64,000 bases of DNA from Phaeosaccion multiseriatum (GCA_965112735.1 OZ218964.1:992001-1056000), one strand, 5' to 3'. Numbered from the stretch's first letter, positions 1 to 64,000 are shown. The notes: generated by a model from the letters alone, not told the origin. Program-made: numbers and translations.

Positions 1-3000
1 AACATTGCACAGGGTAAGCCGGGCTGCTCGGACGACGACATTGTTGCAGCGACACAGGCGGCCAATGCCCACGCCTTCATCAGCGCATTCCCCATGGGGT
101 ATGACACGGAGGTGGGGGAGGGGGGGATGCAGCTGAGCGGAGGGCAGAAGCAGCGCATCGCTATTGCGAGGGCCATCATCGCGGTGAGTAAGAAGCAAGA
201 GAAACACCGACAAACACCGACAAACACCGACGGGCTGGAAGCTGTCCCGTCTCTTGTGATCACTTCTCTTCTTTCCTGTGATCACCTCCTCCTTCCTTCC
301 TTCCTTCCTTCCTTCCTTCCTTCCTTCCTCCCCTCCTTGCCTTCCCTCCTTCAAAACCTTCCTTCCCCTTCCCCATACCCGACCACCTAACCCCCCCTCC
401 CCGCTCGCCCATGCCTCATACACACGCACACACAGGACCCTGCCATCCTCCTTCTGGACGAAGCCACCTCTGCCCTGGACTCGGAGAGCGAGAAGGTGGT
501 GCAGAAGGCGCTTGACGACCTCCACGCCGCCAAGGCTCGCTCCACCATTGTCATTGCCCACCGCCTCAGCACCATCAAGAATGCTGATCAGATTGCAGTG
601 GTGAGTGGGAGGATGGTCACCGAGCTGGGCACGCACAACGAGCTGCTGCAGAGGAATGGCATTTACGCTGAGCTATGTGCGGCGTCTGGTGTAGGCGCGG
701 AGGGGGGGGAGGAGGAGGAGCGTCGCCGCACTTCGCTGAGTGCGGCGAAGGATACGGGTCGTGGACGCAAGAAGAGTTACGTGGAGGAGACGAAGGACAG
801 CAAGTTACAGGGCCTGTCGGAGAGCAAGATGGGGGGGACGGGGGCCGACAAGGACAAGGAGGAGGAGGAGGAGGAGGATGTCCCGCCCATGCCCATCTCA
901 AAGCTGTGGAACATGAACAAACCCGAGTGGGGATGGATGGCTCTCGGAGTCGTCGGGGCTCTCATGGCAGGGTGCTGCTTCCCCCTGGAGGGCGTGTTTA
1001 TCAGCAAGATTACCACGGCGCTGTACATTGAAGACGCAGACGAAATGAAGTCTGAAGTCGCCAAGTGGGCCCTGGCCTTTGTCTACCTCTGCATCTCTGG
1101 CTTGATTGGGCACACCATTCTCGACCATGCATTTGCCGTGTCGGGCGAGGGGCTGACCAAGCGCCTGAGAGAGCAGACCTTCATCCAGACGTTGCGCCAC
1201 GACATTGGCTGGTTCGGTAAGTAGTGCGTACGGCTATTCTCCTCCTCCTTCTCGTCCTCCTCCTCCTCCTCCTCCTCCTCCTCCTCCTCCTCCTCCTCCT
1301 CCTTCTCCTTCTCCTCCTTCTCCTTCTCCTCCTCCTCCTCCTCCTTCTCCTCCTCCTCCTCCTCCTCCTCCTTCTCCTCCTTCTCCTCCTCCTCCTCCTT
1401 CTCCTCCTCCTCCTCCTCCTCCTCCTCCCTCTCCTCCTCCTCCCTCTCCACCATCTCCTCCTCCTCATCCTCCTCCTTCTCCTCCTCCTCCTCCTCCTCC
1501 TCCTCCTTCTCCTCCTCCTCCTTCTCCTCCTCCTCCTCCTCCTCCTTCTCCTCCACCACCACGTCTTCTCTACTTGTGCTGTGCATTGTTACCCACCTCC
1601 GTCCTCCCCACCCTATCCACGTGTGCTCAAATCTTATCTCGTTTCTCACATCCATTCATCCCCATCCCCCACCAACGCACCCCCCCCCCCCCCCCCCAAA
1701 CGCCGTCGCACCCCGCAGACGAAGAAAAGAACTCAACTGCTCACTTGACCAACAAGCTTGAGACAGAAGCGGCCAAGGTCCAGCTTGCTACCGGCCACTC
1801 CCTCGCCTACAAGCTTCAAGTGGCCTGCACCCTGCTGATTGGCGTGGGACTGGGCTTTTACTTCTCTTGGCGTATGGCCTTGGTGTGTCTGGGGTGTATC
1901 CCCTTTGTGGCAGCAGCGGGTATCATCCAGCTTGCCATGCTCAGCGGATCTTACGGGGACGAGGAGGGTCTGGACGGAGGCAGCGGTGCAGGAGAGGTCC
2001 TAGGGTCTGCGCTGAGTAGCGTCACGACGGTTTCGGCGATGAATATGCAGGATGATGTGAGCAACAAGTATGGCAAGATCCTGTCTGGCGCTGTGGCGGA
2101 GCGGCAGAAGAGAGCAATTGCCGGGGCCCTCGCGTTTGGCTATTCGCAAGGGTCCATCTTCCTCGTGTTTGGCTTGCTGTTTTGGGTGGGGGGAATCTTC
2201 ATCTCGAAGGGGCAAGTCAGCTTTGAGAACATGTTTTCGGCCATGTTCGTCATCATCAGTGAGTATCGGTGGTGTGGAGTGGTGCGGTGGGGTGGGGTGG
2301 GGTGTGGTGTGGTGTGGTGTGCGTTGGTTTGGTAGGCTGCCTGCAGTGGGTAGTAGTGGGTGGGAGGGTAGGGGACGGGCACAAGGTGACGAACTGAAGA
2401 AAGTGGACTCGGGTTTATGGCATAGGGTCGGCGGCGTTGCCCTCTGCAGTTGCAATTACCACATCCCCAACCTTCTTCCTCACCTCACCCTCCCACCCCT
2501 CCTACCCTCCAACCCCATCTCTACACCCCATCTCCGCACACACACACTCCCCCGTACCACCCTCTCTTGTCTCTGCTCTGTTTCTTAATTCCTTCTTGTC
2601 GCAGTCGGCGCATTCGGTGTTGGGCAAATCAGCGGCAGCCTGGGCGCTCAGACCGATGGAGCCAAGGCCGCCACTCGGCTGTTCCGTATCATTGACGACA
2701 AGCTCAGCATCGACCCCCTGTCCAAGGAAGGAGCCAAGCCCGTTGACACGGACTACGCTGTGAGCTTCAAGAACATCAACTTCTGCTACCCCACCCGGCC
2801 TGATGTTCAGATCTACGAGGTACTTGCTTTGGGGTTAGGCACAAGGGGGGAGGACGGAGACACACACACACATGCATGCACACACGCACGCACGCACACA
2901 CACAGACATACGCACATACATACACAAACGCACACACAAGACCGGTCTCTGTCCAAGTCTCTACAAATTCCTTTGCCGTCCTTCATCTCCTGACCTCTCT

Positions 3001-4631
3001 GTTTCTGCCTTGCCTGTCTACCCCGTCTGCCAACCCATATGCCTGCCCATATGCCTGCCCGTAGAACATGAATCTGGACATTCCAGCGGGCAAGACGGTG
3101 GCCCTCGTGGGTCCTTCGGGCTGCGGCAAGTCCACCTGCCTCGCCCTCCTGCAGCGTTTTTACGACCCTGCATCGGGCACCGTGCTGCTCAACGGACGAG
3201 ATACCAAGGTGAGGGGTGTCAGGACAGGGGTGAGGGGTGAGGGGTGAGGGGTGAGGGGTGTCAGGACAGAGGGATAAGGGGTGTCAGGACAGAGGGGTGA
3301 GGGTGAGGCGTGAGGGGTGAGAGGGCTGAGAGGGGCGAGGGGTGAGGGGTAGGGGGTGAGAGGTGAAGGGTTAAGTGTGTGGGAATAGGAACAGCAACAA
3401 CGACAACAACAAGCAACCCCAAACCCCAACCTCAAACCCAACCCCGAACAACCAAAAACAACAGGAGCTGAACGTCCGGTGGCTGAGAGGCCAGATTGGC
3501 TACGTAGGGCAGGAACCCGTCATGTTCAACGGAACAATCCGAGAGAACATTCTCCGAGGCTTCCCTGACGCAACTCAGGAACAAATCGAGTCGGCATGTA
3601 AGGTGGCAAATGCCCACAACTTCATCATGGAGTTTGAAGACAAGTACGATACCTCTGTGGGGGAGAAGAGTGCGCTCTTGTCAGGCGGGCAGAAGCAGAG
3701 AATCGCCATTGCACGGGCCATTATCAAGGTGAGGGGTGGGGAGATGGTTGGATTGGAGAGAGGGGAGAGGGTAGTAGGGAGAGTGAGGCGTGATGCGAGC
3801 GAGCGAGAGGGGAGAGGAGTGAGAAAGCGAGAGGGGAGGAAGCAGTGGAATCGCCTAGTGTGTGGAGAATCTTTGAGTCTTTCCTTTGCACATGAACCCG
3901 CTCCTGGCCCATTCGCCTCGGCCCTCCCCCTGCCCATGCTCATATGCCTCTGCTTGACTCCCACGCGCCTACGCACGCACGCACACACACAGGACCCTGC
4001 CATCCTCATCTTCGACGAGGCAACCTCAGCGCTCGACAATGAGAGCGAGCGGCAGGTACGTAGGATGTAGAGTGTCATTGGTGTAGTAATGTATTGTCAT
4101 TGACTTAGTGTGTCATTGGAGCTTGGGGTCTCTGTAATTGTACCAATGGTCCAGGGCTGGCCCAAGGCTTTGTCAGCGGGCTCAGTCATATTGTTATAAC
4201 AATCGTGTGGGGGATGTGAGGGAGGTGGCCGAATACAGAGCTGACTGGCTCACTTCTTTGTCTTTAATGTTGTAGACTTTCAACTTGTCAAGTGATGCCA
4301 TGCTATGCTATGTATGCTGTGTGTGGTGTCTGTCCATGGTGGCGAAGGCAAAGACTTACGTTTCTCTTGGCCCTTCGCTTCCTTTCCCTTCCCTTCCCTT
4401 CCCATCATTTAGGTGCAAGAGGCGCTCAACGGGCTTCAATCCACAGGCAAGTGCACCACCATCGTGGTGGCTCACAGGCTGTCGACTGTGCGGGATGCGG
4501 ACGCCATTGCCGTGTTCGGGGAAGGCGTGGTGAAGGAGTTGGGCACACATGAGGAGCTTCTCAAGAACAAGGACGGCACCTACAACATGCTGTGGCAGCA
4601 GCAGCAGCTGGGGAGCAACAAGAAGAAGTAG
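1..4631 (+). CDS. ABCB (MDR/P-glycoprotein-type) full-size ABC transporter, 5'-truncated by the window edge
   Basis: Exons <1-183, 436-1216, 1719-2258, 2605-2819, 3065-3208, 3465-3728, 3993-4055, 4413-4631; all GT-AG and frame-continuous. End of NBD1 ([33 protein letters not shown]), then TMD2, then NBD2 with Walker [11 protein letters not shown]-loop VGQEP, signature LSGGQKQR, Walker [12 protein letters not shown] and H-loop AHRLST. Confidence 0.95.
1238..1555. repeat. (TCC/TTC)n microsatellite in ABCB intron
   Basis: Directly visible ~320-bp pyrimidine triplet repeat inside intron 1217-1718. Confidence 0.95.
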
Positions 4632-5525
4632 TCGAGGTAGGCGGACTTTTGGCTCGCTGTGCGGGGGGGGCGGGGGTGCAGAGGGGCTTCTGCTTTTCTC
4701 TTTTGCACGGAGTGGGGGTGAGCAACGCGAGGAGCAGCAGCAGCAGAAGGAGGAGGAGGAGGAGGAGGAGAAGGAGGAGGAGGAGAAGGAGGAGGAGGAG
4801 GAGGAGGAGGAGGAGTATGGGGGGAGGAGAAGCAGTAGGAGCAGGAGCGAAAGTAGAAGCGAGAGAGAGAGCGGCGGCGCAGTGTGGGCAGAACGGAAGG
4901 GGAGGAGGAGAGAGGCTCTCGGGCTCTGGGGGCAGGGTCGTTCTTCATTCAGAAGAGAGGAGAGAAGAGGCGCTGGAGGAGGTCGCAAAGTCCGGGGCGG
5001 CGCCTCCGCGATGGAATCAAATGGCGACGACTCCGCGATGAAGCGATGGCAGGCGCTGGCTGGCAGGGGGCGAAGACATTTTTTAGTATGGGGATGGGGG
5101 AAGGGGTCGAGGGTAAAGACATTGACCCATGGGAACCCATTGGAATCAACCTTACCATTACGTATGTGTGAGGGGTAGACACATTGACGCATAGGAATCA
5201 ACCCAGCCATTTCGTAAGTGGGCGGGGTGAAAGTGATACTGATACTTTTAAGAGGGCGCGGCGCGAGCTTACACGGGGCAGCGGTGTGGGGTGCAAGCAT
5301 GTGGGGGCTTTTTTTGTTCGCCCCCCCTTCCTTCCTCCCTCGGCTTCTGAGCTCTTTCCCCCGCGATTTTCCTTTGTACCATAAGTAATGAAACTTGTGT
5401 ACCTCACGTATGAGTTATGAGCATCGGTTTCTCGGTTTGGATGGTTGGGTGGTACAGTGAGGAAAAAAACAAGAGGAAAGAGCGTCCCTCGTGGGGGCGT
5501 GCGTTGTTGCATGTCCTTGCAAAGT

Positions 5526-6080
5526 TTAGTTTTGACGCTTTGACTTGGACTCAAGACGCTTCCACGTGAGCATCTTGGGACACAGCACCCCGTCCAGGCA
5601 GACGCTCACCAGCACCAGCCCGTCATCCACTGCCATCTGATGCCCCTTGTTGTTGTTGCCCTGCTGCCGTGCATGGGCCTCACCTACTTCATCCTCAGAT
5701 GCCCCTTCGCCCTGTCCCTTGGCGTCGCCCCTCCCGCCCTCCACACCACGACCCCCCCCCCCTCCCCCTCCCCTTCCTCCTCTTCCTCCTCTACCTCCTC
5801 CTCCACCTCTATCATCATTGTCGTCGCCAATCCTCCATGTCTCCACATGTGGTGACAAGTCATCCTTAGAGAGGTACTGCAGGAGGCCAGTGGCTTGGTC
5901 AGCCGCCTCCTGCAGCAGCATAGAGGCAGAGGGCACCGAGGGTACCGAGAGCAACTTCTTCTTCTTCAGCCTCTCCTCCTCTTCTCGGTTCACTCTATCG
6001 CAGCCTCCTCCTCCCTCCTGCGTCTCCTCCTCCGCTGCCTCCTCCGCTGCTTCCGCTGCTTCCGCTGCTTCCTCTGGTAC

Positions 6081-6111
<31 letters not shown>

Positions 6112-7639
6112 TCCTTCCCCTTCTCTTCTTCCTCCTGCACCCGCCTCCTCTCTGCCTCAGCCTCTGCCTGGGCCTCCTGCTGCTGGGCCTGTATCCTCTG
6201 ACGTATCCGCTCTGCCGTGACGGGCTTGCCGCTCTTCGCCGCCGAGGCGCAGAACAGAGTCAAGAGGTTGCCATCATTCCTTCGGGCCCGGAGCTCGGCC
6301 CTCGCCATCTCTTTCGCACCACCAACGCCTCTATCAGAGTTCTGCTCGATGACGACCCCCTCCCCTACCCCCTTGCCAACCCTCTCCGCCCCCCCCCCCT
6401 CCCCCTCCTCCCCCTCCTCCCCCTCCCCCTCCTCCCCCTCCGCCCTCTCCTCCCCTTTCTCCCCCTCCTCCCCAACCCTGCCACCCTCTCCAACCCCCCC
6501 CCCCTCGTCCCTCAGCCCCGCCTGCTCCGTCACCTCCGCCAAGAGCTCCTTCATCCCATCCACCGCGTCCCGCACATACAAGTGAAGCAAAATGTCCCCC
6601 CGGAAACCGCAGCGCCGAAAGACCGAGTGCGAGCAAGCCGTACGCACGAAGCAGCCCAAGCGCACACGATGAATGTGGTTCGACACCCCCGCCGCCTCCA
6701 ACAGAGACATCGCGTCCTCCCCAGCCACACCACCACCATCGCCACCACCGCCGCTGCCTATATGACTACCGCTGCCCATGGCAGGAGGGTGCTGCTCACT
6801 CTGCTGCGGGCTCCCCTCCCCGGGGGGAGCGGAAGGTGACCCCCCTGGAAGCGGTACTCCGGCGGCGGCGAGGAGCTGCTGCCCGTCCAGAGGGGCGCTC
6901 TCGGACCTCTGGAGGCAACTCGCTAGGACAGACCCGAGGGGGCTGCTGAGCGAGCGCATCCACAGCAGGGCCTCCGCGGGACCGAGGTCGGCGAGGGACA
7001 TCCACCCGCTCATCTCCACAACAGCTGCTGTATCACCAACTGACTCCCCTTCTTCGTACTGCTGCTCCTGCTCCTGCTCCTGCTCCTGCTGCTGTTCCTG
7101 CTGCAGGTGGTGGTGGTCAGAGTAGTCCTGATGTTCGCTGTCCGAGTGATATTCACCTTCATCGTGGTGTCCCCTTCCATCCTCCTCCTCCTCCTCCTCC
7201 TCCTCCTCCTCCTCCTCCTCTTCCCCGGCCGCCTCTCTTCCGCTGAGCTCCAGCAAGCTTCCGCTTTCTTCTCTCTCCATCGGCGCTTGCTGTTGCTGCT
7301 GTATCGCCAACTGCTGCTGTCTCGCTCTCTCCTGCTCCGCTCGCATAAGTCTCTTCCTTGTTTCTCGCCTGGCCCTCCTCTCCGCCCTCTCCAGCGTCTC
7401 TCTTAGCAGTCTCTGTCTGCCCACCTCACCCTGTTGCTTGAATACCGCCACTCTGATCTGTTTGAGCTGCTCGTGCACGGCACTCTCCTCTTCCTCACAC
7501 AGCGCGGCCTTGGCCTTCATGAGCAGAGCGCGCTTGGCGCCGGCCTGCGATGCTCACAAAGCAACCGGGGGGGGGGGGCAACAATCAATCAGTCAATCGA
7601 TCGGTCACTGCAAAGTGCAAGGCGCGTAGCCGACAGGGA

Positions 7640-7703
<64 letters not shown>

Positions 7704-9872
7704 TAGAGATCCATACGCTACCTCCCCAACCAACCCATCAACCCACCAACCCACCCCACCTTGGCAGGCCCTCCTCCCCTCTGGTCCGTCTCCATCTGCC
7801 TTGCCGTATGCCTCAGCCTCGTCGCCTCTCCCCTGAGTCCCTGTGCCCTTTCTGTGAGCAGCGCCTGCGTCCTCTGTAAGCCCCGTATGGCCTCTTGCCT
7901 CTGCGCCATACTTTTGCTGATCTCCTCCTTACGTTGAAGCATCTTCTTGTATCTCTTCGTCGTCTCAAAGCCCCCACCCCTTCCTCCTCCTCCTCCTCCT
8001 CCTCCTCCTCCTCCTCCTCCTCCTCCTCCTCCTCCTCCTCCTCCTCCTCCTCCTCCTCCTCCTCCTCCTCCTCCTCCTCCTCCTCCTCCTCCTCCTCCTC
8101 CTCCTCCTCCTCCTCCTCCTCCTCCTCCTCCTCCTCCTCCTCCTCCTCCTCCGCCGCCGGTGGCAGTGCCCGTCACCCCTCCTCGCATCTGAGGTATGCC
8201 CTGCTGCTGCTCGTGCTCGTGGTCCTCCTCCCCATCTAACCCGTCCCCCCCCCCCCCAGCGTCGATATGCCCGACATGATCCTTCACAAAGTCATGCGCA
8301 TCTCGTAGCCTCGACACGTCCTCCCCGTCCAGCCCCACCCCCGGGGGAACCTCAGCCCCCCCCGCCCCCGGGGGTGGTAAGAGGAAAGGGTTCCCGGCCG
8401 CCTTGAAGCCGAGCCACTCCGAGTATTCGTCTATAAAGTCGCAGTCCTTCATCATCTTGGCAAAAAAGTCGTTCTCCCCGTCCCCCAGCTGCGAGGTGTA
8501 TTCACTCGCCACGCCAATCAACGCGGGCATGAGCATGAGCTTCTCTACAAGGTCGAGAGACTGTGCCCTGTACTCGTGCAGCAGCTCAGTGCGCACTTCC
8601 GTACAGCCGATCCCAGAGTGACAGTCCAGCCAAAGCCTCTCCAGGGCCTCCTCGCGGTGCTTGAGCATACCCTCGAAGGCGGCGTGGGTCCCCTCTCCTC
8701 CTCCTCCGCCCCCGTCATCTCCGAAGCTCATGCGTACCCTGGAGCTCGCTCGCCGCTTCTCATTGAGCTCCGCCATGGAGCTGCTCTTCCTCCTCGAACC
8801 ACTACCCGTACCCGCTGTAGACGCCGCCACCCCCCCCTGCTGCTGCTGCTGCTGCTGCTGCTTCGCGCTCTGAGTTCTGGTCAGCGCAAATTTCGCACTA
8901 CCGGCCGACTCTCGCCACTCGTTGACTTGCTGACCGGTAGGCAGCCCCTTCCCCTTCAGTGCGGGGCCTCGGGTCTTAGAGTAACCACCTGGGGAGGTTG
9001 CGCCTCCTCTCACTGCCGCTGTCAGCCCCAGCCCCCCACCGCGGCTGTCGCCGTTGCCGGTGGAGAAGGCTCCTGTAGCTGCTGATGCAGTCTTGTTGAG
9101 CTCGCTTATCTGGGTGGCCAGCCATGAGTCGGTCAGGGGACGGGTGGTGGACCTGGTCCCGAAGGGCTGTGATGTGTGGGTAGGGGAGGGGGGGGCAAGC
9201 AACAAGAGACAGCGGAGGGGAGGGTTTTTTTCGTTCGCCAGTGGACAGACTGATTTCGCCTTTGGTCTGTCTCTGTCACTCATCGTCCTTCCCGTCCACT
9301 TTCAACCCCCCCTCCCCTCTCTCCTCTCCCTGACCTTGCGCTGCCTCTTCTTGGATGCAGCCGTCTTGCCCCTCCTGGACAGAGTGAGTCCGGCGATGGG
9401 AGGCTCGAGCACGGTGTCCGGGCTGTTGACGAAGGTTTGCGTGTGGAAGGAACCCGCAGTCTTCCTCTGCATTGTGTTGAAGATCTTCGCCACGGCCAGA
9501 GGGCAGTATGGGTCTGAGCTCGCGTCATAACCGCTGCTCGAGCGAAGCAAAGAGAGGGGTGGGAGTTGCGACCAACGGAGGAAGGAGAGCATGAGGGTGA
9601 GTGCGCGGTTTTATACCTCGGAAACAGTGAAAGTGAGGAGTATGCGAGCTCCCCTCAGGCTGTTTGCTGCTCAATACCCCGGTGACTCACCACTTGCCCT
9701 TGTCGCGCGAAGGAGGATCGGGCGGAGCCCACGTCTTCTCGAGCTCCCTCTGCTTCAGTTCCTTCACCCTGCTGGTGATGGCCAGTTCCTGGGCCTTGCT
9801 GCGGCCCCCACCCGTCCACTTGCCGCTCCCTGCGGCCAGACTGGTGGCAGTGAGGTCATGGCGGCCGGCCAT
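5526..9872 (-). CDS. Hypothetical ~1268-aa low-complexity/coiled-coil protein with poly-Gly and acidic tracts and a possible degenerate SAM-like segment
   Basis: Exons 9872-9691, 9533-9335, 9166-7760, 7544-5526 (GT-AG, phases 2/0/0 consistent). Globular-looking core REEALERL...EYRAQSLDLVEKL...FAKMMKDCDF...LGFKAAGNPFLLP, a coiled coil, and LLEAAGVSNHIHRVRL, which resembles the last helix of a SAM domain. No family recognised with confidence. Confidence 0.7.
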
Positions 9873-10322
9873 ATTTATACCTCACAGAGACACCGCGGCA
9901 ATAGGTTTCAAGTTGAGCAAGCCTAGTACGTTGGGCTTCAAGAAAGGAGGTCCAACATGCACACAAGGGAGGAGAAAAAGGCTCATGGCACCCCCCGAGA
10001 GAAAAGAGTGGAGGAAGTCACAGTTTCACAGTTTCAGTTTCAGCACTCCCAGTTTTCTTTGCGCTCAGATTGGCCCACCGGGGGGAAATCGACCCAGTTG
10101 ACAGAGGATATCGACAGAGCCGCTGCTTTGCGATTAATGCCCTCCTAAGCCCACACGCAACAGACCCGGGGTACCTGTTAGCGTGTCCATCGCCGTGTGC
10201 TTCGGGTCGTGCGCTTTTGAGCAACCAATGCTCAAGCGCTGGTGACTTGCCGGGCTTGGGGCTGGCAGGGAGCCGAGCGTGGAGGAGACAGAGGTAGCAG
10301 TGGCAGCCTTTCAATAGCGGAA

Positions 10323-12863
10323 ATGGCGGCGGGTCCAGGCCTACACGCGAATGGGGTGGTTGCCAATGGGGGTGGGACAAAGGAGAAGGGTCGGAAGCTG
10401 ACGAAGAATGAGAAGCGGCGACTAAAGAAGAAGGCGGAGAGGGAGAAGGGCAAAGAGGAGGGCCAAGGGGCGAACGGGGACAGCGCGGACGGTGCGACAG
10501 AACCTGGGCATGCGAATGGGGTAACAGACAGCGGTTCAGCAGCAGAGGAGGATGCGGCGGCTCTGGCAGGTGTGTCTGTGGAGTACGTGTCGGCCAATGT
10601 GTTGGATGAGGCCAAACTGGAGGAGAACACCCTAGAGGAGTTCAAAAAGATCTTCGACAAGTTCTCCACTGCAGAGGAACTGACTGCGGGGAAGGATGAG
10701 AAGGACACGGCGGAAGGAGGGGAAGGAGCAGGGGAGGGAAAGGACGGGGCCGACGTTAATGGGAAGGGAAGTAAGGAGGGGGGGAAGGAGGGCGGGGAGG
10801 AAGACGAGGAGGGAGATGCGGACGGGCCGCCCAAGCTCAGCAAGAAGCAGCGCAGATTGCGGAGTCGAATGAGTGTCGCGCAGCTGAAGCAGATGGTGGC
10901 CCGACCGGAGGGCGTGGAGGCGCACGACGTGACGTCGTCCGACCCCCGCCTCCTGGTGCACCTCAAAACGTTGCGCAACACCGTTGCGGTGCCTCGGCAT
11001 TGGTGCAACAAGCGCAAGTACTTACAAGGGAAGCGCGGCATTGAGAAGAAGCCCTTCGAGCTGCCCGACTTCATCCTGCAGACGGGCATTGCCAAGATCC
11101 GAGACGCTCTAGACGAGGATCAGGATAAGAAGACGGCACGGCAAAAGTCGAGGGACCGCATGTCAGCCAAGACGGGCAAGGTGCGCGTGTCTCCGTGTGT
11201 GTACGTGCACGCGCGTGCTGTGTCGGGGGGGGGGGGGGCGAGGCAGGCAACACCCACACCCCACCGTTGTGGCGAAAGGCGAGAGTAGTGGGGCGTTGTG
11301 GTTGGTGTGTTCTATCCATCTCTCATCTCTTTGGGCACACAGCATGTCATGACGACTGCTCTGTTTAAGCAAGACGCCTGATGACTGATGACATGACCTC
11401 TTGTTGCTTGGCTTGGTTTGGCTTGGTGTGGCCTTTGTGCGACCATCATGTTTGTGTTGCCCCCCTCCCCCCAACCCACAGGTTGACATCGATTACCGAG
11501 TGTTGCACGATGCCTTCTTCAAGTACCAAGAAAAGCCCAAGCTGAGCAAGCTGGGAGACCTCTACTACGAGGGGAAGGAGTTCGAAGTGAGTCGATGACT
11601 GGACAGGTCCAGAGCGGTGGGGTGGGTGGCGGTAGTGAGAGTCCGAGCGGATGCTGAGATAAGGGGTGGTCCATCTGCCTGGGTTAGCGGTAGCTTCAAT
11701 CAGGGGGGTGCGTGGAGGTGGATGAGGAAGGGGCTTGGGCTCCTGCTATCATTTGCAGGCCCACCTGAATACTTGAGCCGAAACTACATGAAGCTGGGAG
11801 AGAGAGAGAGAGAGAGAGCGCAGCAGAGGGAGGCCGTCCAATCCAACCCGCCGTTTGTTACGGCACGGCCTTAGAAGCCGTGACCCTACTAACGACGTTG
11901 CGCGCCTTCCCCTCTCCCCTCTCCCCCCCCTCCTCGTCCCTCTTCCTACCTTTTCCTTTCCTTCTCCTTCTCCTCTTCCTCTCGTACTCCCCTCTCCCAC
12001 TCACACTCACTCAGGTGGACATGTCGGAGAAAACCCCCGGGCTGCTCTCCAAGGAGCTTCGGGAGGCGCTGGACATGGGAGAGACATCCCCTCCACAGTG
12101 GTTGCTCCACATGCAGCGGTATGGACCGCCTCCCGCATACCCGTACCTCAAAATTCCGGGGTTGAATGCACCCCTTCCGCCGGGGGCAAAGTACGGGTTT
12201 GGGCCAGGGGAGTGGGGCAAGCCTCCGGTGGATGAGTTCGGCAACCCTCTGTACGGTGACGTCTTTGCGCAGAATGCGGCCCACGTGGATGATGCTGATG
12301 TAGACAAGACGCTGTGGGGGACAATGGAGGAGGAGGTTGAGGAGGAGGAGAGCGAAGATGAGGCAGAAGAGGAGGAGAAGGAGGAGGGAGGGGAAGAGGG
12401 AACGGAGGGGGCGGTGACACCAGCGCCTTCAGACGGGGCGACTAGTGTGGCTTCGTCCGCCATGACGGGCCTCACCACGCCTGGAGACATGCTTGATTTG
12501 CGAAAGAGGAGCTCAGCAGCCGGTCTAGAGACGCCAGAGACACCGCAGGGCCCCAAGGAGTTGTACCAGGTCCTCGATCAGCAAAAGGCCGGTGTAGGGA
12601 CGGGCCTGTTTGGGGTGGACAGGACGTACAAGATTGGGGGAGGCGCCAAGGATGTGTCGGTGGCGCTCAACCCGGACGACTTGGAGGATGAGCTGAAGGA
12701 CCAGGATGCTCTCAAGGAGAGGTATGAGAAGGGTTTGCAGGCCTCTTTGCCGCAGAGGGAGGACGTGAGTGACATTATCGCGGAGGAGACGCGGAAACGC
12801 AAGAGGAAGCTGGACAAGGCGGGCGCTGCCAAGAAGAAGAAGGACAAGGACTTCCAGTTCTGA
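10323..12863 (+). CDS. SF3B2: Splicing factor 3B subunit 2 (SAP145/Cus1)
   Basis: Exons 10323-11180, 11482-11586, 12015-12863. DUF382 core (SVAQLKQMVARPEGVEAHDV...VPRHWCNKRKYLQGKRGIEKKPFELPDFI...DIDYRVLHDAFF...GDLYYEGKEFE), PSP domain (PGLLSKELREAL...PPQWLLHMQRYGPPPAYP.LKIPGLNAPLP) and C-terminal KDFQF. Confidence 0.96.
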
Positions 12864-13606
12864 GTTGAGTTCCGATTCTTGCTTGCCAGCCATGTGGTTG
12901 CGCTTCGGAGCATGCCGCATCACCATCACCACCACCACCAGCAGCAGCAGCAGGAGGAGGAGGAGGAGGAGGAGGGAAGTCTATTTGCGGCTACTGGTAC
13001 GTGCATGGCACACCCTGATGGCCGGGCACCGACTCTGGGGGTTTTGAGTCGGAAGCCCATCTCCGCCCCCTCCCGTCCTACTCGCCGCGTTTGTAGTCGT
13101 TGAGAGCGGGGGCGCTCTCGTCGAAAGGGGGAGGGGGGAGGGAAGCACGAGCGCTGCCTCATACGTCTGTCTTCCAGCAAATCTCCGGCGGAAGCTTGTC
13201 GGCTCGGTCGGCTCGACCATGACAACCAACGATATAATATAATGATCTTGTGATGGGCGTGTGCCCTGCGGTGTCGGTGCACCGCTTTCTCATCCATCTA
13301 CCAAACCCTGTCGTTGCCTTGAGGCGCCTGCAACCTCCACCGCTGCTGTCAGCCTTGTTGACAGTGTGCTTTGCTTATGGAGGGTCGCCACTGCGATGCT
13401 GTGGTCGGTGGTCGGTGTGTGCGTACTGTTCCTCCCAACAGGTGGGTTTGTTGCTTAACCCCTGATGGGCTCTCGCACTTTGGCCTTCTCACAACGTGCT
13501 CCGCTTCTTTCACTGGCGGCCTCCTCTATTTCTTCTTCTCCCTCCCGCTGCTGCTTGGCATGCCTTTGCCTTCGTCAATAACCTTGTTCCATACCTCATC
13601 CAACTC

Positions 13607-14482
13607 TCATCTTGTCCATTGGTCGGCCCCGATGGGGGGGAATATCTTGACAGTCACGTCTCCATACACGTTGGTCACACACGAGAGCCTATAGCTGGGC
13701 GGATTGGAGCGCAGGGTGGAGGCCTCGTCGACGCTCTTGACTGTGCACTCCTCGAGCCCCTCCTCCACCTCCACGATGCAAGTGCCGCACAGCTGCTTGC
13801 CCTTGCAGTTCGTAAAGCGGCTGATGCTTTGGTACACGTTGATCTTATTCTCAATCAAAATGTCGCGCAAATTGGTGCCGGCCTTGCCCACCAGTGTCAC
13901 CTCTGGCTTGCCCTCCTGCAGCACGCGGATCGAGACTTGTTCGGGGCCTTTCCCGCCCCCCACGGCATCCTGAAGCTCCTCCAAGCTGCCTCGAAAGAAG
14001 CCCATCTCCATCGTGCCGCTCCCGTCCTTGGGCGCCGCAGCCGCTGCGTCTGAAATGAGGTCCATCACAATGTCAAAGGGAGCCCCAACCGTGGTCTCCC
14101 CGTTGATGCTCACCACTTGATCGCCCACTTTCACCCCTTCCTGGGCCGCAGACCCGCTTGGATCTACACCGCGCGCATACACCCAGCGAAAGCTTAAGTC
14201 GCTCGACCATCTGATTCCCGCGTTGTGGGAGACGTTCACGGTAAAGACCCGGGGATCCTTCTCACCCTCCTCCTCCGCTGCAACCTCCGCCTCGCCCTCT
14301 GCCATCCGCTGGCGAGGGAATGCTATTGTCCTTCCTCCCGAGGGCGAGCGCCGACTGCATGGACTTGAGAGCACCGCTCTAACCCGGCAAGCACTCACGT
14401 GAACAGGGGCAGGCACGCCAACGAAGGCAGAAATGCTCTGCGTGAGCGCAGCTAACGCCAAAAGCCGCAGTATCCAAACCAT
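13607..14482 (-). CDS. Plastid-targeted PDZ-domain + 2Fe-2S ferredoxin protein (single exon)
   Basis: Signal peptide MVWILRLLALAALTQSISA followed by F (ASAF-type motif) and an Arg/Ser-rich transit peptide. PDZ-like segment (VYARGVDPSGSAAQEGVKVGDQVVSING) and ferredoxin with C-x5-C-x2-C...C (NCKGKQLCGTC...RLSC). Confidence 0.88.
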   Translation of the reverse strand: MVWILRLLALAALTQSISAFVGVPAPVHVSACRVRAVLSSPCSRRSPSGGRTIAFPRQRMAEGEAEVAAEEEGEKDPRVFTVNVSHNAGIRWSSDLSFRWVYARGVDPSGSAAQEGVKVGDQVVSINGETTVGAPFDIVMDLISDAAAAAPKDGSGTMEMGFFRGSLEELQDAVGGGKGPEQVSIRVLQEGKPEVTLVGKAGTNLRDILIENKINVYQSISRFTNCKGKQLCGTCIVEVEEGLEECTVKSVDEASTLRSNPPSYRLSCVTNVYGDVTVKIFPPIGADQWTR

Positions 14483-14840
14483 CCTGGCCTCGCGAGAGAT
14501 ACTATCGAATCTACGAGTGTCAGAGGAAAGGGGGGGAAAGAGAGGTTGTGCTTGTTGTGTATCATGATCCCATCACATCATCATCCATCACATGAACCAT
14601 TTTTATGTCAATGAAAAATCGACCTCGATTCATTAACGGTTTGCCCTTCTTTGTGTGCTTCAACCTCTTTAGTTCAGGAAGAGCGCCAACTCTTAGAGGA
14701 CGCAGTGCGTAGGAAGGCGCTCAAGGAGTAGACAACGTTGCATGTTTGCCCGCGATCGTGGTCGCCTCGCAAATAGGGAGCTTCGTGTGTGCCCCGACCG
14801 CTGCCTGAGGAGCAGCAGCAGCAGTAGAAGGAAGAGAGAG

Positions 14841-17800
14841 ATGGGGAATGGTCAGTCGGGGGGGCGGCCGCGAAAAAAGCCGAAGGACGTGCCAGTGGCG
14901 AAGATGGAGGAGGGGCAAGAGGGGGTGGTGACGAGACAGCGGGAGGGGACGGATAGCACATCCGATTCGAGCTGTCCAGCAGAGGGCGGTACGCAAAAGG
15001 CGACCAAAAAGAGGGGGCAATGGGGTAAGCTGTCGCCCAAGAACGGCAGCAAGAAGAGTCTTCAGGCAGGGGGGGGAGGCGAAGTTGACAATGCTAGCAG
15101 TGCTGGTGATGCTGGGAGTATCAGCAGTGAGGGAGGAGAGGAGTCGAGACGGGCAGTGTCATCGTCCGAGGTGCAAGTCAATGTGGACTCTTCTTCCTCT
15201 CCCGCTCCCGCAGGGGAGGAAATCTCGGCGCAGCAGGCCTCTGCCTCATACGGTACCGTCAAGAGAGTGGAGGAGGTGGAGTCCGCCCTGTCCTTTTATG
15301 ACGTTACCCATGGGAGCTTCCACTCCCACTCCAACGCCAGGCCAGGAAGCATGAGTAGCCTCGGAGACTCGGAGACCACAGCGGTTGGAGGGAGTGGTAC
15401 AAACTGGAGCATGTTAACGCGGGACCTGCACGTTCAGCTGAGGGAGAAGGATGAGGTGATTCAGCTGCTGCAGCGGAGGATCAGCAAGCTCGTCGTGTCG
15501 CTCAAGGCCGCCTCGCTGCAGAAGAGTAGCGTCAAGACGAGGCACCTCGTGGACCCCGAGATGTATATGGTGGACCACACCGGAAGGCAGGCCACCGAGA
15601 TGCGCCAGGTTAGTGAGTGAGTCTTTTACTGAGGTGGTGTTTACTTGTTTGTTGATGTTCCCTGGCAAGCGCCATACCATCCATTCCTCATCGCCCCTCC
15701 TCTCCATTCCTACTGCTGAATTGACTTCTTTTACTCCCATCTCTTGTGGTTGTTTCAGTTGGGTCGAAAGGCCACCATCAACACATCCGCTGCCATCCGA
15801 GGCATGGCCAAGAGCCGCAAGAACCCCGTGGCGCAGGGCATTCTGAAGGCGGTGCTGGGCAAGAGGGCAGAGGCGGAAACATACTTCAAAGACGCCTCCT
15901 ACGGCTACGGCCTGCTGCAGCTGTGCGAGAGCGTAACCCAGCGGCTGGCGGGAGAGCCGCCGTGCGCATTCATCCAGGTAAGTACGTTGGGGCTTGCTTT
16001 CGTCCTCACTTGCACTTGTCTCACTAGTTGGGCTTAGTTGGGCTTCGTTGGGCTTAGTTGGGCTTGCTGCGTTTGCTTGGCAACGTTGCTTGCTTCGAAC
16101 CGCAGCAGCAGGTGGTGGTGGTGGTTGTCGTAGTCGTAGTCAAAGCAAGGGTGAGGGCTTTACACTGCGAAGTGGACATCACATATCACGAACGTTCCCT
16201 CCCTCTTTCTCCCTCCCTCCCTCCCTACCCCCCCTCCTTCTCCCTCCTTCCTTCCCTCCCTTCCTCCCTCCCCTTCTCCATCCCTCCCTCCCTCCCTCCC
16301 TCCCTCCCTCAGAGCCCCGTGTACTGCTTCGGAGACGTCAACGGCAATTTGTCGGTGAGTGTGCAAGTTGGCTCCAGGCAGGCAGCAAGGAGCCTGCCCT
16401 TCTTTTTACTTTCCGCCTCACCCCATCTCTCTATCCACAACCCCTCCGCCCCCCCTCCCTCCCTCTCAATCATTCGCCTCACCCCCGCCCCCCTACCCCC
16501 CTTCCGCCACCCCTTCGGGATGGAACTCATGCCTTTCGACACTACAGGACTTGCTCTTCTTTACCCGCAACTTGTGGTCTCTGGGAGTAAACCTCACCGC
16601 TGGGAACTTTCTCTTTCTCGGTAAGTCTCCTCAAGGATCCAGCCTGAGAATTGGGTGTGCTTCGCAGATGGCGTCCGGCGTCTATGGTGGTGCTCCAATC
16701 CTCCAACCCCCCACCCTACGCAAGAGGGCGAATAGGTCGTGCGTCTTTGCTGGAAGCTCCTCCCCTCCACTGTCATCCTCACGCTGAATGATTGATTGAT
16801 ACCACATGTACAGGGAACTACGCCTACCCCGGGCCGCACCCCTTGGAGAGCTTGGGTTACCTTCTCGCCATGAAGCTCGAGTACCCCAAGAAGGTGCATC
16901 TCTTGAGGGGAGAGCATGAGTGGTGGAGTGCAGCCGGGACCGATGCTGCCGATGGCGCCGATGGAGGAGAAGGAGGAGGAGGAGGAGGAGGAGGAGGAGG
17001 AGGAGGAGGAGGAGGAGGAGGAGGAGGAGGAGGAGGAGGAGGAGGAGGAGGAGGAGGAGGAGGAGGAGGAGGAGGAGGAGGAGGAGGAGGAGGAGGAGGA
17101 GGAGGAGGAGGAGGAGGAGGAGGAGGAGGAGGAGGAGGAGGAGGAGGAGGAGGAGGAGGAGGAGGGGGGGGCGCCACCACGCTGCTTGGTGCGAGTATCG
17201 AACGGTGGGGAGAGGACTTGGGGCGGCAGGTGTGGGTGGCGTGCAACAGAGTGTTCGAGCTCCTTCCCCTGGCAGCCGTCATTGATCACGATATTTTCTG
17301 CAGCCACGGGGGCATTCCAGAGCGTGCCACAGCGGCCGTGAAGCCCTCGTCCCCGGGGGGCAGCACACCGAGCCGCTTACAGCAGATCATGCGCCTACCA
17401 CAGCAACAACAATCACAACAACAACAACAACAACAACCAAACCAACAAGGGGGAGAGTGCGGCAGTAAGCGAGGAAGAGGCGGGGAGGGGAGCGAGGACG
17501 AGGCGGGGGGCAGGGAGGCGAAGGTAGGCAAGTCCGAGCAGCAGCAGCAGTTGGTGATACAGCCACAGGAGGAGGAGGAGATGGACGAGGCCACACGGAG
17601 CACCAACTTGGCCATCTCTCGAGCTCTCATCACAGGCAGGCTGGTGCGGGGGGCGGCCCAGGAGCGACGGAGGACTCTCATGGGAACACGATCAAAGTCG
17701 CTACGGTCCGTGTCGCCTTCGTCGGTGGAGGGGGGAGGAGGAGGAGGAGGAGGAGGAGGAGGAGGAGGAGGAGGAGGAGGCGGAGGAGGAGGAGGCGGAG

Positions 17801-18819
17801 GAGGAGGAGGAGGAGGAGGAGGAGGAGGAGGAGGAGGAGGAGGAGGAGGAGGAGGAGGAGGAGGAGGAGGAGGAGGAGGAGGAGGAGGAGGAGGAGGAGG
17901 AGGAGGAGGAGGAGGAGGAGGAGGAGGAGGAGGAGGAGGAGGAGGAGGAGGAGGAGGAGGAGGAGGAGGAGGAGGAGGAGGAGGAGGCGTAGTGTGGAGC
18001 AGTGGCGGCTTCGGGCGGACAGGGGAGGGGGTGTCGCTCTTCACCCAGGAGGCGGTGGAGGACTTCTTAACGGAAACGTCCATGAGCTACGTCATTCGGG
18101 CGGGGCGGTGCGTGGGGGAAGGAGGGGAGGGGAAGGGGGCGCCGGAGAAAGAGGCACGGGCTCCGGGCATCACACTCTCTCACAGTGCGAGGGTGGTTAC
18201 GGTGCATTCGTCCTCGACCGCGGAGGGGGCAGCAGTTGGTGATACAGCCAGAGGAGGAGGGGGAGAAGGAGGAGGACAAGCTGCCTCACCGCGCGGGGGT
18301 AAGAAGGAGGCGAGTGCCAGGAAGGCAGCGAAGAAGGACAAGAAGAGGAAAGACGATTGCCGCTGCGGTTGCATCCTCGTGGATGTGAACTCGATCCGCG
18401 TGGTGGGGCAGAGCGCGGGCTACAGGGCACAGCAGCAGCAGCAGCAACAACAACAACACCAACAACAACAGCAGCAGCAGCAGCAGCAGCAGCCGCAGCA
18501 GCTGGTGCAGCAGCGGTTGCTGCACCGCAGGAGGCCTGGTTCTGTTGGTCAGGCATTGGGCGGCAGGGGGCGTCGGGCGGCGGCGGGGGCGCCCGGCGGG
18601 GGCAGGGGGCGGTCTTCCTCCCCCCGGGGCCAGTCACGCTCCCCCCGGAGAGGGGTTTCTGCCAATGCTACAAGCCTGCCCTGCACCGCGCCCAGTGCGA
18701 GTGCCAGTGCTAGCGCCGCCGCCGCAGCCAGCAGGGCCCGGGCACAAGCGCACGGGAACGGCGGGCTCGAGGATGGGTGGTCGGATGATGATGACGATGA
18801 TGATGACGATGACTGCTGA
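14841..18819 (+). CDS. PPP-family (calcineurin-like) Ser/Thr phosphatase homolog with degenerate active site (pseudophosphatase); N-myristoylation motif
   Basis: Exons 14841-15608, 15759-15977, 16313-16354, 16548-16620, 16814-18819, frame-continuous. Starts MGNGQS. PPP motifs in the expected order but altered: FGDVNGN, FLGNYAYPG, LLRGEHE, FELLPLAAVI..DIFCSHGG, VIRAG, VVTVHSS. Confidence 0.85.
16972..17172 (+). repeat. Coding (GGA)n tract, 67 consecutive Gly
   Basis: Directly visible; in frame inside the phosphatase-like domain. Confidence 0.95.
17731..17988 (+). repeat. Coding (GGA)n tract, 86 consecutive Gly
   Basis: Directly visible; in frame inside the phosphatase-like domain. Confidence 0.95.
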
Positions 18820-19289
18820 GGGATGGGAGGGGCAGGAGTGAGCTCTTCCTTGTATGTAGCGCTTGATTAATTAAACTAGATGCTGTCCCCAAGAAGAAGA
18901 AGAAGAAGGATATCGATTTCATTTTTTGGTGTTCGATATTGATAAGGTCCCATAAACTGAAACTCAAAACTCAAAACTGCGATGTGGTGGTGGTACAAGA
19001 GAGGGCACGGTGGTCGATTGTCATTTTAAGAGGTGTGGCCACTATGGTCATTAAGCAGTGTGGTCACTAACAAGACCAACAGTCTCGGGTCATCTAGAGG
19101 TCATCCAGAGCTACCCTAGCCCACCCACCCTGCCCATACCATACCCGACCCAAGGCTGGAGACCAAGCCGCGCGGCACCGACCGCCCCGCACATTGCTTC
19201 TCTTCTTCACCACAGTATAGAGCCTCACTTCGGCCCACAGCAACACGCTGCAACGGTTGGTGATACAGAAGCCGGCCGCAGCAGCGTTG

Positions 19290-19917
19290 TCAGCGTAAAG
19301 CCCCACCCGCCTGGTCGAACTCATCCTCAGCGAGATGGGCAGCTGAAGAGCCGCCTTTGCCTCCACCTCCTCCTCCACTTGCTCGGCCCCCTTCTCCCCG
19401 CGGAGGAGAGCCCGGCGAGCTCGTGAACAGCGCCAACACGTCCTCCACGGAGCGGGGCTGCTGGGCACGCTGCTGCTGGGCACGCTGCTCCAGGGGTACT
19501 CCTCCTCCTCCTCCTCCTCCTCCTCCTCCTCCTCCTCCTCCCCTCCCGAATGGAGACGGAAAGACAGTGCGCGGCTGCGGAGCTTCTTCCCTCGCCCCTT
19601 CTTCCTCCAGTGCTGGCGACGCCCCCGTACTCCAAGTCTCCACAGTACCGCCTCTTGCACCGGCCACCGGCCCCTCTTGCTCATCCTTCTCAGCCCCCAA
19701 GTCCGTGTGCGGCTCGTGCTGCACATGAGCAAAGCCCTGGGAGGAGGCGGAGGCGGAGGTGAGAAACACGCTCGGTGCCACGGAGGAACGCCTGCCCATG
19801 CTCCCCATGCTGAATCGCTCGTCCTCCTCGTCATCACCCTGCCCCCCGTTGTATTCCCTCAGGAACGGTGCGAGCTGGAGCGACCGCTGTCGAGAAAGGC
19901 TCTTCGTCTCACTACTT

Positions 19918-19950
<33 letters not shown>

Positions 19951-21655
19951 GTGGTACCCCCCCAAAGACCCGCCTGCGAGTAGTGGGGAGCCAGCTCGCT
20001 TCCTCCCTCATCTATACTCTCGCTTCCTTCCCCGTCTAAACCGGCAAAGAGAACGCTTCCTCCTCCTCCTCCTCTTCCTCCTCCTCCTCCTCCTCCTCCT
20101 GCTGCTGCTGCATGTGCCCGCCCCACACCCTCACCAGAGGGCCTCCATCGGGTATTCTCGTCCCCCCACGGCCCCTCCTGGCCCTCATCCTCATCCTCAC
20201 GAGACCAGCGACCCCCACGAGGCGCCACACTCACGCCAGGCACAGCGCTGCTGCCCTCCTTCCAACGAGGGCCCCCTTGGGTTGTGTCTAAGCGATATGA
20301 CCGGTCCTGCGACTGCCAGTACGAGTGCGGGGCGTCTCGGGGGGGGTTCTCATTTCCGCCTCCTCCTCCTCCTCCTCCTCCTCCTCCTCCTCCTCCCCAG
20401 TCTTCACCACCATTCTCCTCCTCTGCCTCCTCCTCCTCGTCATCGAGGCTATCTAGTGTACCAAAGCCATTGTTGACTGCCCGTCGCCCCTCCCCTCCTC
20501 CTCTTCCTCCTCCTCCTCTTGCCCACTGCTGCTCATCATCACCACGGCTGCCGTAGTGGCCGGGGTTTCCATCGTGCCTGAAGGGTGGCGGGGAAGGGCG
20601 ACGCACAACCTTCGTGGGCGGCTTGAAAGGCCTGATGAGGGGTCTCTTTCTCTGCTGAAAGCCAGCAGCCAGTGTCCCGGGTTGGGCTGCTTTCGAAGTG
20701 TCGCCACCGCTACCATCGTCTCGAGGTTCCATCTGACGCCTCTGCTTCCCCTGCTGCTCCTGTTGCTGGCGTGGGTTGGGCGGGGGGGGGTCGTTTTCCA
20801 CCACTCCGTCCAGGCTTATCAAGTACCTGGAGAGAGAGGGAGAGGGGGGGGGGGGGGAGGAGGAGAGAGAGGGGGAGAGAGGGAGGGAGACATAGAGATA
20901 GAGAAGAGAGATAGAGTCAGCAGACGAGAGAGAGAGGTCGTAACACGGGTGTGAAACACGGCTTCGGGAAAGCTTGCAAGACTATCAAGCTTCCTGCGCT
21001 GCTCACATTTCAGTCTCCAGCTCCGGCTCCTTGAGCTGCAGGAAGGCGTCGAACTCGGCCTTGATGAGGAGCGCCTCTGCCAGCACTGTCCCCATCATCA
21101 TCTGCATTGGCTCGCTCCACTTGTAGAGCTTGACGCTCAGGCGGCGGGGGCAGCACTTGACCATTCCATCCAGCCACGTCTTGCGCTTCTTTGTCTTCTG
21201 GGTGGTGTATAGCACCCTGGGGAGGGAATGAATCGCAGGACCCAGACGATGCGCAGATGAAAGGGGGTGACGTGGGAGTTGGCGGGAAGAATGGTGTGAA
21301 AGAGCAAGGGGGTGGGTACGACCTTGGGTGGTGGGCCAAACAGCGCACGGGTAGCGCACTCTCATCAATAAGACAAGCAAACTGAGCTGAACAGGCCAAC
21401 GTCGCAACCCTCTCATCCTCTTCCTCCTCGCTCCCTCACCTCCTCGAGAGTAATTGCTGCTGTTCGGCCCCCGTGGAACAGTGCGACGCCTGCTGTTGCT
21501 GAGGTGGAGCATCGTGACAAGTAGCTGACTTCTTCGCTGTGTACGGTTTCGGCGGCCGCTGCTCCTGTTCCTCCTCTCCCGCCCTTAGTCGAGCATTCCC
21601 GTCCAACTGCTGAGCCGGCTCTTGCGGCAGTGGTCTCTTTCTCCTCAAGGGCTGT

Positions 21656-21699
<44 letters not shown>

Positions 21700-21726
21700 A
21701 GATGGATGTGGCACAGACCTTCGCAT
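19290..21726 (-). CDS. DUF2439 (ZGRF1 N-terminal-like) domain protein with disordered C-terminus
   Basis: Exons 21726-21440, 21216-21007, 20826-19290 (phases 2/2 consistent). VLYTTQKTKKRKTWLDG...VKLY...PELETEMYLISLD matches the DUF2439 pattern LYTxxKxxKxKxWxDG...ELE..YLI. The first exon and start codon are less certain. Confidence 0.75.
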
Positions 21727-21979
21727 CGCAGCCCACAAGAGAGAGAGAGGAGGAGAAAGAGAAAGCGTAAATAGATATCACCACGCAAGAGAAATTCGAA
21801 AGAGTATAGCCACGAACCTGAAACGGAAACTGAAACGTCGAACAACAGTAGGGATCGAACAAAAGAATAGAGTGTGTTCTGCTTCCTTCCCTCCACCTCC
21901 CACGCAATAGAAGGAAGAGTGGAAGAGGAAAGGAGCAAGAGCTGAGGAGGGATATCGAGGAGGGGTTATAAAAGAAGCG

Positions 21980-23437
21980 ATGGGATTGTCCATCGTCCTG
22001 GCTGAGGGAATGATGACCGCCTGGGCCCAAGTGTTGGCAGTAATGTTACTGTACAGCTCGCTTCTGCTCTTGACTTCAGCGTCCTTGTACTTCATTCTTG
22101 GCCTCCAAAGAGGGATCGTCAAGGGAGCTCTAATCGCGCTGGTGTGGGGCGTCTCGGTGGCCTCGCCGCTTCTCTGTGTTCACTTGAAGCTTCCCTTATT
22201 ACCAATTTGTCTCTTCATGCTATCTTCGTACGCAGTCGTGAGCAGCTTCAAGACGATTGAAGCCATCGCCGGAACTGCTCCCGAGGGTGCGAACAGTTCA
22301 CTTGGGAATTTCATCTTATACATGACTTCCTTCACGGATCCAGTCTTTGTACAACAGGAGCAGCAAGAGCCAAAGAATGGGCACGTCAGCAGCAGCAGCA
22401 GCAGCATCGGCGGTAGCAGGAACGGGCATGGGATGGTCACGAGGAGGAAGCAGAAGGGGGCACCAGGGCCAATGGACGACCCCTCCCCGTCCGCGGCAGC
22501 AGCAGCAGCAGCAGCAGCAGCAGGGAAAGGCGGGTGGGTGGCCTGCCAGACAGCCCCGAACACGGGAAGAAAGCTTCTACTGCGCTTTTTCTCATTCATT
22601 GCCGCTTATATCATCCTCCAATCCATTGCGGAGCCCTGGGCGTGGAAGCCTTGGAGCTGGCCCGGGATGAGCACCTATCACCAAGGGATAATGGTTTACA
22701 CTTTGATTGAGGTGTTTGGCACTCTGGAAATGCTGAGAGTCTGCGCGCTGGGCTTTGAGCCACTCAGGATCATGAAAAACCCCTTGCTGGCCTCCACTTC
22801 GCCGATGGATCTGTGGGGACGGAGGTGGAACATGGTTATCCACGGCCTGTTGAAGCGCTGTTTTTTTCTGCCATTGGCACGGAGTGACCTGAGGTATGGC
22901 AAGCTGTGTGGCGCGGTGGCATCGTTTGCCGTATCAGCGCTCTTTCACGAGTACATATGGGTGAGTTGCTCGCTCCTGGCTTCTTGCACATGGCAATTAC
23001 CTTTCCTGCCTCCTCGCCCCTGCACGCCATCCATTGTGCTCCCTGCCTTTACCCTCTCGCCCCAACAGGCACGGTCCCGCCTCTGTCCCTCTATGCCTTC
23101 CTCTGTCTCTCTCCTCACTCCCTGACTCTCTCAGTCTCCCAATCTCATGTGCCCACACTGCATGCAGTACATTGTGCTCTTTCATGATTCGAAGGTGTAT
23201 GGGCCAACCACCCTCTTCTTCCTCTACCAGCTCCTCCTGTGTACCGCCCAGGGGTTGCTCAAACGAAACTTGCCAGTCAGTGTAATGGATCGGTTGCACA
23301 TGTTTCCCGCCTTCCTCAAGGTCATGATTACAACGGCGCTGATCATTCCGAGTGGCCACTTGTTTGCGGAAAACGTGTTGAAGGGGCGGGTGCTTGACGA
23401 CATTGTATGTCTCTTCCCGCTCGTCAGATGGACTTAA
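21980..23437 (+). CDS. Membrane-bound O-acyltransferase (MBOAT_2, wax-synthase-like)
   Basis: Exons 21980-22960 and 23168-23437. Several hydrophobic helices; MKNPLLASTSPMDLWGRRWN and FAVSALFHE, the latter carrying the catalytic His. Confidence 0.88.
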
Positions 23438-23783
23438 AACGGAGGAACATCAGATGTACATACAGAGATTGAACAAGGGCAGGATGAGGGAGGATCAGTC
23501 CCTCCCCGCCCATTAGAGGCACATGGGAGGTGCGTAGAGAGAAGAGGAGGGGAGATGGACATTGAGAGAGAGAGAGGAGGGTGATAAGGTGGGCGAACAT
23601 ACAGAGAGAGAAGAGGGGATTAGATGGATAGAAGAGGGGCATGAGGGAGAGATGAAGATGGGATGTACGTAAAAGAGGGCGTAGTATATGTCTTACGAAT
23701 CATGATTTACACAATGAGGTGATACGGTGATGCTGCCGCATACAGTTATGCCGCCAGTCAGTGCCGCTGCTTAATGGAAGGTG

Positions 23784-26700
23784 TCAGGACTGGTGCTGCT
23801 GCTGGTGCTGCTGCTGGTGCTGATGGAAGGCTGCGATGACGACACTGACGTTGTCAATGGAACCCGAGGAGACCGCCTTGGCGGTGAGGTCTGTGGCGGC
23901 GCGGCCCAAGTCGTTGTGCTCCGAGAGGCCCAAGCGGACGAAGTTCACGGCCTGCTGCGGCTCCAGTACGTCCCACAGGCTGCATCAAATGTCAAATCCA
24001 ATAGAGTGCCATCCATCCATAGAGTGCCATAGAGCAGCAGCACAGTATGCAGAGCGGGGCGGGGGGGGGAGGCAGGAGAAGAGGAGGACGGAGGGGGAAG
24101 TGAGCCAATGGAGTCAGTAGAGCCAATGGAACTTTCTTCCTTCCTTCCTTCCTTCCTTCCTTCCTTCCTTCCTCCCTGTCTATGGTCGAACACACGCATC
24201 ATACATCCTTCTCTCGTCACACACACACACACACACACTTACCCATCCGTGGCCAGTAGCAGGAACTCCGTCTTATCGCTGACGAAGCTTCCGAGCATTA
24301 TCTCCGGCTTGGCTATAAGAGCGCCCTTGCCCTGCCCCCCTGCCCCGCCTTCCTTGTGCTGCACATCGCCGAAGGAGCGGCTGACGGCGAGCACTCCGTT
24401 GAGCCGCCGGTTGGTCACAAAGGCTCCCACTTGCTTCACGCGCTCCATTTCGTCGGCACGGCAGAGACGGTGGTCCTGCAGAGAGAGGGAGAGGGAGAGG
24501 GAGAGAGAGGGAGAGGGAGGGAGAGGGAGAGGGAGAGGGAGAGGGGGAGAGAGGGAAAGGGAGAGGGAGGGGGGGAGAGAGGGAGCGGGAGAGGGAGAGA
24601 GGGAGAGGGAGAGAGAGAGAGAGGGAGGGAGAGGGAGAGGGAGAGGGAGAGGGAGAGAGAGGGAGAGAGGGAGAGAGAGAGGGAGACAGAGAGGGAGAGT
24701 GAGGGAGAGAGAGGGAGAGTGAGGGAGAGAGGGAGAGGGAGAGGGAGAGAAAGGGAGACAGAGAGAGAGGGAGAGAGAGAGAGGGAGAGGGAGTGAGGGA
24801 GAGAGACAGAGGGAGAGAGAGGGCAAGAGAGAGTCATCTATCCACAAGCCCCATTGGCCTCCATGCACACCTCCATACGCCCCATGAGCCCTCCCCATCG
24901 GGTACGTGGCCCATATGCCTCTCCCCGCCCGTTACAAAAACCAAACCCATACCATACCGTGAAACCGTGCATACATCATGTGCCCTACCTGACTGAGCAT
25001 CTTGGCCACCCCGTCGTCGGACAACACGCAGCGAGAGTCGCCCACATTGGCCACCGTCACGCTCTTGTCTCTCCCACTCACCACGGCCAGCACTGCGGTG
25101 CTGCCGCTGAAGTCGTCTTTGGCCCGGAGCTCTCTACACACCTGAGAGTCGAACTGCTCAAAGGCCGCCACCAGGGCGGAGGAGGGGCTCGACAGGAAGG
25201 AGGGCTGACGAAGGATCTCGGTACCGAGCCGGTTCTACACTCACAGAGTAGGGAGTGGGTGCCGGGGTTGGGGACGGGGGGGGGCAGGGGTGGGAGGGAG
25301 AGAAGGGGGAAGGACAAGAGAGGAGAGAGATGTGAGATGCGGAGCAAGGGGAGCGCAACTGACTGACGACATCTCATATGCTTGTTCCCTTCCCCTTGCT
25401 CACCTGCAACATGGTGCTACAAGCGTCGCCATTGTGACCATCGAACACCCCGACGATGGCACATTGCTTCAGCGCTGCGCTCTTCTCTCTGTCCCTCGCC
25501 GCCGGCACCGCCGTGCTGCCCCCTCCTCCTCCTCCTCCTCCTCCTCCTCCTCCACCACCACCACCACCACCAGCAGCAGCAGCAGTGCTGGCGTCCCGAC
25601 TGGCATCGACGAGGGTGAGCATCATGTCTTCCTGACTGGACCTGTTTCCGATGACACTCGAACAGCCGACCGAGAGGCCCAACTTCGGGTTGTGGTAGGA
25701 AGAAGAAGAAGAAGGGGAGGAGGAGGAGGAGGAGGAGGGAGAGGAGGGACCGCCTGGACAGATGCCAGGGCGGAACATCTTGCCCCGGAGACTGACGCTC
25801 TTCAGCACTGGCGCTGGAGGGCCGCGCTTCTTCATCGGCAGTGTCTGAGCGCTCTACAGAGAGGGAAGAAGGGAAGGGAAAACACGACGCGACCCGATTG
25901 GAATTGGAATGGATTCGACGCCCACAAGGCGAGGGGGGGGGGGGGGGCGGAGGGCAGGCAGGCAGGCAGCAGCAGCAAGGAGAAGGACGGAAGGGGCGGG
26001 GGGGAGTAGGGAGTGGCGTTGAGGCTCCGTCCTTCCTTGCCAGACGGGGAAGAGAAGGCACAGGCACACAACCGAAGGACGCACGCATAAAGTGAGCTCT
26101 TCTCCCCCCCTCCCTTCCTCCCCCCCTACCCTCCCCTCTCTCTGTGTCTCTTTGCCCCTCTCCCCATTCTCTCTTGTTAAGCTCTGTTCTCCCTCCCTCC
26201 CTCCCTCCCTCCCCCACTCACTCACTCATTCACTCACCAGCGTATCCATGAGCGCATTAAAGTCTCCCGAGTCAAGCCTCGACGCCCTCCCCTTCGATTT
26301 CCCGACCGGCGTATCCCCCACGACGTCTACGTCGCTCCAGTCGTCCGCTTCGCTGTCGTCCTCCCCATCCGCAGCGCTGTTTGGTCTGCCTCCTCCTCCT
26401 CGTCCTCCTCCTCCTCCTCCTGCTCCTCCTCCTCCTCCTCCTCGTCCTCCTCCTCCTCCTCCTCCTCCTCCTCCTCCTCTCGGGGGTGCATGAACTTGCA
26501 TTTTCCCCGGTGGGCCTTGCTGCTGACGCTTGTAGTGATGTGGACCGGCTTGCGGATGCTTCCCCCCTGTTGGAGACAGAGGAGGCGCACCACCACCATT
26601 GGCTGCCATACCAGCACCACCAGCACCACCACCACCGCTGCCCCTGCCTCCACCCCCACCTCTCGGGGGGGGCGCGACGCCTCTGAAATTGTTCCCTGAT

Positions 26701-29700
26701 CTATTGTTTGCGGACCTTCCTTTCCGAAACATGCTCTCTTTCTCGGTCTGCTCGTCCTCCTCCAGCACACTCCGCGTGCTGTCTCGCCGACCATCGCCCC
26801 CAATGTGCCCCTCACCCTCCTCTTGCTGCTGACGCGGACGTATCCCCAACTGCTGTGGCTGCTGCTGTGCACTGGGCGAGTGCCCTCTTCTCACACTGGA
26901 GGGAGAGAGCTGAGGCGAAGACGTCGAAGGTGGACCACCGCCACCGCCACCGCCCGCCGCACCAGCGGGACCCCGCACTCCTGCTGCTCCTCCTCCTGCT
27001 GGTGCCGCTCCTCCTCCTGCCACTGCTCCTCTTACTCCTCGTACTACTACGCCTCCGTTCAATGGCGGAGGAGTCACCGAACGCCCGCCACCCGCAGCAG
27101 CAGCAGCAACCCCCCCCGCTATGACTCTGCGCACCAATGCAGAAGGAGGAGGGGGGCGATGTACAGGCCCTCCTCTACCTCCTCCTCCTCCTCCTCCTCC
27201 TCCTCCTCCTCCTCCTCCTCCTCCTCCTCCTCCCCCTCCTCCTCCTCCTCCTCCTCCTCCTCCTCCTCCTCCTCCTCCTCCTCCTCCTCCTCCTCCTCCT
27301 CCCCCTCCCCCTCCCCCTCCCCCTCCCCCTGCTGCACTACTGCCAACGCCGTTTGCCACCGCCGGAGCCCGAGCGGTTGATTCACCGTAAAGGAACCATT
27401 TGTTGGAACTCACCTAAGGGAGTGGGGAGAGTGGGGCACAGCGGGGCAGCAGAGAAATTTAACTACGTAAGTCAAGGAGAAACCCCACGCCTTGTACTCT
27501 TGCCTGTCACACTTGGCGTTGTGTCTATCCCATACCACCAACCGCACCCGCTTCCCTCCCTCCCTACCTGGTCCAGAGTCAATCTCTTGGCCGGGTCCTT
27601 GGTCATCATGCCTATGAGGAGGAGTTTGAGGCCTGGAGATACACTGACGTCAGCAGGGAACTCAAGCGGGTCGCATTGGATCTTGCGGTACAGCTCCATC
27701 AGCTGAAGGGGGGGGGGTAATAGTAAGCCGATGGGTGGGTAGGTGGGTGGTGGATGGGTAGGTGGGTGGAGGGAAGGGGGTAAGGGGGTAGAGAGAGAGG
27801 GGAGGAGGGGGGCCTCTGAGTACGTACGGTACATACGCACATACATGCCCACACATACATACATGCATACATACATACACACGTGCATACATACACATAC
27901 ACACATACATACATGCATACATGCATATATATATACATACATGCATACATACATGCATACATACATACATACATACATGCATACATACATACATACATAC
28001 ATACATGCATACATACATGCATACATACATACATACATACATACATACACACATACATACATACATACATACATACATACATACACGCACACACACGTAC
28101 ATACATACATACATACATACATACATACATACATACATACATACATACATACCTGCTTATCCACGAAGGGAGGCCTCCCACACCTCAGCATGAAGAAGGT
28201 TGCCCCCAACGCCCACACATCCGCAAGGGCCCCAATGTAGCTCTCTCCTGCCACAAGCTCAGGACTCATGAAGGCAGGGGTGCCAACGCTGTCCTCCAGA
28301 GAGGCGTCTCCGTGCACGATCTTCGAGATGCCGAAGTCAGCAATCTTGACCTGCGGTTGGTGTGTACGTGATTGGGGTACACGTCGATGTGTTGGGACGG
28401 TGGTGTATTTGCCATCAACCAACCAACCAACCCCAACTAATGATTCCCTCCTCCCCTCCCCTCCCTCCCTCCCTCCCTCCTCTCCTTCCTCCCCTTTCCT
28501 CCCTCCCTGCCGTTTCTCCCTCCCTCCCTCCCTCCCTCCCCTCCCCTCCCTCCCTCCCTCCCCTCCCTCCCCTCCCTCACCAAGTTGTTCTCGTCCACAA
28601 GGAGGTTCTGCGGCTTGAGATCGCCATGCACGATGTCGATAGAGTGCAAGTAGCTCAAGCCATCCACCACTTGCTGGGCTACATACCACACGTCGCTGTC
28701 GTTCATGGGCTCACAGGTGACCTTGGCAGGGTCTCCGTTGAGAATATTCATGAAGTCACCCTTCTTCATGTACTCCAGCACCAGGTACAGCTTGTTGACC
28801 TGTTGGTGATACAGGGAGGGAGGGGACGGAGGGAGTAAGTGAGTGAGTGCTGTGTGTCGGGTAGACACCACCAAACACCACTAACCACCTACCCACACAA
28901 CACACACACACACATACACACACACACACGCACACGCACACGCACACGCACGCACACCCCTAACTTAGAGACACACCTTGGGGTCGTCCATGACCTCGTA
29001 GAGGCGGATGACGTGGGGATGCCTTGCCTCCTTCATGATGGCGATCTCTCTCTTGATGTCGTCCATGAAGGTCTCCTCCTTGCCCAGCTGCACCTGTTGG
29101 GTTTGTTGTTGAAAGGACGCAGGTAAGCCAATGAACAATGCAGTGTTCACAGATAGCATCCGCACCCCTACCCACTGTGGGGCACTATACATCGAAACTG
29201 AAACTGACACTTTCCTTGTTCATGGCGGCCCGGTTGATAATCTTGACGGCGTAGAGGGCGTTGGTCTTTGTCTCCTTGCTGAGACGCACTTCCGCGTAAC
29301 TGCCCGTGCCCAGCGAGTTGAGCAGGATGTAGTTGTTAACAATATAACGGTTCTTCAGCCAGGTGCCTCCTTTGGGCTTGGCGTGTTTCAGGTGCTCCTC
29401 CTGTGGCAGAGAGGCTTTCTTGCGATTCACGTCGTTGGTTTCCTTCACTGCGATTTCCTCTGCCGTATCACCAACTGATGATGTAGATGGCTCAGCGTCT
29501 CCTCCTGCCGTATCACCAACCGCTGCGATTGCTGCTGCTGTATCACCAACTGCTACGGGGCTGTACGGGCGGCTAGAAGGTGACACTGGAGACGACGATG
29601 CTAGAGCGGCGGGCCTGCCGTGCCCCGTCTCCCCTCCCCTCCCTGCTGTCCCTCCTCGGGGGTCTCCTCCTCCATCCGTGGGCAGCGCCCCCTTACCTGA

Positions 29701-32286
29701 GAAAGACACTGGAGCGTGGCCCCCTCCTCCTCCTCCATGAGGACCCACCCCAACTGGAGACACCGGGCGCGCACCTCCCACACCCCCCGCGCCGTGCACA
29801 TTTCTAGGTCGACCGGGGCGAGGGGAGCCGACGAATCTAGAGCCTCCAGGGCTGGCGTTGGCGTTGACGTTGATGTTGATGTTGGCGGTCGGCTGCCTGC
29901 TCTGCAGTCCCAGCTTTGACGTCGTCGGGTTGGCGACGTAGGCACTGCCCCCACCAGCCGCAGTAGTTGGTGATACAGCAGCAGCAGCAGCCGCAGCAGT
30001 AGTGGGAGAAGCACCACCACCAGCAGCTGCTGAGGCTGAGGGGGTTGGGGACGATGAAGCCTTCTTTGATTTGCTTGCACCACCGCCGTCGTCCGACAGA
30101 AAGTCGTACGCGCTGCTGCCGCCTGCAGAGGAGGGAGCAAGAGAAGTGAGTGAGTGAGGGAGTGGATAACTGAGTGATGGAGTAGGTGGGCGAGTGAATG
30201 ATTGAAAGAGTGATGAATGATCCATTCACGTACGCACGCACCGCTGTTTTCACCCGAGCCTTCAGAAGAGGCGTCTCCCTCATCCGCCAAGAAATCATAC
30301 ACTCCCCCCCCTGTGTGTGGACGAAAAGAGAATAGGAGTGCGAGGTCAATGCAGAGGAATGGCAGTCAGTCAGTGAGTCGCTCGTTATAAGGGCGCTCAC
30401 TCCACATCGTACGCAGTTCACGTCAAGGCGGGAGAGGAGGGGAAGAGAGGGGAGAGGAAGTCTTAGTTGTCTCGGCCTGGGGGAAGGGGGGTGGGAGACG
30501 GAGCTTGTGGGACGCTATCTCACGATCGCACGATCGCACCGCTCACGCTTCGTGGCAATCCTTCCTCCTCTCTTGTGTGTGCTTTCTTCGCCCCCTTCTC
30601 TCTTTCCCATCCTCTCCCTCTGTTCCGCCGAAGCACCACATCCTCACCTTGCCCTCCGTCTGCGCTGCTCCCCTCTGAAGATTCATTATCATCCTCAGAC
30701 TCATCTGCACCTCCACCACCACCACCACCGCCATAATCATCTTCTCCACCCAATAGCACGTCTCCCCCATCGTCGTCGAGGCCGTGCCCGCTGAAGGAAG
30801 ACTGGCTCTGACTGGAAAACCTCCGCTCAACGCCAGAGGGCCTATTCTTCTTCTCCTCCTCCTGTGCAGCAGCGACCGCCAGCAGTTTTGCTCGTGTGTT
30901 TTGCCGTCGGAGAGGGCCGTCGCTGCCAAGCCGATCGCTGTCACCAACTCGTCCAGTAGGAGTCAGGGCGGCAGAAGGGTCAGCAGTGCTATCACCCTCC
31001 TCCTCATCATCGCTGTCGTCTAACCAAGACGCTACCGCCCGTGCATCTGCTGCTCGCTGCTGCTGTTCCACCCCCTCGTCCCCATCACCCTCTCCTGCAG
31101 ATGGGTCCATCATACCACTGCCGTCATCACTGCTGAATGAAACATAGTTGGACGTTACGAAGCCCTGGCGGGAAGCTTTGATGCGAGAAGTGTCGTCGCT
31201 GCCTCCTCCTCCACATCCTGCTCCTGTCCCTTTCCCTTCTCCTCCCCTGCCCTCTTCTTCCTCCTCGGACTCCGAAAAGCTGACATAACCCGTCGTCTCC
31301 TTCCTCTCCCCGCCCGCGTGATTCCCACTACTATTCGCCAGTGTCCGAACGGCAGCTTCGCCTGCCCCGACAGCTCCCACCCCTCTTCGCCCCACTGCCC
31401 CCCCCCCCCCTCCTGCCGCTGCTGCTGTTGCTACTGCTGGTCTAGCTGCTGATGAAATCACCGTTACTCCCCCCCTGCCAGATAATCGCCTCCCGAAGCG
31501 GTCTTTGGGTGGGGGGTCCTGTTCATCGGCCTCCCCCGGCTGGCCCTCCTGTGGCCGCTTGTCTGAGAGGCGACCACGATTTTGTGGCATTCGCCTGTAA
31601 TAGGCGCCCCCCACGCTACTGTCGTCGCTATCACTCCCATCCTCGTCATCAGAGAAAGACACATACCCACTCGTTGTGGTGGGAAGTGCCTTCTTGGCAG
31701 GCCCTTTCTCAGGTGCCCCAGATGCAGCACAAGGAGCCGGAGCAGCAGATCCAGCAGCTGCGGGAGACCCGACATTAGTGGAACCACCACCACTTTTTCG
31801 ATTGTTTCCGCTACTATACGTCTTGTCCACGGGGCTCCTCTGGCCCGGCGCTCCCCTGCCAGCCGAGGCTTTGCTGTTTGCCTTTCCCTGCGGCTGGTGC
31901 GGTTGGTGCTTCAGGGGGTGCTGCGGGGTCGGAGGCTGGGGGCCCTTGCTGTGCGACGGTGGAGAAGAGGGGTTTGGATGAGTGGTGGGTGATACTACGG
32001 CTTTATCCGCTCTCCCGTGGCCTCTGCGTTCGCTGTGCGGCTTCGGGTGCTGATGTACCCTCTTCTTTCCACCCCCTTCTGCTTCTCCCCTCGTGCTAGA
32101 CACATCCACGGTTTTCTCTTTTGATGCTGGCGACGCGACGGCCCTTGGCTTTTCTACTCCTCCCTTTTCTCCCCCTGCTGCTGGAGCAGAAGGAGACGGG
32201 GCAGGCCTGCCCTTTCCGGTGGGCGAAGGCACTGGGGAGGAAGACGCAATGGGAACCACATTTGCCTTGCTCCCTTTGTTCCCCAT
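23784..32286 (-). CDS. Myristoylated CAMKK/GRIK-like Ser/Thr kinase fused to a C-terminal PP2C phosphatase (~1863 aa, 12 exons)
   Basis: Exons 32286-30648, 30310-30242, 30122-29209, 29093-28977, 28799-28581, 28350-28153, 27702-27568, 27413-26238, 25853-25404, 25234-24989, 24475-24243, 23979-23784; all GT-AG with one open frame. Starts MGNKGS. Kinase motifs: GTGSYAEV, AVK, REIAIMK, HGDLKPQN, DFG, GTPAFMSPE, DVWALG. PP2C motifs: RSSQED, VFDGHNG, GST, ANVGDSR, DH, LAVSRSFGD, LATDGLWD, DNVSV. Confidence 0.88.
24480..24830. repeat. (GA)/(GAGG) purine microsatellite, intronic
   Basis: Directly visible; forms the CT-rich 3' part of minus-strand intron 24476-24988. Confidence 0.9.
27853..28152. repeat. 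(TACA)n / (GTAT)n tetranucleotide microsatellite, intronic
   Basis: Directly visible; on the minus strand it begins at the donor site GTATGT. Confidence 0.95.
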
Positions 32287-32476
32287 CTTATGAGGAGTTT
32301 TCTTCCATAGGGGTGTCTTCGGCCTCTGAGACTGAAGAGCCGCAGCAAGGCTATGCCCCCCGGTGTTTTTTCGCAGCGCACTTCCTTCGAAGCAAAAAGG
32401 GAAACGCGGGACCAACTTAAAAGTAACGGATGGCAGTGGATGGATTTTTTATGTACCCGACCTTTGGTACCCTGAT

Positions 32477-32522
<46 letters not shown>

Positions 32523-32586
32523 GCCGAAGGAGCTGTGTAATACATCGCGTGGGCACTGCGAACATTGTCCTGGCGGTGGAGAGATC

Positions 32587-34183
32587 ATGGCGAAAAAGGG
32601 GAAGGGAAGTCCTAGGCCAGCAGAGGGAGCAGCGTCGCATGGCTTTTGGAAGCCCGGGCAAGCTTCACCAGCGGCCAATCGATCGCCGACTGCCAGTAGT
32701 GGTAGTGGTAAGAGTGGGGGAAAGAAGAGGCGGCGAAGTACAGGCGACGTGAATGACGGGAAAGGACAGAAGCCGCAGCGGGAGGAGCAGGGGGCAGAGC
32801 AACACAAGACAAAGCATCAACAACCACAGAAGAAGAGAGGCAAGAGAGACGTAGAACCAGTGAAGGATTTCTCTAAACGGAGGGGGTCTGAGGGAATGAC
32901 CTCTGGGCTTCCCTCCAAGTCGCTGTTGGCCATGAAGGTGAGGATGAGAGTGGGACTGCGCAGGGGAAGAGAAGGCTACTTCGTTTATGCCTTGCTTACT
33001 GTACTCCCGGTGCGTTGGAAAGCTGGATTGGGATATACCAGTGTCTGTCGAGGTCGTGTCGCGATGCAGGGAATCGAGGTGAAGAGGGAAGCGGGTTGGA
33101 AAGGTATATGCCCTCTCCTCGCTCCTCAAGCCTACATTCTCCTCTCTCTCTCCCCCCCCCCCTCCCATTCTTTTCTCCTCTGTCCTCCCTCCTTCCCCTC
33201 TCTCTCTTTCCCTCCCTCCCTCTCCCTCCCTCTTGGTAGTTCATGAAGCGCAAGGCAGATGCAGAGGACGACGCCCTCCAGGCCTCCGCCAAGCAGGCAG
33301 AGCTGGACAGAGACTTCGACACTGTGTGGGCAAGGAACCTCAATAAGCAGGAGCAGCAGCAGGAGCAGCGGTTGGTGTGCGTGCCTGATGTACCCAACCC
33401 TCTCGAGGTCATTGTGGTACGTACGTAAGTCAGTAAGCCAGCCAGCCACACTGCCTGCGTCAAATGGGAGAAAAAAGAGAGAATTATTCTGCTGCAATGC
33501 CTTCTCCTCCTTCTCTATACCAAACTCAAATTGGGTTGGGTGCATTGGCTCTATTTTAAAAGTTCTCTCTATACTCAGTTTGTGTTCTCCATCTCCTCCG
33601 CTCTGTGCAATGTGTTCCTTCTCTGTCGTCCAATCCAATCTTGCTCAGGCGCGGCGGAGCTTCAACGGGTTTCGGCCTGCTGTGGAGCAATGCTACAAGA
33701 GGTGAGGGGGAGGGGTCGAAAGGAGGCTCCTCAGGGAAGGAGGAGGGGTGGGAGGGGAGGGCTGGCTGGCCTGTCGAGATACTGTGTAAGGCCTATCGAG
33801 ATTGATGCTCTTTCCACCTTTTCGCGGCTGTTCCGTTGGCTTGTGATGTGTGGCCAAAGCTGGCCCTTGTTTTCTCCGCCTCTTTCTACTGCCTCTCCTT
33901 GCTCACCTTCTGCGACGACCTACTCGGGTCTCTAAGCTGAAACTGCCTCTCTGTCCCCATCCTACTCTGTTGGTCGCTCAGATGTGTGGACCGAATCAAA
34001 GGTGCAGCGCAGTCAGCGGCAAGCCAGGGCAGCAGCAGCAGCAGCAGCAGCAGCGGAGGCAGTAAGAGGAAGAGGCGGCAGGAGCAGGCGGAGGAGGAGC
34101 TGAGGAGGCAGCAAAAGGAGGAGAAAGAGGTCCTCCGAAAGCTGGGAAAGCGGGATAAGAAGAGGGCGAGGCATGGGAAATGA
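32587..34183 (+). CDS. MPP6: M-phase phosphoprotein 6 (nuclear exosome cofactor)
   Basis: Exons 32587-32937, 33240-33416, 33649-33701, 33982-34183. Has the two MPP6 signature blocks, SKSLLAMKFMKR (spanning the exon 1/2 junction) and RRSFNGFRPAVE, plus a basic C-terminus. Confidence 0.78.
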
Positions 34184-34427
34184 GTAGGAAGGTTGTGTAT
34201 GGGCTCAACACGCCCCGAAGAGGGCTTTTTGCAGTTACAATTGTACTAGGGGGGGGGGGTTGGGGGGACGGGAGAGAGAGAGAGAGAGAGACAGAGAGAG
34301 ACCAGCAAGGGTACCGGTATGTACCTACTCGTTGATCGTTTCGTACGAGAAGAGTACTTAACATGCCATGGGCTCCCTTCGACCACACACCGACACCGTG
34401 GGCAATCCAGTCTCTTCCACCCCTTCC

Positions 34428-34461
<34 letters not shown>

Positions 34462-35191
34462 TCAGTTTCTTGGTGATTCCTATTAAGTCAATAAATACCC
34501 CTTCCCCCTCGGGGTCTTATGCTTTGACTCTTGACTATGGACTCCGCTGACCAGTAGGGAACGGGGAAGGGCGCATGAGTGGCACTGGAGACGAACGGGC
34601 GAACGGGACGGACCACCACTCCGTTGAGGGAAACAAGTAGCGGCTGTGGAGGCCAAATGCGAATGCATCTGCACTCGACGCACGCCCTCGCGATGTTGAA
34701 CGTTTCATTCACTTTGAATGTTGATGTCAGTCCAATTTTTAGTGTATACACTCCTTCACGCCCCGTCCTCTTATGGTACTGATGGCCAAAGTGCGTGCGC
34801 CTGTCGCAGCTTCTTCACCTTTGTCCTTTGTTTGTCCCTCCCTCTGTCTACCTGTTACTCTGCCACCCTCCCTACCTGCGCTCCCGAGAGAAGCGACTGT
34901 ACTCATGGATGGTGGCTTCTCCTTGTGATCTCTCCTCCTCCTCCTCCTCCTTTTCTCTTGGGTTCAAATCCTTTCGATGGGTGTGGCCCGGCCCATTCCT
35001 ATCAAGCCCCATAAACCCAACCCTACCCCCCCCCCCTCCACCACTACTGATACATGCCCCTTGTAAGTCTACTAAGAAACAGAAAAAACTCCATCCCCTC
35101 ACTCAGGTACTTGAGTATTTGCCCCATACTATCCTCACTAAATCCACCTCCATTTCCTCCCTCTCCTCCATCACTTGGCCCAATTACCAGA

Positions 35192-36353
35192 TCAAGCCAG
35201 CGCAAAGACCACATTGTCCACTGAGAAGTCTCCTGCTTCGTCTCCGCCTTGCACGCCCACCTTGACCGCAATGGTGACGTCAGTCACCACCCCCGTTACA
35301 CTGCATGTAACCGTCACGCCCTCGGTGGCAGCGCAGTCCCCGAGGCCAAAGATGAGCCAGTCGGCGTCGACCTGCTGGAAGTAGAGCTCCACATTTCTTG
35401 TGCCAGGGGAGATACCCGTCACGTCGGCCGAAAGCGTGTAGCTTTGCCCGGCGGTAGGGAGCGTCAACACTTGGAACAACTGCACATGCCAGTTCGCCGT
35501 CCCCGCCGCGTCCATGCTGATGAGGGCTCCTCCGCCGGCGGCGGTGATGGTTGCCGTCGGCACGTTAGTGGAGCTGACGTAGCCGGTCCAATCGCTCAAG
35601 CTGGCGGCAAAGTCGCCGTTAACGAGCAGATTCTCGCCGGAAGTGGCGGGCGGCGAGGTGGCCGCTGTAGTAGGGACGGGAGTGGGGGCCGGATTGGGAC
35701 CACCACCTCCGTCCACACGGCGCAGGGAAGCGTCTTCCACGGCAAAGTCCACCGCCTCCTGGCCCGCAAAGATACCGAACTTGACGGGCTGCTCGACCGA
35801 CCCCACCACCGCTGTCAAGCTGCATTGGGTCACCGTGGCTGTGACGCTGCATGGCACGGAGCCAAAGAGAATCCAGGGGGCCGCGCTTTGCTGCAAGAAG
35901 AGCTGAACCTCACGGGGCCCCGCGCCGGCAAGAGACACCACATCCAGCAGCAGAGTGTACTCCTCGCCAGCGGCTGCCAAGGGGAACACTTGGAACAGCT
36001 GAACATGCCAGTCAGTGCCAGCCTCACCAATCACAAACTCTGCTCGGCCGCCCGTGCCCACGATGCTGCTCGTAGCTGGGCTGTCAAGATATGTCTCCCA
36101 ACCCGCCAGTCCGTCGGCGAAGGTTGGGTTGACCAGCAGCTCGTCCCCTCCGCCAGGGGTGACGGGGGCCGGGGTGGGAGAGACTGGAGGAAGGGAGGGA
36201 ACAGGGGTACCAGCGACGGGGGGACCGGTGGGCACTGCCGTGGGTGGTGCAGTGGGTGTTGCAGTGGGTGTTGCAATGGGTGGGACGGTGCCACCGACGG
36301 GGGCGGGTGTGATGGGCCCTCCGCACTGTGGGGTGGGAGGAGAGAGCCCACGT

Positions 36354-36395
<42 letters not shown>

Positions 36396-38639
36396 GAGTT
36401 CGGTGTGTACGGGGAAAGGGGGAGAAGCAAGAGTATGTATGTAGCGATCGATACATGGGAGAGACTTGTTGATTTTTCACGGGCAGCAAAGAAAAAGAGA
36501 CCGGCCCCTCCCTCCCTCCCCCACGCCTTGAATATGACTGCCAGTCTACAAGTACAGTAAGACTCACCGCAGAGGAATCGTCCCCCGTTGGTAGGCAGGG
36601 CTCGTCATCGCAGCAAGTCAGGCCACTGAAGAAGTTGGGCCCACCGCACGTTCCCCCCGAGATGATGCATCCCGCCGGCTGAAGCGTTGCTCCTTCGGTA
36701 TCGCAGGCACTGAGAAGCCTCGCACCGCCCCAGTTCACGCGGTCGTAGACGGGGCTATCGAGGCCGTCGCAAACGAGTCTGAGCTCCGTTGTGGATTGCC
36801 CAATGGGCACCTCGACCTCCCACACCCTGTTTGGGGAGCTGAAGTCGCCAGTAGCGCCCAGGATGGGAGACTCGTAGTTACCGTTACAAAGCCCATTCAC
36901 GCACACCTCGCACTGCACCGAAGCGGCCTGTCCCGCGTACGAGTCGTCTACGCCGACGGTGGCGATGAACGAGCCTCCTCTGTAGTCTGCGACGTTAAGG
37001 TCGAGGTCCAGCGGGGCCTGGGTGCCGAGGCCCTTGGTGTAGAGCTGGCCTGCAATGCTAATCTCGTCGCCGTCTCCGGTCGCCACCCCTCCATTGGACT
37101 GGTCAAACTCAATCGGCCCCTGTCCATTCTCGGAACGGACAATCAGCTCCGGTCGGTCCGAAACAAAGTTTTCAAACTCCGGTGTGCAGATGGGCGCGTC
37201 GCCGGGGCACACCACGTCGCTGAAGTCGTAAGAAGGGTCATCCAACGGACCCTGACCGGCGCCGACCACATTGGTCACCACAATCACACCCTCGTCGGAG
37301 TGCTCCAGCACGTGGCAGTGGGCCACCACAGGGCCGGTGTAACGGTCGAATTCCATAACGGTGACGGCCACTCCGACGGCTGCAACGTTGTCGATCCAGT
37401 CACCCGGTTGGTGCCAGTTGGGCACCTTGATGGAGTCGGTGGTCATGGCCTGCACCTGGAAGTGGTTCTGTGTGGGAGGCAGGAGACAGCATGAGACAAG
37501 AGGCAAAAGAGAGAAGAGAAGAAAGAGAGTGAGAAAAAGCGGAGGTCGAGAGGAGAGTGGTGGATAGCTGCGGGCCACCCAGGCCTAAGCGAAGGCACAC
37601 GGAGGAAGGCAAGGCACAGTATTTGACTTGTGTAGTCCGTCACACCACTGAGTACGTATGCTTACTTACCACGTGCATGTGGAAGGGGTGGGCCTCCGTT
37701 CCGCCAACGCTGTGGTGGCGAGAGGAGAAGAAGGGCAGGGAGGGAGGCAGAAGGAGAGAAAAGAGAGAAAGCGCGGCGAGGAGGCGATTTAAGTCAAACG
37801 AAACAGGCCACTAGAATAATACGCACACACACACACACACACACACTCCAAGCACGCAACTATGCATGCACACGCACACGCACACGCAAAACAAAACGAT
37901 ACTCTCCTCACCTGATGGTGTATCTGCGGCCGCGCACGAAAGTGGCTCCGGCGAGGTAAGTGTTAAAGTCGCTAAACAGCTCTCCGTTAATGTCGGCACG
38001 GACATCAAAGTCAAAGAAGTTTGTGGCGGGCTGGGTGTAAACGTCCTGTAGATAGCGAGAGCGGCAGGGCATCCACTCCGGCAGGGGCGCACCCAGCGCT
38101 CCGGGCCCGTCGACACTCAGATCCATAATGGGTATCCTTTGACCGGACCCAAGTTCGCCCGGCTCCAACAGGATGCGGTAGGTACCCCTCCTGCAGGAGA
38201 TGGCGATATCCACGCGGCTGGACATGGTGAAGAAGAGGTGTGTCTCTCCCTCCTCGTCGGGCTCCAGAACGCGAGGAAGCTGTGCGTTGCGTAGGCGTGG
38301 TGTGGGGGGTAGTGTGGTCGGTAGATAGGTAGGTAGGTAGGTAGGAAGGAGGGAGTGGTGGGATACGTGAAGAGGGGATTGGGGCGGGGAAGGACAAGGC
38401 GGGGGATAAGTGGGTGGGTGGGGAAGTGTGGCACAAACAAGAGGCGTGGGAGGCAAGCGAGAAAGAGGAAAAGAGTGGCACCCGACACCCTGTACTTGAC
38501 CCGCCTTTTTTCCTTACATCGCTGAGGTAGATTCCGTCCTTGGCCAGCAACTCGACATTGCATCTCGAAGAGCTCGGGATTGAGATGTGAGCACTCTCCT
38601 CGTGGCCAATGAAGAGGAAGCGCAGCCTGAGTTCAGGGA

Positions 38640-38681
<42 letters not shown>

Positions 38682-40491
38682 CAGGCAATAGGGTGGGACG
38701 GAGGGGTGAGCAAATAGAATGAGACAGGAGAGAAAGGCAGAGAACGAAAGGGGGAGAGAAAGACGAGACGGAGAGAGAGCACCGGTTGGTCTCTCTGCCT
38801 ACCCTCCGGCGCATCGCTGGTACCCTCCCTCCCACCAACTTACGCACCTCTTGCGCTCGTTGACGCCGAGCGTCTCGGAGATAGGGGCCGCGCCCGTGGT
38901 GGTCTTAACAAGGTTTCCGTTGACCATGTAGAACGTGTCCAGCGTGTTGGAGTACCACAAGTCGTCGCTAGAGAGGGTGGCCACCCGATTTGTGCTGTGG
39001 GTGGACGGATGGCAGTGGATGGATGGGTGGTGGAGGGATGTAAGTTGTAAGGGCATGACGAAGAGGTGTCTGGCGGAGCCCAAAAACAAGGGGAGTTATA
39101 TGGGAAGGAAACACAAGTTGCCTCTGAGCCTGCCCATCCACAGCCATCCTGCTTCCTCCTTGACCTCACGTACGCACGCACACACACACGCACCCACACA
39201 CACACGCACCCACGCACACACGCAACGCATACACACACGCAACACACGCAAACACACCTTTCCGGGATGAACTCCTGCATAACGATCATCTCATCATTTG
39301 CGTCAAGGTCCAAGTATTCCGTCGGCTTACTCTGACCCTCCACCAAAGGATTGTCCTCGATGATGAGCGCACCGGCAGCTCCGGCACCAGTCTGGAGGGC
39401 CACCGAGCCGTGGTGATGTGTGTGGTACCAGAAGGTGCCGCCCGAGTGGTCGCACGGAATGCGGTAAATGTATTCGAAGCTCTCACCAGGGTCAATGCGG
39501 ATAGACGGATCGTCAGCAGGGGAGACGCCGCTGATGTGGATGCCGTGGGTGTGTAAGTTGATGGTCAAAGGGTCGTGGAAGGTGTTGAGAGGGCCGGTCG
39601 GGTTGGTGCCCTGTAGGATGAGATAGAGAGGGGTGGGTGGGAGAGAGAGCGAGAGCGAGAGAGTAACTTGAGTATGGAGGTACACACAAGCGGTGGCTCT
39701 AAAAAACAATCCGCCGAGACATGCTACACTAACGGGCCCCCCTGCGCTATGCCCTTCTCAACCCCCCTCTCTTCCCCCTCCCTCCCAACTCACTCACTCA
39801 CTCACTCACTCACCGACAAGTTGTTGACAAGCGTGAGTCTGTACGTCTGGCATGCCTCCATGCGGATGGTGGGCCCTGGGATGAGTCCATCAAAGGCGCG
39901 GGTGGTGATGAGCGTGTCTGTGGCATCGTCGTAGAAGCTCACTTCCTCCATCGTCATGGTCGCAGAGTATTCTCCGCCAAACTGGCCCCCGGCGCTGAAG
40001 GTCCATCCGACGTCCCCGGAGTTGGGGGGCTGTGATTTCATGTGAGGGAGGTGAGGCAGAGGTGTGAGGTGAGCCCCGCTGTCGCCCGTGTGTCGTGTCG
40101 GTTCTCCTTACGTAATCTCCTCAAGTGACCAAGTTCTACCTAAGTCAATTTAGTACGTACCGGCTGTGCGCTCATGTCGATGGCGTCCTTGCACTTTTGG
40201 CAAACGGTGTCGGCTCCGCAGTCGGTGGCGGCGGTGATGCCCACACAGCTCGATACCTCGAAGGCAGTAGGGGTCGCGGTGGGCGGGGCCGTCGATGGAG
40301 CCGCAGTGCCGTCTCCTTCGCGCAGGCGGTAAATCCTTGTGGGCCTCTGCAGCAGCAGTTGGTGATACATGCACGTGTACGGGAGAGAGAGAGAGGAGTG
40401 ATGGCGGGGGGTTGAAAAACTGTAGAGTACGAAAGGAGATGGAATGAATGTACTCACTTTGTACGGGGCTCAAGACACGAGAAGCACGAGG

Positions 40492-40564
<73 letters not shown>

Positions 40565-43500
40565 ACGTACCACTTCGCTGACGATGAGCTCCCCGGAGGT
40601 GGGCTCCACTTGCATATCGACAGCCCTCAGCTCGGCCATGAAGCGGGCCCTGCAAGGAGAGAGAGAGAGAGAGAAGGGAGGGTCAGGAGAGGATGAACAT
40701 GTACGATGCCGCCTGGCTAGTCAGGGATAGTGCCGCTGCTCTGTGATAGCTTGTCGGCACTCACTGGGAATAGTCGGGTTCCCCGTTGCCCAGACTGTCG
40801 AAGTAGAACATGCAGCCCTGGAGGATGGCAGCGGATGGAGGAGGAGGAGGAGGAGGAGGAGGAGGAGGAGGGAGCGAGAGGATGAGGCCCCGTCTTTACA
40901 GACCATGGGTCCTACACACGTACACGCACACACACACACACGCAAGCGCCACAGTACCTTAGTGTAGTCACCGAAAAGCAGCTTGTCGCCGTACTTGCTC
41001 GGCAGTGCCCCGCCCGACTCATGCCACAGCACAGAGGTGATGGACGCGCCGTTGCCTCCGCAGCGAAGGGGGTAGTCGGGGTCAACGGCTCCGATACGGT
41101 ACTGGAACTTGGGCTGAACAAAGCCTCCGCCGTACACGGGGTCGCAGAGGGTGTATTCCTGTGTTGTTGTTGTTGTTGTAGCAGTCGGGCAGTTGAGAGG
41201 AAGGATGCGGTGGGAAGAATAAAAACAAAAAATACACAAAAATGTAATACGTTCCCAACCCCCTTCCTCCCTTATCCTCCTCCCTTTCTTAAGGTGATAG
41301 AAATAAGTCAATAAATACACGAGAATTGCCCCCCTTCCTTTTCTAACCCTGGTTTTTGCCTCACTCACGTTGTCCTCCAAGTAAGCCTGCCTAGTGGCGC
41401 TGATGATGGCGTTGGAGAGCCCCATGGACCCACCCTCCAGGCAAGGCCAGCCAAAGTTGGGCGTTGTCCCGGTGGCCAGCGGGTTGGGCAGGTGGTTCAC
41501 CTCTTCTGCCCAGTCAGAGGCCACGTCTGAGTTGGCATGATACAAGGACGACAAACGTGTGAGGCATGGGGGATGGGGGGGATTGACTGGTCAGGGGGGC
41601 ACAAGAGGAGGGAGACGCGGGGGTGAAAACCGTTAACCTATACTTGAACCGCTGAACCGTTAACCTATACTTGACAACCGTTAACCTCTACTTGTATGGG
41701 CTCACCTCCGAAGTAGATGCTGCCGTCGGGGGCGCTCACTGCTCGGAAAGGATTTCGCACACCCTTTCCTATGATCTGCATCGCCGCCGGACAAGCACAA
41801 AAGAGAAGATCAAAAGTGGATCATCGTAAGGGCGCGCCTCTTCCTTCCACCAAAGAACAACTTGAGCCTTCCACCAAAGAACAACTGAGCTTTCCACCAA
41901 AGAACACACCTCGAAGTCAGCCCCGGATCCAAGCTCCCCAATGGTACCGAGCACAGCGTCTCCTCGATAGTTTGCGGGCGTAATGCGGAACATTTTCCCC
42001 AAGAGAATCTCGTCCTGCTGCGCTCGGAAGGCCCCCTGGGGGTTGGGGTAGGTTGAACCCGGCAGCTCATTGGGGCACTCGTCGTTGGGTGACTGACCGG
42101 CGTCGTTGGAGTCGTAATCCGCGCCGTCTCCAACTGTGAGCATGAAGCTGCCGTCGGAGAGGGGGACAATGCTGCCCGGGGCGTGCGTGGTGGACATGGA
42201 GCATAGGGTGCCATCGCCGATGAGGGTCTGGTCCCAGCCGCTGATGCGGGGAAGAGGGGGAGGGAGAGAAGGGGAGGCGGGGGGGGGGGTGAGAAGGTAA
42301 CTCGGACACACAAACACACGGACAGAGAACAGCGCACACACGCGCCCACGCCCTCGCTGATGCTTACGTTGAGGTGATTCTGTTGGTGGCGGCATCGTAA
42401 TCCAGGTTTATTCTCCTGAACTGTCCGTAGTGCTTGCACTTGCGCCCCGAGTCCGTGTACTGCCATCCATCACAGGGAGAGCCAAGAGGGAGGGAGGTGC
42501 AAGCAACACGTAAGTCAGCAAGCAGTGGCAGGTGGACGCAAAGAAGCGGTGCCGTCAGCACAGGTCTGTGCAAGACTGGATGCTGCAGCATTTCCCCCGA
42601 CTCATTTACAAATGAATGGGGCCCACTCACCAGACCGATGGCCCCTCCCGGGCATCCCCCCTGGTTCCAGAACTGTTGTTCGTCGGGGGTGGCCAAACTA
42701 TAGCAGCAGCAGCAGCAGCAGCAGCAGCAGTGGAGGAAGAGGGGGGGGGGGCGCTGTCAGTCAAGCAATTCCCCCAATCAAGAACACAAGAAATGATAGC
42801 GACAGGGAGGGCACTTACTCCCACCACGGAGGCGTGCCCGTGATTTTGCCCGAGTAGAAGATGTAGCCATACGGCTGCGCAGGCCAGTCAGGGTCGAAGG
42901 CGAAGGACTGCACGCCCCGATCGTAGAGCTGATACACCTCCGCGCTGAACTCAAACAGGGCTCTGCCCTGGTCGAACCGGTCGTCGATACTGTGTTTTGT
43001 GTGTGTGTATGTGTGTGTGTGTGTGTGACAAGAGTCAGGCATATGATGGATAAATGGAAAGCGAGATGGGATGGTTGGAGACTCGCTGCCTTTGAACGCC
43101 CCTGCTGCGGTGAGTTTAAAACCAGCCAGCCGTGACCCTCCTCCCATTTTTTCTCTCCCTCAAGGCCACTCCGGCAGCAGCAACAGCAGCAGCAGAAGCA
43201 GCACCACCACCAGCAGCAGCAGCAGCAGCCAGGGGGGTCCTCCATGTCTCTGGAGAGTCGCAGCAGCTGCCCTGGTGTACTCGCTTCAATCCCAACTGGG
43301 CTGTTCGTTGGCGTGTGACTGCTCTCGAAACGCCAACCACATCCTCAACGCTGACCCAACACCTACCTATCCATCACCGCGAGGACACCGTTGTGCATGA
43401 CAGCAATCACGTGCCGCCCCGAGTAGCCGGGGGCACCAACAGGGGCGAATTTCAACTGAGCAGGGTGATGGGGAAATTCGGTGAGCAGCAGGGGCAAGGA

Positions 43501-44094
43501 GTATACCGTGCGTGAGTCAGAGAAACAAGTATCAGTAGCAGCAGAGGGTGGTGAAGCGGCGGTGGCAAAGTCATGCACGCGTATCCTGAGACGCTCGCTC
43601 CTAGGCTTGAAGATCCAAGCGTGAAGATCCAAGCGAACAAGGCCCAGAGAGAGAACAAGCACGGTATGACCACTACTGCAAGTGGCGTTAGGAAGCATTG
43701 CCCAAAGGGATGGGACCACAGGCAGGTGCAGCGGACGTCCTCCTCTACCCTCCCATCCCCCGCATATCATCCCCTGAAGGAAGGTCCGCCGCAGGGAAGT
43801 CTCAGTTCCCCCACAGACATCGGTTGCTGTTGTGCAGGGCCCCGTCTTCCGCCCCCCCCCCCCCCCCGCCCCCCGTCAGCCCACACACACCTGAACAATA
43901 TCGTTGCTAGGGTAATTCCACCACACGTCGCTGAAAGTTCGGTCATCCAGATCCCACACCAGCTCAGCCTCCAGCTCGGGCGTAGTGGGGTCCGTGACCA
44001 CTTCGACACCAGTGGCATCCTGGGCCAGGAAAGGTGTCAACAAAAGACATCGCCCAAGCACGGCGAGGAGCGAGTAGAAAAACGCCCCCTTCAT
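35192..44094 (-). CDS. Secreted multidomain oxidoreductase: signal peptide - PQQ-type glucose/sorbosone dehydrogenase (GSDH) beta-propeller - three-domain multicopper oxidase - NPCBM/NEW2 - CBM1-like - 2x CBM4_9 (~1655 aa, 20 exons)
   Basis: Exons 44094-43891, 43455-43367, 42989-42819, 42697-42631, 42459-42368, 42240-41910, 41775-41706, 41526-41369, 41158-40958, 40817-40765, 40649-40571, 40346-40161, 40029-39814, 39610-39258, 38994-38848, 38626-38518, 38279-37912, 37709-37670, 37467-36568, 36325-35192. All 19 introns are GT-AG with matching phases; 4968 nt in total. GSDH motifs: RGVQSFAFDPDW...YIFYS, THAPGSI...TVGDGA, GKMFRI, GVRNPFR, GDVASDWAEEVN, NFGWPCLEG. MCO copper motifs: NLHTHG, WYHTHHHG, HPFHMHV, HCHVLEH. 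Confidence 0.88.
35195..36142 (-). other. Tandem pair of CBM4_9-like modules separated by a Pro/Thr linker
   Basis: LLVNPTFADGLAGW...WHVQLFQ...GEEYTL and NLLVNGDFAASLSDW...WHVQLFQ...GQSYTLS...DFSVDNV. The two copies are clearly homologous. Confidence 0.8.
36712..37167 (-). other. NPCBM/NEW2 (CBM51-like) carbohydrate-binding module
   Basis: FVSD...NGQGPIEFDQSNG...GDG..ISIAGQLYTKGLGTQA...FIATVGVDD...ELRLV...DRVNWGGARL follows the NPCBM consensus. Confidence 0.85.
37270..40000 (-). other. Three-domain multicopper oxidase (exons 13-19)
   Basis: All ten His ligands and the T1 Cys are present (HTH, HTH, HPFHMH, HCHxxxH); also FDGLIPGPTIRM and LLAKDGIYL. Confidence 0.93.
41628..41694. repeat. 3x 19-bp intronic repeat AACCGTTAACCT(A/C)TACTTG
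   Basis: Copies at 41628, 41655 and 41676. Confidence 0.85.
41844..41906. repeat. ~3x 23-24-bp intronic minisatellite (TTCCACCAAAGAACAAC...)
   Basis: Tandem copies next to the donor site at 41909. Confidence 0.85.
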
Positions 44095-45310
44095 TGTATG
44101 CACCTCGAGGGGCACCCCTCTCGGGTTTGTTCTGCTCTAAATGTGGTCTTCTCTGCAACTGTTGGTTGCGGTGGTGCTCGTTGAACCCTGGGCCTCTTAC
44201 CGCATCTCTCGCCCCGACCCTTAACGCTTCTCTCTCTCTCCCCTTCCCCTTTTTTCTTTCTGCTCGCCTTCGCAGCGGCACAGGTGATGGAAGGAAGGCG
44301 CCCTGCTCTGTCAGCAAGGAAGCGCGTCCTGCTCAGCAACTATTGTACGTCTCTCGCACACTGCGCTGCGACCCATATTTTTTGTGGAATTCGAGCTCTG
44401 ACTTCTTAAGGGCTTTTTTTGGTTGGCGCGAAAGGACGAACGGGGGAGAACGGGCGGAGAGGACAAAAGTAAGGGCAAAATCGGGCAAAAGGCAAAGGGA
44501 ATCAGAAGCATCGACACTGGGGGCCGAGATGTGCAGCCAATCGTGCAAAGGAAGAACTCGAAAGATGAGGGTACTTCTGCTAGAGCAGTTATGGGGGGAA
44601 GAGAGAGAGTATGTGAAGAGGGAGAAAGAGAAAGGGCGATTCGAGGGAGGGTGAAAGGAAGGATAGTGGATAGCGGATAGTGCATCGGGGGTAGTGAGAG
44701 CGTGTGCCCGTGGAGCAAGGGTGCATGGAATGCTCTCCAGCAGCAGTGAGCGGCAAGGCGGCTGCTCTTAGCCCATCAACTCATACGTAAGTCGGCAGGA
44801 TGTGTGTGAGTGTGTGAGTGTGTGAGAGTGTGGGTGCGTGTGTGCAGCCCCTTCGGACCTTCGGCCCCATGCAGTCCTAGCTACTACTGCAGGTGTGTGG
44901 GGCCGCCCAAGTAGCCCCGTACCTGGAGGCATGCACTCCTCACAGGGCAGGCGAAGCGGAAACACAACACGAATTGAGTCTACTCCAACTCCTCGCTTTC
45001 AACCGTGTACATTAAAGGCACTCCCGGCAATACCACAGTCCTTTCGGTCCTCTATGGAACAATTCCTTCCAGAGGCCGCCGCAAAGGCGGCCGAGAAATA
45101 GGCCTCTCTCTACGCCGGACGACATTCCAAAATAGGCCTAGGCCGCTAGCTAGGCCGCTAGGCGTGCATATGGCCGAGCCCCTCCCTCCTCCCTCTCTCT
45201 CTCCCTCCCTCCCTCCCTCCCTCGCTCCTCCCCTTTCTCCCTCGCGCACGAGCACGCTTCCGTCCTCACGCACGAGCACACTCACTCACTCAATCAGCCA
45301 CTAACTCAAG

Positions 45311-45531
45311 TGACAGTCTGATCGACCTCGACCCCTGACAGTCTGATCGACCCCTGATGTCGACCCCTGACACGCTATCGCCCACTTTCTCGATAGCGCG
45401 CTATCGGTCCCCGGGGGGGCCGATAGTGGATAGCGCGCCGGCTGGCGCCGGCCGATAGCGGATAGTGCGCCGGCTGGCGCCGGCCGATAGCAGATAGCGC
45501 GCCGCGACCCCTGACACGCTATCCGCTATCG
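45311..45531. repeat. Complex GC-rich repeat/palindrome cluster (CGACCCCTGA x4; 32-bp unit x~3; 11 GATAG/CTATC boxes)
   Basis: CGACCCCTGA at 45329, 45348, 45361, 45505. Unit GGCCGATAGYRGATAGYGCGCCGGCTGGCGCC at 45418, 45450 and 45482 (partial). Perfect palindrome CGATAGCGCGCTATCG at 45391-45406. Confidence 0.85.
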
Positions 45532-46428
45532 TTCCCGCGGTTGTGTATGATGGTTTGATGGTTTGAATGGTTCTCCGGAATTTGAAAATAATTTCAATTT
45601 GCCTTCGCCGTCGTCGGAGCGAATGGCGTTTTATGAACGCGGGCGAGGAGATCGCGAGGAATGAGAAGGAAAATGGTTTAGGACGGGTCGTATGGTGGGG
45701 GATGTTCCCAAAGGTACGTGGCCCAGCCAGATGACAGGGCTTGAAGAGAAAGGGGACGAAGAGGAGCTTTTACATTGCTCCATCCCTCCCATTCCTCCTC
45801 CTTCCTCCTCCCTCCCATTCCTCCTCCTTCCTCCTCCTCCTTTTCCTTTATTGATACTTCTTACATTCTCCATTTCCCTCTTGCTGGGCGGCTGCCTTCG
45901 CAGGTTGGTGAGCGAGCCGATGAGCGAGGACGTCCATCAAGGCAAGGAGAGGCTGGGGGGGCGAAGAGGAGGCTGAGTGCTGTGCAGCGGGGAAGAAAAA
46001 GGCCCCCAGGGTAGCTACCTCTCTGCGGCAAGCAGAGGAGCGGTGAGCCGATGAGCAGCGGCGTTTCCACTAGAGGAGGACCATCAGGAGGGAGAGGAGG
46101 CGCTGCAGGGGCAGGCGTGTTTCCCTCCTATCTCTCCAGCTTGTCCAGGATCGGCATAGACATCGACTCAGGGCCAGGCTCACCAGGTGAGCCACTTTTT
46201 CTCTATTATGTCTGTGGCTGATACAAGATCAAATGTCCTACAGCCCCTCGCCCTGCAGCTCCGAGCTCGTGCGTGGCATCGAGCGAGGAAGCACTCTGCT
46301 GCACGGCCCACCCTGCCCCTCTCCTCCCTACGCTCTCCCGCGCCATCGCCCCTCTGCACCGCCCCCATCATGTAGGCGGCTCTCCCTCCGCAGAGACTCA
46401 GAGCACCTCCTCCCTCCGGCGGCAAAGC

Positions 46429-50382
<3,954 letters not shown>

Positions 50383-50580
50383 AAGAAAAAAGGTTTGGCT
50401 AAAGGGGTGATTGTCAGTGTCCACTTTCGCAAATATTGAGGTCGACTTCGATACACGATAATCGAGACGAAAGTCGCCCTCAATACATGTTTCCTGTTCC
50501 AAGTGGCGGATCCCTGGGCAAGGCATGTCGATGAGCAGCCGAGCGGCGGTGGAGCATGCACCATCCGTGGCTGCCCCTCT

Positions 50581-50730
50581 GGTCATCTGTCATAGAGCTG
50601 CTGGTCATCTGTCATAGAGCTGCTGGTCATCTGTCATAGAGCTGCTGGTCATCCGTCATAGAGCTGCTGGTCATCTGTCATAGAGCTGCTGGTCATCTGT
50701 CATAGAGCTGCTGGTCATCTGTCATATAGC
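50581..50730. repeat. 22-bp tandem repeat (GGTCATCTGTCATAGAGCTGCT) x6 plus a partial copy
   Basis: Units start at 50581, 50603, 50625, 50647 (one T>C change), 50669, 50691 and 50713 (partial); no spacers. Confidence 0.95.
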
Positions 50731-51447
50731 CCCGAGCGAGACCCCCACAAGAAGCGCTGCGGCCTGTTTTCCTGGCCGGCGTCAGCCAGACAGCCTGTTT
50801 CCTGTCTCTGGGCGGCACCAGCTGGCAGCTGGCCTGTTTGCTCTCGGGGGGGGGGGGGGAGGCCGGCGCCAGTCCTTTATCCGAAACCTTCTTCAGTTTC
50901 GTTTCCAAAGGTGGACACACCCGAAACTTCAGCCCCATGCACGCCTAGTAGGCCTATTGGGAAAATTGCAGTCGCTTATCCGCGCTGGCCCAACGAAACC
51001 TTTCACCCGAAAGGGCTCTTACGTAGCTTTACGTACTCCAAACCTCATTCCATGCCTGCCCATTCATGAGGCGCCAGGAAAAGTAAGCTGACAACCCACG
51101 ACAGCGAGCGAAGGCATAGCCGGATGATAAGATCCTGCTGCCTCTCGTCATAACCTGTCCAGCATCGGCCAGCTGACTGCTCTGCTCGGCGAGACCAAGA
51201 GGAAACGTGGCCGGAAAAAAGGCTAGCGTCGAGGGAAGAAGAAGCCTATTGCAGGCTCTCTTTTACCACCATGTCCTCTTGATCTCCCATTTGAGCTTCA
51301 CTGACTCGTAGTGCTGTGTTCTTCAGCGGCAGCACGATGGATAAGGGGATCCTCTCCCCGAGAGGCGAAAAATAGTAACCCCCCTGTGCAAGACGAAAGA
51401 GGAAGGCAGGAGGAAGGCAGTAGCGCAGCAGCAACGACAGCAGCACC

Positions 51448-52420
51448 ATGTTGATCATTCTGGTGGCTGGGGGTCTGTATCTCTACATCATGATTGGCGT
51501 CATGCCAGTGCTACGATCTGGGGTGCTTCCTTTGCCAAGGCCGGAGCCAGAGGCCTCAGTCCTGGCGATCGCCTGGTTATGGGTCAAGTTTGTCGCCTAT
51601 GCAGGTAAGTAAGAAGGAAGAAGGAAGGGAAGTGGGACGACGCATTTGGTGCGAAGGAATCGATTCAAGGGAGCAAGCACGACACGGAGAGCACCTTGCT
51701 CTGCAGATTAACGACCTTCCCCCCCCCCCTTCCCCCCAACTCGCACAAGTCTCCCTACTAGACACGAGAAGCCTTCTTATCCCATACCGCACCCATCCCA
51801 CGTCTCCGTATGCACTACTTTCCCCCATACCTTCCACTGCTTGTTAGTCTTGGCGGCCCCATGGGTGTCAGTGGGGAAGCTTGAAGTCGTGCCGGAGTTC
51901 CCGCGGCATGAGGTGTCCAACGACAAGCTCAGAGGCCTATCCAGAAAGCTGTCTGTGGTGTACTCACCGCCCCACATGAGGTGTGCTCTTGACCATCATC
52001 ATCGTGATGGTGGTAAGGGTGCTGGACGGCACCACCGCCATCATGTCCGCGGGCACCAACAGCATCCCGGCTTGTACCAGCAGCGGCAGGGGCTTGGCCT
52101 GGGTCCGGAGGCGAACGCGAAAGGGAAGGAGAAGGACGACGGGGAGGAGGACAAGGAGGAGGAGGGAGAGATGCGACAGGGGCGGTCCTCTTCATCAATG
52201 TCACCCAAGAGAGAGCGAGGAGGGGCGAATCCATTCTCTGTGGCCCTGCCCCCCTCCCTGTGCCGGCCGGTCAGGATGGTGCGGGTGGAGAGTGCGCCGG
52301 CGGGATTGGGAGGCATCGAGGATGAGCTGAAGAGGGGCCTCATGGGAGTGCTCTCCTCGGATGATGATGTTGACGACGATGACGAGGAGGGCGAGGAGGG
52401 CGAGGGTTTCCATTATGATG

Positions 52421-52466
<46 letters not shown>

Positions 52467-54703
52467 GAAGGAAGACGCTGAGGAAGAGGACCACCTTGTC
52501 GGTGCTGTTATCGGAGGAGATGGCAGATTTGCGTCGCCAGAAGAGCTTGTGGTAAGTCCCCACCAAGGAGAAGGAGGAGACCCAGAGGGTGTCTCAGCAG
52601 CAGTACCGACAGTGGTGAGGAGGGTTGTAAGAGGAGCGGCGATGGGGGCAGATGGGAGCCTGGGAGGTGTCACAGAGACAGACAGCCCCGCCTACTTTAT
52701 CCGGACCTCCAGCACCTCCAGCACCAACAGCACGGCAAGCACTGCGAGTACGGCGAGTATTGCGAGCACCAGCAGCAGCGTGAGCAGCGGGAGCACCGGC
52801 GGCAAACACCGGCCCCACCCCTCCACTAAGAGCAGTGCCATCCATGATGAGTGCAAGAGGTTGGCCAAAAAGTGCTCTGTAGAGGCGTCTGGCTTCAGCA
52901 GCAGCAGCAGCGGTGGCTGTCTCACCCCGATATCTGCCTGCAGCAGCGCCAGCAGCAGCTCCAGTCACACCCCCAGCGCCTCTCCTCACGCCGCAGCCAC
53001 AGCAGCAGGGCTCCGTCGTGGTGGTGGTGGTGGTGATGGTGGTGGTGGTGGTGGTGATGGTGGTGGTGGTGGTGGTGGTGGTGGTGGTGGTGGTGGTGGT
53101 GGTGGTGGTGGTGGTGGTGCAAGCAGGGGCGGCGGCGGTGGGCCAAGGCGGAAGCGGCGTGGAAGGTCGCGGGTGCTCAGGGATAGAGGGGCAATGAGTC
53201 TCGGGGCCGGTCAGGGGAAGCTCCTGCGGCGGTCGCTACTGGGATCCCTTCCGGGACCGCCCTCTCGGAGGAAGCTTACGGTGGTGCTGGATCTGGACGA
53301 GTGTCTGGTTCATACCAAGTTCAACATCCGGGGGGTGACGGATAAGGTTCACAGCTACCGGCAGATTGAGGGCCGGCCCGACGACGTGCAGCAAGTCAAC
53401 AGCTTTGAGATTGACATTGAAGACGGCAGTACCGGCACGGTCAACACACGCCCAGGCCTCATGCACTTCCTCGCAGAGGTGAGCGCTGACTACCACGTCG
53501 TCGCCTTTACTGCGGGCACAGAGGCGTATGCCAGCAAGGTCCTGGACCAGATCGATCCAAAGCATGAGCTCTTCCATGCCCGATTGTACCGGGACTCATG
53601 TGTCGAAGCCAAGCCGGGCATCTTTTTGAAGGATCTCGTCAATGCGATTCGAACCCTTGAAGGCGGGTGCAACCTATGCAAGGCACAGGACCAGCGCGCC
53701 CTTCAAAGCCGCGAGCGTGCTCAGGGGCTGGTGACCTTCCTCCCCGGTACCCGCTCGTCCTCGTCGCTGTCCTTCATCAAGAACCACGCTCCCGCTGCAG
53801 CTGAACAACCATCGCCTGACCTTGCTGCCGCGCTGGCGGGGGCGAGGGCCGAGATTGGTGAAGAGGTAAGACTAGGATAGCAGACCACGCCACAGGGCAG
53901 GGAGGGTGGAGGGCCAGGGGAAGTAGGAAGCTGCCCACCCATCTAATCTAACGCGCTCTTTCATATCTCCGAGGAAGGAGAGATGCTGGCCGTTCTACGC
54001 AAGTCGTTGACTTGCCTCTTACCATCATCCTCCTCCTCTTCTTCTGTCTTGCCCTTCTCTGTCCCTTCTCCTCAGGCCTGTTCTGCACACAGTACGCACG
54101 CTCATTCTCTCTCACCGAACCGGGACAATCAGCCCGACCACACCAACAACAACACCAACGCCCGAGGGTGGGACGAGATGGACAGCATTCTGGCGCGAAC
54201 AGTGTTGGTGGACAACAGCCCACTCTCCTTTGTCATGCAGCCCAACAACGGAGTGCTGGTGAGCAACTGGTACGACGATGCCTCGGACGAAGCACTGGAC
54301 CCTGTGCTGCGAATCATTCGCCGTGTGGATGAGCTCGAAGACGTGCGCCCCGCGCTCAAGGCCCTGTTCGGTCTCGAAGAGATTCTCAAAGACTTTTCCA
54401 AGTATGTGGAGAAAGGCGTGGAGCAGCATCGCCTCAAGAGCGGGGCCTCAGGGGGGGGGGGAGCAGGGGCGGGGGCAGCGTGGGCCGCGCCCGCACCTGC
54501 TCTTGTTGCAGAGTCTCTACAGCAGCCCGTTCTTGGTGTGGTGGCGTCTGCTGCTGCTACTACTACAGACGCCGTCACCGGTAGTAGCATGGTGAAGGCA
54601 CAGTCTTTGGACAGCGCAGCACCAGCATCACCACCTGCAGCAGCACAAGCGACTGCTGAGGGCGCTCTCTCCGCAGCCGCTATGGAAGACGAGCGAAGCA
54701 GCG

Positions 54704-54750
<47 letters not shown>

Positions 54751-55111
54751 GAAGGTAGGGAAGGGGCGGAAAGAGGGGCGGTGCGATCAGCGGCGGTGCG
54801 GGCGATGGCCACCGCTGTGGCACAGGAGGAGCTGCTAGACGCCTTGATGCTCGAACCTCCTGCCGCCGCTGAATCACCAACTGCTGCTGCAGATAGGGAC
54901 GATGGCGAGTCCTGGGGCGAGAGTCCTGTGATGCACCACAGGGAAGTGGCGAGTGGTGCCACACCAAGCTTCATGCCGAGGGGGGATGGGGGAGGGGATA
55001 TGGAGGCGCCGTGCGTGCCCTGTGTGCTCAGCGCGGCCGCCCAGGCACTGCAGCAGCTCGGGCCCGCTGGTGATGGGGAAGAGGAGGGAGACTGCCGCAG
55101 CATCAACAACG

Positions 55112-55144
<33 letters not shown>

Positions 55145-56195
55145 TGAGCAACAGCAACAACACTAGCAGCAACAGCTCCATCATCACCGCCACCCCCACC
55201 AAGGACAACAGCAGCAGGAGGAGCCGGAGTGGCAGATTGTTGTCGCTACCCCCTTATGAGAAGACACCTTACGAGATTGAGACCCCCAACGTCGGAGAGA
55301 TTGTCTCTCTGGAAAGTGCTTTACAAACGGCGGTTTCGTTTCGCATCGAGTCTCCCTCCCGCAGAGGCAGTCAGAGCTCCATGTCGCTGTCGCGCCATAG
55401 CAGCGGTCGCGGCTCGGGTAGTGTGTCGGGAGGTCTCTTCGGGAGCAGAGTCTCGGGTCGACTGGGCATGGGAGGAAGTGGAAGTGGTGGTCGTTTGAGT
55501 CGGTCTCGCTCTCCCTCAACATCTTCTGGAAGCTTGCGGCGCTCCCTGCGTCTGAGTAGAGAGTGCCGAAGGTCCTCCGGAGGTGTAGGGTGGTCCTCTG
55601 GTGCCTTGAGCATAACATCTGCCTCCTCCAGAGGGACCGGCGTCAGTGTGAGTCGGAGTCACTCCTCCTCGCGTCGTCTCAGTGGTAGCGTGGCCCGGAG
55701 AGTGCGGCGGAGTAGTGGAGGGAGTATCGTTTCCAGAGGAGAAGGCAGCGACAGTCGGTCGAGGAGGACCAGCGGCAGTTCCAGCACGGGCGGGAGGACA
55801 ATGTCGAGGGTGTCGAGCTATTCCAGCGTCGGGAGCTGGAAACCAGACGACTTGAGTGACGGGGAGGACGGAGGGCCTACGCCACTCATGACGCCAGACG
55901 GGAGCAATCAAGGGTCTTTCAGCGTAAGGGCGGGAGCGGGAGCAGGGGATTGGGGAGGGGGGGGGGGGTGTCTATGTATCAGAGTGCCAGGCGGCGCATG
56001 CGAGGCTTGTGCCCTTCAGAAGGAAGAGGAGGAAGAGGAGGAGGGGAGGGAGCAGATGGCGAGTACGAGGCGGAGGAGCAGCAAGAGGGCGGCGGGTCTG
56101 GAGAGGAGGACGACAACGACCACCCACTTACACCTCGCCTATCACCAATTGCAGCCACTCCGAGGAGGATTAGAGCCTTTTTCGATGCCAATGAG

Positions 56196-56227
<32 letters not shown>

Positions 56228-56405
56228 GGAGGAGGAGGAGGAGGAGGAGGAGGAGGAGGAGGAGATTGTGGAGGAGAGAGATGACCATAACGTGGTGAGT
56301 GATGAGGACAGCAGCCTTGTGGGCGGCCCAGGCCCTCTGCTTGTTGTGAAGCCGAGGGGAGACGAGCACACGCACAGCATCAGGCAGTGGCTCAACGAGG
56401 GCTGA
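51448..56405 (+). CDS. FCP1/SCP (NIF-domain, CTD small phosphatase-like) HAD phosphatase with N-terminal hydrophobic anchor and long disordered flanks
   Basis: Exons 51448-51604, 51848-53865, then 54076 (or 54133) to the end. Motifs LTVVLDLDECLVH, TRPGLMHFL, FTAG...YASKVLDQIDP, RLYRDSC, KDL, RTVLVDNSPLSFVMQPNNG...W.DD..DEAL. As assembled the frame stops at 56298, but a more natural C-terminus lies in the -1 frame ending at 56405 (G12 run at 55957-55968). Confidence 0.85.
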
Positions 56406-56495
56406 GAGGTTCACAACAAGGGCTGTTAACGTGACGCTTCGATTAATGACTTAATTTATTTAAAGCTACTCAACCCCCCCCCCCGTTTATATCCA

Positions 56496-59356
56496 TCACG
56501 TTGGCTCAACTGGCTCTGCTACCGATGTCTCCTTCGCCCCGTCTTCTTCGCCCACTCCTGTCTCCTCGGTAGCGGCAGAAGGGGGTTCATCAGCGCTTCC
56601 TGTATCACCAACTGTTTCTGATGATGCGTCTGCCTCTGATCCTGCTGGTGCTGCTCCGCCCTCTGCTGCTGCTTCTTTTCCCTCGTCTACCGCTGCTCCC
56701 CCTGCTGCTACTGCCACCTCGGGAGCGGCGGGTGGGGCAGCTTTCGCAACCCTCTTCTTGGCGATGGTGCGCGGCCTTCTCTTGTGCGAGATGGTCGCTC
56801 TGGAGAGATTATCGTGGACCAGAGACTTGTCCCCTCCCTGCGGGGCCCCTGCTTCACCATCCCCGCTCTTCTCCGCCTGCCCTCCTTCGCCTCCTCCTCC
56901 TCCTCCTCCTCCTCCTCCCTCCCCCCCTCCCCTCTCTTCTAGCTCTTTTCGCACCGGAGCCGCCGCTGGTACTGCTGCTGCTGCTGCTGCCGCTTCCGCT
57001 TTGCGTGCTTTCAGCGCAGCAAGACCCCCCGAGGGAAGGGCCATGCCCGGCAAAGGCATCGCGCCACGCGGCGACATGCCAGGCATTCCCACAGCTCCCA
57101 TTCTCGCTAGCTTCTCTTGAATGGAGCCGCTGCCCCCCCCACCTCCTTCTCCTTGCTCACTGTTGCTGCTGCTGCTTACCGAGCTCTGCCTACTCACGCT
57201 CGGTGGGCGAGGCGGCCCACCACCCCCACCTTTTAATTAATGTGTGTTTGTGTGTGTGTATGGTGTTGTTGGGTTGAGAGGGAAGAGAGAACAGGGCATG
57301 GGGCGGGGGGGCGTTACACAGGGGTTCCGTTCACATCAGAGTCAAAACGCAATGAGGAAGAATCGACTGACGGAGGCGATCGTATCCATAGGAATGAAGC
57401 GCCTTCTCCACCCCCTGGCCGGGGCCTTTGCTTTACCCCTCTACCCACCCGAAGAGAAAGGACCTGCCACTCCAGCCGCTGGAGGAGCAGCCATAGGGGG
57501 TGAAGGGTCTGAGTCGGACTCAGCAACGCCGCTGTCATCCATGGCGGAAGCGCCGAATGTCGTCCCCCCCGGGGGTGTCTCTGGCCCCGCTCCCTGTCCC
57601 TGTGTGTGCGTGTGCGTGCTGACTTGCTCCTGCAGCATGTTGAGGCGTGCGGCAAGGCCTGGTGACATCGCTCGTTTCATGCTGGTGGGCCGGCTGTTGG
57701 CTCTGGGAGAGTGGTGCGTGTGTGGGTAGAGTTTTAACAAGAAGGAAGACCACGAGGGAGCGGGTTTGTGACATCAGCGGCATGAAGAGGCGACGGCAGC
57801 ATAGCCAAGAAGCAGCGACCATGGGAAGAGAAAGGAGGTAGGCACACATAAAGGTAGTCAGACAGGCAGAGACGTATGGGCCTGGGCGCGAGAGGAAAGA
57901 CGCACTAGCGAGGTGAGGGGGAGGAGGCAACTTCAATTTGCAGAGCGTGTACCTGCTGCCACTTGCGGAAGGGGCGGGGTTGATCTCCTCCGCACTACCA
58001 CCCGTGGGCAGTACACCTCGGCCAGAGTTGAACGGCGACGAGGAGTCCAGCCGAGGGGGTTTGCTTCGCTGCTGTTGCTGCTGCTGCTCCTGCTGCTGCT
58101 GGCCCTGCTCGGTAGCAGCCTGCAGTTTACTCAGGCGGGCTGCCAGGCCCGGTGAGACACCTCGCTTGATGCTTGTTGGACGACTGTTGGGGCTGGAGAT
58201 GAGACGTTAAGGGAGGTGGAAACAGGGAGGGAGGGGAGGGGGGGGGGGCACGGTGACGGGGTGGGACAACGTCGTCGAGACACGGCACGCAAGCCAAACA
58301 TGGGGCCAGAGAGAAAGCAAAGCACATTCAATACGTACATGCTGCCGGGCGCGGAGGCTTCGCCCGAGGAGAAAGACGTGGATGAGTTTAACGAAGCGAT
58401 CTGCTGCTTGATGCTCGAAGACACCGTCATGCAGCCAGCTCCAGCTGTGGCGGGTGGTGATACCGCTGCTTCTTCTTTTGCTTCTGCTCCTCCTGCTGCT
58501 CCTCCTCCTTCCGACGGTGTGTCGGTCGCCCCTCCATTCACGCTCGCTCCACCATCGTCTTCTACGTCTCGATGGGTTGGAGCAGGCGTCGTGGGTACTG
58601 GGCTCGGGGGCACTAGGCTCGGATTGGGAGAAGAGCTTGCATCTCCGCTGCTACTGCTCGTGCTCCTTTTGGGAGGTGTCAGTGGCTCTGGTGGGGGGGG
58701 GGGGTTCTCTCCTCCTTCTTCTTGTGTGGTCTCTGACGATTCAGGTGTTGGTGTTGGCGTTGCTACTGGTGCCGCGTGTGGTGGAGGACTTGGCGCAGAC
58801 ACCTTTGCTGCTGATGCTGCTCCTCCTCCTCCTCCTCCTTGAAAGGCCGCCATTCGAGCGGCAATCCCACCACCACCGGGCGTGCGCGGTTCTGGCACGG
58901 AGGGTGTGTTCTCTTCTCCTTCTTGTGTGGTCTCTGGCGATGCAGGTGTTGGTATTGGCGTTGCTACGGGTACTGGCCTTGATGCTGGACTTGGCACAGA
59001 TGCTTTTGCTGCTGGTTCCACTCCTCCTCCTCCTCCCTGAAAGGCCGCCATTCGCGCTGCAAGCCCACCACCACCGGGTGTGCTTCGTGGAGCCGCCTTT
59101 GGGCTGCTTTTGGGGCTGGGACGATTCAGTAAGACAAAGAGAGGAAGGCAGGGGAGAATCAGGTCCAAGGGTGTCGCGCAACGCGTTCCTCGGACTCAAT
59201 CAAAGCTGGGACTCGAAGCATGCATGTGATGATAATGGGCGAGGAACCGATTCTCCCCTGACAAGTCTCTTACCTAAATGATGAGCCTTCAGAAGACTTT
59301 TTCAGCGCCGCCATCCTCTCCTTGATGGTCATGGGCTTGGCCTCATCTTCAGTCAT
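56496..59356 (-). CDS. Disordered Pro/Ser/Ala-rich protein with repeated short amphipathic motifs and a capping-protein-interaction (CPI)-like motif; putative actin regulator
   Basis: Exons 59356-59274, 59115-58339, 58192-57953, 57702-57449, 57229-56496 (phases 2/2/2/1 consistent). Repeats TIKERMAAL, GLAARMAAF, GIAARMAAF, SIKQQIASL, GLAARLSKL, GLAARLNML, SIQEKLARM; LVHDNLSRATISHKRRPRT near the C-terminus. Confidence 0.7.
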
Positions 59357-59488
59357 GGTGAAACCCTTCTTCAGCAAAGCTTGGAAGGTGAACAACAATT
59401 GGAGCGAAGAAAAGGGAGGCGCCCGGGCACTCCCGTTGACTTACTGTGGATGCTCCTCCCGCCCCCCCAAAACTTATCCTACACCCCC

Positions 59489-60481
59489 ATGAGATTTCGA
59501 CTGTACTGGACGGCGACTGCTGCAATTGCACTGCAGGGATCGGTACCGAAGGTGGAGGCTGGTGCCTCCGCCCTTCCTGCCTATGCTGACTTCGCAGTGG
59601 CAGGGCTGAGTGGAATGTACGTACAAACTGTGTTGGGGTGGCACTTCTAGTCCAATGCCATGACGCCAACCCTCCTCCTCCCTTCTCGGCTTGCTCTTCC
59701 TCAGGACAGCATGGTTAGCGATTCATCCTGGGGATGTCGTCAAGACGAGGATGCAAATGGGTAGCAGTGGCGTACAAGGACCTAGTCCCCTTCAAATGGC
59801 CTCGAAGATCCTCCACGACGAAGGCGCCCAGGGCCTGTACCAAGGACTCAGCGCAGCCTTAGCGCGGCAAGCCTGTTACACCACTCTTAGACTAGGATTG
59901 TACGACGTCATGGCCAAGCACGTAAGTCCTACCCGTCTCTCCCCTTGATGCCCTGGTTCATCCTGCATGTGCTCCCAATCCCCCTATGCACAACTCCTAA
60001 GGCCCCCCGTTCTTCGCGGCCGTTGCTCAGGTGCTCGCCTCTTTGAAGGACCGGAACTTGACTTCCGGGGAAAGTGCGGCCATTCGGCTCTTGGTCGCAG
60101 TCTCCTCGGGAGCAGTGGCAGCCTTCATCAACTGCCCCATAGAGGTCAGTGCTGGCGGACAAGTAAACTAAAGAGAGGAGGGATGGGGGTGGTAATTTCT
60201 CGCCGCTTCTGTCGTCTCTATCGGCCTCATCTCTTCTGCTCCGCGCTCCTGCCGCTCTCTCTCTCTCTGAAACCGCCGCCTTGCATGCACTGCCCGTGGT
60301 GGTGACACTCCTCCCCACAGGTGTGCCTGGTGCGAATGCAAGTGGATGGCCGCCTCCCCACAGCGCAGAGACGTAACTACCGCCACGTCGGGCACGCTCT
60401 GGTTTCCATCGCTAGACAAGAAGGTAGGTGTAGAGAGTGCAAGCGGTGTTAGTGGTGGTAGTAGTAGTAGTAGTAGTAGAA

Positions 60482-60546
<65 letters not shown>

Positions 60547-61806
60547 AGAGAGCGAACTGTGTGGACGTCGAGATGCGTATTCCTGCTCCTCCCGCTCTCT
60601 CAACCCCCTAACCTTCTTCTCCTCTGAATATGTATATATAACCATGTATATATAATGTATGTATTATCATGTAGGCATCCTGTCGTATTGGACAGGTGCC
60701 AGTATCACTGTGATAAGGGCGATGGTGGTGAGCGTTACGCAAATCGCCACCTACGACCAAGCCAAGGCCCTCCTGAGCACCGAGCTCCAGGGCTTCTCTC
60801 TGCACCTGGCAGCGGTGAGTGAGTGAGTGAGTGAGTGAGTGAATGCGTAAGTGAGTGAGTGAGTGAGTGAGTGAGTGAGTGAGTGAGTGAGTGAGTGAGT
60901 GCCTGACTGACTGACTGACTGACTGACTGAGTGACTGAGTGACTGAGTGAGTGAGTGAGTGAGTGAGTGAGTGAGTGAGTGGGTGGGTGAGTGAGTGAGT
61001 GAGTGAGTGAGTGGGTGGGTGGGTGAGTGGGTGGGTGGGTGAGTGGGCGGGTGAGTGGGTGGGTGAGTGGGTGAGTGGGTGAGTGAGTGAGTGAGTGGGT
61101 GAGTGCGTAAATGAAAAGGTGTGTGATTGGGTGAGTGAGTGGGTGAGTGGGTGAGTGAGTGAGTGGGCGAGTGCGTAAGTGAATAGGTGAGTGAGTCAGT
61201 GAGTGAGTGAGTGAGCCTGCCTGCCAGCCCTGTCCTCATGCTGTTCTCGCCACCCATGTGTCTTGTTAGATTGACGGGTGTTTGTGTGTCGGAGGGAGGA
61301 GGAGGGGCGGAGGTGCTGTGTGAGGCTTGCCGGGTGCGTTACGTCACACCCTCTTACTTCGTAGTACACTCTTTCATTGGGTGGACGATTTAATTCCCTC
61401 TCGCTGGCTGTGCACCCCTCCCCTCTCGCCCCCCCTCCCCCCTGCTACTCTTGCCTGCCCTCCCTCCCTTCCTCCTTGTGTGTCGCGGCCATCCCCCTTA
61501 TTCCCCCAGGGCCTCATTGCAGCCCTCACCTTCACCGCTCTATCCATGCCCTTTGACACGGTCAAATCGCGCATTCAGGCCAGCAGCAGCAGCAGCAGTA
61601 AGGCCGCAGCGACGACTAATCCGCCTCAGGGCATCATCGGCACCTTCCACTCCATCGTCAGGAACGAAGGTGTGACGCAGCTGTGGTCAGGATACCTTCC
61701 TTACCTTGTGGCCAAGGGGGTCTTGACCGTGTTACTCTTCCTCATCAAAGAGCAGTACACAATGCTGGCGGAGCACCTACTGGTCCCTGCTGTTAACAGG
61801 GTGTAG
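59489..61806 (+). CDS. Mitochondrial carrier family (SLC25) protein, oxoglutarate/dicarboxylate-carrier-like
   Basis: Exons 59489 (or 59450)-59616, 59705-59921, 60031-60144, 60321-60423, 60675-60814, 61510-61806. Three signature motifs: PGDVVKTRMQ, PIEVCLVRMQ, PFDTVKSRIQ. RQACYTTLRLG, DGRLPTAQRRNY and RAMVV are typical of OGC/DIC carriers. Confidence 0.92.
60815..61215. repeat. (GAGT)/(GGGT)n tetranucleotide microsatellite, intronic
   Basis: Directly visible; begins at the donor GTGAGT. A (TAG)n tract lies in the preceding intron (~60458-60545). Confidence 0.95.
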
Positions 61807-62516
61807 AGGAACGCGTCTCGCGCGGCTCTCTGGCGTTACGATTCGGTAGCCGCGGCAGAGATGGCACTTGACGGTGCGTACGAAAGGGTACGATACTCCA
61901 CTCACCTTTCGAGCCACATTAGACATTAGTATGCGAGTGTGGCTTCGGGCAACAAGTTACTTTACGGGGTCTAAATAATTCTTGTATATATAGACACACA
62001 AACATCCTTATTTATGCAGGTGGCATACTCTTCGCTATTGCATCGTGAGAAGTTCCTTCTATCGTACCGCAGTGAGGCCGAGAGAGGGAATGAGTTTCAG
62101 CAGGCCAGTGGATGAACAACAAGAACGTACGTCTCGGTGCCTCAAGTCGAGGCCTGGCGGGGGCCTAAATCCGCCCGAGGGTCCTTTCTAGCTCCAGCAT
62201 CTTGGCGGCCTGACCCCTGTCCACCCTTGCATACACCTGGGCTTCAGTCCTGCGCCCTCCCTCCCCTCCCCTTGCCTCTCCCTGGCCTCCGCCATTACCG
62301 TCGCCACCTTCCCCTGCGCCTTCACCTCCTTCACCTTCGCCCTCGCTCTCATTGCTGCGGCTGCTCCTGCTGCTGCTGCTACTACTGCAACTGCTGTAGC
62401 TTCCGCCCTCCCCTTGGCTCAATTGGGAGCTCAGTCTCTGCGGCTGTGCCCACTCGTAGCAAAAGGGTGAAGAGACAGACCCCGAGCCCCCCTCTCCTGC
62501 TCGAAGCGCCCCCCTC

Positions 62517-64000
62517 TCAACCGCGATGGACGGCGTCAGCGGTGGCCTCCTCCTCTCCCCGCCCCCCCCCCCCTCCTCCTCCTCCTCCTCCTCCTCCTCC
62601 TCCTCCTCCTGTCCCCAGGGCCGCCTCTACGACCTGCCCTCTCAGTCGCGACCGCAGCTCCGCTATCTGATCCGCATATCCCCTCTCGCTCCATCCCTCC
62701 GCAGCCCCCAGGGCCAAGCCTAGCTCGAGCATCTGCCCTCCCTCCTCCCCCACCCTCCCGCCTACGATGCTAGACCCGGTGTTGGCAGCACTTCCGGCAA
62801 CAGTCCCCGGCCCTGCCCTCCTCCCATATAGCCCAAACCCTTGCTCCTGCCGTCGCTGCCGCCCTGACCCTGACCCTGACCCCCCAGGTCCCCTCCTCAA
62901 ATCGCGCAGTCCCCCACTTTGTACAAAGGGCTCCGGTGGCTCTCCTCCTCCCGCCCTGCTGCTCCTGCTGCTGGTGCGACGACGCAAGGCATGCAGCGCC
63001 TCAGACCCAGACTCCTCCTCCTCCTCCCCCTCCCCCTCCCCCTCCCCCTCCTCCTCCTCCTCCTCCTCCTCCTCCTCCTCCTCCTCCTCCTCCACCACCA
63101 CCCTTTGCTGCTGCTGCTGCCGCTGCTTCCGCTGCGTCGTCTGTAGAGGACTAGGCCGGAGCACCCACCCCCTCTCGCCGCTGTTGGAGGCGCCGTCCTG
63201 GTGCTGTAGGGGCGACGGCGCCGCTGCCGACCAGCCGCCCTCCCCGCCGAGCGAAACGTTCCCGGAGCCTGCGCCGGCCTCCGTTCCTGCCTGGGCTTGG
63301 ATTTGGTGCTGCTGTTGGTACCGGCGCTGAAGGTCCTCCTCCTCCTCCTGCTGCTGGTGGTGCAGCTGCTGTCGAAGGAGGCGAGAGTGCTCCATTTCCA
63401 CCTTGGCCACATCGTGGTTGGCCTCGCGCAACGACTGAACCACGTCTCCCAACCGCCTCTCCTCGCCCATCCTCCTCGCTCGAAGTGCCTCCGCGGAGCG
63501 CTCCAAGCCTTCCACTTCGGCTGCCATCTCCTCCCGCCTCCCCGCCAGGCTCTGAAGCTCCCTCTGTCCACTCTCAAGAATGCTCACCAGAGAGTGCGCC
63601 TCCTCCCGCATCTCCTGCGCTACTCTCTTGGCTTGCTCTAGTTCCTGCTGACTCGCAAGCTTTTGCTGCCGTTGCCCAGCTTGCTCCTTCTCCGTCCTCA
63701 AGGCTTCCTTTGAGAGTGAGAACGAAACAAAGAGAAGGAAGAGACAGTTATTTAGGGTACATGGGTGTGCGGGCAGGTGACAAGTCCGACGCCTCGCGGC
63801 CGACCGGTGACAAGGTGACAAAGAGAGAGGTGCTGCTGCATCGGCAATGGCCCCCCGCGTCCTTTCTGTCCTTCCTCCTCCGCTCTAGTCGGGGTGTTCG
63901 AGAAAGTGCCCTCACTTCCTCGACCTTACGTGTCCTCACGCACCTGTTTGATCCGAGCATCGAGGGCTTGTGCCTCCAGGCTGAGCCTTTCTCGCTCCGC
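62517..64000 (-). CDS. 3' part of a coiled-coil protein (5'-truncated by the window edge)
   Basis: Exons >64000-63944 and 63707-62517; E/Q/R/L-rich heptad-like sequence followed by a low-complexity tail. May extend to 62165 if the C12 run at 62562-62573 is miscounted. Confidence 0.65.

Follow-up and report, generated by a model that had tools for sequence, protein, structure and literature searches.

The window analysed here (the whole stretch of 64,000 nucleotides from Phaeosaccion multiseriatum) very probably holds, on its minus strand, a single gene that joins a dehydrogenase and an oxidase in one chain. The architecture put forward in the original prediction, one secreted chain made up of a GSDH-type dehydrogenase, a complete multicopper oxidase and carbohydrate-binding modules (CBMs), is supported by the gene model, by Pfam and profile matches and by homologues. 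As an overall explanation we tentatively suggest that this would be an anchored, secreted fusion in which electrons may pass within the molecule from sugar to a quinone, on to the T1 copper and finally to O2.

Exon chaining, for which codon log-odds, splice scores and tblastn hits of homologues were the inputs, was carried out independently of the original prediction and gave the same number of exons and the same length, a single frame running from an ATG at 44094 to a TGA at 35192 (CDS 4968 nt). All 19 introns are of the GT..AG type (115-435 nt in length, median 202 nt) and residues ~36-1160 are covered by single BLASTP alignments to fusion homologues (best E 1.7e-148). The very short exon that had been predicted to encode HPFHMH was recovered, and the motif is kept in all fusion homologues.

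35192..44094, minus strand: complete CDS of 20 exons with 1655 codons and a terminal TGA (from the exon chaining, backed by homology)
37670..37709, minus strand: exon 18, 40 nt, encoding HPFHMH with a ligand each for T1, T2 and T3 copper (exon table)

The chain is one of an old and conserved ochrophyte algal family, whose members have a GSDH-type propeller followed by a flexible Cys-containing linker and a complete three-domain oxidase. Dehydrogenase and oxidase are collinear in uninterrupted ORFs on four contigs. P0012 is an uninterrupted ORF of 5253 nt on a metagenome contig, where its neighbours are of eukaryote type; P0019 occupies a single ORF of a 4189-nt contig that has UTR-like ends, and P0050 a single ORF in GCA_024449935.1. 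Four fusion ORFs (1236-1259 aa, three of the four labelled complete) are present in the transcript assemblies of Vaucheria litorea (MMETSP0945), and fusion proteins are also found in Tribonema minus and Chrysoparadoxa australica. The window sequence and all the algal fusions form one clade both in the oxidase tree (SH-aLRT 99) and in the dehydrogenase tree (SH-aLRT 96), and the two trees have the same internal grouping with the window sequence first to branch, a congruence that points to one ancient fusion retained ever since. In a separate metagenomic ORF, P0054, a GSDH domain (a strong Pfam hit, 111 bits) is combined with PKD and with an oxidase that is placed outside the algal clade, hinting at a second, independent fusion. 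In public records the algal fusion proteins are labelled just 'multicopper oxidase' because the propeller falls below the Pfam cut-off in most of the members scanned. The architecture had been thought undescribed, which fits our literature search, where no paper on a GSDH plus multicopper oxidase architecture was found, although the proteins are present in public databases for several algae.

No family was matched when single N-terminal exons were scanned with Pfam. The spliced protein scored 187.5 bits (E 1.9e-54, Z=100000) against a profile built solely from bacterial proteins that pass Pfam GSDH (PF07995), and the PQQ glucose dehydrogenase 1c9u was matched by the family profile over the whole domain (positions 23-461, E 2.7e-30). 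The six-bladed beta-propeller fold is supported on a model of the propeller of P0019, a homologue ~32% identical to the window protein (pLDDT 83, pTM 0.86), the top Foldseek matches of which are 5min, 1c9u, 3a9g, 7cdy and 2g8s. Compared with sGDH the domain, at ~480 residues, has large insertions and many conserved cysteines; a short hydrophobic stretch is present at the N-terminus of the homologues as well.

44023..44094, minus strand: probable signal peptide, residues 1-24 (translation read by eye; cleavage guessed after FLA)
40317..43977, minus strand: GSDH-type six-bladed propeller, residues ~40-515, exons 1-12 (profile and fold matches)
42183..42185, minus strand: His227, equivalent of the sGDH catalytic base His144 (alignment)
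41752..41757, minus strand: Arg325-Asn326, the pair that corresponds to Arg228-Asn229 flanking the PQQ carbonyls in sGDH (GxRNP aligned to GHRNP of 1c9u)

The role of His144 as the catalytic base of sGDH has been described (PMC6881810, PMC6881789), and the position aligned to it, that of His227, is invariant in 23 of the 23 sequences of alignment A2. The sGDH of Acinetobacter calcoaceticus (1c9u) and the Asd/YliI-type aldose dehydrogenases (2g8s, 3a9g, 3das) share their fold (Foldseek E about 1e-16) and sequence family with the algal propeller, which differs from sGDH in being eukaryotic and fused to an oxidase and also at the PQQ-carboxylate sites. In this weakly aligned blade the position of sGDH Arg408 is occupied by Val and a Lys adjoins the position of Lys377, while at the position of Arg406 (again in a weak alignment) the window protein has Arg487 and its relatives have Gly, Asn, Thr or Val. 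Neither Arg406 nor Arg408 is conserved in the algal family or in bacterial GSDH-PKD relatives, and because these C-terminal PQQ-carboxylate arginines are not kept the use of PQQ is no more than possible. The bacterial proteins in question (secreted GSDH-PKD-lectin/CBM proteins named 'PQQ-dependent sugar dehydrogenase' and uncharacterised) stand closest to the propeller outside the algae and, like the algal fusions, are secreted and multidomain, have carbohydrate-binding modules and are without the RxR motif; they differ in forming a clade separate from the algal sequences (SH-aLRT 100), in having PKD after the propeller and, with the single exception of P0054, in having no oxidase.

The unconserved arginines would also suit a propeller that is a non-enzymatic binding module of the GSDH fold, like hedgehog-interacting protein (HHIP), in which case the whole protein would be a wall-anchored laccase-like or metal oxidase. 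We consider this unlikely. It would account for the Pfam GSDH scores of the algal homologues (19.8-32.6 bits, cut-off 25), among which only P0019 is above threshold in the algal members scanned, for the presence of HHIP among the sequence and fold matches and for the replacement of the Arg-Asn pair by RQ or HQ in some relatives (Asn229 to Gln in some members; His-Gln in P0050), and it would agree with the synthesis of PQQ by prokaryotes only (PMC6881810). However, algal and bacterial members alike keep the catalytic His without exception and nearly always the Arg of the RN pair, genuine PQQ dehydrogenases are matched better than HHIP in both sequence and fold, and a different set of PQQ-binding residues is also found in AA12 enzymes (PMC6881789).

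An AA12 domain is part of the pyranose dehydrogenase of Coprinopsis cinerea (AA8 cytochrome b - AA12 PQQ domain - CBM1), which like the window protein is secreted and eukaryotic and has a six-bladed PQQ-type propeller tethered by a linker to an electron-accepting domain, together with a carbohydrate-binding module; enzymes of this type keep the catalytic His (PMC6881789). The algal propeller is nearer to bacterial sGDH and Asd than to AA12 (the AA12 structures 6jt5 and 6i1t are among the propeller fold matches, ranked below sGDH, Asd and HHIP), and its acceptor is a four-copper oxidase that would be able to end the chain at O2, whereas the haem b of the Coprinopsis enzyme passes electrons to another protein. 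Neither a cytochrome nor a CBM_1 family was found in Pfam scans of the exons.

40161..40316, minus strand: Pro/Thr- and Cys-rich linker, residues 516-567, exon 12 (translation)
37207..40029, minus strand: three-domain multicopper oxidase, residues 568-1065, exons 13-19 (Pfam and copper motifs)

Almost every member of the fusion family has a Cys immediately in front of the oxidase. Within the oxidase, Cu-oxidase_3 was recognised at 44.1 bits (Pfam cut-off 21) and Cu-oxidase_2, a domain split by introns over exons 17-19, reached 19.6 bits on exon 19 alone (cut-off 20.4); Pfam Cu-oxidase scores of the homologues are 28.6-49.7 bits. The oxidase had been called complete, and all of the copper ligands (10 His and 1 Cys) were indeed found in the motifs H659xH661, H702xH704, H972xxH975xH977 and H1028-C1029-H1030 with H1034, and are conserved across the fusion family. 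From this ligand set alone we infer that the oxidase would reduce O2 to water. An oxidase model of a homologue matches CueO, Campylobacter McoC, Thermus laccase and bilirubin oxidase (TM by target 0.68-0.80), which share its three-cupredoxin fold and carry every copper ligand but have Met at the T1 axial position, where the window protein has Val1039 and most family members Ile, Val or Leu. Unlike these enzymes, the algal oxidases form a clade of their own in which a propeller always lies in front.

36709..37149, minus strand: NPCBM/NEW2, residues ~1085-1231 (Pfam PF08305, 68.8-69.8 bits, cut-off 23.9)
36314..36708, minus strand: Cys-rich knot, residues 1232-1282, spanning intron 19 (CBM1 resemblance by eye)
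36146-36313, minus strand: Pro/Thr linker before the first CBM_4_9
35690..36145, minus strand: first CBM_4_9, residues ~1339-1490 (Pfam PF02018, 28.3 bits, cut-off 25.9)
35195..35638, minus strand: second CBM_4_9, residues ~1508-1655 (Pfam PF02018, 31.8 bits, cut-off 25.9)

Four CBMs had been predicted in the C-terminal part. The NPCBM and both CBM_4_9 modules are above the Pfam cut-off, and the latter two are 45% identical to each other (E 5.7e-34), but the 'CBM1-like' module corresponds to the Cys-rich knot, for which no Pfam family was matched even at E<=10, so that three CBMs rather than four are recognised. The NPCBM and the two CBM_4_9 modules probably hold the protein on a wall or mucilage polysaccharide.

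In the mechanism that we propose the propeller would bind a quinone cofactor, by default guess PQQ acquired from bacteria, and use it to oxidise an aldose or a reducing end, the T1 copper of the attached oxidase would re-oxidise this cofactor in one-electron steps when the mobile domains dock, and the trinuclear copper centre would convert O2 to water, giving a net, peroxide-free reaction of 2 aldose + O2 -> 2 aldonolactone + 2 H2O. The docking is modelled on that of the cytochrome domain in cellobiose dehydrogenase and in the fungal PQQ pyranose dehydrogenase. Cellobiose dehydrogenase consists of a flavin dehydrogenase and a cytochrome b joined by a flexible, disordered linker, often with a CBM, and interdomain transfer takes place by docking. 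It has been discussed as a model of interdomain electron transfer (PMC6881789), although it is unlike the algal fusion in using FAD and haem, in being non-homologous and in that its electrons exit to another enzyme. Both domains of the algal protein are rather probably catalytic; direct electron transfer from propeller to T1 copper is somewhat less likely than not. The two-domain AlphaFold2 model has a pTM of 0.59, as against the value given above for the propeller alone, so no fixed interdomain interface is predicted; the corresponding linker in the homologue model is disordered (pLDDT <50), which would be consistent with mobile docking.

The low pTM and disordered linker, with an interdomain interface that is not confidently predicted, are also compatible with both domains being active but coupled only by diffusible substrates, with no direct passage of electrons, an arrangement that we judge quite unlikely. 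At the wall the oxidase would then generate quinones, phenoxy radicals or oxidised metal ions, the dehydrogenase would reduce them back using sugars, and the pair would in this way control how far phenolics are cross-linked or the redox state of metals (an option already raised in the original prediction). Laccases acting on phenolics have a non-coordinating T1 axial residue, as do most members of the algal family, sGDH-type enzymes can pass electrons in vitro to artificial acceptors resembling quinones (to our knowledge their natural acceptor is not known) and the CBMs would place both activities on one polymer. Yet a covalent fusion kept since one ancient event, as the congruent trees suggest, is more than co-localisation requires, and no candidate mediator is at hand; sequence alone hardly separates such coupling from direct transfer.

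40030..40160, minus strand: intron 12, dehydrogenase/oxidase junction (CCG|GTACGT ... TCACAG|CCC, 131 nt, phase 0)

The junction between the two halves at intron 12 rests on comparison with homologues because no RNA runs were found for the organism; all four runs in which the locus is present are of DNA, and their contigs continue through the introns. Retention of this intron would bring in a stop after six codons and a frameshift. At the equivalent point (P-[FY]-N-x-P-E-x-W) the homologues read straight through in uninterrupted ORFs, homology to the fusion relatives begins exactly at the acceptor (PPNSGDVGW versus PFNMPEVTW and PYNQPELEW) and the alignment is collinear across the junction. 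Two adjacent genes, a dehydrogenase ending at the stop at 40140 and an oxidase starting from the ATG at 40041, with a coincidental in-frame GT..AG pair, would fit a gene model without RNA support from the organism itself and the presence of that ATG 12 nt upstream of the proposed acceptor, but such a split is very unlikely because the chain is collinear in the uninterrupted ORFs and complete transcripts of homologues, whose similarity starts precisely at the acceptor, and because an oxidase beginning MKSQPPNSG would lack its own signal peptide and yet bear extracellular-type CBMs; the donor GTACGT and the pyrimidine-rich CAG acceptor are, moreover, like those of the remaining introns of the gene.

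Returning to the proposed intramolecular chain, it is conceivable, if rather unlikely, that scavenged PQQ serves to oxidise the reducing sugars of the anchoring polysaccharide, with electrons going directly to the protein's own T1 copper as in a 'sugar/oxygen fuel cell' in which O2 would undergo a four-electron, peroxide-free reduction to water. If this were true, a terminal oxidase built into a dehydrogenase would be a first, as would a PQQ enzyme in a photosynthetic eukaryote, and PQQ would be a bacterial vitamin for these algae.

The gene encodes one secreted chain in which a dehydrogenase-type propeller, a complete multicopper oxidase and polysaccharide-binding modules are joined, and this arrangement has been kept since one fusion event. 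It lies on the minus strand of intron-rich, GC-rich (~58%) eukaryotic DNA and was modelled independently of the original prediction by chaining exons between GT/AG sites in a dynamic-programming scheme scored by codon log-odds, followed by refinement with tblastn matches of homologues and by enumerating the splice combinations that the 5′ end allows (one exon end, at 40958, was placed from the TKGC motif of the homologues). The final model runs from ATG 44094 to TGA 35192 and comprises 20 exons (4968 nt, 1655 residues), so that independent exon chaining gave the same exon number and length as had been proposed originally, and the predicted 40-nt exon carrying HPFHMH was located at 37709–37670. 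All 19 introns are GT..AG (115–435 nt, median 202), and GC3 of the coding sequence is 0.75 compared with an intron GC of ~0.55. The dehydrogenase and oxidase halves meet at the following intron:

40160–40030, minus strand: intron 12 (the junction), 131 nt, phase 0; exon 12 ends ...CAGCCG at 40161 and GTACGT follows

Exon 13 opens with CCCCCC at 40029, preceded by a pyrimidine-rich tract ending TCACAG, and retention of the intron would bring a stop six codons later and a frame shift. An RNA-restricted run search with an exon-rich stretch of the gene listed no libraries, and a search with the whole gene returned four runs, all from one sample. Their contigs over 37500–43400 are unspliced (for example 39822–40484 and 40955–42693) and break only at microsatellites; because they pass straight through introns the runs are DNA and uninformative on splicing. 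The GT/CA and CT microsatellites at which they break lie in introns of the gene (37813–37913, 38312–38362, 38634–38688 and others). Word depth rises several-fold at 38879–39075, 39273–39469 and 40258–40454, suggesting that short sequences at these places recur elsewhere in the genome. Other ORFs in the window are:

46824–48182, plus strand: 452-aa ORF with well over 100 near-consecutive glutamine codons (CAG-type repeat)
48966–50027, plus strand: 353-aa ORF, mostly tandem LPTY units (12-nt repeat), which may be a non-coding microsatellite and not a protein
51841–53880, plus strand: 679-aa ORF with acidic, Gly-rich and Gln-rich tracts and the motif LDLDECLVHT, its product appearing by eye to resemble FCP1/NIF-type phosphatases

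The translation opens with a putative signal peptide, as judged by eye. Pfam recognizes Cu-oxidase_3 (44.1 bits), NPCBM (~69 bits) and two CBM_4_9 domains, both over the cut-off, while Cu-oxidase_2, a domain split by introns, falls slightly under the cut-off on one exon. All four copper motifs are found in the spliced protein (H659/H661, H702/H704, H972/H975/H977 and H1028-C1029-H1030...H1034), in agreement with the claim of a complete oxidase with all copper ligands, and the T1 axial position is Val1039. Pfam scans of raw ORF pieces and of the exact exons of the N-terminal part gave no GSDH match, and a full-library search with the best N-terminal exon matched only 33 proteins; 15 long matches were scanned and Pfam GSDH was found in all except the fusion P0012. 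The spliced protein nevertheless scores 187.5 bits against a profile built from bacterial Pfam-GSDH proteins only, and a family profile matches the PQQ glucose dehydrogenase 1c9u over its entire length (E 2.7e-30), which bears out the assignment of the N-terminal half to a GSDH propeller. The Cys-rich knot gave zero Pfam signal and its reading as a CBM1-like module was dropped; this detail of the original interpretation fell, and the architecture itself proved real and conserved, as seen from homologues and trees.

AlphaFold2 models were made of residues 1–1090 of the homologue P0019 (mean pLDDT 87, pTM only 0.59, residues 537–554 disordered) and of the propeller alone (pTM 0.86). In these models both domains are confidently folded with no prediction of their mutual orientation, the pTM of 0.59 suggesting that the relative orientation modelled is unreliable, as would be expected of two domains joined by a flexible linker. 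Foldseek matched the oxidase half to McoC, CueO, Thermus laccase and bilirubin oxidase, and the propeller first to PQQ-dependent soluble glucose dehydrogenase (sGDH) and Asd enzymes and then to HHIP and fungal AA12. The PQQ site was read against published residue roles (PMC6881810, PMC6881789), using sGDH numbering. Every aligned sequence has a histidine at the position of the catalytic base His144 (His227 in the window protein), and Arg228/Asn229 correspond to Arg325-Asn326, this pair being Arg-Gln in xanthophyte members and His-Gln in the homologue P0050. In the blade that would bind the PQQ carboxylates, where the alignment is weak, Val stands in place of Arg408, Arg406 is matched by Arg in the window protein only, and a lysine adjoins the Lys377 position. 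Judged from these residues the propeller keeps the catalytic core of a dehydrogenase, and a non-catalytic propeller is a serious rival reading. Bacterial GSDH-PKD relatives show the same gap at the PQQ-carboxylate arginines as the algal fusions, and AA12 enzymes hold PQQ with another residue set than sGDH, so the propeller may still bind PQQ; to our knowledge none of these bacterial relatives has been characterized. An electron relay from sugar to the oxidase is an attractive hypothesis: the reduced quinone would be re-oxidized by the T1 copper, either directly through docking of the domains or through small phenolic mediators, and the oxidase would reduce O2 to water. The electron step would be downhill, since T1 copper potentials are far higher than that of the PQQ/PQQH2 couple.

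Cu-oxidase domains were also present on three of the 33 proteins matched by the N-terminal exon, and later searches enlarged the set to the following members:

Vaucheria litorea: four ORFs of 1236–1259 aa in transcript assemblies (MMETSP0945), three of the four labelled complete
Tribonema minus: several fusion proteins from database search
Chrysoparadoxa australica: two fusion proteins from database search
Further members: metagenomic and genome entries from database search
P0012: ORF of 5253 nt, with CRAL/TRIO and COQ9 as contig neighbours
P0019: single ORF on a 4189-nt contig, with UTR-like flanks
P0050: one ORF of 5517 nt (GCA_024449935.1)
P0054: metagenomic uninterrupted ORF of 1147 aa (L003:748-4191)

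The fusion family is conserved across several ochrophyte classes and, from the transcript assemblies, is expressed in Vaucheria. The last four members listed are uninterrupted ORFs, so splice prediction plays no part in them. The window protein aligns with uninterrupted members in single BLASTP alignments over residues ~36–1160 (E down to 1.7e-148), and at the junction homology restarts exactly at the acceptor (PPNSGDVGW against PFNMPEVTW and PYNQPELEW). Two neighbouring genes, one ending at the stop at 40140 and an oxidase gene starting at ATG 40041, are therefore very improbable, as these collinear ORFs, alignments and acceptor-exact similarity speak for the single chain originally proposed and an oxidase begun at that ATG would lack a signal peptide. 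Protein collections yielded neither the window's own protein nor a close orthologue (top identity ~33%), and among AlphaFold DB clusters only two Tribonema entries cover part of the propeller plus the oxidase. P0050 has two multicopper-oxidase units in tandem after its propeller (residues ~640–1160 and ~1160–1680). Of the propeller, the NCBI entries P0051 and P0052 (818–836 aa) have only the last blade, at the N-terminus; the oxidase follows, and the hydrophobic C-terminus may be a membrane or GPI anchor. Either these gene models are truncated or the two proteins derive from the fusion as anchored, oxidase-only forms.

Trees of the two halves were quick-search trees without bootstraps, sequences being dropped only for failing stated coverage filters. 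In the oxidase tree the window protein groups with all algal fusions in a single clade (SH-aLRT 99) set among stand-alone oxidases of algae and bacteria, and the propeller tree recovers the clade again (SH-aLRT 96). There its neighbours are two further sequences and a GSDH-PKD protein of Chrysoparadoxa; fusions and neighbours together are split from bacterial GSDH-PKD proteins (SH-aLRT 100). Both trees share the same sub-groups (P0012 with P0014, the P0050 group and the xanthophyte group) and place the window protein as first branch, which fits a single ancient fusion whose halves would have co-evolved since. The Chrysoparadoxa australica protein P0053, a GSDH-PKD protein without oxidase, lies beside the fusions in the propeller tree and may show what the gene looked like before the fusion. 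In P0054 a strong Pfam GSDH match (111 bits) is combined with PKD, Cu-oxidase_3 and Cu-oxidase_2 domains and a tail at the C-terminus; the oxidase of P0054 sits on a long branch outside the algal fusion clade, and the protein may be a second, independent dehydrogenase-oxidase fusion.

In line with what the original prediction had supposed, no published account of a natural fusion between a GSDH/PQQ dehydrogenase and a multicopper oxidase was found in a full-text literature search, and a brown-alga genome preprint refers to a PQQ-type sugar dehydrogenase but to no oxidase fusion. Sequences of the family are already public, the Tribonema proteins being named ‘Multicopper oxidase’ or ‘CBM6 domain-containing protein’, but are unrecognized; in all scanned algal members except P0019 the propeller is under the Pfam cut-off, which makes the architecture invisible in domain databases. 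The window protein adds a member that is divergent and differs in its set of CBMs. Cellobiose dehydrogenase and fungal PQQ pyranose dehydrogenase are examples of extracellular dehydrogenases that contain their own electron-transfer domain, a group central to fungal polysaccharide attack and much used in biosensors. These pass electrons to another enzyme, whereas with a four-copper oxidase coupled to the dehydrogenase the chain would end at O2 inside one protein, peroxide-free. Such a dehydrogenase-to-oxidase arrangement has been built artificially in enzymatic fuel cells, and no natural counterpart was found in the literature search. The family offers a testable case for the natural electron acceptor of sGDH-type quinoproteins, for a possible dependence of algae on bacteria for PQQ, and for oxidative chemistry at algal cell walls.
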